The notes: a model not told the origin generated them from the sequence alone. DNA of 64,000 bases from Hyaloraphidium curvatum SAG 235-1 (GCA_025558095.1 JAIVFI010000022.1:620001-684000), one strand, 5' to 3'; positions 1 to 64,000 are shown, counted from the first letter of the stretch. A program made the numbers and translations.

Positions 1-64
1 ACCGAAGGACTGACACGACCGGGCGCCGCGCGATCCGGAAACCGAGTCGACACCGTTTTGCCAA

Positions 65-2303
65 CTACAGCACCGCCCCCATCAGCGCCGCCGCCTTGAG
101 CGAATGCCTCGCCCCCAGGTCCGCCATGATCTCCTCCGACCCGCCCGGGATCGCCGTCCCCCTCACCTCCCTGTACAGCCTTTCGACGCGGCCGCCCTGC
201 CCGCCGCGGGTGTATGCGATGCCTCCCATTACTTGGCACGCTTCGCGGGCGCAGTATTCGAAGGTGCGGGTTGCTTGGAGCTTCAGGAGCTGGAACGCGC
301 GCCCGTAAGGACATGGATCCGGGATTGGGCAGCCGGCACGTACCGCGGTGTGCCCTCCGAGCCTCATGCCCTGAAGGTGCTCCGGCATCTTCTGGAACTG
401 GACTGGCAACGGATCGCCGTCAGCTCCAGCACAACGGGCCGGCGATCGTTCCGCCCACGGGAGAGGAAGTTGCACCACGCGTCCGTGCTCTCGATCTGCC
501 GCGCCATCTGCGCGAACTTGTCCCGGATCACGGGGTGCTCGATCAGCAGCTTGCCGAACGTCTTGCGGCGGTGCTGTCGCGGGAGGGTCAGAGTGGCGGA
601 GGCGAAGGCGGGGAAGAACCGACGGCGTAGTGCAGGGCGTCGGTGTAGACGTTGCGGGCGTGACGGAGGGCGCCGTAGGCGGCGGCGAGCCGTTCGCTTT
701 GTCGGAGGAGTGTCAGATGGCCCATCGCTGGCAAGCGACGCAAAGATCGTACTGGTTGAAGTTCTGCATGATCACCTTGAACCCCTCGTTGAGCTTGCCG
801 ATCAGGTTGCCGACCGGAACCTTCGACAGCTGATCAGCACTCAGATCCCGCGGTCCGCAACAGATTGGAGCCACCTTGTGGTCCTCGAACATCACGTAGC
901 TCGTCCCCGCGAGCCCGCTGGTCTGCGTGTACACGTGCCGCGTTGTCAGCCCGGGGCCGCGCTCGCAGAGGAGGATGGAGATGCCAGCGCCGCCGGGGCC
1001 GCCGGTGCGGACGGCGGTGAGGAAGTAGGTCGCGAAGCGGCCGCCTGCGGTGGCGGTTAGGCACGATCGGGGCGGCAGGTGTCGAACCGACCCGTGATCC
1101 ACTGCAGGCGACTCGAGGGTCAGAAGCCCGTCAACTCCAGGCTCGAAAACGCCCACTTTCTTCTCGCCGTTGACGATAAAGTGCTTCCCGTCCTCGCTCA
1201 GCACCGCCCGCGTCAGCAGCCCCTGCACGTCCGATCCCGCGTGCGGTTCCGTGACCGCCAGCGACATGTGCTGCTCGCCGTTGAGCACCGCCGGGATCAC
1301 CCTGCGCTGCAGCTCGGGGGAGCCGAAGGCCATCAGGGGGGCGATGCCGACGGCGGCGCCGATGGTGATGCCGGCGTTCACGCCGGGGTAGCCTGAGCGG
1401 GTGAGCTCGTCATGAACGATCTGTTCTGGAGGTGGGACGGCGCGTCAGCTGCGGCAAAGGGGTCCCGCGAGAACCACCAACCGTGAAACACGTCAAACTC
1501 CCCCTCGGGCACACCGCCGGGCAGCGCGGGAACGCCGGGGATGTCCTTGACCCTGTTGTCGTGCCCCCACGAAACGGGCCCCGGCATCGCGCGGAGGATG
1601 CCCGCCTTTCCCGCGGCGAGGTGGATCGACTCGGGCAGGTACTCCCCGCGCCGCTCGAACGCCTCCTCCCAGTTGTCCGCGTGGGGGAGGATGTTCTCGG
1701 CGACCCAGGTCCGCATGAAGGCGCGGAGGCGCCGGTGCGAGTCCTTGTAGTCTGGGAGGGAGGGCGGGGAGTCAGAGCGAAGGCCGGACGCGGTCCGGAG
1801 GGCGACCCACAGGGGCTGTAGTTGTCCTGGTACCTGAACAAGGCGATTCATGGTCAGATGTCTCCACGCCGACTGCCGGGGTGGCACCAACCAGGCGGGC
1901 TCGCAGAACGGCGCGAGGTCTCCAAAGACCTCATTGTCTCCCGTCAACCACTGGTTCTTGGGCGCCACCGCCGCCGACGACGCCTTCTGGACCTCCGACA
2001 TGGCGTCCGCCAGGTCCCCGACGTAGAGTTTGGGCAGCCATTGCGCCTCGACCGCCGCCGAGTGGAAGGTGGCGAACTGCTTCGAGCCATCTTTCCCGGC
2101 GACGTTCAGCAGGATCTTCTTGCCGCCCGGGTGCTCCTTCGCGAATTTGGACACGTCGTAGACGCGGCCCTTGATGACAATGTAGGCATCCTGGCGGCCG
2201 AGGAAGGGCAAACTCCGTGAGCCTGGCACGGGGAGGGAGTTTCGCTGACACCCACGCCGTCGGTGTTGTGCCGGGCCACCTCCGTCAGTGTAAGGGAAGG
2301 CAT
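65..2303 (-). CDS. Cytochrome b5 domain-acyl-CoA dehydrogenase fusion (multi-exon), paralog A
   Basis: ATG at 2303 (MPSLTLTEVARHNTDG). b5 motif VYDVSKFAKEHPGG; ACAD motifs LAVTEPHAGSDV, FIVNGEKKWI, NFNHER, QVMGGIAYTRGGQG, IPGGSEEIMADL. GT-AG introns join the ORF pieces. TAG at 65-67. Confidence 0.93.
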
Positions 2304-3023
2304 TTTGGCCCAAAGCTCAGCAAGAACCCAGACGCGTCGGCGCCGGGAGACGGCGGAGCGCGGGGTTTGGATCCGTGGGTGACAAGTGGCGCGTCCCTTC
2401 GCCACCGCGGCCTCCTTCGACGATCGAAAGCAGTTCCAGGATCGCACTGACGACCCGATATCGGGCCTGTATGTCCATCAGAGTGACATAGATGTGGGAC
2501 CGATCGGCCCGTCCGGCTCGTTGGCTGAATCATGGTCTTGCGCAACGCCGTCCCACTTCGGTTGATCTGTTAGAACGCCTTCTGCCCTCGCGAGCGCCAT
2601 CCGAACCCACAGGAGCATAAGAAAGTCCCCATTGTTCGTGTCGAACATTCTCCGGGACGATCTGGAGGCACATGTGGGGCAAATGGGGAGTTTTCGGTAA
2701 ATCAGTTTGGATTACGCGAGGGGCCAGCTCGGCGCTCGGGTCAACAAGCGTCGCCCACCACACCCCGCGGCCCGCACAGCGACCCCGGAAACCGCTATCG
2801 CCGATCATTTTTGGCGAGGATTGAATTTACTGGACATTCTGTGTGCCTCGCCGCGCGGAACTGGGCGGAATGGGGCCACCAGACCGTTGGCGAACGGAAG
2901 GCTCGGAAGAAGCAAACGATTACCCGCGCCTAGGGACGGGCGGCGTGATAAAGGGGCGGACCCGCCGCGGTGGCCCCCAGCAAACACTCCGCTTTCATCA
3001 CTTTGCAACCTCCTCTTCCAATC

Positions 3024-5305
3024 ATGGCCGCAAAGGTTGCTCCTAACGGCGACGTCGCGTTGGACATGCGCCTGCCGACGTCGGCGTCCCTCGCCCCTCC
3101 CTCCGGGGTCGAAGTTCGATTCTCCGACCTATCCTACACCGTCGACGTGCCCGACAAAGAGGCCAAGAAGCCGAAGTTCCCCAACCCGTTCGCGCGCACG
3201 CCCCTGCTGCCGAAGCGGATCCTGGACTCGGTGTCGGGCATCTTCGAGCCGGGAAAGCTGACGGCCATCATGGGCGCTAGCGGTGAGCCTCTTGACAGGC
3301 GAACATTGTCCTTTCACGCCTCCTGACACCATTTGGCTCGTGCAGGCGCCGGCAAGACCAGCCTTCTGCAGGTTCTGGCCGGGGAAGCGAAAGCCGGCCA
3401 CATAGCGGGCTCTCTCCTCATCAATGGACGGACTGCAACCCCCAAGGAGCTCAAGAACCTTAGCGGACTGGTCTTCCAGGACGACGTGGTTGGTTCTGCC
3501 GTGCCCCATCTGTTTCTGCCCGTCCTGACGACGGCGTCGTGCAGATCCTGCAGACGATGACGGTTCGAGAGGCCCTCACCATGGCGGCGATTCTCCGCCT
3601 CCCCTCCGACTACACCAAGCCCGAGCGGGAGCAACGGGTTGTCGAGGTGCTCGAGATGCTGAAGCTCGAGAAGGCCGCGGACACCATCGTCGGCAACTCC
3701 GAGCTCAAGGGCATTTCCGGCGGCGAACGCAAGCGGCTCGCGATCGGCATGGAGCTCATCTCCAACCCGCCGCTGCTGTGGGCCGACGAGCCGACTTCGG
3801 GCCTCGACGCCTTCACCGCCAACAAGGTCGTCGAGATCCTGCGCGACCTCGCGCACAGCGGCCGCACCGTCGTCGCCACCGTGCACCAACCGAGCGCGGA
3901 GACCTTCTTCATGTTCGACGACCTCCTTCTCCTGTCGCAAGGTCGGATCATGTACCACGGCCCGGTCAACGGCCTCCTCGAGCACTTCGAGGCCCTGGGG
4001 TACCCCGTTCCCCTGTACTCGGTACGTTCTCGAATCTGTGCACGTCGTGGACCGGCTCTGACTTTTTCTCGCCAGAACCCGATCGACTACATCTTCATGC
4101 ACGTCCTCTCCGTCTTCACCTCCACCCCGTATCCCGCCACCATGAAGCACCCGGACCCCACGGCCATGGAGCCGGCCGAGACCCGGATCAACCGCCTCCT
4201 GGACGCCTGGCCGACCACCCCGGCCTATGCCCGCCTGCAGGCGCGGTTCGCGCGGCCGCCGCCCTCGACCGATCCCTCGGCGACCGTCAAGTCGACCCGT
4301 TCCATCTGGATCCAGATCGGGTACCTGGCGAAGCGCACGGCCAAGAACGTGATCCGCAACGAGCACGTCGTCAAGACCAAGACCGCCCAGGCCATCATCT
4401 TCGGCCTGATCATGGGGCTCACGTACCTGGACCTCCCGAGCAAGGATCCCGCTGCCGCCATGCAGAACTACAGCGGCGTGCTCTTCTTCATGGCCATGAT
4501 CCAGGTCATGAACAACGCCACGGGGATCCTGAACGTGTTCGGCGAGGAGAAGGCGGTCTTCCGGCGGGAAAGCGGGTCGGGTTACTACGGCCTCCCGGCG
4601 TTCTTCATCAGCAAGATCATCGTGGAGACGCCCATGGCGATGGTGAGCTTCGCTGCCCGCAGCCTGCTTTCGCAGTAATCGCTGACTTCGATCCCCTCAA
4701 GTTCTTCGCAGTTCTCCTCTCCACAATCATGTACTGGCTCATCGGCCTCCCGGCCAACGCCGCGAGCTACTTCATCTCCATGATCATCTGCGCGCTCTCC
4801 GCCGTCTCGGGCATGTTCATCGGCATCATGCTGGCGTCGATCTTCGACTCGCTGCAGGTCGCGCTGAGCCTGACGCCGATGATCCTGACGCCCCTGATGC
4901 TGTTTTCGGGGCTGTTTGTGAACTCGGGCACCATCCCAGCCTGTGAGTTCATCATCGCTCGCGCCTTCTGGCTTGAAGCTCACCCCGCTCTCTCCTTCCT
5001 CAGATTTCGCATGGATCCGATGGATCTCGCCCGTCAAGTACGGATTCGAAGGACTGGTGAAGCAGCTCACGCCGCAGTTCGTCGTCCCCCTCGGATTCGA
5101 CGACGGACTCTCCGTGGCCGCCATCTGTGGCATCCTGGTGGCCTTCAGCGCCATCCTGATGGGCATCTCGTACCTCGGGCTGTGGCGGGTGACCTACTTT
5201 GCCTCGAGGTCGGCAAAGTGGCAGCGGGTGGACAAGTCGGCGGGGAGCAAGGAGGTGGCGGCTGCTGGGGGGGCGACTATTCCTCGGGGCGACCAGGCAG
5301 TCTGA
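3024..5305 (+). CDS. ABCG (White-like) half-size ABC transporter, NBD-TMD order
   Basis: Walker A GASGAGKT split by an intron, signature ISGGERKR, Walker B WADEPTSGLD, VATVHQP, then ABC2 membrane domain (RESGSGYY, FSGLFVN, WISPVKYGFE). Confidence 0.93.
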
Positions 5306-5378
5306 ACAATGTGAGAGACGCAGTGCAAGTTCGTGTTGACTTCAGTCTGTACAATGAGAATCCCATGCACAATGATGT

Positions 5379-6145
5379 CTACAACAGCGTCAAAAAGACC
5401 GCTGCCACGCCCACGAAGATGGTGACGAGGGCACGGCCGGCATGTTTGGAGGCGTCCGCGGAGCCTGGTATCGGGCTCGGGTTGACGAAGGCCGAGCGCG
5501 TCTGGCCAGCAGGGCTGGCACCTGTTGTCGTTGCTGCGCTCCGGGTGGTCGTCGGAGCCGGAGCTCCGGTCCCGCAGTAGGCGTCGATGCCTTCCTGGTT
5601 GCCAGCTTCCTTCATCCCCTCGCAGGTGCAGACCGCCGGCGACTGACCCTGTCCAGGGCCAGAGGTGGTGTTTGCGATGCGAGCACCCGTGTCGACATGG
5701 GCGCAGAAGCATTGCCTGGGCGGGCGGTGGAGTCAGTCAATCGAAGCTACGCTTCCTGCGAGTTGACATACCCCGTAGAACCCCAGCACTGCTGCTTCTC
5801 GTAGTCCCCGGCATCGTCACACTGTGGGCAATAGCCGCCGACCATCATCCCGCCGCAGCGCCCTTCCTTCACGAGCTCCGCGAGCTTCGCGGCGCACGCC
5901 CGCGGGCACGGCGTTTCCCAGACGCGGACGCACTCGTTGAGGGCGGGGCAGAAGGAGTAGCCGGCGCCAGTGAGGCAGCCGCCAGCGTCCGTGGAGCCGC
6001 CGATGACCGGAGGGCGGTCCTGGGCGGAGCCGGTGCTGGGCACGGGCTGCACCGGGGGCACGGCCTGCCCGCGGACGCGAGGGGCCGCGAAGAGGACGGC
6101 GAGGGCGGCCAGCGGGAGCAGCCGATAGAAGAATGTCCGTCGCAT
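5379..6145 (-). CDS. Secreted, probably GPI-anchored Cys-rich protein with a thyroglobulin type-1 domain
   Basis: Signal peptide MRRTFFYRLLPLAALAVLFAAPRVRG. Spliced sequence YCPQCDDAGDYEKQQCWGSTG|QCFCAHVDTG. Thr/Ala-rich stalk and hydrophobic C-terminus LVTIFVGVAAVFLTLL. Confidence 0.75.
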
Positions 6146-6325
6146 GGTTCGAGTACGATTTCCTGTCATTGCAAGGCTGTTCGAGGTGGTGTTCGAAAGA
6201 CCCTTCCCTCGGCGGAGTCACGCTTCGCCACAGTCGTTCGCTGACTCCTTCGGGACGCAGTCCCCGGATCGATCGATCCAAGCTTCCATCCATGTCCGTA
6301 TACATCTCTGCCTTCCGAGGACAAA

Positions 6326-7531
6326 CTACAGAGATTCGGCCGGCTGCTCATCCAGGCTCCTGAGCCACGCCACGACGCCAGCATCAAGGTCCGCGAAAGG
6401 CACCCTGGACGGCCCCGGCTCGCCATCCGGACCGGCGCAAAAGAGCCTCGGGCTGACCCGTTCCATCACCTCGCCCGTCCACTTCCCATCCCCGCCATGT
6501 TTGGATTCGAGAGCGTCCAAATCGCGCGCGAGGGCAGCGAAACCACTAGCAGGCCGCTCTGCCACACGCCGGGAGACCACGCGCACGCGCGATTCGTAGC
6601 GGAAGTACAGCACAGGAATGTTCCGGTAGGAAACGAGCAGGCGATGCCGTTCATGTTCGCGCGGCAAGAACGAGAGGAAGGCCACGGAGTGAGGGAAAAC
6701 GGATGGGTGCGCGGTCGGGTTGGGCGAATGCGGTAGGACAAGGTCGCCGGGAAAGATTACCGAGGCATAGTCCAGATCCGGATGTGCCGAGAAAGAGAGA
6801 GGTTCCAAGCCGGCTTCGGTGACGGATCGTTCACGGAGGAGGTCCAACGTCCGGGAGATCGCCGACCAGTCGGGACCCCACACTTCCTGGTGTCGTCCTT
6901 CCCGGACGTCCAAAATCAGTCCGGAGAGGCGCGACAACAGATCGGAATAGAGATCCCCGACGACGTCCGGCCTCGACTTCGTTCCGTCTCCCCACACCGC
7001 AGCCGGGGGGTAGGGAGCCTTGCCTTCCCTGCTGCTTTGCACCGCAGACGGCTGTCGGTACCGCCCCATGATCAGACCCAGCAGAACGACCAGTTTCCCC
7101 GCCAACTCGGCCTCGGGAGAGAGCGAACCGCCCGCGTGCGCCAGCCGCGAAAAGTCGCCGCAGGTGGCCATTGCCGAGAGCAGCCCCGCGTTCTCGTTAG
7201 CGAAAGCGGGTTCGATGAGAACAAAGAGGGATAACAGGCCGTCCTCGTCGGCGTGGTTGACGGTGACGGGGAGCGACGCCGGCAGGGACGTGCCCGCGAG
7301 CTCCGCGTGCTTCGACGCGATTTCCGCCAAGCCGGTCCCCCGATCCGAAAGAAACGCCAGGCAGGTCTCGGTTGACGTGTCCCGTTTGTACACCGCGGGC
7401 GTGATGTTGGGGTTCGAGTGGCTCAGGTTCAGGAGCGTGGACGCGTCGGGGATGCAGTCCGCCGTCACGTGCGGGGTGGCGGCGGCGACCAGGGTGTGGT
7501 GGGGCGCGTAGAAGAACTTTGGCGAAGCCAT
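6326..7531 (-). CDS. Intronless DUF6687-like (DHH-related) protein of bacterial type
   Basis: About 400 aa single ORF with motifs LNLSH...TP...DTSTE, VTVNHADEDGLLSLF and ATCGDF, recalled as resembling bacterial DUF6687. Confidence 0.6.
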   Translation of the reverse strand: MASPKFFYAPHHTLVAAATPHVTADCIPDASTLLNLSHSNPNITPAVYKRDTSTETCLAFLSDRGTGLAEIASKHAELAGTSLPASLPVTVNHADEDGLLSLFVLIEPAFANENAGLLSAMATCGDFSRLAHAGGSLSPEAELAGKLVVLLGLIMGRYRQPSAVQSSREGKAPYPPAAVWGDGTKSRPDVVGDLYSDLLSRLSGLILDVREGRHQEVWGPDWSAISRTLDLLRERSVTEAGLEPLSFSAHPDLDYASVIFPGDLVLPHSPNPTAHPSVFPHSVAFLSFLPREHERHRLLVSYRNIPVLYFRYESRVRVVSRRVAERPASGFAALARDLDALESKHGGDGKWTGEVMERVSPRLFCAGPDGEPGPSRVPFADLDAGVVAWLRSLDEQPAESL

Positions 7532-7708
7532 CGTCGCCTTCAACAGCGGGGAGGAGGTGGGAGACGCCGAGAACGATTGGCAAGGACTTCAGATCGTGCT
7601 GGGCCGAACGCTGTCCCATGGCGAGGCGTCTTGCTGCTAGTCAGCTCTGGCCAGCTTCTCACGTTGCAGAAAAACAGTCGCGATGCAGGAGAAGCGACTC
7701 GCGCGCGC

Positions 7709-8633
7709 CTAGTCGTTGCTGTCCCAACCGTCTTCCTCCTCGCTGTCCCTCGAGCCGTCTCCCTCGGACTCGCTCGCTTCGTCGCTTTCCCCCTCGCCCC
7801 CCTGCTCGCTCTCGCTGGGTTCAAACTCCGCGGCCGATGGATCGGCCCACATTCCAGCATCCCACATCTCCTCAATCAGCCACTGGTCCGGGCAGCTCAA
7901 GGTCCCCAGGAGCTCATGCACGCGCGCCGCCGAGGGCCTCAGGCAACCGATCGCCAGATCGAAAGCTGAGTGAGATGTTCACTTCTTCGATGCGGTAGTG
8001 CGAAACGCGTATGGCCTGGTCTGCGAGGTGCCAGCAGAGCTTCGCCGCCTGATCGTCCGCGAAGGAGAAATCGAGGACGCGGATCGAGCGGGGGACGTAC
8101 TTGAAAACGTTCGACTTGACAAAATCCTCGATGTAATCGATGAATGCGGCGGTGAACTCGTCGCTGCTGCGGTTCCTGTTCCATCGGCACGCGAGGTGCA
8201 CTGCGAGGCTCGAGAACGGCAGCGGAGACTTCTTGTCCGCGTACTCCACGTTGTCCAACAAGTTGAACACCGCGACGGCGTCACCCGAGAGCTCCAGCCT
8301 CCTGGCGCGACCGAGGGAAGGGGAGCTGGCGATATCGACGAACAGGAGCTCCTTGTGGCGGTCCAGGACGAGCTCCAGCACCTCCGGTCCCACGAACTCC
8401 GACCCCTTTCTCTGCAGAAAGCTCAGCGTAGCATCGGCAGTGCTCGGCGTTGCCCGAATCCTGCGCACGATTTTGCTTCGTGCGAGTTCGCGTGTGGCCT
8501 TCGAGGCGCGTGCAAAGGTCGCCAGAGTGCCGGCGTGGCCGCGAGACGCGAGGACGGACATCATGTGCAGCAAGATCTCCGGAAGGAGGCGCGGCGTAGA
8601 GCTCTCGGCGAGGGGACGGGGGGGAGGTGGCAT
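7709..8633 (-). CDS. F-box-like hypothetical protein with acidic tail; apparent frameshift near 7920
   Basis: PRLLPEILLHMM...LATFARASK F-box-like start. ORF stops at 7914 while an overlapping frame continues VHELLGTLSCPD...EEEDGWDSND to 7709. Confidence 0.45.
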
Positions 8634-8819
8634 CTTTCCGGTTTTGCTTGCCGACCGGGCGAACCTGCTGGGCAAAATCACCGATGACGCATTCCAACAG
8701 AAGCTCCCATCACTTTATCACGAACATGCGCAGCTACATGCCGCCGCCTCTAGGTATCGGTGGTAAGTACAAGGTGGAACACTCTAAGACCAAGTGCGCG
8801 AGACCGTGCCGCGTCCGCT

Positions 8820-11800
8820 TCATGTCCGTTTCGGGGATTCTGGGCCAGCCGGATTCCCCTGGCCGCCCTCGACCGGGAGCGGCGAAAGCATTACAACCGA
8901 CGACAGGTTCGACGAAAGCGACTGCTGCGAGCCCGCGACGGCGCCCTCCGATGCGCCGGCAACTGTGTCCAAGGACGCCATTGGGGTGCTGCCTCCCTGC
9001 TGCGCCCCGGCTGGAAGAGACAACGAGCCGGCCGAGCTCGCAGTCGTCACGGGGTTTACCCCCTTCTGCGGAGATGCGGGCGCCGGGATCTGCTGCATCT
9101 GAAGCGGCGCTGTCCGGCTCGACGTCGGCGAAGACTCGGCGCGCGGCATCCGCTCCGCCGGGGATCCAGGGTTGAGGATGTCCAGCGTGGGCAGGCTCCG
9201 AACGAAATTGGCGTCCGCAGCGAGGGCCGACAGGCGGCGATCGTCCCCTCCAGTCGGGTTGGAGCGTGCCGAAGAGGGAGGGACGCCGAAAAAGTTGTTC
9301 GACGAGCTCGGGTTGCTGCCAATGCTGCTCCGGTCCGTACGGCTCATCGTCCTCCGGAGCCTGGGAAAGGTGTGAGCTTTATCCGGAAGCGAGGAACAGG
9401 TGCACCCACTTTTCCTTAATGCGCGCGCCCAGGATGATGATCGAAGCCCCGCGTCCTTGGGAGAAAGAGAATCCGCGGTGCGGAACGATGGTGTCCGTCT
9501 GCATGTCCCGGATGTTGGCCGACGTGCCCCGTGTGACCCGAAGCGCTTCCTCCGGCAAGCCAGGAACAGACGCCGCGGAAGAGATGGTGCTCATAAAGTT
9601 GACGTTCGGCGGCGCGGAGGTCGGTGCTGCCGTCTCGGGCAAGTCCGAAGGCGTCGGTGCCGCGACAAGCACGGGCGGGGCAACCGCCAAAGGGTAGGAA
9701 GGAGCGCGCAGCACGCCGGGATGAGGCTGCAAGGCAATCGAAGGCGACGCCGGCACTGAGCCCGATAGTGTCGACGGCGGCGCGGGAACGTAGTGCTCGT
9801 CGCTGTCGTCCGGTGGCCGTGACGTTTCGATCGCCCACTCCAGCTCGTCCTCCATCTTGTACTTCTGCACCTCCTCGATGATGTTGATGTCGGTGGGCCA
9901 GTAGTTGCGGAAGTAGTAGAGGTAGGTGAGGCGGGGGCCCTGCATCGCGACCGTGACGAGGAGGAAGGTCATCCAGAAGACCATGCTGCCAAAGACTTGC
10001 TGCGCCTGACCCCAGGCGTAGGTCAGCACGCTCTGCGAGTAGATGGGCACATAGGCAAAGATGGCAACGATCCCAACGCCGATGCAGACGACTTGAGGCC
10101 ATGTCCTGCGAGACGGCGCGGTCAAGAAAAGGCAGACGAAGGCGACGCAGAGAAGCGAACCATGAAGAGCTGTTGATCCCGACAAACAGGTTGGCGTTGA
10201 CGATGGCAGCAATGGCCATGGTGGTGCCCATCTGGAACTGGTCCGAGATCTGGCCGTTGGCCTGAACGATTTCCTCCCCGTACGCCGCAATGACGAAGAA
10301 GTAGAGGATGATGGACTGCATGAACCCCTCAAACATGAACAGCCAGAACCGCCTGGCATTGAACCAGTGCTGCTTGATCCCGTAGATGTGGAGCGGCGGC
10401 ACGTCCTCCACGTAGCGCGCGTCCAGGTCGCGGTCAAAGATGCCCAGTCCAATCACAGAAAGGGCCGTGAAAAACGTCTGGTAGAAGAGGAGGTAGTTGA
10501 AGTCGATGATGTAGGAGTTGGAGAACCCGCAGTAGAACTGGTAGAGGAAGAGGGGGATCGTGATGATGAGGTTCTGCAATGGCGCGAAGTCAGCGTCCGT
10601 CCTGTTTCCCCAACGGAGGGACAAACCTTGTAGAAGAAGGTGAATACCATCTCCGCGGTCCGCCGGTAGTTCCAATGCCCGTGAACCAACAGAAGCCTGG
10701 TAAGGAAGCGGAACTGGGCGATGGCGTAGTCGCTCGCGGCGACCGCCTGCAAACCCTCCTCTCCGGCAATGCCCACGCCGATATCGGCGGACTTGAATCC
10801 CGAAGTCAGCCTCGGGCGCCAGCGGCGGCAACGGAAACCCACCTGAATCATGGACACGTCGTTCGCGCCGTCCCCGATCGCAAGGCACATGACCTGCTTT
10901 CGGAGCTTGACGAGCTCGACCACCTGCGCCTTCTGGAGCGGCGACACGCGGCAGCAGATGACGGCCGCACAGTGCGTGATAAGCTCCAGGAGCACGTCCG
11001 CGTTGTAGCCTTCGAGCGCCGTCTTGAGGGCGAGGCCGTCGATGACCAGGGCCAGCCGCGGCGGCACGCCCTCCATGTTCTTGCTCCGCCAGGGCTCGTG
11101 GTACGGCCGGACGAAAGACTCCAGGGCCTCGCGGATCTGCTTCATCGTCGGGCTGACGTCACCGAGCGGCGTGCCCGGAGCCGGCGCCTCGGTCGCCTCC
11201 TCCTTGAAGCCCTTGACCGTGATGACGTGCATGCTCTTGTCGAGCAGGTTGCAGGAAAACCCGATGTTGATGGCCGTCTCCATCTTGTCCCCGGTGAGCA
11301 CGCACACGTGGATGCCCGCCTGGAGCATGGTCGCGATCGCCTCGGGCACGCCGTCCTGGAGCTTGTCCTCGATGGCAGTGGACCCGAGCAGCACGAGGTC
11401 GCGCTCGATCTCCGCGGCGCAGGCGTCCACCTTGGCCTCGCGGCCGACGAGAGCGAGCGAGGCCTCGTGGTAACGCGCCTGCCACTCCTGGTAGTCGTCC
11501 TCGTGGAGCTCGCGGTATGCCAGAACGAGGGTCCTCAGACCCTGCTCGGCAAAGTAGTCCAGGTGCTCCGTGGTCCGCTCCATGACCTGCTTCTGGTCCG
11601 CCGCCAGCCGCTCGTACATGACCGCGTCGGCGCCCTTGCAGTAGACCACGATCGTGTCGTCCGGCCGGCGCACGATGACGCTCATCCGCTTGCGGTCCGA
11701 GTTGAACTCGAGCACGTTGAGCACCTCGTAGACGCGTTCCTCCCCGAACACGTCCAGCACGATTCCGTTCTGCTCCCGGGCCACGAAAGCGATGCCGAAG

Positions 11801-14800
11801 TTCTTGGCCGCTACCACCAGCGCGGCCTCGTCGGGGCTCTGCGCGCGGTAGTGCAGAGGCCCGGCGGGTTCCGCAGACGGGCCCTCGGCGCCCTCGACGA
11901 CCTGCGCCGGCATGCCGTCCGGCGTGCTCACGAGGACCGAGTGGCAGACGGCCAGCAGCGTGAAAAACTCCATGATGAGCACGCTCTGCGGCGCCGTCGA
12001 GGTCGGCGCCTCCAGGTCCTGGTACAGCTTGGGATCGACGAAGCCCGGCGCAGCATCCCGGTAAGCCGAAGGGAACTGGGCCGGCACCTGGTACATCTCG
12101 TGGCCAGCATCGGGCGCGGGCGACGGCGACGGGCTCGGGCTCGCACGCGGGATCTGCGGCGTCATCGACGGGGTCGCGGGCAGCGGCGGGAGCGCCTCCG
12201 CAGCCTGCCCGTGGTTCCTGATCGACGCCGACGACCGCGCCGGCGACGGCCTCCTCGGCGCGGGGTACTGCATGCTCGCCGACGACCGGTGCCGCTCCGA
12301 GGTGGGCAGCATCGCCGGCTGCGGGCTTGCCGGCTCCCACCCGCCGTTGACGCCGAGCCCGACGGCCGACACCGACGCCCGCGGCATCGACGAGACCGAC
12401 TTGCGCGGGTCGGTCGACATCCGCCGCAGCGACAGGTTGGCCTGCGCCTGCGACTGGCTTTTGCGCGGCGCGCCGGGTGGGGGCTCCCCGAGCCCGGCAT
12501 AGAGCGTCCCGGCGATGGTGCACTTTTTGAACTCCATCACGTTGCGCGTCAGCGTCCCCGTCTTGTCCGAAAAGACGTACTCGATCTGGCCCAGGTCGTC
12601 CGACAGGTTCCACGCGCGGGGGATGCAGGGCCGGTCCATGGGCTCGTAGTACATCTCCACGTCCTGGTAGATGAAGAAGGCCTGCGCCGTCTTGACGATC
12701 TCGACGGTCAGGTACAGCGATATGGGCACGATGTTCTGGTACTGGATCAGGGCGTTGAGGAAGGCGATCAGGCCGTCGGTGAAGCCGGTGCCCGCGGCCT
12801 GGGCCAGGTAGGGCGGGTTCTCCGCCAGGTGCGCGGCCTCCCAGATGGGGTTGGCGACGGCGACGACGATGCAGATGCAGGCGAGGATGAAGAGGTTGAC
12901 GAGCCTGTAGGTTCAACAAGCGGGGCCTTCTGTCAACAAACGGAGAAGCTGACCCAGCCGCTCGAGACCTACACGTGGTAGTTCATCATCTTCTCGATCG
13001 CGCTCCTCTTGCTTGGCGTCTTTCCCGAGTTCATGACGACCTTGGTCTCGGACCCCGTGAACACCACGAACCCGATCGCCCACTCCGTGTCCCTGAGAAC
13101 CGACCCGCGCAGCAAGAGGTTGCCCGCGTTCACGGGGAGGATCTTCAGATGGAGCACGCCGTCCGAGGCGGCCGTACCCGTCTGGGGGGCCGAGGCGATG
13201 CTGGGCGCGACGCTGGGGAGGGAGGTGGCCGAGGTGCCCGGGGTCACGGCCGACAGCGGGGGGTTGGGGGGCGGCGCGGGTTGGAAGCGCGCCGAGGCGG
13301 CGGTGGGGGGTTCGACGGAGGTGCTTTGGGCCGAGCCGGGGGAAACGGGCGGCAGGGCGGCGAGAAGCGAGGCGGGGTCCGGGCCGTTCTGCGCCGGCAC
13401 CGCGAGGCCCGAAAGCTCCACGGGGGTCTGGGCCAGCGGACTCTCGGGGGCCTCCTCGACCGTCTCGAGCTGCGCGACGAAGCTCGACTTGCCGAAGCTC
13501 GCCCAGCTCCCGCCGTCCGTCTTCTTCCTCAGCGACCTGCGGCCGGGGCTGCTGACCGGCAGCCGCTGGTCCCGCCCGCCTTCGGCCACCAGGGTGCCGG
13601 AGAAGGAGTACATGTTGGCGTTGGCCTCCTCGCTCTCGACCCAGAAGCGGGCGTCGGCGCAGTCCAGGGCCGTCCGAAGGTGCTGCGTCGACGGGACCGA
13701 GTACCGGATCTTGAGGTTGGTCTCGCCGTCCAAGTTCTTGGTCTCGAGGTAGGCCACCGATTCGGGTTCCGAGGAGGAGAGGAGCAGCAGGTCCGCGGGC
13801 ACCGAGTCGCCCTCACGCAGCAGGAGAAAGTCGCCGACCTTCACCTCGCTCCACTGCTTGATGGCAAAGTGCGGGTCGTCGGGGTCGTCCGGGGTGGGAG
13901 GGACGAATTTGGGCGCCGCGGCGACGGGTGAGGCCGGCCGGTCCGCGTTGCCCGAGAGCTTGCCCAGCTCTCCGCCAGTGACCTTGTCCGCGGCCGCCGT
14001 GAGCCACCGGTACAGCGACTTGATCAGCTTCACGACCAAGGCGGCCACGTACTCGATGGGCAGCATGATGTAGCCCAGGATCCGTTCCCACCAGCGCAGG
14101 AAGCGGTGCCAGAGGGCCTGCGACGGGGGCCGCACGTTGACGTTGTAGAAGTTGGCCAGGGCGTAGACCGGCGTCGAGTTGACCTTGTTGTCCGAGGCGT
14201 GCCGGCGGTAGTCCTCCAGGCCGTCCTTGATCATTGTCAGCGTGACCTGTCGAAGGCGCGGTTTAGCCGAGGTTCCGCAGACGGCCCGAGCGCGGGCAGG
14301 CGGACTGCCCCGGCCCGCGAAACACGCCGCCCTCCCGCGTGCCCCGCGAATGCTGGCCAAACTCACGATGATAATGAGCGGCAGCGCCGAAACCACCGGG
14401 TCAATTGTCATGAACACGGGGAAGAACTGGATCACGGCCAGCGTGAGGAAAAAGATGTTTGCCACGCGGCGGAACTGCTCCGAGAGGTTCTTCGGCACGA
14501 AGAGCAGCAGCGAGTACTTTGACGTGCGGATCTCGTTTGTGGGGTAGTCCGGCGTCTCGCCGGGCGCGGCGACCGAGGCGTAGACGGTGCGCGGGGCGGG
14601 CGCGTCGGGGTCGCTGTGGCCGGCATTCTTCCCCTTCTTCGCGGCCTTGCTGTTGAACACCGGCAGCCACGACCGCTGGATCGCCGCGGCGGCGGAGGCG
14701 GTCGACGGGCGGCCGTCCGCGCGCAGCCCGTCCTTCGCCGCGGTCGTCGACTTCGGCGGCGCGAGCGACGTCGCCGACCGCGCGCCGGCGAACGGGTTCA

Positions 14801-14822
14801 GCGCCGCCTGCGCGTCGGTCAT
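8820..14822 (-). CDS. P4-type ATPase (phospholipid flippase, Dnf/Drs2 family)
   Basis: NEIRTSKYS, EQFRRVAN, ETKNLDGETNLK, PISLYLTVE, phosphorylation motif DKTGTLT, SPDEAAL, TGDKMETA, CCRVSPLQKA, GDGANDVSM, GHWNYRR. Multi-exon. Confidence 0.95.
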
Positions 14823-15461
14823 CTCAGCGCGTCTTCCGCCGCTGCGCCGGCCCGCGCCATGGCCCCGCCGACCGAGCGGGGCTGTTTTGAGGAGCGGATC
14901 GTCGAGCGCGCGACCGCCGACCGAGCACCCCCAAGCACCCTGCGCCTGCGCACAGCCCGGTCTGCAGGACTGCAGATCTGGATCTGCGGCTGATTCAGTG
15001 ATAATGTCGATTGCTTTCCTCAATGATTGCGGGGTGGATCGCTAGCCTTGTGGGAGCTCTGAGCTGGAATCGAAGCTCGCCTGAGCGATTGCCCGCAGCC
15101 CCCCAGGAGGACCAATACAAGGTTCTGGAGCCTTCACTCGACGTTGGATGTCATGCGGAATCACTCCTAACAAGATCGCCAAGCTGGAGATCGCCCAAGG
15201 TCTGCTTCCCAGTCTGCCCCAGAGTCCGCAGCCCGTCAAATCAGAGCCAAGAGGTGTTCCATACCGCGATCGGATCGGAACCGAGACCATAAGTGACTTT
15301 AAATGTTGTATACGGGAATCCGGAAGAAATTTGGCAAGTGGGGCGTGTACGGGGGATTGGGTGATTGGCCACTGCAAGCACGTCTCGAGCATCGTGCGGG
15401 GACCAACTCGTGCTCCACTCGGGCTGCCGTGTTGTCGGTTCATTCACCGCAGCCGACCATC

Positions 15462-17695
15462 ATGGGTCGTTCCTACACGTCCGCCGAGGTCGCGAAGCAC
15501 TCTGCGGAGGGGGATGGTGCGTGGGAGACTCTCCCGGATCCACGCCGTCGCTGACTCGCAGACCCTCCTGCCGGGAGCCTGGATCATAATCGATCAGAAG
15601 GTGCGCTTCGATGCTGAACACGGAGCGCCCGGAAGCCTCAACGGAACCCCGCGGCCGCGCACGCGCAGGTCTACGACGTCTCCAAGTTCGCCGACGACCA
15701 CCCCGGCGGCAAGAAGATCCTCCTCCGCCACGCCGGCAAGGACGCCACGGCCATCTTCCGGCAATACCACAAGGACACCGTGCTGAGCCAGTTCGGCCCC
15801 AAGCTGGAGGTCGGCTCCGTGGAATCGCTTGTCGCGCAGGTCGCCGCCGCGACGGGGGGACAGCCGGCCAAGAAGAGCCCGCTGCTGACGGGCGAGCTGG
15901 AGGTGTTTGGCGACCTGGCGCCGTTTGCGGAGCCGTACTGGTACCAGGATTGGTACTCGCCTTGTGGGTCGCCGCCGTCCTCCTCGACGTCCATTCGGCC
16001 TGACTCCGGCCAGACTACAACGACTCGCACCGCGCCCTCCGCGCGCACATGCGCAAGCTCATGTCCGACAACCTGTGGCTCGACCAGAAGGACAAATTCG
16101 ACGCGCTGATCAAGCAGAACAAACCGCTGCCCACAGAGTACTTCCAGAAGATCGGCGCCGCGGGGCTGTTCCGCGTCATCGTGGGGCCGCCGTGGAGGGC
16201 ACCTGACTTGCCGGGGATTCCGGACCTGCCGATGGGGATCAAGTCGGAGGACTGGAACATGTTCCACGAGATGAGTGGGTGGACGGTTGCCTCTAGGAAG
16301 GTTCTCGCTGAACAGAGTGCTGGCAGTTGTGCTCGACGAGATCCGCAACTCGCCCAGCATTCTGCCCTTGCTGTTCGGCGGGCAGGCCTAGTGGGTTTCA
16401 CATCCGTCTTGGATGCCGCATTCTCTTGACAAGGCCCCGCAGCGCCATCCCACCGATCGAAAAGTACGGCCCCCAATGGATGAAGGAAGCCCTCCTCCCC
16501 GCCTTGTACTCGGGCCGCAAGACCGCGGCCCTGGCCATCTCGGAGCCCCACGCCGGGTCGGACGTGCAGAACATCCAGACCACGGCCAGGCTGTCGGACG
16601 ACGGGAAGCACTTCATCGTCAACGGGGAGAAGAAGTGGATCACGGGCGGCGTGCGTGCTCGGCGTGGGGACCCGTCAGAAAGCTCTGACCGGGTGTTTTG
16701 GGCAGGTCTGGTCGGATTGGTTCACCACGGCCGTCAGGACCGGCGGCGCGGGCGGCGCCGGGGTGTCGGTGCTCATGATTGAGCGGTCTCCGGGCGTCAA
16801 GACCAGGCACATCGAGACTTCGGCCGGCGTCAGCTCGGCGGCGACCTACGTCACGTTCGACGACGTCAAGGTGGGTTGACTGGCGACGACGTGCCCGTTG
16901 CGCGTTGCTGATCGAGGATCGAATCCAGGTGCCGGTCGAGAACCTACTCGGAAAGCTGAACGAAGGATTCAAGGTGCTCATGGTGGGCACGGACGCGGGA
17001 TCGGGGCAAGCCTCTGCTGATCGCGAACGCGACAGACGAACTTCAACCACGAGCGGATCCTTATTTGCATCAACGTGAAGTGAGTTTTGAGGGGAGCTTG
17101 TTGTCGAGAGCTACGCTGACTCTTCCGTTGGCGCAGCCGGCAATCCCGCGTCTGCTATCAAGGTCTATCCTGATCCCGTCGCCGTTCTTGTCGCTGCTTG
17201 CTCACGGACCTCCTTTTGCAGAGGCACTCCACTACGCCCACCGCCGCAAGACCTTCGGCAAGTTCCTCATCGAGCACGGCGTCATCCGCGACAAGTTCGC
17301 CCAGATGGCCCGCCAGATCGAGGCCACCCACGCATGGATCGAGGTGCTCGCGTACCAGATGACCAAGATGGACCCCAAGATCCAGGACCTGCGCCTCGGC
17401 GGCGCCATCGCCCTGTGCAAGCTGCAGTGCACGCGCACGTTCGAGCTCTGCGCGAGGGAGGCGTCGCAGATCATGGGCGGGATCGCGTACACCAAGGGCG
17501 GGCAGGGCGGGCGCGTCGAGGCGTTGTACAGGCTGGTGCGCGGCGTGGCCATCCCGGGCGGGTCCGAGGAGATCATGTGGGTCACGGGCTCGGTCGTTGG
17601 CCGTCCGCGGGGCACTAATCTGGCATGCTTTCAGGGGAGATCTCGCCGTGCGGCAGAGCACGAAGGTTGCGAAGATGCTCGGAGCCGATCTCTAG
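15462..17695 (+). CDS. Cytochrome b5 domain-acyl-CoA dehydrogenase fusion (multi-exon), paralog B
   Basis: MGRSYTSAEVAKH, VYDVSKFADDHPGG, LAISEPHAGSDV, NGEKKWITGG, NFNHER, QIMGGIAYTKGGQG, IPGGSEEIM; ends MLGADL-TAG. Shares long stretches with 65-2303 (EVFGDLAPF-EP-WYQD). Confidence 0.93.
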
Positions 17696-17882
17696 CAGAT
17701 CGTCGAAGAAGCCTTCACTCCCATTGCTTCCGACCAGCGATGGTTCAGGTGCGGCGGGATCCCACGACGGCGCCAGAAACCTGACGCCAGGGCAGAAGTG
17801 TACTCCTCAATCCATCGCTCGATTCAGAGAGACATTCACTTCCGTTGTATGTATACTCCAAGTGCCTCGTACATCAATCCAC

Positions 17883-20501
17883 CTACAGTTTCGGCCCGCT
17901 CGTGCTCCCCGTCCTCCTGCCGCTGGCGTCCCTGGTGGGGTCGCCTTTGAATCTGAAAAGCATTCTCCGTGAGCCCCAGACAACGAAGCTGGCCAGAGCG
18001 TGACCTACCCGAGGTTCGTGAAAGCCCTGGTCGAACCAGACTGCGGGGGAGCCTCGGCGCCCGTGGCAAATTGTGTGACCTCGTTCCACCTGTCGCGCAC
18101 GGCCTCGACGTTGAAGCTCGAGTCCAGCTTGAAGAAGGCCCCGGCGGAGCGCTGCAGGCGGGTCTCGGCGACCCAGCCGCCGCCGACCTCGTAGATGTGG
18201 TGCGGCATGGTGTTACTCTCGTGGGAAAGGTACACGACGAGGGGCGAGATCCACTGCGGAACGATATCAATCGAAGAGCCAAAGGCCGTCAGCACAATGA
18301 GGACGAACGTGGGGTTTCCGAGCCTCAATGTAATGCGGGTCGACGCCGGGAATGGTTGCGATCATGCTGGCAACGAGTGTTCAGCACCCTCCCAAGGCGA
18401 TGACGTCGCATGGCCTCTCACCGGGTCCCCGCACCGGGTGCAATGGTATGGCACACGATGTTGTCCTTGGCACCCTCCTTCGACAAGGTCTGCGCAAAGC
18501 CGATGGTGCCGAGCTTGGCAGCTATGGCCATCATCAAACGGCAGTCGAGCAAGAGCAACGAGTAACGACTCACAGGCGTAATTGGTCTGCCCGAAGTTGC
18601 CAAAAATTCCGGCCGCCGAGGTCGTGAACACGATGCGGCCGTACTTCTGGTTCTTCATGTGCGCCCAAGCCGCCTTGGTGGTCTTGTAAACGCCCCTTAA
18701 GTGGACGTCCATGATCGAATTCCAGTCCTCGTCGGTCATGCGGGCCAGGGACTTGTCGCGCAGGAAGCCGGCGTTGTTGACGAGCACGTCGATGCGGCCG
18801 AAGGCCTTGATCGCCGTCTGCGGGGTGATGGCCCTGAGTGTCAACCGTCCACGTGAGGCGCAGAGTTTGCCGCACCTCAATGATCTTCTCCCCCTCGAGG
18901 ACCGAGTCGTAGTTGGCGACGGCCGTGCCGCCCTCCTTCCGGATTTCCTCGACGGTGGCATCGGCTGCTTCCGACGACTTGCCCGCGCCGTTCACGGCAG
19001 TGCCAAGGTCGTTGACGACGACCTTGGCTCCAAGTTTGGCAAAGTACTTGGCGTGCGCTTTGCCGATGCCGTTGCCCTGGAAAGCTGTTAGAGAAAGCGG
19101 ACGAAAAGCTTGATGGAAGTCGCTCACAGCGCCAGTGACGACCGCAACGCGCCCGTCGAAGCGCAGGTCGGGAATCTCCGGGTTCCCGGGCATCTTGGTG
19201 GACTCCTCCATCTTCTTCATGAAGTTGGCGTCCTGGACCACGAGAGGGTAGTCAGGGTTCGTGAAGTCCATGATCTGGGGCATCTTCTCCTTGATGAGAG
19301 CCGCGGTGTAGTTGACGTTGGGGTTCAGAAGCACGCCCTTGGAACGCTGCCAGCGGAGCTTGGCCATCCAGCCCGCGCCGACCTCGAACAGCGAGCCGTT
19401 CTCCTTCGAAGACGAATGGCAGAGGTAGGCCACGAGGGGAACGACATACTCCGGCTTCACGGCTTCCAGCAGCTCCTTGGGCCAGACGGTCGCGGTTAGG
19501 CGGGACCCGGCGATCGGAGCAATCGTGTTTGTGAAGATGTTGTTCTTCGAGCCCTCCTTGGCCATAGTCTGGGACAAGCCGTGCAGGCCAAGCTTAGCGG
19601 CTGGCAAAGTCGCCATTGTCAGCGAAGGTCGACCTGGATGTGCGAAGATAGCTACCGGCGTAGTTCGATTGGCCGAAGCTTCCATAGATGCCGCTCGCCG
19701 ACGAGGTGTTGATTATTCTGCCGTACTTCTGCTTCTGCATCACCTGCCAGGCCGCGCGGGCGACCTTGAACGCGCCGTCGAGGTGAACCTTCTGAATGAG
19801 CTGCGGACGCCGCGTCGGGAAGGTTCGTGACTTGGCTAACAAGCACCGAGATCCAAAACCCACGTCCCAGTCCTCGTCAGACACTGCGAAAGAACGCAAG
19901 TCAGCCAATGTGGTCGGCGAAAAGGAGAGCGACTCACTCCTCTGGAACGACTTGTCGCGAAGAATGCCCGCGTTCTGGGACGGCCCGAAACGGTCAAAAG
20001 ACGACGCGCGAGAACGAGGCTGAGAATCCCACGTTGATGATAACATCAACCCTTCCAAACGCCTTGACCGCAGTGTCGATGATTCTATGGGGCGGCGCGC
20101 GTCGTTGAGAACCAGCCGCGTGCCTCCTCGTTCCAGTTTCACCTCTCCCCGAACTCGACCGAGTCGTAGTTCGCCACGGCCTTGCCGCCGGCCTTGGTAA
20201 TCTCCTCAACGACGGCATCCGCGGCGCGCTGGTCCTTGCCCTGGCCGAAGCCCGAGCCGCCGAGATCGTTGACAACCACGGAAGCTCCACGTGAGGCAAA
20301 GAACAAGGCGTAGGCCTTGCCGAGACCATTGCCCTGGCGTCAGAAAGGGAGGAGATAATGGAAGTCGCGCCGTTCAGAGGAGAAGCACGCGCATCGGGAG
20401 GAAGACACGGGGTTTGAGTCGGTTGCTTGGGCAGTTCAACACAGGAGACCCACGGCGCCAGTCACGACGACGGTCTGGCCATCCCAACGGAGCTCGCTCA
20501 T
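17883..20501 (-). CDS. Fox2/MFE-2-like peroxisomal double (3R)-hydroxyacyl-CoA dehydrogenase without hydratase domain, copy 1
   Basis: Two tandem SDR domains ([36 protein letters not shown]; second [16 protein letters not shown]). Ends [11 protein letters not shown], a PTS1-like tripeptide. Confidence 0.88.
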
Positions 20502-20570
20502 CGTGAATGGAGCGAAGACCCGATGAATACAATGCTTCGGAGTGGGAGAGGTGGCGACTCAACGCGTGGA

Positions 20571-20589
20571 AGACGGCGGCAAATCGGCC
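20571..20589. promoter_or_regulatory. Conserved 19-bp upstream element AGACGGCGGCAAATCGGCC of Fox2-like copy 1
   Basis: Identical 19-mer about 70 bp upstream of the ATG in both duplicates while flanks have diverged. Confidence 0.5.
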
Positions 20590-20693
20590 ACTGCGATCGA
20601 CGTGCGGACCCGATCGGGCGCAAACCGCCCGTCGCTCCTTCTCGAGGCGCAGCCGTCCTACTTCGTTTTTCAACGCTCCATACAACAAGCCGC

Positions 20694-23317
20694 CTACAGC
20701 TTCGGTCCGCTCGTGCTTCCCGTCCGCCTGCCGCTGGCGTCCCTCGTTGGGTCGCCCTTGAACCTGAAGCCAGCGATCCCTGAGCAACAGGACCGACATG
20801 ATCACGCATTCAACCCACCCAAGGTTCGTGAAGGCCCTAGTAGCACCGGAAGCCGGCGGCGCCTCGGCGCCAGTGACGAACTGGGTGACCTCCTGCCACC
20901 TGTCGCGCACGGCTTCGACGTTGAAGCTCGAGTCCAGCTTGAAGAAGGCGCCGGCGGACCGCTGCAGGCGGGTCTCGGCGACCCAGCCGCCGCCGACCTC
21001 GAAAAGGTGGTGCGGCATGGTGTCGCTTTCGTGGCAGAGGTAGACGACGAGGGGAGAGATCCACTGCGACGGAGGTCAGCCGAGCACTAAATGCCAGCAG
21101 TATCTAGCTCACGTCGGGCTTGCGGGCCTCGACGTACTTGGGGTCAACGCCAGGGATCGTGGCGATCATGCTACAAACATGATCAGGCGCATGTTGGAAA
21201 GACGTAAGCGGGCTCTTACCGAGTGCCGGCGCCGGGGGCGATAGTGTGGCAGACGATGTTGTCCTTCGCGCCCTCCTTCGAGAGCGTCTGGGCGAAACCG
21301 ACGGTACCGAGCTTAGCAGCTGGAAGCGGGAAGAATGAGATGCGGCTCGGAAGGCTCCAAACGAGACCCCGCACCGGCGTAGTTGGCCTGCCCGAAGTTG
21401 CCGAAGATGCCCGACGAGGAGGCGGTGAAGACGATACGGCCGTACTTCTGGTTCTTCATGTGAGGCCAAGCCGCCTTGGTCGTCTTGTAGATGCCCCTCA
21501 GGTGCACGTCCATGATCGAGTTCCAGTCCTCGTCCGTCATCCGCGCCAGCGTTTTGTCGCGGAGGAAGCCGGCGTTGTTGACGAGCACGTCCACGCGGCC
21601 GAAGGCCTTGATCGCCGTCTGCGGGGTGATGGCCCTGAGTGTCAACCATCCACGTGAGGCGCAGAGTTTGCCGCACCTCAATGATCTTCTCGCCCTCAAG
21701 CACCGAGTCGTAGTTGGCGACAGCCGTGCCGCCTTCCTTCCGGATTTCCTCGACGGTGGCGTCGGCGGCACCAGAAGACTTGCCAGCGCCGTTGACGGCG
21801 GTGCCAAGGTCGTTGACGACCACCTTGGCCCCAAGTTTGGCGAAATACTTGGCGTGGGCCTTGCCGATACCGTTGCCCTGAAAAGAGCGATTAGAGGGAT
21901 CGCGAGCGACGTCGCCAACAAACATACAGCGCCCGTGACGACGACGACCCGTCCATCGTACCGCAGGTCGGGGATCGAAGGGTTGCCGGGGAGCTTGACC
22001 GAGTCCTCCATCTTCTTCTGGAAGTTGGCCTCGGCGCCCGCGACGGGGTAGTCCGCGTTCGTGAAGTCCATGATCTGGGGCATCTTTTCCTTGATGAGAG
22101 CCGCGGTGTAGTTGACGTTGGGGTTCAGCAGCACGCCCTTGGTCCTCTGCCAGCGGAGCTTGGCCATCCAACCGGCGCCGACCTCGAAGAGCGACCCGTT
22201 CTCCTTGGTGGAGGAGTGGCAGAGGTACGCAACCAGGGGAACGACGTATTCCGGCTTCACGGCCTCGAGCAGCTCCTTGGGCCACACGGTGGCGGTCAAA
22301 CGCGAACCGGCGATGGGAGCGATCGTGTTGGTGTGGATGTTGTTCTTGGCGCCCTCCTTGGCCAGGGTCTCCGAGAAACCGTGCAGACCAAACTTGGCAG
22401 CTAAAGGATGACAGCACATGAGCCGAAATCTCCACCGCCGGTGCGGTGACCGTACCAGCGTAGTTGGACTGCCCGAAGCTTCCGTAGATGCCGCTTGCCG
22501 ACGAAGTGTTGATGATCCGGCCGTACTTCTGCTTTTGCATCACCTGCCAGGCCGCGCGGGCGACCTTGAACGCGCCGTCGAGGTGAACCTTCTGAATCAG
22601 CTGTGGGCCGAAAGAGGGACAGGTTCGGACTCGTGATCGTCGAACAGCGCCAGTCAGGAACCCACGTCCCAGTCCTCGTCGGACACTGGAAACGGTACAC
22701 ATTGAGCGGGCACGAGGAAGGCAGCGACAGGGAAACTCACTCCTCTGGAACGATTTGTCGCGGAGGATGCCGGCGTTCTGGGAGACGGTTCGACGGGTGA
22801 GGCCAAATCGACGCGAGCATCCTCCGACGGTCCCACATTGATCACCACATCCACCCTGCCGAAAGCTTTGACCGCGGTGTCGATGATCCTATGGGGAACA
22901 ACAGCCTCGTCAGGGCTGGCGTCGCGGTCTCCTTCGTGCCGGGATGTACCTCTCCCCGAACTCGACTGAGTCGTAGTTGGCCACGGCCTTGCCACCGGCC
23001 TTGGTGATCTCGTCGACGACGGCATCAGCGGCGCGCTGGTCCTTGCCCTGGCCGAAGCCAGAGCCACCGAGGTCGTTGACAACCACGGACGCTCCGCGCG
23101 AGGCGAAGAACAGGGCGTAGGCCTTCCCGAGACCGTTGCCCTGATGTTGGAAATAATGTGGGCGATGAAGGCAATGCCGTTCGCCGCAGATGGGCGCGTC
23201 GGAAGGGAGGTCGGGCGCGGAGCGGTGAGTCGGCTGCGGGACCGACGGGCTCGGGCGACGGGGACCCACGGCGCCGGTCACGACGACGGTCTGTCCGTCC
23301 CAACGGAGCTGGCTCAT
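20694..23317 (-). CDS. Fox2/MFE-2-like double dehydrogenase without hydratase domain, copy 2 (tandem duplicate)
   Basis: Same exon structure and near-identical protein to 17883-20501. Starts [16 protein letters not shown], ends [11 protein letters not shown]. Confidence 0.88.
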
Positions 23318-23385
23318 CGTGAATGGAAGGAGGACGGTTCGAGGAGAAGTTCCGAAGCGTGAGGGCTGTTCGGTCAAAGCGGGGG

Positions 23386-23404
23386 AGACGGCGGCAAATC
23401 GGCC
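23386..23404. promoter_or_regulatory. Conserved 19-bp upstream element of Fox2-like copy 2
   Basis: Same 19-mer as 20571-20589, 69 bp upstream of the ATG. Confidence 0.5.
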
Positions 23405-23506
23405 CGACCGTCTTCCGCCCAACGACGGACGACGGAAGCCGACAAACTTTCCAGCCTTCCAATCATCTATTCGTTTAATCCGATTCATAAGCTGACAGAG
23501 ATGACA

Positions 23507-25061
23507 TCACCACTTGAAGACCGCCCTGGCCGCGTCCCTGCCGGGAACATTCTTCGGCGCCATTCCGTCCCTCCCCATCCGCTCGAAGATATCGTAGAAC
23601 GACTCCTCGGTGTCCTTGTATCCGTTCCATCCGAGCTGCTGGTTCTTGGTTGCCGAGTACACGAGCGAAAAGGGCGAGGCGAACATGGCGTCCACGAACC
23701 ACATGCTCTCGACGCCTTGCTTCCAACCGTCCGGGGAAACGGAAGGGTCTTCCGCCATGACTTTCGCCCAGGACTGCAAAAGTAAGTGAGGAAATGACGA
23801 GTCCGACTGGGAGCCGCGATTACCTCCTTCGCGATCTCCTCCGTCACGGCCTTGGCGGTGACGATCGTGTGGACGTCGTTCTTCTGCGACAGATGCCTGC
23901 GCGGGAGCATGGTCAGCTCGGTCCGTCGGACGTGACTCGGCGAACTCACTTCTCCATCTCGCCTTCCAGGAGGATCTTCTCCTTGGGCACGCCGAAGTAG
24001 GCCAGCATTTTCGGAAACAGGTACTTCCACCGAAAGAAGTCACCGTCCGAGTCGTTGAGGATCTGTCCCGCGCACTTGGGCTCCAGCGCCGCCCACACGT
24101 TGTGCTTGGCCAGCAGGTCCGCCGAGCTGGCCTGCTGGATCGAGTTCCAATCGCCCGCGCTCCCGGGGAAGATTAGCGGGCCCTCGCGGTGCTTCATGAT
24201 CAGGATGTAGGTCGCCAGCGAGGTCGCCTGCGTCATGGCAGTCTGCCTCGTGACGCCGAGGATGGCGAGGGGGAGGGTGCAGGTCCACGTGAAGCCGTGC
24301 TCGGCACCGAGCTTCTTGGCGACGGTGAGCTGCCTGTTGTAGAAGGGGCAGAGGGGCACGTTCGGGGGCTCGTCCGATTCTCGGATGGGCTGGATCATCG
24401 GCGGGTCTCTGATATGCCACTGAATGCCGGGGATAAGAACCACGCGAGCCACAACAGCGATCGCGAAGGCACCTTTGCGCCCAGCTGAAGCACCACGCGC
24501 TCGAACTTCTTGGAACACTTGACCACGGCCCGCATGGTGCTGTCAAAGATCTTCTCGTTGGCGTCCGTCTCCTCCTTCGAGCCCCATCCCTGCGGCGGAT
24601 ACACGCTGGCACTCTGTCAGCATCAAAACGCGGTAGGCTCGCGCCGGCTACCCACTAGGCACCCCAGAGAACATGGGTAATCTCGGCCCCTCCCGCAGCG
24701 GTGAACTTCTCGGCCAGCGCGTCCGGCGACTCGTTCAGCAGGTCGGCTTCAACCCAGACAAGTCGCTTGCCCAGGGCGCCGGCGGGCAAGTCGTACTTCA
24801 CCCAGTCAGGGTTGGGAGCGCGGCGCGAGGTCGCGATGACCTTGGTAAAGTGCTTCTCTCCCTCGGGTGAGAGGAGGTACTCGACGAGATAGGATCCGCT
24901 GCGCCGATAGGTACGTTTTGAGTATCCAATTACAGGCGGTTCGCGTCAAGACGCGTGGAAAGAGCAGTGGGAGACGTTCAGCGTCGGTGGCGAAGAAGCC
25001 GGACACCGAAGCCGGCCCACGTTATTCCATTTCCTCCCGTAATGAGGACGGCGCCGGGCAT
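23507..25061 (-). CDS. PRISE-like (progesterone 5-beta-reductase/iridoid synthase family) atypical SDR
   Basis: Spliced MPGAVLITGGNGIT|GSYLVEYL, ATSRR, VEADLL, LQLGAK|WH, PFY, FTWTCTLP, LIFPG, SADLLA...WAALEPKCAGQILN...GDFFRWKYLFP. Confidence 0.78.
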
Positions 25062-25189
25062 CGTTCCGAGTCGTCTGACGCGCTTTTTGGTCGAATCGTT
25101 GGAGACGGCGCAGCGGGTGCAACCAAGCGGCGTGCGAGCTGAATTGAAAGGGCTTGCTCCTGCGGCCCCTTGCTCCGAACTTTCGCAGC

Positions 25190-26860
25190 ATGGAGCTCAG
25201 TCGCCGGCACACGGCGCCGTCGGGGCGCACGTCGACGGCGTCTTGCGATGCGCCGCAGCCGCTGTTCACGCCCGCCGAGTTCGTCGCCCTGTTCCCGCAG
25301 CCGCTCCCCGCGCCGGAGCCGCTGTCTTCGGCCGCCATCGCTTTTGAAGACCCCGCACGGGACGCCCGCGGTCCCGCCCTTTCCCCTAGGGAACTCTTGG
25401 CCGAACTGGAACCGTTCCCTGCTGTGCGGCGCTACGCCGCCGCCCAGCTCTGGTGTATGGTTGTGATGCCCCTCCAGCAGTTGCGCTACGTTTCCATGAC
25501 GCTTGTGTTCTCGGCCTGCTTTGCGCTGGCTTGGCCATTTGGAGCGGGAATCTTCACCACCAGGAGCATCGTCACCGGGTTCATCCTCCAGCTTTTCTTT
25601 AATGCTGTCCGGACGGTCAAGTACAGCACCTGGCAGAAGTCTAGGGGGGTGCTGTCTTTCCCTAGTCGGTCGGACAAATGGTCCTCGGTCGTGCGAATCT
25701 TCCAAACGGAAATGTCTGTTCGACAGCACGCTGGACTCGTGGCTTGGATGCGGTTGTTCGACTGGTCGACCGAACTCGAGAAGGGCATTCCCGCCGCGAA
25801 GGTGCCTTCCGCTCTGACAGCGCACCGGGATCAGGACCCCCTGTGTCCGTGCCCAAAAGCGTCGTGCGGGGGTTCCGCGCCAGAGGACTTGGCCGTCGCA
25901 AGCGGCACGATTCTTGTGTGGAGGACTACCCACAGCTTTCTGTCCCAGATTGCCATCATTTGGACATCTCTGGTGACACTGGGAGCTTCATCATGGACTC
26001 AACCATGGTCTGCTGTAATTCTGGGTCTCGGAAGTACGTGATCAGCGTCGCTTCACTTCTGCTGCCTGACGTGGACCGTCTGTACACCCTTGCAGTGTTG
26101 TCTGCGGTGTTAATCACGGCCGAGGTCATCGTGGTCGGCCCAAACAGCCCGTCGCCGTTGAAGCTCACAACTCGTGTACGGCATCGGGCTGTCGTTTTGG
26201 CGCTGGGACAGCTGGTAGACAAGTGCGGTGTCGATCTCGCTGCTGGCACGTGCGCCGAGCACTCGACGAGCATGCCTTCGAGCATGCCATACGCAGAGCT
26301 CCTGGCCCTCCTCGACGCGTCTTGGAGGAAGAACTTCTCGGCGAACTGGGTGCCAAACATTATGGTCGTGTTCATTATTGCAGGGATCGCATGCGCCGCC
26401 CTCAGCGCGGTGGGTCAACGGCTTGTTCCCATCTATGCTCAACAGTTTGCTAATTCTCCCCCCGGTTTCCAAGTTCGTCGCGCGGTGCATTCCGGCCTGG
26501 ACGCTTCTTTATACGCTCTACTACCTCATTGCCCTGGGGCGGGACCTCTGGAACGCTGCCGTCTTCAACGCCGAAATCGAGACGATCTCCGAGCTTGTCG
26601 CCCGTGCCCAGCGCGAGCTCCGGGAGCTTCTCGCCCTGCGCCCATCGTCCCCTGCCGCGGCTTCGGTACGCGCACATGATGCCGTGCTGGACTCGCACCT
26701 CCGCGCTGGGAACGGGAGGGCGAAGGTGCTCGGGTTCACCGTGAGCTTCGGGGCCATTCGGACGCTCTACATCACCCTGGCGACGGTGGCCTTCGGCGTG
26801 TGGGGCGTCCTGCGAGGCTTCGGGGTAGAGGTCACGATGGACAGCGTGTGCCCAGGTTGA
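25190..26860 (+). CDS. Multi-pass membrane protein of a repeated unknown family (two introns)
   Basis: Three ORF pieces joined by GT-AG introns (about 26034-26095 and 26410-26473). Motifs CPCPKASC, WTQPW, CIPAW and C-terminal AKVLGFTVSFGAIRTL...CPG shared with 32119-33897. Confidence 0.7.
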
Positions 26861-27194
26861 AGACGATCGACACGTGCTGCGATTACGACTCGAGCCGGGA
26901 GGACGAAGCTTGCCAGGCAATCGGCAAGATGAAGGCTTTGGAGGAGCTCGGGATCAGGGGCTGGTCGGCCACGCTCAAGGCGTCGTACCTGCACCTCGTC
27001 CCCGCCAGCCTCCGCAAGCTCTCCATCCGGGGCGCGGCGTTCGAGATCGTCCCGGCCGAGTTCGCCACCGCGAGGGAGATGCTGGCGAACGTGCCCACCG
27101 TGCAGGTGCTCAAGAGGGATCCGGATCGGATCAGGAGACCGGGTTCTGGAGGAGCGTGGCGGGGGTGGATTTCAGGGACCTGAGCGAAGCCTGA
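26858..27194 (+). pseudogene. Orphan 3' fragment of an F-box/LRR-like gene
   Basis: LKTIDTCCDYDSSREDEACQAIGKMKALEELGI...LVPASLRKLSIRG...FWRSVAGVDFR matches the C-terminus of 29277-30541. No 5' part; frameshift near 27125. Confidence 0.55.
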
Positions 27195-27325
27195 CGCGAT
27201 GCAACGGGTGGCCTAGACAAAGATCAAATGTGGATTGCGGGTCCGGGGTATAAGAGAGCATCGTCCGACCGAACGATCTTCGATCAGCCAAGTGAGGGAT
27301 CCTGGCAGGGGACCAGTTCGGCACC

Positions 27326-29122
27326 ATGCGCCTGAGCCGCTTGTTTGCCTTCGGACAGCGGAATCGGGCTCAGAAGACTGCCTGGAGCGCGCTCGACCCC
27401 GGCAGAACCGCCAATGGCGACGGACCCGGCCCGGCCGCCCGGGGCCGGCGGGACTTGGCCCCCGACATCCTCGCCGCCCTGGCACTGCTGTCCGTGTGCC
27501 TGGCACTTCACTGGGCCGCCATCACGCTGCTCTGCCACAGCGCGTACTCATCGGGCACGAGGGCCGCCCGGAACGTGGTTGTTTCCGCCGGGCTCGCCGT
27601 GGCCTTCGCGCCGGTCCGCGCCGACGCGATGCCGCCCGCCCTGCGGCTGCTGCTGGGCATCGTCGGGACCGGGCTGTGGGTTCACGTGCTTTTTGACGCG
27701 TTTGGGGCCGTGCCTCCGGGGCCCAACCTTGTGTTCGACGGGCCACTCCCCAAGCAAGTATTCCGGTACGGAGCTGCCGTTGCCGTGGCGTCCGGGGCCG
27801 TGGCATGGAGGCGGCCGTCCTTCTGGCTCCCCGTGGCCGTGTATTACTTCAACTTCCGGGTCAGGCTCAACATCGAGACCGGGACCTTCATTTCGGATAT
27901 CGACTTCCGCGGCGCCCAGGACGCGGTCGTCTTTGGTTCCATCGCGGCGCCTGTGATCATCGTGCTCACCTCGGAGCGCGTATGTCGATGGGTGGGCAGC
28001 GTGTTGGCCGCCAAACACGTGTCTGTTTCCTCGGACGGAGAGCGGGTCCGCACCCTCGCGCTGGAGCTCGTCTGGGCCGTCATGGTCGGAGCCCACCTCG
28101 GCAACTACTACCGCTCGGGGATCGGCAAGCTCCTTATCGGATGGTCATGGGACCGCTTCTTGTGGCTCAAGAAGAACACGACGCACTTCAGCGTCCTTGT
28201 CGGCCTGGAGCGGCAAAGCAACCCGCTGCTCGTCGTCCCGCCGCTCGCGGGCCTGGCCTACCATGCCATCCGGATCCTTGCCCCCTTTCTCAACTTTTCC
28301 GTGCTCGCGGGGCAGCTCGCCGGGTGCATCGCGTTCCTGGACATGAGGCTGCTGCGCGCCCTCGCCATCTTCTACGACCTTTTCCACCTCGTCATCTGGT
28401 TCACCCTCGGCGCCCTGTTCCACCTCTGGATCGTCGTCAACGTCGCCGTCTTCATCTCCTCGCGCCGCATCGCCCCCACCTGGCCCTCGAAGCTCGTCGG
28501 CACCCTGGCCTGCACCGTCAACACTCCCTTCTTCACGCAGCAGAAGCTCGCCTGGCTCGACGGGCCGCAGACCGTCACCCCCACTTTCCGCGCCGTCACC
28601 GCCTCCGGCGAATCCCACCTCGTCCCCCCCGCCTTCTTCGGCATGCACTCGTACCGCGTCGCCCACGGCGGAATGTACGTCCCCGCGGGGCATTACCCGG
28701 CCAACTACGGCGGGGCCTTCTGGGACCCTGCGGACTGGTACAGGGCCCTGGCGTGCGCGAACTCCACCCGCGGGGAGCAGCGCAACGGGCACTCGATGGG
28801 CCTGGTGGTGCGGCTGCTGCAGCTCGCGCACGGGTTCGCGGAGCGGCACCCGGCGGCCAAGCGGTGGAATCTCTACTTTGCCTACCCGCACCACATGCCA
28901 CCCGTGCCGCTGCTGCACCGCGGTTTCGGTGGGCTGCGGATGGACGAGGTGGTGAGGTACGAGTACGTGGTGGAGTCGGCGTGCCTGGGGTTCGAGCGGG
29001 GGAGGCTGACGCGGAGAGTGGCGTCCAGGAACGTGGCGGAGATCGAGGTGGTGCGGAAGGAGGGGCGCTCGGAGCTGCGGCTGGTGAAGTCAGGGAATAT
29101 GCAGAAACCGATCGGCGCTTAG
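27326..29122 (+). CDS. Intronless 598-aa polytopic membrane protein, HTTM-like, bacterial type
   Basis: Many hydrophobic segments; motifs HLGNYYRSGIGKL, FYDLFHLVIWFTLGALF, LAWLD, followed by a soluble C-terminal domain. Confidence 0.6.
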   Translation: MRLSRLFAFGQRNRAQKTAWSALDPGRTANGDGPGPAARGRRDLAPDILAALALLSVCLALHWAAITLLCHSAYSSGTRAARNVVVSAGLAVAFAPVRADAMPPALRLLLGIVGTGLWVHVLFDAFGAVPPGPNLVFDGPLPKQVFRYGAAVAVASGAVAWRRPSFWLPVAVYYFNFRVRLNIETGTFISDIDFRGAQDAVVFGSIAAPVIIVLTSERVCRWVGSVLAAKHVSVSSDGERVRTLALELVWAVMVGAHLGNYYRSGIGKLLIGWSWDRFLWLKKNTTHFSVLVGLERQSNPLLVVPPLAGLAYHAIRILAPFLNFSVLAGQLAGCIAFLDMRLLRALAIFYDLFHLVIWFTLGALFHLWIVVNVAVFISSRRIAPTWPSKLVGTLACTVNTPFFTQQKLAWLDGPQTVTPTFRAVTASGESHLVPPAFFGMHSYRVAHGGMYVPAGHYPANYGGAFWDPADWYRALACANSTRGEQRNGHSMGLVVRLLQLAHGFAERHPAAKRWNLYFAYPHHMPPVPLLHRGFGGLRMDEVVRYEYVVESACLGFERGRLTRRVASRNVAEIEVVRKEGRSELRLVKSGNMQKPIGA

Positions 29123-29276
29123 AAATTCAGTCGATTGCATCGGAACGTTTTGGCTTGACCGAGTCGAGGACCGAGAATACTGAGGGGGCTTCCCTTGCCT
29201 AATGACGGGGCGCGCCTACCGAACCGCATTACTTCACACCTACGCACGTCACACCCAAGCCACGAAGCCCTCCGCT

Positions 29277-30541
29277 ATGCCGTACTCGCCGCTGCTCCTA
29301 GAAGAACGCTGCGCCGTTTCCACCGCGGAGGCCGCCGCGCGCCTCCGCGCCGACTCCCGCACGCGCGCCGCCGCGCCGCCAGTCCCGCCCGCGCTCGGCA
29401 CGCTCCCCCCGGAGATCCTGACCAAGATCGCGCGCGCGCTGCTCTTCTCCCCCCGGAGATCCTGACCAAGATCGCGCGCGCGCTGCTCTTCTCGCGCCAG
29501 GCCGACTCGTGCAACTGCCACGACTGCGACGCCTTCGCGAAATCCCCCGAGTCGCTGCTCGAGCTTATGCTTTCGTCCAGGCTCCTCTACGCCGTCGGCC
29601 TGCCCCTCCTGCTGCGCAAGGTCACCTTCTCGAGCCACTGGATTCCTGAAGAAGGCGGCGAGGACGGCCGCACTCTGCGTGGCGCGATCTCGGGCTTCCT
29701 CGCCGACTCGCATGGCGCGTTGCGAAGTTCGCCCTCGTGTGCGACCTCTCCCTCGACGTCCCGTCTGGCAACGGCACCGAGGCCCTGCGCCTCCTCCGCG
29801 CGTGCCTGTCAGCCCTCCGGAAGCTCGCGCTGACGGGGGCCTGGAGCCCCGCGTCGGTGGTCGCCGCGCTGCGTCTGATCGCCGCCCCGTCGCTCACGGA
29901 GCTCACGATCGTGTTCGACATCGAGGCCCTGCCTGCGAGCGCCAGGCTCCCTGCGTCCGTCTCCAAGGTCATCATCGGCGCCACGAACGAGTCGGTCGGC
30001 CCCGCCACAATCACCGCCCTCCTCGGCCTGCTCTCGCACCACGCCCCTCTCGTGATCTGGGACCTCTTCCTCCCCCGACACGCAAAGGACATCCACCGCG
30101 CGGCCCTCGACTCCACCCCTCCCTCGCTCCTCTCCCAGCTGGCCTCCGTTTCGCTGTCGACGGGCGACCTCCCCTGGCTCGCCCTGCTCCCGGACTTCGC
30201 ACCCCGTGCGACCGCGTTGCAGACGTGCTGCCCGCGCGACGCCGAACGCGAGGAGGAGGCGTGGAAGCTGGTCGCGGGGATGGGCCACCTGGGGGAGCTG
30301 GAGGTCATGGGGATTGCGGCGGCGGTCCGCGGCGCGGCTGGGGATGGTGCCGGCCGGGATAAGGAGGCTGTCGCTCCGCGGGGTCGACGTGCGGATCGCG
30401 CCGGACGAGTACGTAGAGGTGCGGCGCGTGCTGGCGCGGATCGGGGAGGTGCGTGTGCTGGACCGCCACCGCTGCGGGTCCGGGCCGGGGGAGGCATTCT
30501 GGGGCGGCGTGAGGGGGGTGGACTATAGGTTGCGGTCGTGA
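29277..30541 (+). pseudogene. F-box/LRR-like gene disrupted by a 44-bp duplication and further frameshifts
   Basis: LPPEILTKIARAL F-box-like motif; coding-like sequence switches frame at about 29450, 29722 and 30311. Confidence 0.6.
29405..29493 (+). repeat. Perfect 44-bp tandem duplication
   Basis: CCCCCGGAGATCCTGACCAAGATCGCGCGCGCGCTGCTCTTCTC occurs twice (GGAGAT at 29411 and 29455). Confidence 0.9.
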
Positions 30542-30722
30542 CTCGCCCGGGACTAGCCGAGAAGCCCCGAGATGAACTGCGTTCCCGACCGCAAAGAATT
30601 GGAGTAGAGAACAGGTTTCTATCATTAGTCTAGCCCTCCCGATTCGGCTGCCATCCGTCGAAGATTCGCCGGCAGCCCGTAACCGACATCCCTGACGGCA
30701 GGATCCCCCCCCCGGTCCATCA

Positions 30723-31842
30723 TCACCCCTCCAACGGCGGCGGCATCAGCACCTTGCTCGGATCGTCCGGCGCCCCCTTGCGCTCGTCCGCCAGCCGCAT
30801 GTACAGCGGGTCGTACAGCACCGCCCTCCCCTTCTCCCCCGAGACGACGTACGAGTGGCCCGCCAGCCGCTCGTCGGTGATCAGCCGCTCGTAGGCGTCC
30901 ATGAGCTCGGGCATGGGCGTCCAGCCTTCCCAAACGGCGCCGCGGTGAGCCCCCGGCCCGGCACGGCACGCGAGGCAGGACCGGCTCACCTCCGACGGCG
31001 GGGAAGATGTTCCTCCACAGCGGGCTCTCCTCCACGTCCTTCGGGGTGGCGTACCCGCTCTTGGTCCAGATGGCGGCCCAGGTCATGCCCGGCTGGATGC
31101 ACCCGAACCGCGGGCGCTTGGGCCACGAACCCGCGGGCGCGTAGTCGACCTGCTTCTGTAGCTGCTTGGTGGCCATGATCATGCCGACCTTGGAGAGGGA
31201 GTATCTGCAAAGTGGCAGACGGGGTCAGCCCAAGGTGGAGCGGTCGGGGCGCGCGGGGGGGGGGGGGGAGACCGACGAGATGTCGGGGTGGAATGTCGGG
31301 CCGCTCTCGTTGTCCGGCAGCATCCCGACGATGCTCGCGGTCATGATGCAGACCCCCTCGATGGCTTTTTTCTTCCAATGAGACATGGCCAGCCGGGTCA
31401 TCAGGATCGTGCCGACGAGGTGGCCCTCGAGCGAGGGCAGCCAGCGGTCCGTCTCCTCGTCCACCTCGAGCTGGAACGTGACGGGATCGATCGTCCAGCC
31501 GGCATTGTTGATCAAAATGTCGACCGTGCCCGTGGTGCTCTTTTCCACGGCCTCCTTGAACGCGGCCCGGACCGAGTCGTGGTCCACCATGTCGCACTTG
31601 ACGAAGGCAAAGTGCTGCCCCGGGAACCGCGCCGACATGGTCTCCACCATCGCCTTGCCGTCGGCCTCGGTGCGGTTGGCGCTGATCACGTTGGCACCGC
31701 GGAGAGCGAGCCGTTCGGTGATGCTTTCGCCGACTGCCGCGGGGCAGTCCGTCAGCGTGCAGCAGGGCGCGGGCGGGCAGCAACACGCACTTCCCGACGC
31801 GCCGCCGGTCACGAGCGCGGTGCGGCCCTTGATCTCGTACAT
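30723..31842 (-). CDS. Classical short-chain dehydrogenase (15-hydroxyprostaglandin dehydrogenase-like)
   Basis: TALVTGGASG|VG, FVKCDM, VDILINNAG, IMTASIVG, catalytic YSLSK, CIQPG, GWTPM; about three introns. Confidence 0.85.
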
Positions 31843-32118
31843 GGTGGAGAGAGAGAGGAGAGGAACGAGGAGAGGAGGAGAGAGAAGCCGCGGGGGAGAC
31901 AGTCGTGGCGGGGACGGCGCCGAAGTCCCTTGATTACATTGGCGTCGCCGCGCCGACTCGCGTTCGCGGCAATAAAATCACGCGTTTCCCGTGGCACGAA
32001 ATCCTCCAGGCTCTGCTTGGGCCCGGGAGCGGTGTCGGGCCAACCACGGACCGGGGCGGAACGAGCGAGCGCGCCGGGGTTCCCGGTGGTTTCCGACGTT
32101 TCGAAGCACGCAGGCCCG

Positions 32119-33897
32119 ATGGAGGAGCTGCCGGCCGCCACAGCGCCGCGGGCCGACCGGGTGTCGTTCTCGCGCCTGCTGCCGACCGCGGCCTCGCGTC
32201 TGGACCGCTTCGTGCGGCGCCGGAAGCTGCGCCCGCACCCCCGCGGGCGCCTCGGCCGACACTGACCCGCGCCACGTGTCGCTGGCAGACCCAGGGCGGC
32301 ACAGAGATGCCCCGCTGGCGCTGCCCGCTGCCAAGGACCGCCCGCTGCTCGACCGCATGGTGCCGGATCTGTCGGCCGCTGAGGCCGCCGACGTGTTTGA
32401 ACGAGGCGGGCTGCCCGTCCTGGCCTCTCTCGTCCGCATGCGGCTCGCTCTGGCCGCGGCCGAGCAGCGCGGCGCCCTCTTTGTGGTCGGCCACGCCGCC
32501 GCCGCGGCCACCTGCGTGGCGCTGCTCGCCGCCGTCGGCCTCGGCATGCCGCAGGGCGCCCCCGCCGCCCCGTTCGCGATCGCCTGCGCCGGCATCCTGC
32601 TCGGCTTCTCCGCCACGTACCTGACCCTTACCCTGCCGATACACCGCACCATCGTCCCGCCGGGCTTCGCCTCGCCTGCGGATCCGGACCTCGTCGCGGC
32701 GCAGCTCGGGACGCTGGCGTGGTACTGGATCCGCACAGGGAGGGTGATGCCCGAGGGCGCCGCTGCGGGCGCGTTCCTGGAGCACCGGAATCCGCCGGAC
32801 GATTGGTCGCCCCTCGAGGGTTACTACACCCGCGACGGGAAGGACGCGGACGGAAAGGACGCGGAACGAGCCGGGGGCACGCAGAGAGAGGGGTTCCGGC
32901 AGTCGCCGTCCTGCCCGTGCCCCGAATGCCTGGGGTTCTTTTCGGCCGGCGGACTGCCCGTGCTGGCGTTCTTCGTCTCGGTACATTACCTTTTAGCGCC
33001 GATCCTCTCGGTACTCGGGGCCGTCTTCTGCTTCTGGGACATCCTGGGATCGGGCCGCGCGAGCCCGCTCTGGACGCAGCCCTGGGTAACGGCCTGCTTC
33101 GCCCTGCACGTCCTCGGCCTGCTCGTCACGTGCACTGTGGCGCCCGCGGGCGGACTCGCGAGCCCCATGCAGGCCGTGGCCAGCCGCGTCGTTGGCGCCG
33201 CGCATCTGCGCGCGGCGCAGGCCTCGTGCGACGAGTTCGTCACTGTCTGCGCCGATCTCGTGCGCGCGGCCCTCGCACCCCCCTCCTCGCCGCCCCCTCC
33301 TCCCCCCAGCCGCCCGGAAGGGCCGTCCCCGACGCCCGCCTTTCCCCTCCCGGAACTCTACGCCCGCGTCGCCTCGGACGTCCAAAGCATCGCCGAGGAC
33401 GCCGTGCACTCGATCGCGACGGTCGTCCACCGCCCCCTCGCCGGGTGCGGCCTCGCCGCCGCCGGCGCGCTGCTGTGCTCGCTGCCCCCGGGGGCTCGTG
33501 CTTCCCCGCGTGGGGCCTCGTGCTCCCGCTGTTCTGCCTGCACATCGCGGGCGCGTTCCTGCTGCTCTACGCGGGGACCAACGCCCGGATCGGCGCCGCG
33601 TGCGGGGTGTACCGCTCCTCCGGCGCCGCACTGGACTCGCTGCTCCGCGACCTCGCGCGGTACCCCCCCTCCGCCGACCGCGACCCCCTTGCTTCGCCGC
33701 TGGGCAGCTTCCTCCGCACGCACCGCGACTCGATGCTCCGCGCCGCCGCGGACCCGCCGCGCGCGCGCTTCCTCGGGTTCGTCGTGTCGTACGGGTCGCT
33801 GGCAAACCTCGCCGTGGCGGCCGTGACGGTCTGCGCGACGCTGTTCCGGGCGTTCGGGCTGAGGCTGGAGCTGGGTACCTACTGCCCAGGGGGTTAG
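32119..33897 (+). CDS. Second member of the membrane family of 25190-26860; frameshift near 33485; 5' end uncertain
   Basis: CPCPEC, LWTQPW, CFPAW and RARFLGFVVSYGSL...CPGG. Family motifs lie in two frames with no evident intron at the switch. Confidence 0.55.
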
Positions 33898-34154
33898 GTG
33901 GGGGACCTCGCGGGAGGGTACCGGACGACCTGCTGCGAACCAAGGCAGCCCTTTCTGCATCGATGCATACTGTATTGAGCCAGACTACGTCCAATACGCC
34001 TTGGATTTAAATGCGACTTATTCCACGGCTCTGGAACTGCGAGAGGGGCGCCCAGTGATCGCCAAGAGGCCACGGGTACGGGGCGGTAGCCACCGCCACG
34101 TCACGCCGTCGGCCCCGATCGGCCCGCAAACACCGCAAGCAAACTCCCCACCGC

Positions 34155-35132
34155 ATGCGCCCGCAAGCGGACGAAATGGTCTCGCAACACCAGATTTTCA
34201 CCTTCCGCCACGCCGCGCCCCCGCCGCCGCCGCCGCACGCCAACGTGCCGCCCTCCCTCCCCCGGCTCCTGTGCTCGCTCTCCGCCCTGGGCGCCGTGGT
34301 CTCGGCCACCGACGCCGAGATTGCCAGGCTTTCCGCGGCCCGCACCGCGCTGGCGGGCTTCGCGGCGCACGCGGAGGCGCGGGCCAGGGCCGGCGCGGGC
34401 GAGGTCGAGCTGCGCGACCTGGCGGTGCGGGCCGAGGGGCTCGTGGCGGGGGGGTGGGGACTGCCGCCTCCTGCAGCCCAGCAGGCACCCGTGCCCATGC
34501 CGGTGCGGGTGCAGTTCCATGCAGTGGCGCCTGCGGCCGACCAGAACTCGGGGCAGGACACGGAAGTGCAGGCTGCGCAGCAAAACGCCGAAGCTGGAGG
34601 CGCTGATCTGGCACACAACCCGTCGGACGCTCCCGCTGCGGCATCCTCCGAGGTTTCGCTTGCATCCACCTTCCCCCACGAAGCCCCTGCTACACCGTCG
34701 ACCTCATCGGACGTCGCACCCGACCTCCCGACGCTCCACACGCCCCGGCGCCACCGCGCCAAGCCCCGCACCCCCGTGCACCCCACACCCTCGCCCTCCC
34801 CTCCCCCGGCCAAGCACCCCCGCCCCTCCTCCTCCAAGCTCCGTCCCCTCCGCGAGCACCACTCCGGCTGCGCGACCTGCGGCACCCGCCGCACGCCCGA
34901 GTGGCGCCAGATCGGCGGCCGGGTGTACTGCAACGCGTGCGGCCTCCGCGTGGGCAGGAAGATGCGCGCCGAGGCGGGCAAGAAGGATGAGAGGGGGGCG
35001 AGGGGGAGGGAGATGCGCGCGGTGAGGATGGGGAGCATCCCGCCGCTGCCGGCGCCCGAGAGGCGAAAGCCCGAGGGGAGGCTGCTGGAGCTGAGCAACG
35101 TCGCCGAGTGGGTCGCGGAGCACAGGGTGTGA
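34155..35132 (+). CDS. GATA zinc-finger protein (C-X2-C-X16-C-X2-C) with N-terminal coiled coil
   Basis: CATCGTRRTPEWRQIGGRVYCNACGLR followed by a basic tail. Confidence 0.8.
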   Translation: MRPQADEMVSQHQIFTFRHAAPPPPPPHANVPPSLPRLLCSLSALGAVVSATDAEIARLSAARTALAGFAAHAEARARAGAGEVELRDLAVRAEGLVAGGWGLPPPAAQQAPVPMPVRVQFHAVAPAADQNSGQDTEVQAAQQNAEAGGADLAHNPSDAPAAASSEVSLASTFPHEAPATPSTSSDVAPDLPTLHTPRRHRAKPRTPVHPTPSPSPPPAKHPRPSSSKLRPLREHHSGCATCGTRRTPEWRQIGGRVYCNACGLRVGRKMRAEAGKKDERGARGREMRAVRMGSIPPLPAPERRKPEGRLLELSNVAEWVAEHRV

Positions 35133-35420
35133 GCGGGACGGATTCGGAAGCTCGGAGGGCGCGGCAGGTGCGCACGATCGCGGGCGCGGACGTGCGCACG
35201 GGGACCGGCATCTTGACGACTTGACTTCTTTGATGGCGCATGGCGCCTCGGATTTGCTAGAAGAACGAAGCCGAGAGAGATCGGTAGATGCGAGGGGCTG
35301 TAGATGCGCGGGAAGTGGGCAAGCAGACGTGTAGCGGCGATCTTGGGCGTCTTTCAGATAGATCGGAGCGGGTAACGTACAACTCCACACAGGTTACCAT
35401 CCAACGACTGTACAAGCACC

Positions 35421-37733
35421 TCATTCGTCTTCGTCGCCCTCACCGCTCTCCACGGGGTCGACGGGCTTCGCGGGCTTCGGCCGCGGCTTCCGCATCGGGC
35501 CCCCTACTGGTCCCACACCAAACAGATCCGGATATGCGCCGTTCGTCGAGCCGTTCTCGCCGTCGTCCTCGCCACCCTCGCCGTCGCCGCCCTCGCCGTC
35601 GCCGCCCTCGCCGTCGCCGCCCTCGTCGTCCCCACCCTGGCCTCCTTCCCCGACTCCGTCTTCGGAGTCGGCTCCGTCCATCGTCACCGTTTTGCCCATC
35701 TTGGTCACGTCCTGGTTGATGCCGTTGGCCTTGAAGAACTTGTTGGCCTCCGCGATCGCCCTGGCGGCCCTAGGATCGGCGGCCATGAGGGGCAGATCGG
35801 ACCCGGGCCCGTCCTCGAACCCCTTGTTCCCCTTGGGGTTCAGATCGAGCGATTCGGCGACCTGGTCGAGGTCCTCGTCGCCCTGCGTACGCGTCGCCAC
35901 GTTCTCGACCCCGACGTCGTACGTCTTGGCCGCCAGCTGGGGGCGCACGCCGAGGGACCCGACGGCCTTGTTGTCGTCGTTCATGGCCTTCACCCCCAAC
36001 GCAATGAGCTCGGCGAGGTCGACACCGGCGCTCGCGAAGAAGGGGTGGGCCAGGACCTCGCCCGCGTCCTGCAGCCTGGATACAGTTCAGCGCAAGGCTC
36101 GCGAGTCCGTGGCCATCGCGGGACAGACCTGGTCCTGGGGTTCTTGTCCAGCAGCTTCCCGATCAGGTCCTTCAGGAGCGGCCGGACCGCGGCGTCGGTC
36201 ACGCTGGTGTCCAGCGCGCTGAGGTCGATGTCCGCGGTCAAGTCTACTTTGAGCTGCATGATGCCGGAGATGGGGTACGGTCCGATTGACCGGGCGGTGC
36301 CCATGCCCGTGTAGAGGCTGTCAGGCGCCAAAGTCGCCGGTTCCGTCGAGGTGCGGGGGACAGGCGTCAGTCAGCGCGTGGGCGGCCACACCGCTAATCC
36401 ACCCACTCCCAGAGCGTCATTCCCATCGCCCAATAGTCCATAGGCTTGCTGTAGCCATTTGCCTTGAGCGCCCCAAGCTGCGCATCGATCCCCTTGAGCG
36501 CCTTTTTGATCATTGGCTTGGCCTCGGCCTCCATCTGGTCGTAGTCGGCGTTTTTGAAGTTATAGCTCTTGCACTTGCGTTGTTCCGTGATCCCCTTGTT
36601 TCTGCAGAAGTTGAAAACGATCACACTTGCAATCATGTCCACCACGTTCCTGCGGAGATCGTTGATCTCCATCTGGGGCAGCACCTTGAGTCAGCGGCCC
36701 GCCGGCGATCTCGGAGCGCGGAGCCACCCACAAACAACAACGATTCGGGGGACCTGTAAAGCAGATTACCGAAGACATTGGTGGGCCTTTTGCCCGCCTT
36801 GTTCTTGGACGGCATGGCAACGACCCCTTGCAACCTCCCTTTGGCTTTGGCCGAGTCAATCCGGTTCAGCGTATCCCGGTAGATCTTCTCCTTCGAGTTC
36901 TGGATTGCGGTGCCAAAGTCAGCCAGGCGAAGGACTTTGTCCTCCCCTATGAGGAACTGGCCCGGCTTGAGGTCCCGGTGGAGGTAGCCCTTGCGGTGCA
37001 GGTGCGGGGTCAGCGCCCGCGCTCCGTTGGGTCGGAGCGAGCCCACCTTCCAGTGCATCACCGCGACCCCGAGGAACATCTGCGCCAGCATCTTCCGGGT
37101 CTCCTTCGCCGTGTCGAGCGGGCCCTTCTTCGCGCGGTCCTCCAGAGTCCCGGTTGCCTTGGCCAGAAAGATGGCGACGTTGAAATCCACTGTCCCGTCG
37201 GCATTTGCCGTCTGGCTCGAAGTGCCACCGAGGAAGCGGACGATGAAGGGGTTCCCGTTGAGCTTCTTGTTGACGGCGAGCTCGTTCTGCGAATCCTCGA
37301 ACCGATCGCTGGCAGCCTTGAAGTCATCGCTGCGCCGCGCGACGTGGGGCCAGATAAACTCCTTGATCACAACCTCGACGTCCTTGGCCTTTCCGCCCAT
37401 GGGCACGGCGAGATGGACGGGGTTCCTCCCGTCGGAGCCAGTCGAAAGTATTCTCTTCTTGTCCCATTTCGACACGTCGACGAGGTCTGCCGGCCGTCAG
37501 CGCCCGCCCGCGCACGGCGCGGGCTGGGGCAGCTCACCGCTCCGCAGCACGTTGATCTTGTTCTTGGGCAGCACCCTGACCTTCTTGAGCGCGGCTTCGA
37601 CGCTGCCTTTCGGGCCGGTGTTCTTGTTCCCGTTCCTCTTCCGCGTCGCGCCCGCGGGCGCCGCGGCGAGCAGGAGCAGCAGGATGACCGCCGCGGCGAG
37701 GGCGGCGCGCCCGAGGGCGCCGATGCGGGTCAT
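35421..37733 (-). CDS. Atypical protein kinase with N-terminal signal peptide (multi-exon)
   Basis: MTRIGALGRAALAAAVILLLLLAAAPAGA, then VVIK, NE, HRDLKPGQ, ADFG, YRSPE, DYWAMG, DLIGKLLDKNPRTR, HPFF and an acidic Gly-rich tail. Confidence 0.8.
35574..35626. repeat. 15-bp coding minisatellite encoding (GDGEG)n in the kinase tail
   Basis: CCCTCGCCGTCGCCG repeated about 3.5 times. Confidence 0.8.
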
Positions 37734-38216
37734 TGCCGCGCGATTCGCGTGCGATGGCCGATGGCCGGCGCGGCGCGTCCACGGGTCCTGCGCTAGAATT
37801 TTAGAGCGGGCACAGGGTCATCGGCCATCCCAAACGCAAACGGCAATCGGGCCGTCAAATCCACTCTGCCATCGCAGTCTGGCGATTCAGAGCTCCGGAT
37901 TGGGTTAGGGGGTGCGGTCACATGTGCGGCGACGCGGAGCCGACCACGCCGCTGCCTCGATCGTCAACCCCCCACTCCCCGAAGATTGCTGGCCATCAAC
38001 GTCGTGCAGAAAAGGAAACTATGAGTACTTCGAATTGCGAACTTCCTCAAACAAGCCAGAAATCTCCATCCATCCACCGAAACTATCGTAATTTACAAAC
38101 TTCACTTCGCACTTCACTTGTCCATTCACCAAACTTGAAAGCTACGTTGGCCGCAGCCCGATCCTAGTGCACCAGATGTCAGCGCCCGCAAACGTCCGCA
38201 GTGGATGCGCACCGAC

Positions 38217-39232
38217 CTAGAAGAACGTCGCGGCGAAGAAAACGACCGCGGCCGCCGCGGCGCACGACGCCCTGTTGGCGGCCCCCGCCCCAAGGTTCTC
38301 CCTCAGGCACTGCTGAAGGCCGCCACCGTTGTATCCGGAGTCGCAGCGGCAGTTGCCCGTCGCCGTGTTGCAGGTGCCGTGGCCGTTGCAGGTCACCCCG
38401 GTGCACAGGTTGGTGGTGGAGCTCTGGGAAAGGCACTCTTGAGCGCCACCGCCGTTGTACCCGGAGTCGCAGTTGCAGTTGCCGGTAGCCGAGTTGCAGG
38501 TGCCATGGCCGTTGCAGGTAACACCGGCGCACAGGTTGTTGTTGTTGGTGCTGGGCCCCCCCTCGTACAGGCACTCCTGGGCGCCACCGCCGTTGTATCC
38601 AGCGTCGCAGCTGCAGCCACCTCCGATGCAGGTGCCGTGGCCGCTGCAGGTTACCCCGGCGCACGCGTTGTTGACGGGCGGGGGCGAGCTGCCCTGCCTG
38701 CACCCGGTGGGCGTGCACGTGTATCCCGCATTGCAGTACTCTCCCGAGCTGCCTGTAAATGCCCGGGAAGGGTTCAGCAGATGCGGTGGTGCGTCCGGAA
38801 AAGGCTTCAGGACCCACCGCAGCAGACCCCGTTCGTCGGCATGCACCCGTCCGCGCCGCACGTCTTGGGCGTAGCGTTGGGGCAGCATCCCCCCGACACG
38901 CAAGTGGTCCCGCTTTGGCAGCACTTTACCGAGTCGCAGGGGTAGTACCCGGTGGAGCAGACCCCGGCGCGCTCCGCGTGCCCGGGACTAGATGCGGCAA
39001 AAGGGAGGATCTTGTCCGTGGCAGAGAGGTCGGCGTCGCCGTCGGCGCGGCCGAAGAGGCGGCGTTCGAGGGCGATAGCACGGGTGGCGTTGATAACGTG
39101 GGTTTGGCTGAAAGGGATCTCGACGGGCAGATCGCGGGTGACGAGGGTGTCGGCAGACACGGGCGCGAGCAGGGCGGCGAGCACGGCGAGGGCGAGGAAG
39201 GCGACAATCTGCGAAGTGGCGGCGGAGAGCAT
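38217..39232 (-). CDS. Secreted, GPI-like Cys-rich protein with three EGF-like repeats
   Basis: Signal peptide MLSAATSQIVAFLALAVLAALLAPVSA, CC-rich module, 3x CxGVTCxGHGTC...CxCDxGYNGGGxQxC, hydrophobic C-terminus; one intron. Confidence 0.82.
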
Positions 39233-39407
39233 GGTGTCGGCCTGGTGCTGCTGTGCAGGCGGGACGAGCGGACCCGGAAGCGGGGGAGGAGCGCGGGGCG
39301 TCAGAACATAGATCCGCGCGCGGGACACCGTCGACGCACTCACGTGGACGCAAAGGCAGATGGCGTTGCGGAGGAGTTCTTGCTATCGGCCCTGACGAAC
39401 CGGTGCC

Positions 39408-39516
39408 TGACTGACTGACTTTCCGGGATTGACTGACTTTCGCGAGTGACGGCCGTCCCGTGACTGACTGACTTTTCCGTGATTGACTGATTTTTCGTGA
39501 CTGACTGATTTCCTGG
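39408..39516. repeat. Non-coding array of TGACTGACTGAYTTT(T)CCG-like units
   Basis: About five imperfect 16-19 bp copies, AT-rich relative to flanks, about 180-280 bp upstream of the EGF-repeat gene. Confidence 0.75.
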
Positions 39517-40231
39517 ACGTCCCTTGTCGCGATCAATGGGCCGTAATGCGCGGGATGGGATGCCAAAGTGTGCTGCGCGAAGGGGAAGGTGGCCGCCGCG
39601 GTCGGGCCAATTCGGCGGACCGTCATCACCTTGCACGTGACAACGACAGCCGCCGATCGGTCGATTATCGGAGCGCTGTGGGTGAGCTGCGCGTTCCGCG
39701 ATCGGATGGCATGCCTCCCGGGCGCGGGCTGGGCGCCGTAGAGCGTGTGGGCGGCGGGAAGCGGCAGAACCTGGGCCGCTCGCGAGGTCGGCCGTCTTTG
39801 CGTGCTCGGCGGCCGCACCAGAGTAGTGGCCGGGAGAATCAAGATAGGGAGTTTTTCATTCTCGGGCTATCTGGATACAAGGAGCTTCTGACGCAGATAC
39901 GGAAAGCACAAGCAGCCTTGATCAGAGACATCGAGAGGAATACGTTTGAGCCGAGAGGCAACGTCGCGCCGCTGCGACCGGGTCCCCGGATCCGGTGTGC
40001 CGCGAGGGCTACCGCTCGCCCCCTGGCTAAAGTCCGACGGCGACGTTGGACGATGTGTTTGCTGTACTGAATGTTCGGCTCAATGGGATGCGTGGGAAGA
40101 TCGTGAAATGCGTGACGCCTCGGTCCCACCAAGAAACGCGTCGCGGACCTGCAACGAAACGGACCTCCGCCCTCCCGCCGACCACGACCAGTAGCCACCT
40201 TCGCAATCCGAACTTATGCGTTCCGCCGATC

Positions 40232-41407
40232 ATGTCGTGGAGCGGCTTCGACGAGGCGGGCTTCGTGGCCGAGGTCGAGCGCCAGCTCAGCGCGGTGTGC
40301 GCGGCGGCGGACGAGCTCAAGGCCATAGCCCGCTCCGGACCCAAGCTGCCGTTCCCGTGACTCCCGGAAGAGGACGCCTATCGGCCATGCGACACCTTGT
40401 ACACGTGTACGGCGGAAGCCGGTCTCCTGCTCCGCATTCTGGTGGTCGACATGGCCCCGTCGGCAATACAGCTGCCGGAAGGGAACACAACGGACCGATC
40501 GTTGATTTCCCGCTTCTTTCGAGGGAGCTCCAAGTCGCCCAGGGGGCAGCCGCCGCCTGACGTTGCCCAACGGGTGTTCGGGCGCCTGTTTCAGAGCGTG
40601 GTATCCCTCGCCCGCCGTTGCATGGAAAACTACCTGAGTTCGGAGCTGCGATACGCGTGGAGATTCCCTACGGTGGAAGATCTGGCCAACAGGGGGAAGT
40701 GGCCCGACCTGGCGCAGAGATTCGACGTCTGGCGCTTCCAGACCCTGACGTGGTCGCCGTTGGTCGCCGCCCAGTCGTCGATGGGGACGATCTTACAATC
40801 GAAGAACCTTCGTCATCGGCTTGCCGAGGACACGGACTTGGCCCGCTGCTGCGCCTCCAACAGGTCATTGATCGGGCTGCTGGTCATTGATCGGTGGGAG
40901 GAGAACGCACACAAGGAGGATCTCGAACGCGCCCTTCAGGAAACACCGAGCACCATTGACATGATGCTGAACCTGATTCTGGAGCGCCGGAGCTTTTGGA
41001 CCCGCTGGTGCGCGGCTCCGACCAGTGCCGACGGCGGCCAATCGGCTGTTATTTTGGCGGTGGACACGGCCATTTTAGTGCTCAGCATGATCCCGAAAAC
41101 GCGAATCAAGGAGGTGGAGGTTCCTTTCGGCGACCTGGGGCGTGCGGTGGCTTCCCTCGTGTAGGTGGTCAGGCCTGGGACGCTCAAGGCGGACCTGGAC
41201 AGCATCATCGAATGCCACAGCAGCAAGACGACCATCACGGAGCCCGTCCATTGCTGCAATCGCTGCGGGAAGCCGCGGGGGGAGGTCAAGCTCGGCCGCT
41301 GCGCGTGCTGCGGGATCGTGAGGTACTGCGGGGCCGAGTGCCAGCGCGGGGCGTGGAAGGAGCACAAGAAGCACTGCATCCCGCGGAGCTCGGCTTCTGG
41401 AAAGTGA
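40232..41407 (+). pseudogene. MYND zinc-finger protein interrupted by two in-frame stops
   Basis: One frame from ATG 40232 to TGA 41407 with TGA at 40358-40360 and TAG at 41162-41164. Terminal CNRC...RCACCGIVRYCGAECQRGAWKEHKKHC. Confidence 0.7.
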
Positions 41408-41536
41408 TCGCGTGGTGGAGCTTTACCGATCCGACGTACCTGAGGCACCCCGTTGTTGCGCCGGGGCAGCCAGAACTGGATTTTCGATCCGCCGAGACCC
41501 GGAACCGCTCCGCAACCCACCGTCTGCGGACCCGCG

Positions 41537-42385
41537 ATGCTCGCTGCGGCGGTCGCCGCCGGCCGCCGGAACCCGGGCGTGGCGTCCCTCGTCGTCGCGG
41601 CGCTCGCCTTCCTCCTCCTGCTCTCCCTGCCCACCGAGTGCCGCCCCGCCGCGGGCCTCCGGGGCCAGGCCGAGCCGGGCGCGCACATCGCCGCGGGCTT
41701 CCAGAATGTCTACAGGAACGCGCTGTGGGGCCCCGTGGACCAGGAGGAGACGGGCCGCGGCTCGGGCGCGGGCTCCTCGTCCGCCTTCACCGTGGCGGTG
41801 CGCGCGTACATCGAGGAGCTCGTCCGCAGGAAGCGGATCCGGACCATCGCCGACGTGCCGTGCGGCTCGGCAAACTGGTGGCCGCCGCTGCTTGCCGCGC
41901 TGCGGGCGCGGAACCCGTGCCTGGCCTATTCGGGGTTCGACGTCGTCGACACGGTCATCGAGGACAACCGGAAGCGGTACGGGCCGGACCCGCTCACCCG
42001 CTTCGAGGTCGCGGACGTGTCGACGGCCCCGCTCCCGCGGGCGGACCTCGTGGTGACCCGCGACGCGCTGCAGCACCTCCCGCTGGCCGACGCCGTCGCG
42101 ACCCTCCAGAACATCGCGGAATCCCGCCCGAAGTTCCTGCTCGTCGGCTCGTACGCCAACATGACCGATGGGAACAAGGTCGTCGCCGCGGGGGGATACT
42201 ACAACATCGAGCTGCTCAGGCCCCCGTTCAGCATGCCGCCGCCGGCCGAGACGGTGCAGGAGTGCTGCGACGAGAAGGGGAGCTTCCCGACCAAGCAGAT
42301 GTACCTGTACACGGGGAAGCAGCTGGCGGGGATCGACTGGGCAGCGATGAAGCGGAGGGCGGCCGCGTTCGGGCCGCGCGGGTAG
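41537..42385 (+). CDS. Intronless class I SAM-dependent methyltransferase with N-terminal signal or anchor
   Basis: Hydrophobic N-terminus; FQNVYRNALWG...GSGAGSS, motif I IADVPCGSANW, YSGFDVV, ADLVVTRDALQHL. Confidence 0.8.
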   Translation: MLAAAVAAGRRNPGVASLVVAALAFLLLLSLPTECRPAAGLRGQAEPGAHIAAGFQNVYRNALWGPVDQEETGRGSGAGSSSAFTVAVRAYIEELVRRKRIRTIADVPCGSANWWPPLLAALRARNPCLAYSGFDVVDTVIEDNRKRYGPDPLTRFEVADVSTAPLPRADLVVTRDALQHLPLADAVATLQNIAESRPKFLLVGSYANMTDGNKVVAAGGYYNIELLRPPFSMPPPAETVQECCDEKGSFPTKQMYLYTGKQLAGIDWAAMKRRAAAFGPRG

Positions 42386-43336
42386 GCCGGGAGGCGGGCC
42401 AAGTGGAATGATGTGAGCTTTGGCAGTGCGGGAATACCCAGAGCGCGGCCCACGTTTTTCTTGAATGGTATTCGCGGCAGGAGGACAGGACAGGTGGGAA
42501 TGGCCTTGAACTAGTCAGAGCGTGGGCGATCTGCCGGGGAACGGATTTGCGTGAGGCAGGAACCGGAGGATCTTCTTTGGTTCCGCCGTTGTCCAGCACA
42601 CGACAGCCCTCGGCGCACCTGGCGGACCAGTGGGGCGGGATGAATATGTGGGTCTGCACCAGGCCGGGACAGGACGGAACGGAGCGGGAGGCCGTGGTGC
42701 TGATCCGCGCCGCGGGTCCGTCCGAAAATGAGGGAACCTGAATACTTCCGCAGCGGCCCATGGCGTAAGGGCACGCAGAATGGAGCTGGAGAAAAGGATG
42801 CGGATCGGTCCGTCGCGGCTTCTGCCTCCGAGCGGGACGGGGAGGCAGGAGCAAGTCCACTCTTGCGTCCCATGCCACCGGCTCTAATAGGCCGGCGGAA
42901 CTCAATATGGTGCCGCTGTCGATCCTTGAGGCCAGCGGGGTGCGCAATGCCGGTGAACGACGACGGCAGAGTGAAGCACGTGAAGGACGTGCGGTGCGGG
43001 GTGCCCAAGACCCGAGTTCAGTGAAACGAGGAACGCCCTGCCATTTCGTACCGAGTCTGCTGGCATCGGAGAGCCTGAGATCTGTGCGGATCTCCACGTT
43101 CCGCGGTCCTGGGGCCGGAGATCGGCTGCGGCGGGGGACGGGGGATGACCCATGGATCCAAGTTTCCGAATCCGGGCCCCAAAATCCCGGAATCCATCCC
43201 TCTGCCCTCGCATCCACCCGGCCGCGTTGTTTTCGCACAAAGATCCGGGGAATTGTTTGTGCCCGGGCCCGTGGTCCGATCGGTCGATTGGTTTGCGCGG
43301 GCGCGCGGGCCGGCTCCCGCCACCTCTTTTCCCCCC

Positions 43337-44272
43337 ATGCTGGCGTCCACCCGCCCCGCCACGCCCGCCGGCACCCGCGCAGAGAACGATCCGCTGGCGA
43401 CGCCCGCCCTTGCCCGCGTGCTCTCGGCGCTGTCCTCGCTCAAGGCGCAGATCCGCCGTGCCGACGAGGACATTGCCGACCTCCGCGACCGCCGCGCCCG
43501 CATGGCCAGCTTCGTCCGCGGCGCCGAGGCGCGCCTCGACTCCGTCGCGTCGACCGCCGAGCTCGACGAGCTGCTCAAGGCCGCCAAGGAGGCCGTCGAC
43601 ACGGGCGGCCGGTCCGCCGCCGTCCCCCCCGCCGCCGCGCCCGCCGACCCCGACGCGCACCCGACCACGCCGCCGCGCTCCGCTGAGAGCCCCGGCCCCA
43701 GCCCCGCCTCGCCGCTGCCCGAGCACCCGCCGGCGCCGCTGGCCCGCGTGCCCAGGCCGATGAAGGACCACCGCGAGGGCTGCGCCGCATGCGGCGTCAC
43801 GCGCAGCCCGGAGTGGAGGTCGATCGTCGAGGAGGACGGCAGCAAGAAGGTCTACTGCAACGCGTGCGGGCTGCGCATCTCGCGGCGGAAGCGGGCGAGC
43901 ATGAACCCCGAGGAGAAGGCCGAGAAGAAGAAGCGCAAGAAGGGCGAGGCGTCCGGGGGAAAGGCCGCGGGGGGCCAGGTGCCCGTGGTGCACGTGCGCC
44001 TCGAGGGCTCGCAGGAGGCGGGGTACTACGGCAACGGCGGGGGATACTACGACAACGGGCAGTACGCAGAGTATCCGGCCGGGCACGAGTACGCGCAGGG
44101 CGAGTACCAGGGCACCCCGGGCGAGTACCACGGGGACTACGCGCAGGGCGAGTACGCGCAGGGGGAGCACGACGGCACGCCGCAGGCGCTCGACAGGCTC
44201 GCCGAGGCCGCGCTGGAGGAGGAGGAGGAGACGGTGAGCGTCGAGGGCGGGTACGCGCACATCGGGGCGTGA
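43337..44272 (+). CDS. GATA zinc-finger protein (C-X2-C-X21-C-X2-C), paralog of 34155-35132
   Basis: CAACGVTRSPEWRSIVEEDGSKKVYCNACGLR, NLS-like KKKRKK, shared N-terminal coiled coil, YAQGEY repeats. Confidence 0.8.
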   Translation: MLASTRPATPAGTRAENDPLATPALARVLSALSSLKAQIRRADEDIADLRDRRARMASFVRGAEARLDSVASTAELDELLKAAKEAVDTGGRSAAVPPAAAPADPDAHPTTPPRSAESPGPSPASPLPEHPPAPLARVPRPMKDHREGCAACGVTRSPEWRSIVEEDGSKKVYCNACGLRISRRKRASMNPEEKAEKKKRKKGEASGGKAAGGQVPVVHVRLEGSQEAGYYGNGGGYYDNGQYAEYPAGHEYAQGEYQGTPGEYHGDYAQGEYAQGEHDGTPQALDRLAEAALEEEEETVSVEGGYAHIGA

Positions 44273-44829
44273 GACCGCCGCGGGCGACGCCGGTGCGGAC
44301 GGATCTGCCGCGCAAAGCGCAGGATCTGGCCGCCTTGGACCCCGGCCGCCCTCGGCACACCTCTCCGGGAACTCTCCCCCTCCTTTCCCTCCCTCCTTCG
44401 CTTTCGACCCCTCTTCCCTCCTTCGGACGCTTCCCAACCTCATCTTTGGACCCTCCCACCTCCCCCCCACCCCCCCTTTCCTCCCCACACCCATCTATCG
44501 GACATTGTGACATTGCGCTCCACCGGCACCCCTCTCCCGCTTTTTTTCGGACCGCGAACCCCGAATCCGCAAGGACTTGGAGCGATGGATTGGCAGAAAC
44601 GGCACGGACGGACGATCGGCATCGATTTGTAGGGTAATGAATCCGGATTGTTGGTTTCCCGCAGGAGTTGCCCCCGTCGCTCTCCGCCGGTTACGTCCGG
44701 CGGGACTCTGACGGCATCCCCAAGTCTGCTGCCGTGGCATCTGCTCATCTGCTCCCGATCTTGCCTGGCCGCGCCCTTCTTCCCCTTTCTCGGCCGATCG
44801 CCGCAACAACGCCTGTGGCTGTGCAAAGA

Positions 44830-45430
44830 CTCCGAGTGCCCGTCCGCGGTCCACGATGCCCCCCGCGCCCACGCCAGACCCTTCCTCGCCGGCGTCGTCG
44901 CCACGCACCCGCCCGCCGTGCTCCGCAGCTTCTTCGGCGCGGGGCTCGAGGCGCGGTCCGCAATCCCGGGGTACCGCGCGCTCCCTTAAGAAGAATGGCC
45001 CGACGCGTTCCTGCCCTCCGTGCTCGAAGGCAAGGACGACACCGCGGTGCTCGACGTCGGGTGCCGCAAAGGGCAGCCTGCTGCGGCGGCTCGTCGCCCC
45101 GCTGCTGGCCGGGAAGGAGGCGCGGCTCGTCGGCGTCAATCCGTCGGGGGGGCTGGTCCCCATGGCGGGGGAGCTGGCGGCCGCCGAGGGGCTGGCGATG
45201 GAGTTCAAGGCGGGTACGGCGGAAGATGCGGGTGTGCACGACGCGGATGCGGTCCTGTGCGTGACCGTCACCTTGGTGCGTTGGACGGCCGTTGAGATCA
45301 GGCGGGGGAGCCGGGACTGACCTTGCTCCCGCTGCGGGACAGCACGTTGCAGATCCGGCGGCTCTGGTCGAATCGCTGTTCCGCTGTGTCAAGCCCGGCG
45401 GCGTCGTCGCGCTGTTTGACCAGTCCGTTC
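44830..45430 (+). pseudogene. Degenerate class I SAM methyltransferase
   Basis: VLDVGCRKG, LVGVNPS, HVADPAALVESLFRCVKPGGVVALFD are present, with an in-frame TAA at 44987-44989 and a frameshift near 45072. Confidence 0.6.
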
Positions 45431-45811
45431 CCGCCCCGACCGACCCTCCCTCCTCCACTCCTGACCAAGCCTCCCGCACGCTCCACGCAGGGACTTCACC
45501 ACCCTCACGGTCCACCTCGCCCCATCCCTCCTCCCGGCCTTTTCCGCCGTCCACGGCGCAAACTGGCGCCTCCGCCTGACCACCGGCGACGCCGGTCGGC
45601 GGCTTTTCCCCCTCCTCGCATCGTCCACTTTTGCTGTTCCCGGGTCGGCACAAGCGACCTCGAACTCAAACTGGTATCCGGGCGTGTGCCCGTCCTTTCG
45701 GGGGGCGGCGGCCGATGCGCGGACCGCGAGAAGCAAGGCCCCTTCCGGATCGAGAGGAAGCAAGATGTGATTCACTGGTACCGTCGGATCGAGTGCCAAC
45801 ATCAACAGCAT

Positions 45812-47083
45812 CTACGCAGCAGCAACCCGCAGCCGCCTCGCCCGCGCGAACCACCGCCCCGGGTCAAACCTCCTCGCCCGCCGCGGCTTGTCCGCCGCCT
45901 GAAGTTCCACCACCGACTCCGAGATCGGCACCTTGCCCGACGCCGGGCCGGCCTCCCATTCCCCGACAGTCCCGTCGCTCTCGTCGCCCGAGTCCGCGGC
46001 ATCCAGCGACGCCAGGTACCCCGGCAGCGCCAGCGCCAGCTCCGTCCTCGCCGCCTCCGCCGCCCTGCGCGGATCGAACGCCGAGGAGGGCAGCTTGGGC
46101 AGCTTCCCCACACTGCGCACCGGCGCCCTTTCCGGCGCGACGTCCGCGAGCCAGGGGTGCTCCAGCAGCGAACTCGCGGAGATTTTCCCCTCGTTCCGCG
46201 CATCCAGCACCAGCGCGAGGAACGCATTGGCTCCGTCCGAGGCACCGTCCACGGGCTGCGGCGGGCCGCGTGCGACCTCGGCCTGCAAGTCCAAGGGTTC
46301 CTCGTGCCGGAACGGGAAGAAACCCGTGAGCAATCCGTGCGCGAGCACCCCTGCCGCCCAGAGATCCTGGTGCCCCCTGCGCGCGGGATACGGGGATCCC
46401 CTGCAGACGAGCCGGAGCAGGCCGGGGGAGGCGTAGTGGATGCACCCCACGGGCTCGTCGAGCAGGGTGAGGGAATCGAAGAAGGTCGCGAGGCCGAAGT
46501 CGATCAGGCTCAGGGTGTGGGTGGAGGGGTCGTACAGGACGTTGTCCATCTTGACGTCCCTGTGCAGCACCCCGTGCGCGTGCGCGTGGCGGAGGGCCTC
46601 GAGCAGTTCGGCGACAATGACCCGGGCTTCGGCCTCGGGAAGCTTGCCTCCGGGATGGCTGTTGACGTACGCAAACAGCTCCTCCCCCGGCGCGCGGCCA
46701 AAGATGGCATGCACCGCATCGCTCGTCTTCGCGACGTCCAGCAGTGGCGGCACGCTCCGATGCGGCGGCAGATGCGCGAGCACCCTCGCCTCGCGCAGGG
46801 CAAAGAACAGGTTCCTCGGGGAGCCCGACGGGGTGGTCTTGGCCACCGCGACACCGCGAGGGCCGCGGGCGAGGCGGACGGAGGAGAAGGCGCCCGAGCC
46901 CAGGAAGCGGCCGGTCTGCCACTCTCCCGTCAGTCCGTGGATAGTGGGGCCGTTGCACTCGTCGGGGCAGACGGGGGAGGGGGTCGACGGCCGCGCCGCT
47001 TGGACACGGTCGTCGCAGAGGGTGCAGCTCGACTCGCGGTCGGTTGCTATCGGGGTCTCCATGGCTTCGGTTTCGGGTGTCAT
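45812..47083 (-). CDS. Ser/Thr protein kinase (CAMK-like), apparently intronless
   Basis: LGSGAFSSV, AVAK, REARVL, GEELF, HRDVKMDN, DFGLA, YASPG in place of APE, DLWAAG, LLEHPWL. Confidence 0.85.
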   Translation of the reverse strand: MTPETEAMETPIATDRESSCTLCDDRVQAARPSTPSPVCPDECNGPTIHGLTGEWQTGRFLGSGAFSSVRLARGPRGVAVAKTTPSGSPRNLFFALREARVLAHLPPHRSVPPLLDVAKTSDAVHAIFGRAPGEELFAYVNSHPGGKLPEAEARVIVAELLEALRHAHAHGVLHRDVKMDNVLYDPSTHTLSLIDFGLATFFDSLTLLDEPVGCIHYASPGLLRLVCRGSPYPARRGHQDLWAAGVLAHGLLTGFFPFRHEEPLDLQAEVARGPPQPVDGASDGANAFLALVLDARNEGKISASSLLEHPWLADVAPERAPVRSVGKLPKLPSSAFDPRRAAEAARTELALALPGYLASLDAADSGDESDGTVGEWEAGPASGKVPISESVVELQAADKPRRARRFDPGRWFARARRLRVAAA

Positions 47084-48960
47084 GTCGATGTTTCGATGAG
47101 GTGCAGCCGTCGTCGTCCGCGGAGATAGATCCGCGCGGATGAATGGGCGATTGGCGGAAGCGCCGCCCCCGCCGGCCGGCCCCCAGCTCGGATAATCGTT
47201 CCCCGCCCAGACATGCAGCGACGCGGTCGGGACCAAACACCGCCGGCAGGCTCACTATGATCAGCCAATCCCATCCTGCAGTGTCGTTCTTCGTGCGTGC
47301 ACGCTGCATGCACCCGGAGGTTCCTCCGCGGAGCTCGGCATGGATCCGGGCGGAACCGTGATTTCCCGTGGCGGAGATCAACCGTCCGCGCCGATTGCGC
47401 CCTCGTTCCGCCGAGAAAGGACATTACCGCTCAATGACGTGGAGGTTAATCCGGGTCAACAGGGGCGTCTGGGTGTTGAGGCCGGACGGGGGCGCCGGGA
47501 CTGGAGTTGCGCCGCGCCGCATCTTGCGTGTTCCCAATCCCGGCGTCCCACCATCTGGTATCTGCAAGAGATACACAGCTCGGAAATAGAGATAGTCTCG
47601 AAGTCGGGCATCTTCCACGGATGTATGCTCATCTGTCTCGCACGGTAAGGAAACAACGGCTCGCCGTTGCTCTCCTGCTGCTCCCGATCCACGGCGGGGT
47701 ACCGGACGCCGCGGAGTAGTCGCGGCGACGCTCGAGACCGTGTGCCCCGGTTAGGAACGTTAGGTGAGGGAGCCTGGAGTCGAGCAAGGTCCCGATCCCG
47801 GCATTGGCTGTGGGGTCCGCGAAGGGCACGGTCGGGCAGGAGGGCGGACCCGGGCACGAGGCTCGATCGGGCGAGGAGGCAGGGGGTCCTGTCCGCTGCC
47901 GGTGCGTCCTTTTCACTTGGAAACGCAAGTGCCTTTTGCCCTCGGGGATTGGCGAAACGCCGCTGGGATCTAGGGATTTCCCGCACCGTCGTGGAGGGAG
48001 CCTTCGCGGTTCTGAACGTGCGCGAGCTGCACCTCGCAGGCGTACATGGTGGACGTCAGCGCCATGCGCCCCCTCGCGGTGATCTGCGTCGCGCTTCGGG
48101 GGGCGTGAACGTTGCGCGATGCATCACGGACCTTAACCAGGAGGACGGACGTGGACACCATCACCAGGTTGATCGTGGGCCTCGTGGCCGGTGTGCCCGC
48201 GTCGCTCATTGGTCATCAGATCTCTATCACAGGCGCTGAGTCAGCGCCGCCCACACTGATCAGATCAACCTCGCTCTCCCACAAACTGCATAGATAAGTG
48301 TCATCTATAACCCCCGCATCGTTTAGAACGGTTCCTACGCTACGCACCGCTGCGCTGGACCAACCACATCTCGCGCAGCTCGGTCACCAGGTCCTGAACC
48401 CGGATTAGCAGCTCGTCCTCGCTCCGTGCCGGCCCCCTCGGACCCGATCCATCAGGCAGCGGAACGGCTGCAGCTCGTCCTTTGTCATCCGCAGTCGCCT
48501 GTCTGCGCGGGATCGTGCACGATCGGCGCATGCGCCCGGCGGCGGCTGAATCGGGGTCAATCCCCTTTCCATTCCTGGGCCCCCTTGGGGCCAGGGCCGA
48601 TCCGTCTGCTCAAGGGAAACACAGCGCCGATAGAAATGCCCCGCCGATCGAACCGCCGATGCGATGTCTGCCCTTGTTCCAGAACAGCTGGGTGAGGGGC
48701 GGTCGGGGGTAGTCATTCATGCTAGACTCGCCCCGTCCAGCACGCACATGCGACCTTCTCGTCGCCAAGTTCGATCCCAGATTATTGTGCCGTAGTGGGA
48801 CTTTGCGATGCACGTTGACCGACTTCTGGCCCACATTTGGATTGCACCGGGTTCCGGCCCGCGCTCGGCGGGATCGGCGCGTGCGGCGCCCGGCCGCTGA
48901 CGAGTCCAGACCGAGTCCCTGGTCCGCCACCCCGCGCCCACGCCCGAACCACCCGCGGCA

Positions 48961-51326
48961 ATGGCGGCGTGGGAGGCGGCGCTCTCAGGGGAGGACGGCG
49001 AGGACGGCTACGACTGGCAGGCGCTGGTCGTGCGTGCGGTGGCGGGGCACGGGGCGGCGGCGGTGGCGGCGGCGTTGGCGGCGCCGGCCGACGGGACGCC
49101 CTCGGCGCGGGCGGGCTCCGATGGCCCGGGCGGGGGCTCCGATGGCCTCGGCGGCGGTCTCAGCGGGGACGGCGTGCGGTGGGCGCTGTCGCCGCTGGCG
49201 CTGGAGCGGGCGGCCCTGTCGCAGAAGGAGGGCGGCGACGCCGACGACGACGGCTCGGAGACCTCGGCCGGCGACCTGGCGACCGGCGGATCCGAGGCGA
49301 ACCTGACGCTGGTCTCGGCACACTCGGGCCACTCGGCGCACTCGGGCGACTCGGCGCACTCGGCGCCGCCCGCCCCCGGCTACGGCAGGCGGCCGACCCC
49401 GCACGCCCTGCACGCCGCCACGGCCCTCCCGAACATCAAGGGCGGCTCGGACTCGCTGCTCGAGTTCCTGGTCAGGAGCTCGTCGGGCGTGCCCCCTGCC
49501 GCCCGGGCGGCCGCCGCCCACCTCGCCCTGCAGACCGCCGTGCGCCGCTCCCGCCCCCTCGAACCGCGCAGCCTGATCCCCCCGCCGGACCTGGGCCCCG
49601 GCGCGCCCCCCATCTCCGAGCTGCTGGACATGGCCGTCGAGGCGCAGTGGGCCCTCGCCCACCCCGTCTACCCGATCCTGCACCGCCCCTCGTTCGAGCG
49701 CGCCATGCGCGGGCTGCCCTCGTGCTACCCGCGCCGCCCGCTCGCCCTCCTGTACGCCGTCGCGGCCATCGGCGCCCGCGGGCTGCCGGTCCCGGAGCCG
49801 CAGCGCAACATCTTTGCCCGGTGGTGCTGCGACCGCGCCCGCGAGACGCTGCTGGACCGCGACCCCGGGGACCTGGAGGCCGCGCAGGCGCTGCTGGGCC
49901 TGGCCAACGTGCTCATCGTCGCCGGCGTGCCGCAGCGGCTGTACCCGCTGATCGTGCGGCTGGTGCGGTCCAGCGAGCACCTGGCGAGGACGGTGGAGCC
50001 CGGGTTCCCGTCGACGCCGGACGCGTGGATCAGGAGGGAGCTCGTCCTCCGCCTGCGCATCTTCGTCTCGTGCGTCGACCTCGCCGTCGCCAAGCACTCG
50101 GGGCGCCCGGTGATGGGCTCGTACTTCCACCAGCACGCGTGGCCCGCGCCGGCGTCGGAGCACTTTTTCGACGACCCGGACACCGAAGGGGCGCACGCGC
50201 TGCTTTCCGAGCTCGTGGCAAAGCGGGGCGAGCCCACGGTGCAGTTTGGACGCAGGGGGTGGGCGGCGGCCTCGGCGGCCGTGCGCGCGCTGGCCGGCTC
50301 CCCGTTTGGCGGCGGCGCCTCGGTCCTGTGCCTGATGCACCTGGCCAACTACGTCCGCTTCCTGCACATCTCCGCCTCCCCCCCTCCCCCTCCCCCTCCC
50401 GGTGGCCCCCCTCCCGCCGGCCCACCTCCCCCGGGCGCACCCCCCGCCCGTCCCGACCCCGCGAAAGCCCGCAACCTCGCCGCCTTCGTCTCCACCCTCT
50501 CCGACCTCGTCCTCACCTCGCTGCCACCCGACATCGGCGGCCCCCTCTCCCGCGGCGACGCCGCGCCGCTCTTCTCCCTCGGCGCCCGCTACTTCCCGCA
50601 CCCCGCGCACCCCTTCACCGCAGCGCAGTCCCTGCTGTTCGCCGAGGCCCACGCGGCCGAGGGCTTCATGCACGCGGGGTTCCCGTCGTCGGCGCTGGCG
50701 CGCTGCGGCCGCATCGCCGGGATCCTCTCGGCGTGCCTCTCCCGCGACCCCGAGATGCGCTGGGCGCACCACGTCGTCCTGCCGCCGCTGTACACCGTGG
50801 GGAGGATCACCCTGGGCGCGCTGGCGGGAATGCGCACGAGCCCGGCGTTCGAGGGGGACAGGGAGCGCGGGGAGAGGGAAGGGCGGATCGCGGAGGCGGA
50901 GGGGTGGGTGAGGCTCGTCGGGGTGTGCCTGGGAAGGATGGGGAGGATATACGGGCTGCTGCGTGGGTTCTCCCGCCTGCTTCCACGCGGGTGGCGCACT
51001 GACCTGCAGGGTTCCCAGCGAGGAAGCTCGCGCAGCTGTTTGCAAAGGACATGCGCGACGCCGGCGTGCAGCCCGACCCGCAACCTGCCGCACGCCACGC
51101 GGCGACGGAGGACGACGGCGAGACGGTGGAGATACCGGACGAACCCGAGCACGCCGAGGAGGACAGGGGCGAGGCGAAGTTCTTCATGGACGTGGCGCTG
51201 TCCTCGGCCGGCGGCGCGCTGCCGGGGTTGCGGAGGACCGGGACGGGGTCGGATGTGGGGAGCGTGGGGTCGGATGCGGTCGGTGGGGATGGGAGGGAGG
51301 GGAGGAGGGCGAGGGGGAGGGGGTGA
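48961..51326 (+). CDS. Fungal-specific transcription factor middle-domain protein, paralog 1
   Basis: HPVYPILHRPSF, LLYAVAAIGAR, WIRRELVLRLRIF...D. One intron near 50963-51018 gives YGLL-PRKLAQLF. Confidence 0.72.
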
Positions 51327-51496
51327 GGTTGCGGGCGGAGCGGGAGGCGCCGGGAAGGCCGTGGACCTATGTCTGGACAAAGGAATTGAGGCGCCTTCCC
51401 AAATCGAGATTATGCATCCCTCGTGATACAATGCGGATCGACGTGCGAATTAAATACGGGGACGCGCTGCAACTCGGGCGTCCGACCAACCCGTGT

Positions 51497-52020
51497 TCAC
51501 TCGTCCCCCTCACCCCCCTCGTCCCCCTCCCCCTCGTAGACATCCCCGTGCTCCTCCAGCTCCACCAGCGTCCCCCCGAACTTGAACCCCAGCACCCTCA
51601 CCCCGCCCTCCCCCTCGAACAGCCAGTTTGCCTCGAGCGTGCCGACGGCGCCGTCGTCCCCGCGCGCGGGGATGTCCACCCTTATCTCCTCGTGCTGCAC
51701 GCCGGCGTCGCCCTTGTCGTCCTTGACCGCGATGCGGGCCCAGGCTTCGAGCTGCGGATCGGGTTGCGCGCGTCAGGACGCGTCCCGCTCGCGCGCGGGA
51801 ACGGGGGACCCACCGGGCCGCCCTTGTTCCTGTTGAACCCCTTGAGCGACACGTTGCCCGCGGCGTCGATCGCCAGCTCGACATCGAAATTGTGCCCCGG
51901 TACGGTGCGCTTCCACTTGTCCGCGCCGGAGACGGCGACCACCGTCGGCGGGTCCGAGTCCAGGGGCGCGTCGACCGCGGCGAGGTATTCGAGCGCTTTG
52001 GCGGGGAGGGTGGCGGACAT
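51497..52020 (-). CDS. Small hypothetical acidic protein (one intron)
   Basis: MSATLPAKALEYL...KGFNRNKGGP spliced to LEAWARIAVKDD...GEGDE; coding-like composition. Confidence 0.5.
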
Positions 52021-52322
52021 GGTTCCAAGGCGGTGGGAGCGGCGGAGGTGGGGGGAGACGCGTCGAAAGCGGCGAGGGGGAAGGGACTTGCCGATCGGCG
52101 GTCCGAACGGGGGTCCGGCCGGATCCCGCACCTCGTACCTGAACGAAGCACACCCGTTCGCCGTTCCCAAGCTCCCTCTCTATGCGATCGCTACATGCGC
52201 CAACGAAGTATCAATGCAATCTACGACAAAGCTAACCATCTACGTCGCCCGCGACAGAGGTAAAGAATGCAGCGTGTCCTACCAAGCAAGAGCAAACGAC
52301 CCGCGATCGGCATCGCCAGCGG

Positions 52323-53204
52323 TTACTTTCTCCCCGCCGGTGCCTGCAGACCGCCGCACCCCGGCGCGTCGTGAACCAGCAAGGGGCGGGGGAACTGCAC
52401 GAACCCCGAGACGGGCACCGACGACGGCGCCGACGCGCTGCGCTGCCCCATCGGCGCGGGAACCGCGAAGAACGCGGGCAGGGGGGCGGTGGCGGGCGCC
52501 GAGGCGGGGGCGGGAGGGCGGGGGAGGGTGACGGCGATCGGCGGGGCGGGGACCGGGGCGCGGGGCGCGGGGGAGCGCGAGCGCGAGCCGGAGGTGCGCT
52601 TGCCGCCCTGCTGCATCGCCGGGGCGGCGGTGCCGAAGCGGGCCTCGAGGGCGGCGAGGCGCCCGGCGAGGTGGTCGACCCTGCTTGCGAGGATGTCGTC
52701 GTCGCGCACGCCGGTGGCGTACACGGTGGCGAGGTCGGCGCGCAGGGAGGAGAGCTGGCTGCGGAGGTCGGCCAGGTCGGAGGAGGGCGGCTGGGGGCGC
52801 TCGGCGAGGAGAGGGGCGAGGGAGCCGGCGAGGTCCGGGAGGAGGCGGGCGAGCTCGGCGGCGACGGCGGTGCGGATGGCGGCGTCGAAGTCGGCCGAAG
52901 AGGCGGTGGGCAGCTGGGCTGGTTGTCCGGCGCCGGGCAGACCGGGGGGGTGCGGCTGCGCGGGGTCGGAAGCCCTCCGCTGCAGGCTGGGCGCCGAGCT
53001 CGTGCGCTGCCTCGCCCAGCCCTCGCCAGCCTTGTCCCCGTCCGAGCCGGTGCGGTACATTCGGGGCTGGCTCGACAGTGCGACGAGCACGGCGGAGGCG
53101 TCGGCGTGGGCGTCGTCGTCCGAGGGCGCGTCTTCGTCGGGGCGCAGCAGGCCCTCGGCCGCCAGCGCGGCCGCGAGCCGCTCGTGCACGTCGCGCAGCG
53201 GCAT
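52323..53204 (-). CDS. Hypothetical protein with coiled coil and Pro-rich tail
   Basis: 293-aa ORF with DLADLRSQLSSLRADL...VDHLAGRLAALEARF heptads. Confidence 0.5.
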   Translation of the reverse strand: MPLRDVHERLAAALAAEGLLRPDEDAPSDDDAHADASAVLVALSSQPRMYRTGSDGDKAGEGWARQRTSSAPSLQRRASDPAQPHPPGLPGAGQPAQLPTASSADFDAAIRTAVAAELARLLPDLAGSLAPLLAERPQPPSSDLADLRSQLSSLRADLATVYATGVRDDDILASRVDHLAGRLAALEARFGTAAPAMQQGGKRTSGSRSRSPAPRAPVPAPPIAVTLPRPPAPASAPATAPLPAFFAVPAPMGQRSASAPSSVPVSGFVQFPRPLLVHDAPGCGGLQAPAGRK

Positions 53205-54153
53205 GGCGCTCCTGTTCCGACAAGGGGGCGCTCAGAGGTGGTGCGACGGTTGCGTGGGGACGCGTCCCCACCAAGCGCGCTGCGACCGGCCCCGGAGGGC
53301 CGAGCTCGACCGCGGCCTCTTCCTGCCCTCTCGCGCGGCACCGGGTTCGCCGCCTTCGCCGCAGAGCATGGAACGACGCGGGGAGCTTGCGTGCCCCGCC
53401 CCGCGATTTTGCGGTGCCCGCCGTCGACTCGATGGGCTTTCGACTCACCGATCCGCGGAGCCAGTGACGTGGCCCCCGCTCGCCTGGGGATCGGCCGAGC
53501 GGAACGGCACGGGCATGCACAGGGAAGGTCGGGCAGCCATCCCAATCTCTGTAGCACAGTTGGAATTCAGGCACAGGGGTCCATGTCGCCGGCGATGCGA
53601 GGCGGAGCCACCGTGGACTCGATGGGGCCGACTCGACGCATGTCGCCACACTAACCCCCATCACCTCCTTCGGCCGCGCTTTTCCGGCTCGGGGAAGCGT
53701 TGTCGCGCAGAGGACTTTCGCGGGCGCGGCCGGGCAAGGGGCGGGTCACTCGGAGGATGGGGGTGGGCGCCGGCGATGCGACTCCGGGCGCGGTGCGGCC
53801 ACGCTTACCAAGCTCCTGCGGAGCCCGCCCGCAGCCCCAGGCCACCCCATCGCGCCGCAAAGTGGCGATCAATATAAGCAGATCGGACACGTTGCGGTGC
53901 CAATGTCGCGCGCCTGCGTTTCCATCGCTGCCCGATCGCGCGTCCCGGCGCGAGCCGGAACCGGCGCCGCATCTCCGTCGTCCGAAGGCCCCTCATCTTC
54001 CTCCAGCATCCACCCATCCGGTCCATCCCATCACGCCCCGTAAGCATCCGCGAACGCCCTCCTCGCCTCCTCCAGGAACTCGGCCTCGTCCCCTGGCCAC
54101 ACCGCCGTCTTGCTCCGCTCCGATCTCCCTTTCCTGCCCTCCGATCGCATCAG

Positions 54154-57100
54154 TCACCCATCTTTCGCGGAGACGAAAGGGACGTACCGCCGGTTGAATT
54201 CCGTCGCGAGGTGCAGCACCGCCCTGTACCGTTCCCCCGCGACGCCCAGGTCGAGTTCGGCCACCAGCGCGTCCCTCCGCTCCCCGGGGGGAAGCCGGGC
54301 GAGCAGATCCTCGCGGAACAGGCGGACCGCGGGGATGCCCCTCGGGGAGAGGGAGGCGGTGGGCGAGGGGGTGCGATCGGGTGCGGCGGGGACGAGCCGG
54401 GGCGGGACGGCGGAGAGCGACGCGGAGGCGTCAAGGAGGGTGGCGGTGGAGTCCCGGGGCTGCAGGTGCGCGGGAGTTTCGGGCTGCGGCGTCGAGGGCT
54501 GCCCGAGAAGCGAGAGTCCCGCCCCGCGCAGGCCAAGTCCGGTTCCAGCGGGGACGCCCCCGCCGCGTGGCTTCTTCGCAGGCGGCTCGGCGTCGCTGAC
54601 GCTGTCGACCTCGACCACCTCGCGCTTCACCCCCCTTTTGAGGGGGGCGGTTGGTTTGGGGGGAGGGCGGGAGGCGGCAAGGCGGGAGGCCAGGGTGGTG
54701 CCGAGCTCGGCTTCCTCGTCCGAGTCGAGGATGAGGATGGCGTCCTCGGAGGCGGGCTCCGCGGGCAACATCTCGATCTGCTCTGTGGGTGCCACGGGCT
54801 GCGCAGTGGGCGGTTCGTGAGAGATTCGTGCCAGGGCGGGCCCGACCTGGGCCGGCGCGACGGGCTCGATGTTGGCGGGCGCATGGTCGATCGGCGCCGG
54901 CGCGGCCTCCGCCGTCGCCTCCTTCGCTCCCGGCTCCAGCTCCTGCAAACGGGACTGGGATTCCTCCGCAGCAACGGTCGGCTCCACAGAGGGCCCCGGA
55001 GTGCCCCACGGATCCGGAGGACCGCCGAGCAGCGCGTCGATCTCCCGCTCCGTGTCTCGCGCGTCCCTCTTCACCGGTGCCTCCTGGGATCCCGAGGCCG
55101 CCGGCGGCGCCTTACCCTCCCCGTAGGGTGTGCCTGCGGAGCCGCGTGCGGTCACCGGGGCGACGGATGCGGCGCGCTTCCCACCGCCATCTGATGCGTC
55201 CTCTTCGTCCAACGGCATCACGACGACGAAATCCCCTTCGCCCAAAACCGACGCGCGCACGAGTGCCTCCGTGTCCCTCCCAGGCGATGTACCGCGTTCT
55301 TCCGTAGCTGCGCCGACCGCACGTTCACCCTCGGGCGGGAATGCGCCTCGCGTTCCCGCGGGACGACCGCCGAGCAGCGCGTCGCTCTCCCGCACGGGGT
55401 CCTTGGCCCTTCCCTCCGAAACCTTCCCCGCGTCCCCGGTCGGAGCGTCCGCGCCGCCGAGCTCCAGGATCTCCGCTTCCACCGCCGCCAAGACGTCCTC
55501 GATCGCCGCGTCGTCCCAGTCCCCCGGCACCGCGGCCATGGACTCCGGCGCGGAAGATGCTGGGGAGCTGGTTCCGGGTGCGGGGCGGATGAAGGCGTGC
55601 AGCGGGGCGATCGGCGCGGGCGGAGGGGAGGGCAGCCGAGGCGGGGCGATCGCCGGCGCAGAGAGGGGGGCTTGGTCTCGGCGCAGGAAGCGCTCGGGAA
55701 GCGGCACAGGGTTCCTGGACAGCGGTCGCGTGGTGCGCGGGAGCGGAGCCGGCAAGCCGAACGGCCACGGCGGGAGGGGCTGCGGAGGCGCCGTCATCGG
55801 GCCGGCGCCACCCGCGCGCAGCGGCAGACGGGGCTGCTGCACTGGGATGCCGGCGGAAGCTTCCGACGGATGCCGCGCGGCGGGAGGGTGGGGCGGGGGG
55901 ATGAAGAAGTTGAGCGGCAGCTGCGGGGCGGCTGGATGAGGCGCCTGCGGTGATTGGACGCCCTGCACGCGAGGGCGCACGGGGCGAATCAATCCCGCGA
56001 CCTCCTCGGGGGGGATCGATCCCGACCGCGACGCCAGCCTGCCGAACGGCGAATCGGGCGGCGCGGTCTCCACCTCGCGCAGCACGCGGCGGATCTGCTC
56101 GGTGATCTGCTCCCCGGTGAGCGGCTGGCGTGCATGGGGGACGGGGGACGGCATCGGCAGCACCGGCGGCATCTGGTGCGCCGGCTGGAGCCCCGAGGAG
56201 ATTGTTGCCGAAGGGTGTCCGACGGGGTGCTGAGGAGACTCGCCGCTGCCGATCGGCCTCGCGCAGCACCCGGCGGAGTTGCTCCGCGATCTGCGCCTGC
56301 GACGGCTCAGGCGGGCGTCGGAAGCCCGTCGCCGGGATCGGGAGCTGCTGAACGCGGGGAGGGGGGGGGAGAAGGGGCGATCGGTGGTCCGGAGAGGTTG
56401 CGAAGGGGTTGATCGGTATCTGTTGAACAGGGGGAGGGGGAAGGGGGAGCGGCTCGCGCTGGGCACGGGGAGGCGGCGGAAGGACGGATTCGCGGTCGGC
56501 AGGAGGAGGGGGTGAGAGTAGGAGCTCGCGCTGAGATGGGGAAAGAGGCGGGAGGAGCGGCGATCGGAGGTCCGCGGGCGGTACGCGGGGTGCGATCCGC
56601 GGCTCCCGCAGCTCTGGCGCAACGTTGCGCGGCGCCCGGGCTTTACCCGGTGTGAAGAAGTCCGTCCCGCCGTAAATCTGGATCCGATTCCCGGAACTCT
56701 CCGTCCCCGCCCTCGCGATCTCCTCCATCCTTGCCATCCTCTGCCGCCACGCTTGTTCGTTCGCCCCCTCTTCCTCACGTGCCGCCTCGCCCGTCGGGAA
56801 GAAAGCTGGTGGCGAACCGCCGAACCGGAGGAGGAGCGAGTCGGCCACGTCGACGAGGGGCGTGGGGCGGGGGAAGGCGAGGGCGGCGCAGAGGCTTTCC
56901 AGGAACCGGAGGTCAGCGGAATGAAGCAAGGGGGGCGGAGGGATCGGAGTACCCTTCAAGGAGCTCGTGGGCGTACATGCGGGAGAGGGGGGCGTAGACG
57001 AAGGCTGAGCCGGCGGCGGGCTTGACCATCGCGAGGTAGCTGTGGGTCGAGGACTCTTGCTCTACGGTGCAGTTGATAGCACCGACAGCGACCGGCAACC

Positions 57101-57576
57101 CACCTCCACACCATCCTCAACCCGTGTTCCGTCAGCTCCTCCAACCCACACCTGCTCCGCAGCGCGTGCGGCGGCACCCTCGCCGTCTTTGCCAGGCAGG
57201 CGGCGTCGAACGGCGTGAGCGGGATCTTGGCGGGGGCGGGGGATTCCCGGCGCGGTGTGGGTTCGGTAGGGGCGGTGGAGGAGGCGCGGGAGGGCGGAGC
57301 GGGCTGAAGGGCGGCCGGGGGAGGGGAGTCGGGCGGGGAGGCGCCCGCACGCGTGGCGGTCCCGTCGTCCGCACCGGCCTCAACCGGCCGCGGTAACACC
57401 CTCCTCCGGCGCACATGCGGTCGACCGGCAGTCTGAGGAGGTCGCTGGACCTCTGCCGGCGCGCCGGAGGCCGGCGGTGGAGCGGGAGCCGGAGCGGCCG
57501 GGGAAGGCTGCCCCGCGCCCCCGCCGCCAAAGAGCGACTGCAGGAACGCGAGGTCGTCGTCGAGCATTCCCTCCAT
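54154..57576 (-). CDS. Large Pro/Ala-rich hypothetical protein; exon structure uncertain
   Basis: Coding-like blocks in several minus-strand frames (MEGMLDDDLAFLQSLF; LRFLESLCAAL; long ORF ending at 54154) and an internal repeat QIAEQLRRVLREA / QITEQIRRVLREV. Confidence 0.4.
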
Positions 57577-58170
57577 TCCGGGACCTCCGCGGTGCGCGCC
57601 CGGCTCGGGGCGAGCAACCTGGACCGCGGGTTTTGCGGGTCGTCGTTCTTGTGCGACGGATGCGGGCTGCCCGGCGGACCGAAACACCAGGGGTGTCTTT
57701 CACGACAGCTCAATCCGGTCGACCCAAAGGGAATCGCCAGATCCGATTATGATTTATGCTGAAAAGCAGCGGATGCACTGGGAGGCTTTCACGGGGTTTC
57801 CCGCCCCGGATGCCCTGCGTCCACGTCCACCTTTCGGGCAACACTTGGAAGGCATCTCGCCGGGCACCCATCCAGATCCCGCGCCATCACTGCAGCTCTG
57901 ACCACTCCGGTCTCGTAGTCGCGAACCTTGCCACTCGGGTGGTTCCGGCGGCGGCCCCGCGTTTGCCGCCCGGCCGCAACCGGCCACGGTGAATCGGACC
58001 CTTCGACGGCAGAAAACGGCCGTCCACAGGAGGGCCGCGCCCGGCCGAATCCCACCCGCCGGCGATGTTGCGAAGGCCTTGAATCTCCCGACCGTTTCCC
58101 GCCCCCCGCTGGGTGCGCGAGGGCGACGCTGGGTCGGTGCGGCTCCGTGCGGCGCAACCCCCCGCGGGCG

Positions 58171-60173
58171 ATGGGCGAGCGGACGGCGCCGTCGGGCGAC
58201 GATGACCGATTGCTGATCGCCCTCGCCGCGGGGCTGCGGGTTTCGGCCGACGCTGCGGACGCCGGGAGGGGCGGGGCACGCAGCGGGGGAGGCGCCTCGG
58301 ACGGAGGCAGCGACGCCGCGTGGTCGGATGCCCCGCCAGACGGCGATGGAGAGCCGGAAGCGCAGCTGGCCAAACGGCCGCCACACCCGCGGCCAACGAG
58401 CCTGCTGGACTCGGGCTGGAGCGGGTATTCGGCCTCCCTCCCCCCGGAGGCGGCCGCCCCTGCCTCGGACCCCTGGCGGGCGGCCTTTGGCGCGGGAGGC
58501 GGGCTGCCGAGGCCGATGCGGACGTTTCCAGCCCCATCGCCGGCCGCAGACGTCGCCCCGCTCAGCGCACCGGCTCCCCCCTCCGAGCTGCTCTTCCCGG
58601 CCATCGCCCGCTTCTTCGAGGTGTTCCACCCGCTGTTCCCCGTGGTGCACAAAGCCACCTTCGAGGCCTCGCTCGCCGGGCAGCCCTCACCGGTGTACGC
58701 CGGCACCCGCCCGCTGGCCCTGGCCTACGCCGCCGCGGCAGTCGGGGCGTTCCACCTCCCCGCCGAGCCCGAGCAGGCGCGGGTGCGGTTCGCCAGGCTG
58801 TGCTGCGACCGCGCGCGGGACCTGCTCCTCGCCGGCCGCGCGTCGCCCGTCGAGGAGGCCTTCGCGCTGGCCCTCATTCTGAACGTGATGCTGGTCGCGG
58901 GCGTCCCGGGGAGGATGGCCCACCCCTTGCAGAGGTGCGGCCGGCTGGCGGAGGCGCTCTACCTCTCCCTCCCCGAGGAACCCCCCTCCACCCCCGACGA
59001 GTGGGTGTACAGGGAGCAGGTCCTCCGCCTCCGGATATTCTACTGCGCCTTCGACCTCGGCGCAGCCTTCAACGCCGGCCGTCCGGCGCTGTCGAGCTAC
59101 TTCCACCCGCACCGCAGCCCGCTCCCGTGCGGAGAGGCCTTCTTCGACCACCCCTTCCCCGGCGCCGCGTTCGACGCCCTCACCTCCTGGAGGGAGTCCG
59201 AAGGAGGCGAGCCGTGCGTGCGGTACCCGGCCAAGGACTGGCGTGAGATCTCGGGCACCTTCTCCCACCTCTCCTCCCTCTCGGCCTCGCCCTCGGGCAG
59301 CGTGCTCTGCGCCCTCATGCTCTCCAACTACGTCCGCCACCTCCGCATGGCCCTCGGCCGCTCCGACGCCTCCTCCCCGCTGAACGACCGCCGCACCGCC
59401 GCCGGCGGGCTGGTAGGCGCATGCGACGCCGCGCTCCGCGCGCTCCCCCCGGATCTCGGCACCGCCCTGTCGCAGGGCGACCCCGCACCCCTCCTCCGCT
59501 CCCGGGGCTTCGCCGACCCCGCGCATGCCTACTCGCTCCTGCACTCGCACCTCTTCTCCGAGGTCCACGTGGCCGACCGCCTCCACGCCGCCGGCTTCCG
59601 CGCCTCCTGCGCCGCGCGGCACCTCCGCCTCGCGCGGTGCCTCGAACAGCTGCTGCGCGCGGATCCGCCGGGGGACAGGTGCCACCACGTGCTGATGGCC
59701 CCCGCGTACGTCGCGGGGAGGTACCTGCTCGCGGATCTGGTCGGGGAGGAGCCGCGCGGGCCGGACGAGGGGGGCGAGGGGCGGGAGAGGAGGAGGAGGG
59801 AGCTGGGGAGGGGGGTGCGGGCCGTGGGGAGGTTCTTGGAGAGGCTGGGGAGGGTGTACGGGCTCCAGCGTGGGTTTTCGTCGTGCGGCGGGGGTTCCGT
59901 ATTGTTCTGACCCCGGGTGACGTTGCAGCGCGCAAGGTGGCGAGGGCGTTCGCCGGGGACGTCGCGGCCGCGGGTTTCGGGCCCGGCGGTCCCGCGCCGC
60001 TGCCCGAGGACTCGAGCGACCTGCAGGAGGACGACGGGGGGTTCGTGCCCGGGCCGCCCGAGGGCGGGGAGGAGGCGAGGTTCTTTGGGGACGTGCTGCT
60101 TTCGGGCAAGGTGAGGTGGGAGTCGTTTGCGGCGGGCAAGGGCGGACCGGGGTCTCCGGGGAGCCTGGGTTAG
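58171..60173 (+). CDS. Fungal-specific transcription factor middle-domain protein, paralog 2
   Basis: RFFEVFHPLFPVVHKATF, LAYAAAAVGA, WVYREQVLRLRIF...D. Intron at the same codon position as paralog 1 (YGLQ-PRKVARAF). Confidence 0.75.
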
Positions 60174-60476
60174 GCGGACTATGAGGGTGGGGGATGAAGC
60201 GGTGGCTAGATCGCGGACAGTGGTGTGCTGGCGCTTGGCAGTTCGAATTGAGGCTGGGGGCGGGCCGATCGGCGGCAAATCACTGCCCCAGGGAGCACGA
60301 CATGGGATTGCTGTAGCAGCTAAACTGTCCCCCGGTGCTTAGAGAAAGGATCAGACGGAATTGCTGCCGGACTACGCCGGGCACGGGATCGAACAACCCG
60401 GCGACAGCCGCCCGCGTGCCGCCCGCTCAGCATTCCCTTGCCAAGCCCCGAAACTCCAGAATCGGCCGGCCGCGCG

Positions 60477-61852
60477 ATGACCGCCCGAATACCGGCCTCC
60501 CGGCGCCGCCGGGTCATCTCCCTCTTGTACTTGTGCCTGCTGCTCGTTCTCGGGCTGGGGGCGGGGGGGGCGGCGGCAGGGTCCCCCCGACCCCGCCGGC
60601 TCCCCGCCGACAACACCGCGCCGGTGGCCCCTCCCCTGCCCCGCCAGGCCGGCAACGACAGCGCCCCCGCCTGCCTCGTCGACGCCGTCGCCCTCTCCGT
60701 CGCTGGCTTTTCCTTCGCCGCCCGCACCGCCACCGCCGAGCTCCGCGTCCTCGCCGTGTGCTCGTCGCAGATGGGCGTGACCGACGTGCTCCGCCTCGTG
60801 GGCCCGCAGGGCGACGGCAGCGTGCAGGTCTCGGCCCAGGGCGGCGCGCCGTTGCCCGCCGAGGCGCAGGCGCAGCTGCCGGGGATGGTGTGGATGGCCG
60901 CGGCGCAGTACCGCGCCGACGTGCGGGCGCGGTTCGAGCTAAAGTACTACCCGTTCGATCGGATAAGGGTGCCGGTGGCGCTCGAGGCGACCAAGCCGTG
61001 GGGGGACATGGAGGTGCGGTTCGGGCTGCTGGACGCCAACCCCGGGTCGAGGATCGGCAACGGGTTCTTCACGGACGAGGCGCTGATGCTCCAGGGCCTT
61101 CCCATCGTGGTGGCGGGGAACTTTGGCTACGTTCCGGACTCGTTCGGCGCCCAGGCGCCCGAGTTTGCGCGGTTCACGTTCGAGTACGAGTTCCGGAGGG
61201 ACGACGTGACGACGTTCGTGCAGGTCATGCTGGCGAGCTACCTGGCCTTCATGCTCAGCGTGTCGTCGCTGGCGCTGCCGGTGGAGGAGCACTTTGACTC
61301 GCGGATGGGGATCCTGGGCGCAAGGTGGGCCGCGGCAGCGCCGGGACGCTTCGGCGAAACTCACGCCTCCACAGCATCTTCGTCGTCGTCCTCACCATGT
61401 CGGCCCTCTCGACCTTCCTCGGCTACCCCGCCACCATGACCCTGGGGGACTACATAACCCTCTCGACGCTCTTCCTCATCGGCCTCATCTTTGTCGAGAG
61501 CATCTGCGAAAAGTGGCTCGTGCTGCACCGCCGGGCCAAGGAGGACGACGCCGAGGCGCTCCACAGGGCTTTCGGCAACGGCGCCGAGGACGTGGACGGT
61601 GCTGACAAGGCCGCGGCCGAGGGCACCAACGGCGCCCTGCGTCACCGCGGCCCGCGTGCGCCCGCGGGTGCAGGGGTCGAGATGCCCGTGGTCGACGCGC
61701 CCCCGCGCCGCTCGGTGTTCTGCTTCGGCGCGTGCCCGCGGCCCAAGGGGGCCGAGTGGATGTCGCTGTGGACCGCGGTGACAGTGAGCATTGCGTACGT
61801 CGGGATCAACGTCGGGCTGCTCGTCGGGTACAGGGCGCCGCCGGGGGGCTGA
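60477..61852 (+). CDS. Pentameric ligand-gated ion channel subunit (Cys-less, Pro-loop type)
   Basis: Signal peptide; beta-rich ectodomain with FELKYYPFD Pro-loop; pre-M1 EFRR; four TM helices (M1 FVQVMLASYLAFMLSVSSLAL, M2 RMGILGASIFVVVLTMSAL, loop P..MTLGD, M3, M4). A 50-nt GT-AG intron at 61325-61374 restores the frame within M2. Confidence 0.8.
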
Positions 61853-63047
61853 GATGGTCGGAGGGATCGGTTAGGCTGTCGCGTGCCGGGCTTCGATGCA
61901 ATGCGTCGCGCTGCCTCGGCAGACCGTTTTCGCGGCCGGCCGGCCGTACCGGTCGCGGCCCCGAGGGCCCCGCCTGGCTGCCGCTGGGTCTCCGGGCTGT
62001 GTCGATGTCCCCCTGTTCCCGGTCCACGCCCCCGCAGTAGGACGCCGCCCCACGTCCTGCGGGAGGGCCCCATCCTGACGACGTGCGCGCAGTGTACGGT
62101 GTGCGGGCCGTTTTCGGGGATTCGAGGGGAGCGCAACGCCGCTAGATAGAACGTTGGCTGGGCAGGGAGCGACGTCACAGGCCGGGACGGTCGGTTCGGC
62201 ATGTCGGATTCGGCGAGGTGTCGAGTGGAAAGAGGCATGTCGGACGTCGGAGCAGCGGTGGTCATCCCCAAAAGGGAACTGGATCGCAAGGGTCGGTGGG
62301 ACGCTCCGGTCCGCAAGGGCCCCGCACCCCGGCGGGTCGGAAACACTTCCGACGGGGAACAGTCCGCTCGGGTCGATTCGAGCGGCTGTTGGTGCGGAAC
62401 GGCGCGCCGGATGCGCGGGGAAAGCGGCCGACGGACCCGAGGGTAGTGAGGCCGAGGGATACAGCGCCACCCGGGGTCCGGGGCGGCAACCGGTGCCGAG
62501 GGGCAGACCAAGCGGCCCGATGTTCGAGTTCTTTGGACCGGCCATTCGGAGCGCACGGGGTGGCCGGGAAATGCGGGGGAGGGGAGCGGTCGATGTGGCG
62601 CCATCGAGTCATAGGAAGGGACGGGGGTGAGTGCGGGTGCCCAATCGCCCTGGAGGCGGGAATGGCGGCGATGTCGGACGATTCGATCATGCCGAATGTG
62701 ATGTCTCCCGCCATCTGCAGCGCCCGGCGGCCGCCGGCGGCCGTGCGGCGGCCGAGGGACGGGTCGCGAATCGGGAGGGCGGACGGTCGGGGTCCAGACC
62801 GCGCACCGGCCCTGTGACTCGACGCGCACGGGGGCCGCCGGGAGGGGACATCCGGGCCGTGCGAGGGGCGCGGCGACTTGAGGAGGGGGCCGGATGAGCC
62901 TGCCCGTGCGTCAAGGTAGCGCAGGAGGCGTCGGATGAAAATTCGCGCGAGGTTCGAAGCGGCCCGAAAAAAAGATCGAGCGTCCCGGCCGCCGACCGCC
63001 CTCGTCGACCGGCGAAATCGCGACCACTCACACCAGCGCCCGCAGAC

Positions 63048-64000
63048 ATGGCCGCGCAGACAGCGGCCGCTCCCGCCGAGGCGCGGGGAGCGCACGCCGC
63101 GGCGGCGCAGGCGGAGGCAGACGATGCGGCGGCCGCCGGCCCGATGCTGCTGTCCGCGACGCGGGCATCGTCGCTCCTGGGCACCGGCAGCCTGGACATC
63201 GGCGCGTGGCTGGCGGCGGCCGGCGCGCACGGCAGCGACGGCGGCGACCGGGACGACGCGGCCGCCGCCCTGCTCGCCACGGCCGACGCCCTGTTCGGTG
63301 CCGACTCGTTCGGGCTGCTGGACTGCCTGAATCTGCCGGCGACGCCGCTGCCCGGGGACGCCGCGCCCGCCGACGCCGCGGTCATCGACCTCGGCGGCCT
63401 GCTCGCCCCGCTGGCCCCGCCCGCCCCGCCCCATCTGGACCCGCACGGCCCGCCCACGCCGCCCGCCTCGGAGCGCACCGCGGGCGACTCGGGCGACCTG
63501 CGCGCCGCCTACCTCAATGCCGTGCTGCCCCTCGACGGCCCGCCTGCCCCCGATCCGCGGCCCGCCCCCCCGATCCCCGCGTGGCACTCGCCCGCCCTCT
63601 CCGCCGCCGCCTCGCCGCCGCCGCCCGGCGCTGGCACCCTCGCGCCCGCCGCCCTCTTCGCCCCGCTGTTCCCCGCGCAGCTGCCCGCGGCCTCCCCCAA
63701 GCGCGCGAGGCGCACCCCGCCCGCGGACCCCAGCTCGCCGGGCAGCGACTCGACGCTCTCCCTCGCAGCCGACCGCGCCTCCTTCTTTGTCGCCGACAAC
63801 GCGGGCAACCTCACCACCATCTCCTTCCCGCGCACCGCCTTCCTTCCCCTCTCGGGCGCCGCGGGGCAGCCCGCAAAGCGCCGCCGCGTCTCGGAGCCCG
63901 ACGTCCCCGGCCACCTCGAGCTGGACCTCTCCTTCGACACCCTGTTCGGCCGGCGCGGGACGGGGTCGCCTTCCGCAACCAGAAGTCCGCCAGCGTCGCC
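63048..64000 (+). CDS. 5' part of an Ala/Pro-rich hypothetical protein running off the window
   Basis: ATG at 63048 (MAAQTAAAPAEA); frame appears open to the window end; NLS-like PAKRRRV. Confidence 0.5.
   Translation, partial: MAAQTAAAPAEARGAHAAAAQAEADDAAAAGPMLLSATRASSLLGTGSLDIGAWLAAAGAHGSDGGDRDDAAAALLATADALFGADSFGLLDCLNLPATPLPGDAAPADAAVIDLGGLLAPLAPPAPPHLDPHGPPTPPASERTAGDSGDLRAAYLNAVLPLDGPPAPDPRPAPPIPAWHSPALSAAASPPPPGAGTLAPAALFAPLFPAQLPAASPKRARRTPPADPSSPGSDSTLSLAADRASFFVADNAGNLTTISFPRTAFLPLSGAAGQPAKRRRVSEPDVPGHLELDLSFDTLFGRRGTGSPSATRSPPAS

What the first reader, a model, noticed from the sequence alone, without database searches (positions are those of the whole stretch)
60477..61852. Intron-containing Cys-less pentameric ligand-gated ion channel in a fungal-type genome
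Seen: signal peptide, the YPFD Pro-loop without flanking cysteines, pre-M1 Arg, four TM helices, the P..xT..D M2-M3 pattern and a spliceosomal intron inside M2. Known: pLGICs (nAChR, GABA-A, GLIC, ELIC superfamily) occur in animals, some prokaryotes and scattered protists, and are generally described as absent from fungi. Inference: a domesticated, prokaryote-like channel that could give a fungus fast ionotropic chemosensing. Odd details: no M1 proline; Asp at -2' and Phe at 9' if Arg is 0' (would hint at cation selectivity); an M3-M4 loop of about 70 aa, longer than in bacterial homologs. The intron and fungal neighbours argue against bacterial contamination.
Basis: partly seen in the sequence, partly recalled or inferred. 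Interest (0 to 1): 0.92.

Follow-up and report, generated by a model that had tools for sequence, protein, structure and literature searches.

The report
Divergent pentameric channel gene in Hyaloraphidium
This two-exon gene of the early-diverging fungus Hyaloraphidium curvatum encodes a very divergent, cysteine-less subunit of the pentameric ligand-gated ion channel superfamily (the family of nicotinic, GABA and GLIC receptors), a family that a 2016 survey reported as absent from fungi, although this genome also holds about ten ordinary copies already labelled in GenBank.

Summary
Window 60477-61852 (+) is a two-exon gene (60477-61324, 61375-61852) with a 50-nt GT..AG intron.

Pfam does not recognise either exon. 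The protein belongs to a tiny family: 11 hits among 1.84 billion representatives.
- The family profile matches the fungus's own canonical pLGICs in the canonical register (hhalign 95%, P 3.9e-8; decoys P>0.2).
- An AlphaFold model of the same-genome paralogue, built from family sequences only, matches only pLGICs (Foldseek E 1e-14; Z 22, rmsd about 3 A over about 290 residues).

The intron is supported without RNA data. A paralogue has an intron at the same split codon, an intronless paralogue reads straight through, and the GC3 frame shifts as predicted.

The genome is Hyaloraphidium curvatum (Monoblepharomycota). It also has about ten canonical Cys-less pLGIC genes, four of which were recovered with GenBank names. 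The "domesticated prokaryote-like" origin is therefore unsupported.

Verdict: a real, divergent new member of a known superfamily. Channel activity, ligand and assembly are untested. The scan also flagged canonical pLGICs elsewhere in this genome.

The parts
60477..61324 (+). Exon 1. It encodes residues 1-282 plus two bases of Ser283: signal-like N-terminus, extracellular domain, M1 and the first third of M2.
   Evidence: ORF and sequence. GC3 is 0.94. It aligns with positions 5-221 of the family profile.
61325..61374 (+). Spliceosomal intron, 50 nt, GT..AG, phase 2, inside M2 between positions 6' and 7'.
   Evidence: Sequence. The C23 paralogue has a 52-nt GT..AG intron at the same AG|C codon. 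The C3 paralogue and foreign relatives read GILGAS(I/V)FVVVLN without interruption. The GC3 frame shifts across it. There are no RNA data.
61375..61852 (+). Exon 2. It encodes the rest of M2, the M2-M3 loop, M3, a 77-aa cytoplasmic loop, M4 and the TGA stop.
   Evidence: It aligns with profile positions 222-395 at E 1.7e-45. GC3 is 0.92.
60477..60581 (+). Putative signal peptide (residues 1-35: Arg-rich start, Leu-rich core, Gly/Ala end).
   Evidence: Hydropathy segment 10-37. No signal-peptide predictor was run.
60654..61190 (+). Extracellular beta-rich domain, about residues 60-238, with conserved Cys66 and Cys95.
   Evidence: Alignments A1 and A4. In the paralogue model this region is a beta sandwich at pLDDT 82-94.
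60945..60959 (+). Pro-loop motif YYPFD (residues 157-161) with no flanking cysteines.
   Evidence: Pro and Asp are invariant in the family. The motif aligns to FPFD of canonical pLGICs and to YFPMD of an insect GABA receptor.
61197..61199 (+). Pre-M1 arginine (Arg241).
   Evidence: It aligns to the pre-M1 Arg of canonical pLGICs in hhalign and in the HMM-versus-PDB alignment.
61209..61277 (+). M1 helix. Ala253 stands where the relatives and canonical pLGICs have the M1 proline.
61293..61420 (+). M2 pore helix with its cytoplasmic mouth, interrupted by the intron: Asp274 (-2'), Arg276 (0'), Phe285 (9'), Leu289 (13').
   Evidence: The register comes from the alignment of 'aRmGiLGA' to 'eRlGl' and 'aRvalG'.
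61421..61450 (+). M2-M3 loop GYPATMTLGD.
   Evidence: It aligns to the LP..Y..T.D loop of canonical copies.
61451..61525 (+). M3 helix, with a conserved Glu in F(V)ES.
61526..61756 (+). M3-M4 loop, 77 aa, low complexity and poorly conserved.
   Evidence: The equivalent loop in the paralogue model is disordered, with pLDDT about 30.
61757..61831 (+). M4 helix followed by the conserved GYR motif.

Best explanation
The locus is an intact, spliced gene of Hyaloraphidium curvatum. [quoted passage not shown]

Shown:
- homology to pLGICs by profile-profile comparison
- a pLGIC fold for the same-genome paralogue
- the canonical coupling motifs in register (Pro-loop YPFD, pre-M1 Arg, M2 starting at a basic 0' residue, M2-M3 loop Pro...Asp)
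- an intron position shared with a paralogue
- membership of a small paralogous family, conserved with synteny in a related organism

Inferred by analogy with GLIC, ELIC and the GABA-A and glycine receptors:
- Five subunits, alone or with the paralogues, surround a pore lined by M2.
- An unknown extracellular small molecule or proton binds between neighbouring beta-sandwich domains.
- The Pro-loop and M2-M3 loop transmit this to open a hydrophobic gate, here Phe 9' and Leu 13'.
- Asp at -2', as with Glu -2' in GLIC, hints at cation permeation.

Within its family the window copy is the fastest-evolving member. It has lost the M1 proline and several conserved tryptophans, so it may be a specialised or heteromer-only subunit.
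For: 1. Exhaustive phmmer with the exon-1 domain finds 11 proteins, several of them full length and aligned end to end across both exons.
2. Family profile against the fungus's canonical pLGICs: hhalign probability 95%, P 3.9e-8, 192 columns running from the Pro-loop through M3 in the canonical register. Two reversed and 20 column-shuffled decoys score 10-19, with P 0.2-0.97.
3. Exon 1 alone against that profile: P 8.6e-4, same register.
4. Family profile against PDB sequences: the top hit is an insect GABA receptor (E 0.039) aligned from the Cys-loop to M4, and 12 of 20 listed hits are pLGICs.
5. AlphaFold2 of paralogue P0004 with a 14-sequence, family-only alignment: pLDDT about 85-90 outside the loop. 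Foldseek against the PDB lists 500 or more matches at E<=0.001, and every row printed is a pLGIC, the best at E 1.8e-14. VIA-align gives Z 22, rmsd 3.0-3.3 A over 280-300 residues spanning 5..437. The ESM Atlas neighbours are prokaryotic clusters, three of the six printed carrying Neur_chan families, with TM up to 0.83.
6. Language-model features point to Neur_chan_LBD clusters.
7. Intron: same position and phase in the C23 paralogue, absent in the C3 paralogue, and a GC3 frame shift across it.
8. Conservation: the orthologue pair P0004/P0003 keeps its TPR neighbour (68% identical), in an organism whose galactokinase is 65% identical.
Against: - No Pfam match for either exon or any relative.
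- The full-length fold is that of a paralogue only 28-31% identical to the window protein. The window protein itself could not be modelled whole because its exons were not joined, and exon 1 alone folded poorly without an alignment (pLDDT 41).
- AlphaFold may be drawn to a fold it has seen often.
- Exon 2 alone is not significant against canonical pLGICs (P 0.064).
- The window copy lacks the M1 proline and sits on the longest branch.
- There are no RNA, protein, assembly or current data.
Confidence: 0.82

Rival explanations
1. It is a pLGIC-derived gene that no longer works as a channel on its own. It could be a decaying paralogue, or a subunit that acts only with the C3 or C23 paralogues or has another role.
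For: It sits on the longest branch of the family tree and is 25-34% identical to every relative. The M1 Pro is replaced by Ala. The conserved WEGW and TVWD tryptophans and the C-terminal Cys pair are lost. A truncated copy on C11 shows that the family does decay in this genome.
Against: The 441-codon frame is intact across a correctly placed intron. GC3 is 0.92-0.94, as in a gene that is still translated and under codon bias. The invariant Pro, Asp and Cys, the RMGILGA/FVVVL M2, the M2-M3 loop and the GYR motif are all kept. The relatives P0006 and P0008, which group with it, also lack the C-terminal Cys pair.
Confidence: 0.12
2. One reading: a prokaryote-type channel recently acquired by horizontal transfer and domesticated by the fungus.
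For: It is Cys-less like GLIC and ELIC. The best TM-scores normalised by target are to ELIC and GLIC (0.65-0.69) and to bacterial Atlas clusters.
Against: No bacterial or archaeal protein appears among the 11 hits in 1.84 billion representatives. Five of the seven unnamed hits were traced to contigs; of these, the three from one sequencing run come from an organism that shares synteny and 65-68% identical proteins with this fungus. The gene has introns, paralogues and a long eukaryote-style M3-M4 loop. Cys-less pLGICs are common in unicellular eukaryotes (PMC4795631). The genome has its own canonical Cys-less set.
Confidence: 0.04
3. It is an unrelated four-helix membrane protein whose YPFD motif and topology resemble pLGICs by chance.
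For: There are no Pfam hits. The single-sequence search of the PDB finds nothing relevant.
Against: The profile-profile P of 3.9e-8 against clean decoys, the consistent register of five landmark motifs, and structural Z 22 over both domains.
Confidence: 0.02

Closest known systems
Canonical Cys-less pLGICs of the same fungus (GenBank 'neurotransmitter-gated ion-channel ligand-binding domain-containing protein', P0014-P0017; loci on contigs C6, C1, C39, C37 and C4)
   Same: The architecture is the same, and both lack the Cys-loop cysteines. FPFD/YPFD, the pre-M1 Arg, the M1 LP, the M2 'RxG' start, the M2-M3 T.D and a Glu in M3 all align.
   Different: Identity is only about 17%. The canonical copies pass Pfam (E 1e-24 to 1e-14), and this family does not. 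The canonical M2 has Glu -1', Thr 6' and Leu 9', whereas this family has Asp -2', Ala 6' and Phe 9'. The introns lie at different places.
Prokaryotic pLGICs GLIC (Gloeobacter) and ELIC (Dickeya)
   Same: They are Cys-less Pro-loop receptors. The model gives no N-terminal helix, which from my own knowledge is also true of GLIC; this was not compared here. They give the best target-normalised structural overlap (TM 0.65-0.69, rmsd 3.5-5.9 A). The acidic residue at -2' is as in GLIC (from my own knowledge).
   Different: Identity is 12-17%. This protein has a 77-aa M3-M4 loop, which from my own knowledge is much shorter in GLIC and ELIC. It also has a signal peptide, an intron, an extra conserved N-terminal Cys pair and Phe at 9'.
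Animal anionic Cys-loop receptors (glycine, GABA-A/RDL, GluCl)
   Same: They give the highest structural Z (about 22) and the best sequence-profile hit (RDL-type GABA receptor, E 0.039). They also have a long M3-M4 loop.
   Different: This protein has no Cys-loop disulfide and no Pro-Ala-Arg anion filter. It is not detectable by the Pfam models built on those receptors.
Cys-less pLGICs of unicellular eukaryotes (Jaiteh et al. 2016, PMC4795631)
   Same: Both are eukaryotic, Cys-less, patchily distributed and of unknown ligand.
   Different: That survey found none in Fungi. This family sits in a fungus and is far more divergent than the sequences such HMM-based surveys recover.

Membership tests
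pLGIC superfamily (Pro-loop/Cys-loop receptors; Pfam PF02931 + PF02932) | Match to the Pfam models Neur_chan_LBD and Neur_chan_memb above the gathering score | tested here: not met
   Neither exon matches at E<=10, and none of 10 relatives matches at E<=1. The same models find about ten other genes in this genome.
pLGIC superfamily | Statistically supported sequence homology to accepted members | tested here: met
   hhalign of the family against canonical copies gives probability 95% and P 3.9e-8. Decoys give P>0.2. Exon 1 alone gives P 8.6e-4.
pLGIC superfamily | Subunit fold: an extracellular beta sandwich followed by four transmembrane helices M1-M4 | tested here: met
   This was tested on paralogue P0004, not on the window protein. 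AlphaFold2 model; Foldseek E 1.8e-14, with every printed row a pLGIC; Z 22 over residues 5..437. The window protein aligns over the full length, and its hydropathy gives the same helices.
pLGIC superfamily | Pro-loop motif [FY]-P-x-D in the beta6-beta7 loop | tested here: met
   YYPFD lies at 60945-60959. Pro and Asp are invariant in the family and align to FPFD.
pLGIC superfamily | Conserved pre-M1 arginine | tested here: met
   Arg241 aligns to the canonical Arg.
pLGIC superfamily | Conserved proline in M1 | tested here: not met
   The window has MLASY (Ala253). All full-length relatives have (L/S)P(T/S), aligned to the canonical LP. The feature is met by the family but not by this copy.
pLGIC superfamily | Amphipathic M2 starting at a basic 0' residue, with a hydrophobic 9' gate, followed by an M2-M3 loop with Pro | tested here: met
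   Arg276 is 0', Phe285 is 9', Leu289 is 13', and the loop reads GYPATMTLGD. Position 9' is Phe rather than the usual Leu.
pLGIC superfamily | Assembly into pentamers | tested here: inconclusive
   The only attempt, two copies of the window extracellular domain, gave no verdict. Five copies cannot be run with these tools.
pLGIC superfamily | Agonist-gated ion conduction | not testable with these tools
   This needs electrophysiology or flux assays.
Cys-loop receptors in the strict sense (animal type) | A disulfide of two Cys 13 residues apart flanking the loop | tested here: not met
   There is no Cys between residues 95 and 327. The protein is therefore of the Cys-less type.

The most novel reading that the evidence does not exclude
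Fungi did not lose pLGICs entirely. The Hyaloraphidium lineage keeps two sets: an ordinary Cys-less set and a second, Pfam-invisible clade (this gene and its paralogues). The second clade has its own hallmarks, namely an N-terminal Cys pair, Asp -2' and a Phe 9' gate. On this reading it forms working ionotropic receptors for an unknown environmental ligand in a non-motile planktonic fungus. That would extend fast ligand-gated signalling to the fungal kingdom, and it would show that HMM-based surveys undercount the superfamily.
Probability: 0.45. Interest if true: 0.7.

Novelty: new member of a known kind. Interest (0 to 1): 0.58.

Why it matters
The published inventory of pLGICs (PMC4795631) states that none occur in Fungi, and I found no later paper that corrects this.

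This genome contradicts that statement twice. It has about ten canonical genes that only GenBank labels, and it has this much more divergent clade, annotated as 'hypothetical protein' and missed by Pfam.

Three things follow:
- The evolutionary question becomes testable: ancestral opisthokont retention with massive fungal loss, against later acquisition.
- The family alignment can be used as a profile to look for hidden pLGICs in other early-diverging fungi and protists.
- The unusual pore (Phe 9', Asp -2', and Ala for the M1 proline in this copy) offers a natural experiment for gating studies.

It is not a new kind of machine. The architecture is the standard pLGIC subunit.

Tried and rejected
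- Pfam scan of both exons and of 10 relatives: no Neur_chan match.
- phmmer of the exon-1 domain against PDB sequences: only a chance ribosomal L3 hit at E 0.36.
- Word-indexed homologue search with exon 1 and with alignment A1: only the query's own protein, plus two proteins already known.
- AlphaFold2 of exon 1 without an alignment: pLDDT 41, unusable.
- Complex prediction with two copies of the window extracellular domain: no verdict, score 0.00, and my alignment was not used. This counts neither for nor against assembly.
- Synteny of P0002 with the window or the C23 locus: none.
- tRNA scan of the window: none found.
- Bacterial contamination is rejected. The gene has an intron, the neighbours are Fungal_trans genes, and the contig carrying the called product is 706 kb within a 31.9-Mb, 55-contig assembly.

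Every search used each exon by reference, and the full-length model is that of the natural paralogue P0004. No phylogeny against bacterial and protist receptors was attempted, because 12-17% identity is too low for a trustworthy tree with the sequences in hand.

Full report
**The observation**

An ATG at 60477 opens a frame that runs to 61324. A 50-nt GT..AG intron (61325-61374) follows, with CTCAC 10 nt upstream of the AG. The frame resumes at 61375 and ends at the TGA at 61850-61852. The split codon AG|C encodes Ser283.

The listed features are at these places:
- a hydrophobic signal-like N-terminus, residues 1-35
- YYPFD at 60945-60959, with no cysteine anywhere between residues 95 and 327
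- FRRDD before M1
- M1 reading MLASY where relatives read MLPTY
- FDSRMGILGA|S|IFVVVL as M2, which makes Asp274 -2' and Phe285 9' if Arg276 is 0'
- GYPATMTLGD as the M2-M3 loop
- M3, a 77-aa loop, and M4

A hydropathy scan finds the same segments. GC at third codon positions is 0.94 and 0.92 in the two exon frames. In the frame that would be read without splicing it falls to 0.56, and the GC peak moves to another codon position. The coding frame therefore shifts exactly as the splice predicts.

**Which genome**

The window is contig C22:620001-684000 of a 31.9-Mb, 55-contig assembly. Three results identify the species:
- A paralogue on C3 ends with exactly the C-terminus of GenBank KAI9032210.1 of Hyaloraphidium curvatum.
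- A canonical channel gene on C6 is 100% identical to a named H. curvatum protein.
- H. curvatum is a fungus of the phylum Monoblepharomycota.

The window's neighbours include two ORFs with the fungal-specific transcription factor domain. The 'fungal-type genome' is confirmed. It is an early-diverging, chytrid-related fungus rather than a member of the Dikarya.

**What the protein is**

Pfam sees nothing in either exon at E<=10. An exhaustive phmmer of the extracellular part against 1.84 billion cluster representatives finds only 11 proteins:
- the gene itself
- two H. curvatum 'hypothetical proteins'
- eight unnamed proteins from Logan assemblies and metagenomes

Several of these are full length and align with both exons end to end. 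None of them matches Pfam's neurotransmitter-gated channel models.

Homology appears at the profile level. I aligned the family (A2, 14 sequences) and, separately, the fungus's own canonical channels (A3, 8 sequences).
- hhalign gives probability 95% and P 3.9e-8 over 192 columns, from the Pro-loop through M3. YYPFD lies on FPFD, the pre-M1 Arg on Arg, the M1 LP on LP, 'aRmGILGA' on 'eRlGl', the M2-M3 'T.gD' on 'T.lD', and an M3 Glu on Glu.
- Two reversed and 20 column-shuffled decoys score 10-19, with P 0.2-0.97.
- The window's exon 1 alone gives P 8.6e-4 in the same register. Exon 2 alone gives P 0.064 in the same register.
- The family profile against PDB sequences puts an insect GABA receptor first (E 0.039, aligned from the Cys-loop to M4), and 12 of the 20 listed hits are pLGICs.
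- A language-model feature search also points to Neur_chan_LBD clusters.

**Fold**

The exons were not to be joined, so I modelled the natural, intronless same-genome paralogue P0004 (28-31% identical to the window protein) with the family-only alignment. AlphaFold2 gives pLDDT about 85-90 everywhere except the M3-M4 loop. The model has ten to twelve strands followed by four long helices.
- Foldseek against the PDB returns at least 500 matches at E<=0.001. Every row printed is a pLGIC, and the best has E 1.8e-14.
- VIA-align gives Z about 22 and rmsd 3.0-3.3 A over 280-300 residues, spanning model residues 5-437.
- In the ESM Atlas the nearest models are prokaryotic clusters with TM up to 0.83. 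Three of the six printed carry Neur_chan families and three have no common Pfam family.

The caveat is that this is the paralogue's model, and AlphaFold knows this fold well. The independent sequence statistics point the same way.

**The intron**

Comparative evidence is good:
- The C23 paralogue has a 52-nt GT..AG intron with a GCTAAC branch site at the very same AG|C serine codon.
- The GenBank model of that paralogue reads through the junction as GILGASIFVVVLN.
- The C3 paralogue and the foreign relatives carry the same peptide uninterrupted.

**Family and relatives**

The genome has copies on C3, C22 (this gene) and C23, and a truncated remnant on C11. One sequencing run (SRR26194948) yields three members (P0002, P0003, P0006) and a canonical pLGIC. 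Its galactokinase and a TPR protein are 65% and 68% identical to those of H. curvatum. The TPR gene lies next to the channel gene in both, so P0003 and P0004 are orthologues.

A tree on the exon-1 columns gives three clades. The window copy sits on a long branch with P0006 and P0008, which like it lack the C-terminal Cys pair. The paralogues therefore predate the split of these organisms and have been kept. The window copy is the most divergent: it has lost the M1 proline and several conserved tryptophans.

**Context that changes the interpretation**

The Pfam models find about ten other genes in this genome, at E 1e-24 to 1e-14. They lie on C6 (four), C1 (two), C37 (two), C39 and C4, and some form head-to-head pairs. 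They too are Cys-less (FPFD without flanking Cys). Four were recovered under the GenBank name neurotransmitter-gated ion-channel ligand-binding domain-containing proteins. Two other first-stage notes of this scan flagged such genes on other pieces of the genome.

The 2016 survey that found no pLGIC in Fungi (PMC4795631) predates this genome. I found no paper that reports fungal pLGICs. The window gene is therefore not a lone domesticated bacterial gene. No bacterial relative appears in the exhaustive search, and the gene has introns, paralogues and a long cytoplasmic loop.

**Likely mechanism**

By homology, five subunits would form a ring with M2 lining the pore. An unknown agonist or protons would bind at extracellular subunit interfaces. 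The Pro-loop, pre-M1 Arg and M2-M3 loop would couple binding to the opening of a hydrophobic gate, here Phe 9' and Leu 13'. Asp -2' resembles GLIC's Glu -2' and hints at cation permeation. All of this is inference.

The single assembly test gave no verdict. A heteromer-only or degenerating role for this particular copy remains possible, at roughly 0.12.

**Verdict**

This is a real, very divergent new member of a known superfamily. Its interest is moderate, for two reasons: it sits in a kingdom said to lack the family, and standard domain models miss it.

Noticed in passing
G000 contigs outside the window: C6:45168-46004(+), C6:47131-47961(+), C6:861776-862591(-) with C6:863219-864055(+), C1:280041-280802(-) with C1:281617-282360(+), C39:459632-460393(-), C37:166117-166948(-) with C37:167882-168935(+), C4:70162-70371(-) (loci L007-L022): About ten canonical Cys-less pLGIC genes pass the Pfam cut-offs, and several form head-to-head pairs. 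Four were recovered under the GenBank name neurotransmitter-gated ion-channel LBD-containing proteins of Hyaloraphidium curvatum. I found no paper that mentions pLGICs in fungi.
   Followed up: partly
G000:C11:572948-573546 (-) (loci L032-L034): This copy of the divergent family keeps only profile positions 4-86, 249-284 and 341-402. It looks like a truncated or degenerate paralogue.
   Followed up: no
G000:C23:484627-486085 (-) (loci L028-L031, L035, L036); GenBank KAI9016126.1 = P0005: The GenBank model (1114 aa) joins a Peptidase_S58 protein to the C23 paralogue and omits its pre-M1 segment and part of the M2-M3 loop. This is probably a gene-model fusion or mis-splice. The DNA encodes the missing pre-M1 and M1 piece (TYLSQVPQFDRVTIVFELARDDTTNFVQ...).
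   Followed up: partly
window 57928-59910 (+) and 48961-51426 (+): Two long ORFs carry the fungal-specific transcription factor domain (PF04082), one of them directly upstream of the channel gene.
   Followed up: no
window 12969-15023 (-) and 21104-22702 (-): The first is the N-terminal part of a phospholipid-translocating P4-ATPase. The second is a short-chain dehydrogenase fragment. Both are ordinary eukaryotic genes.
   Followed up: no
window 1-64000: G+C climbs from about 0.62 in the first half to 0.70-0.75 in the last 16 kb. Long spurious ORFs on both strands are common there, for example 61642-62829 (-), which overlaps the 3' end of the channel gene.
   Followed up: no
L023, L024, L037, L041 (Logan assembly of SRR26194948); L040 (SRR23967301); L038 (ENA lake-type metagenome scaffold): An unnamed organism, sequenced in SRR26194948, has both the canonical and the divergent channel families. 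Its proteins are 65-68% identical to those of H. curvatum, and it shares the TPR-channel synteny. It is probably another member of the Hyaloraphidium lineage.
   Followed up: partly
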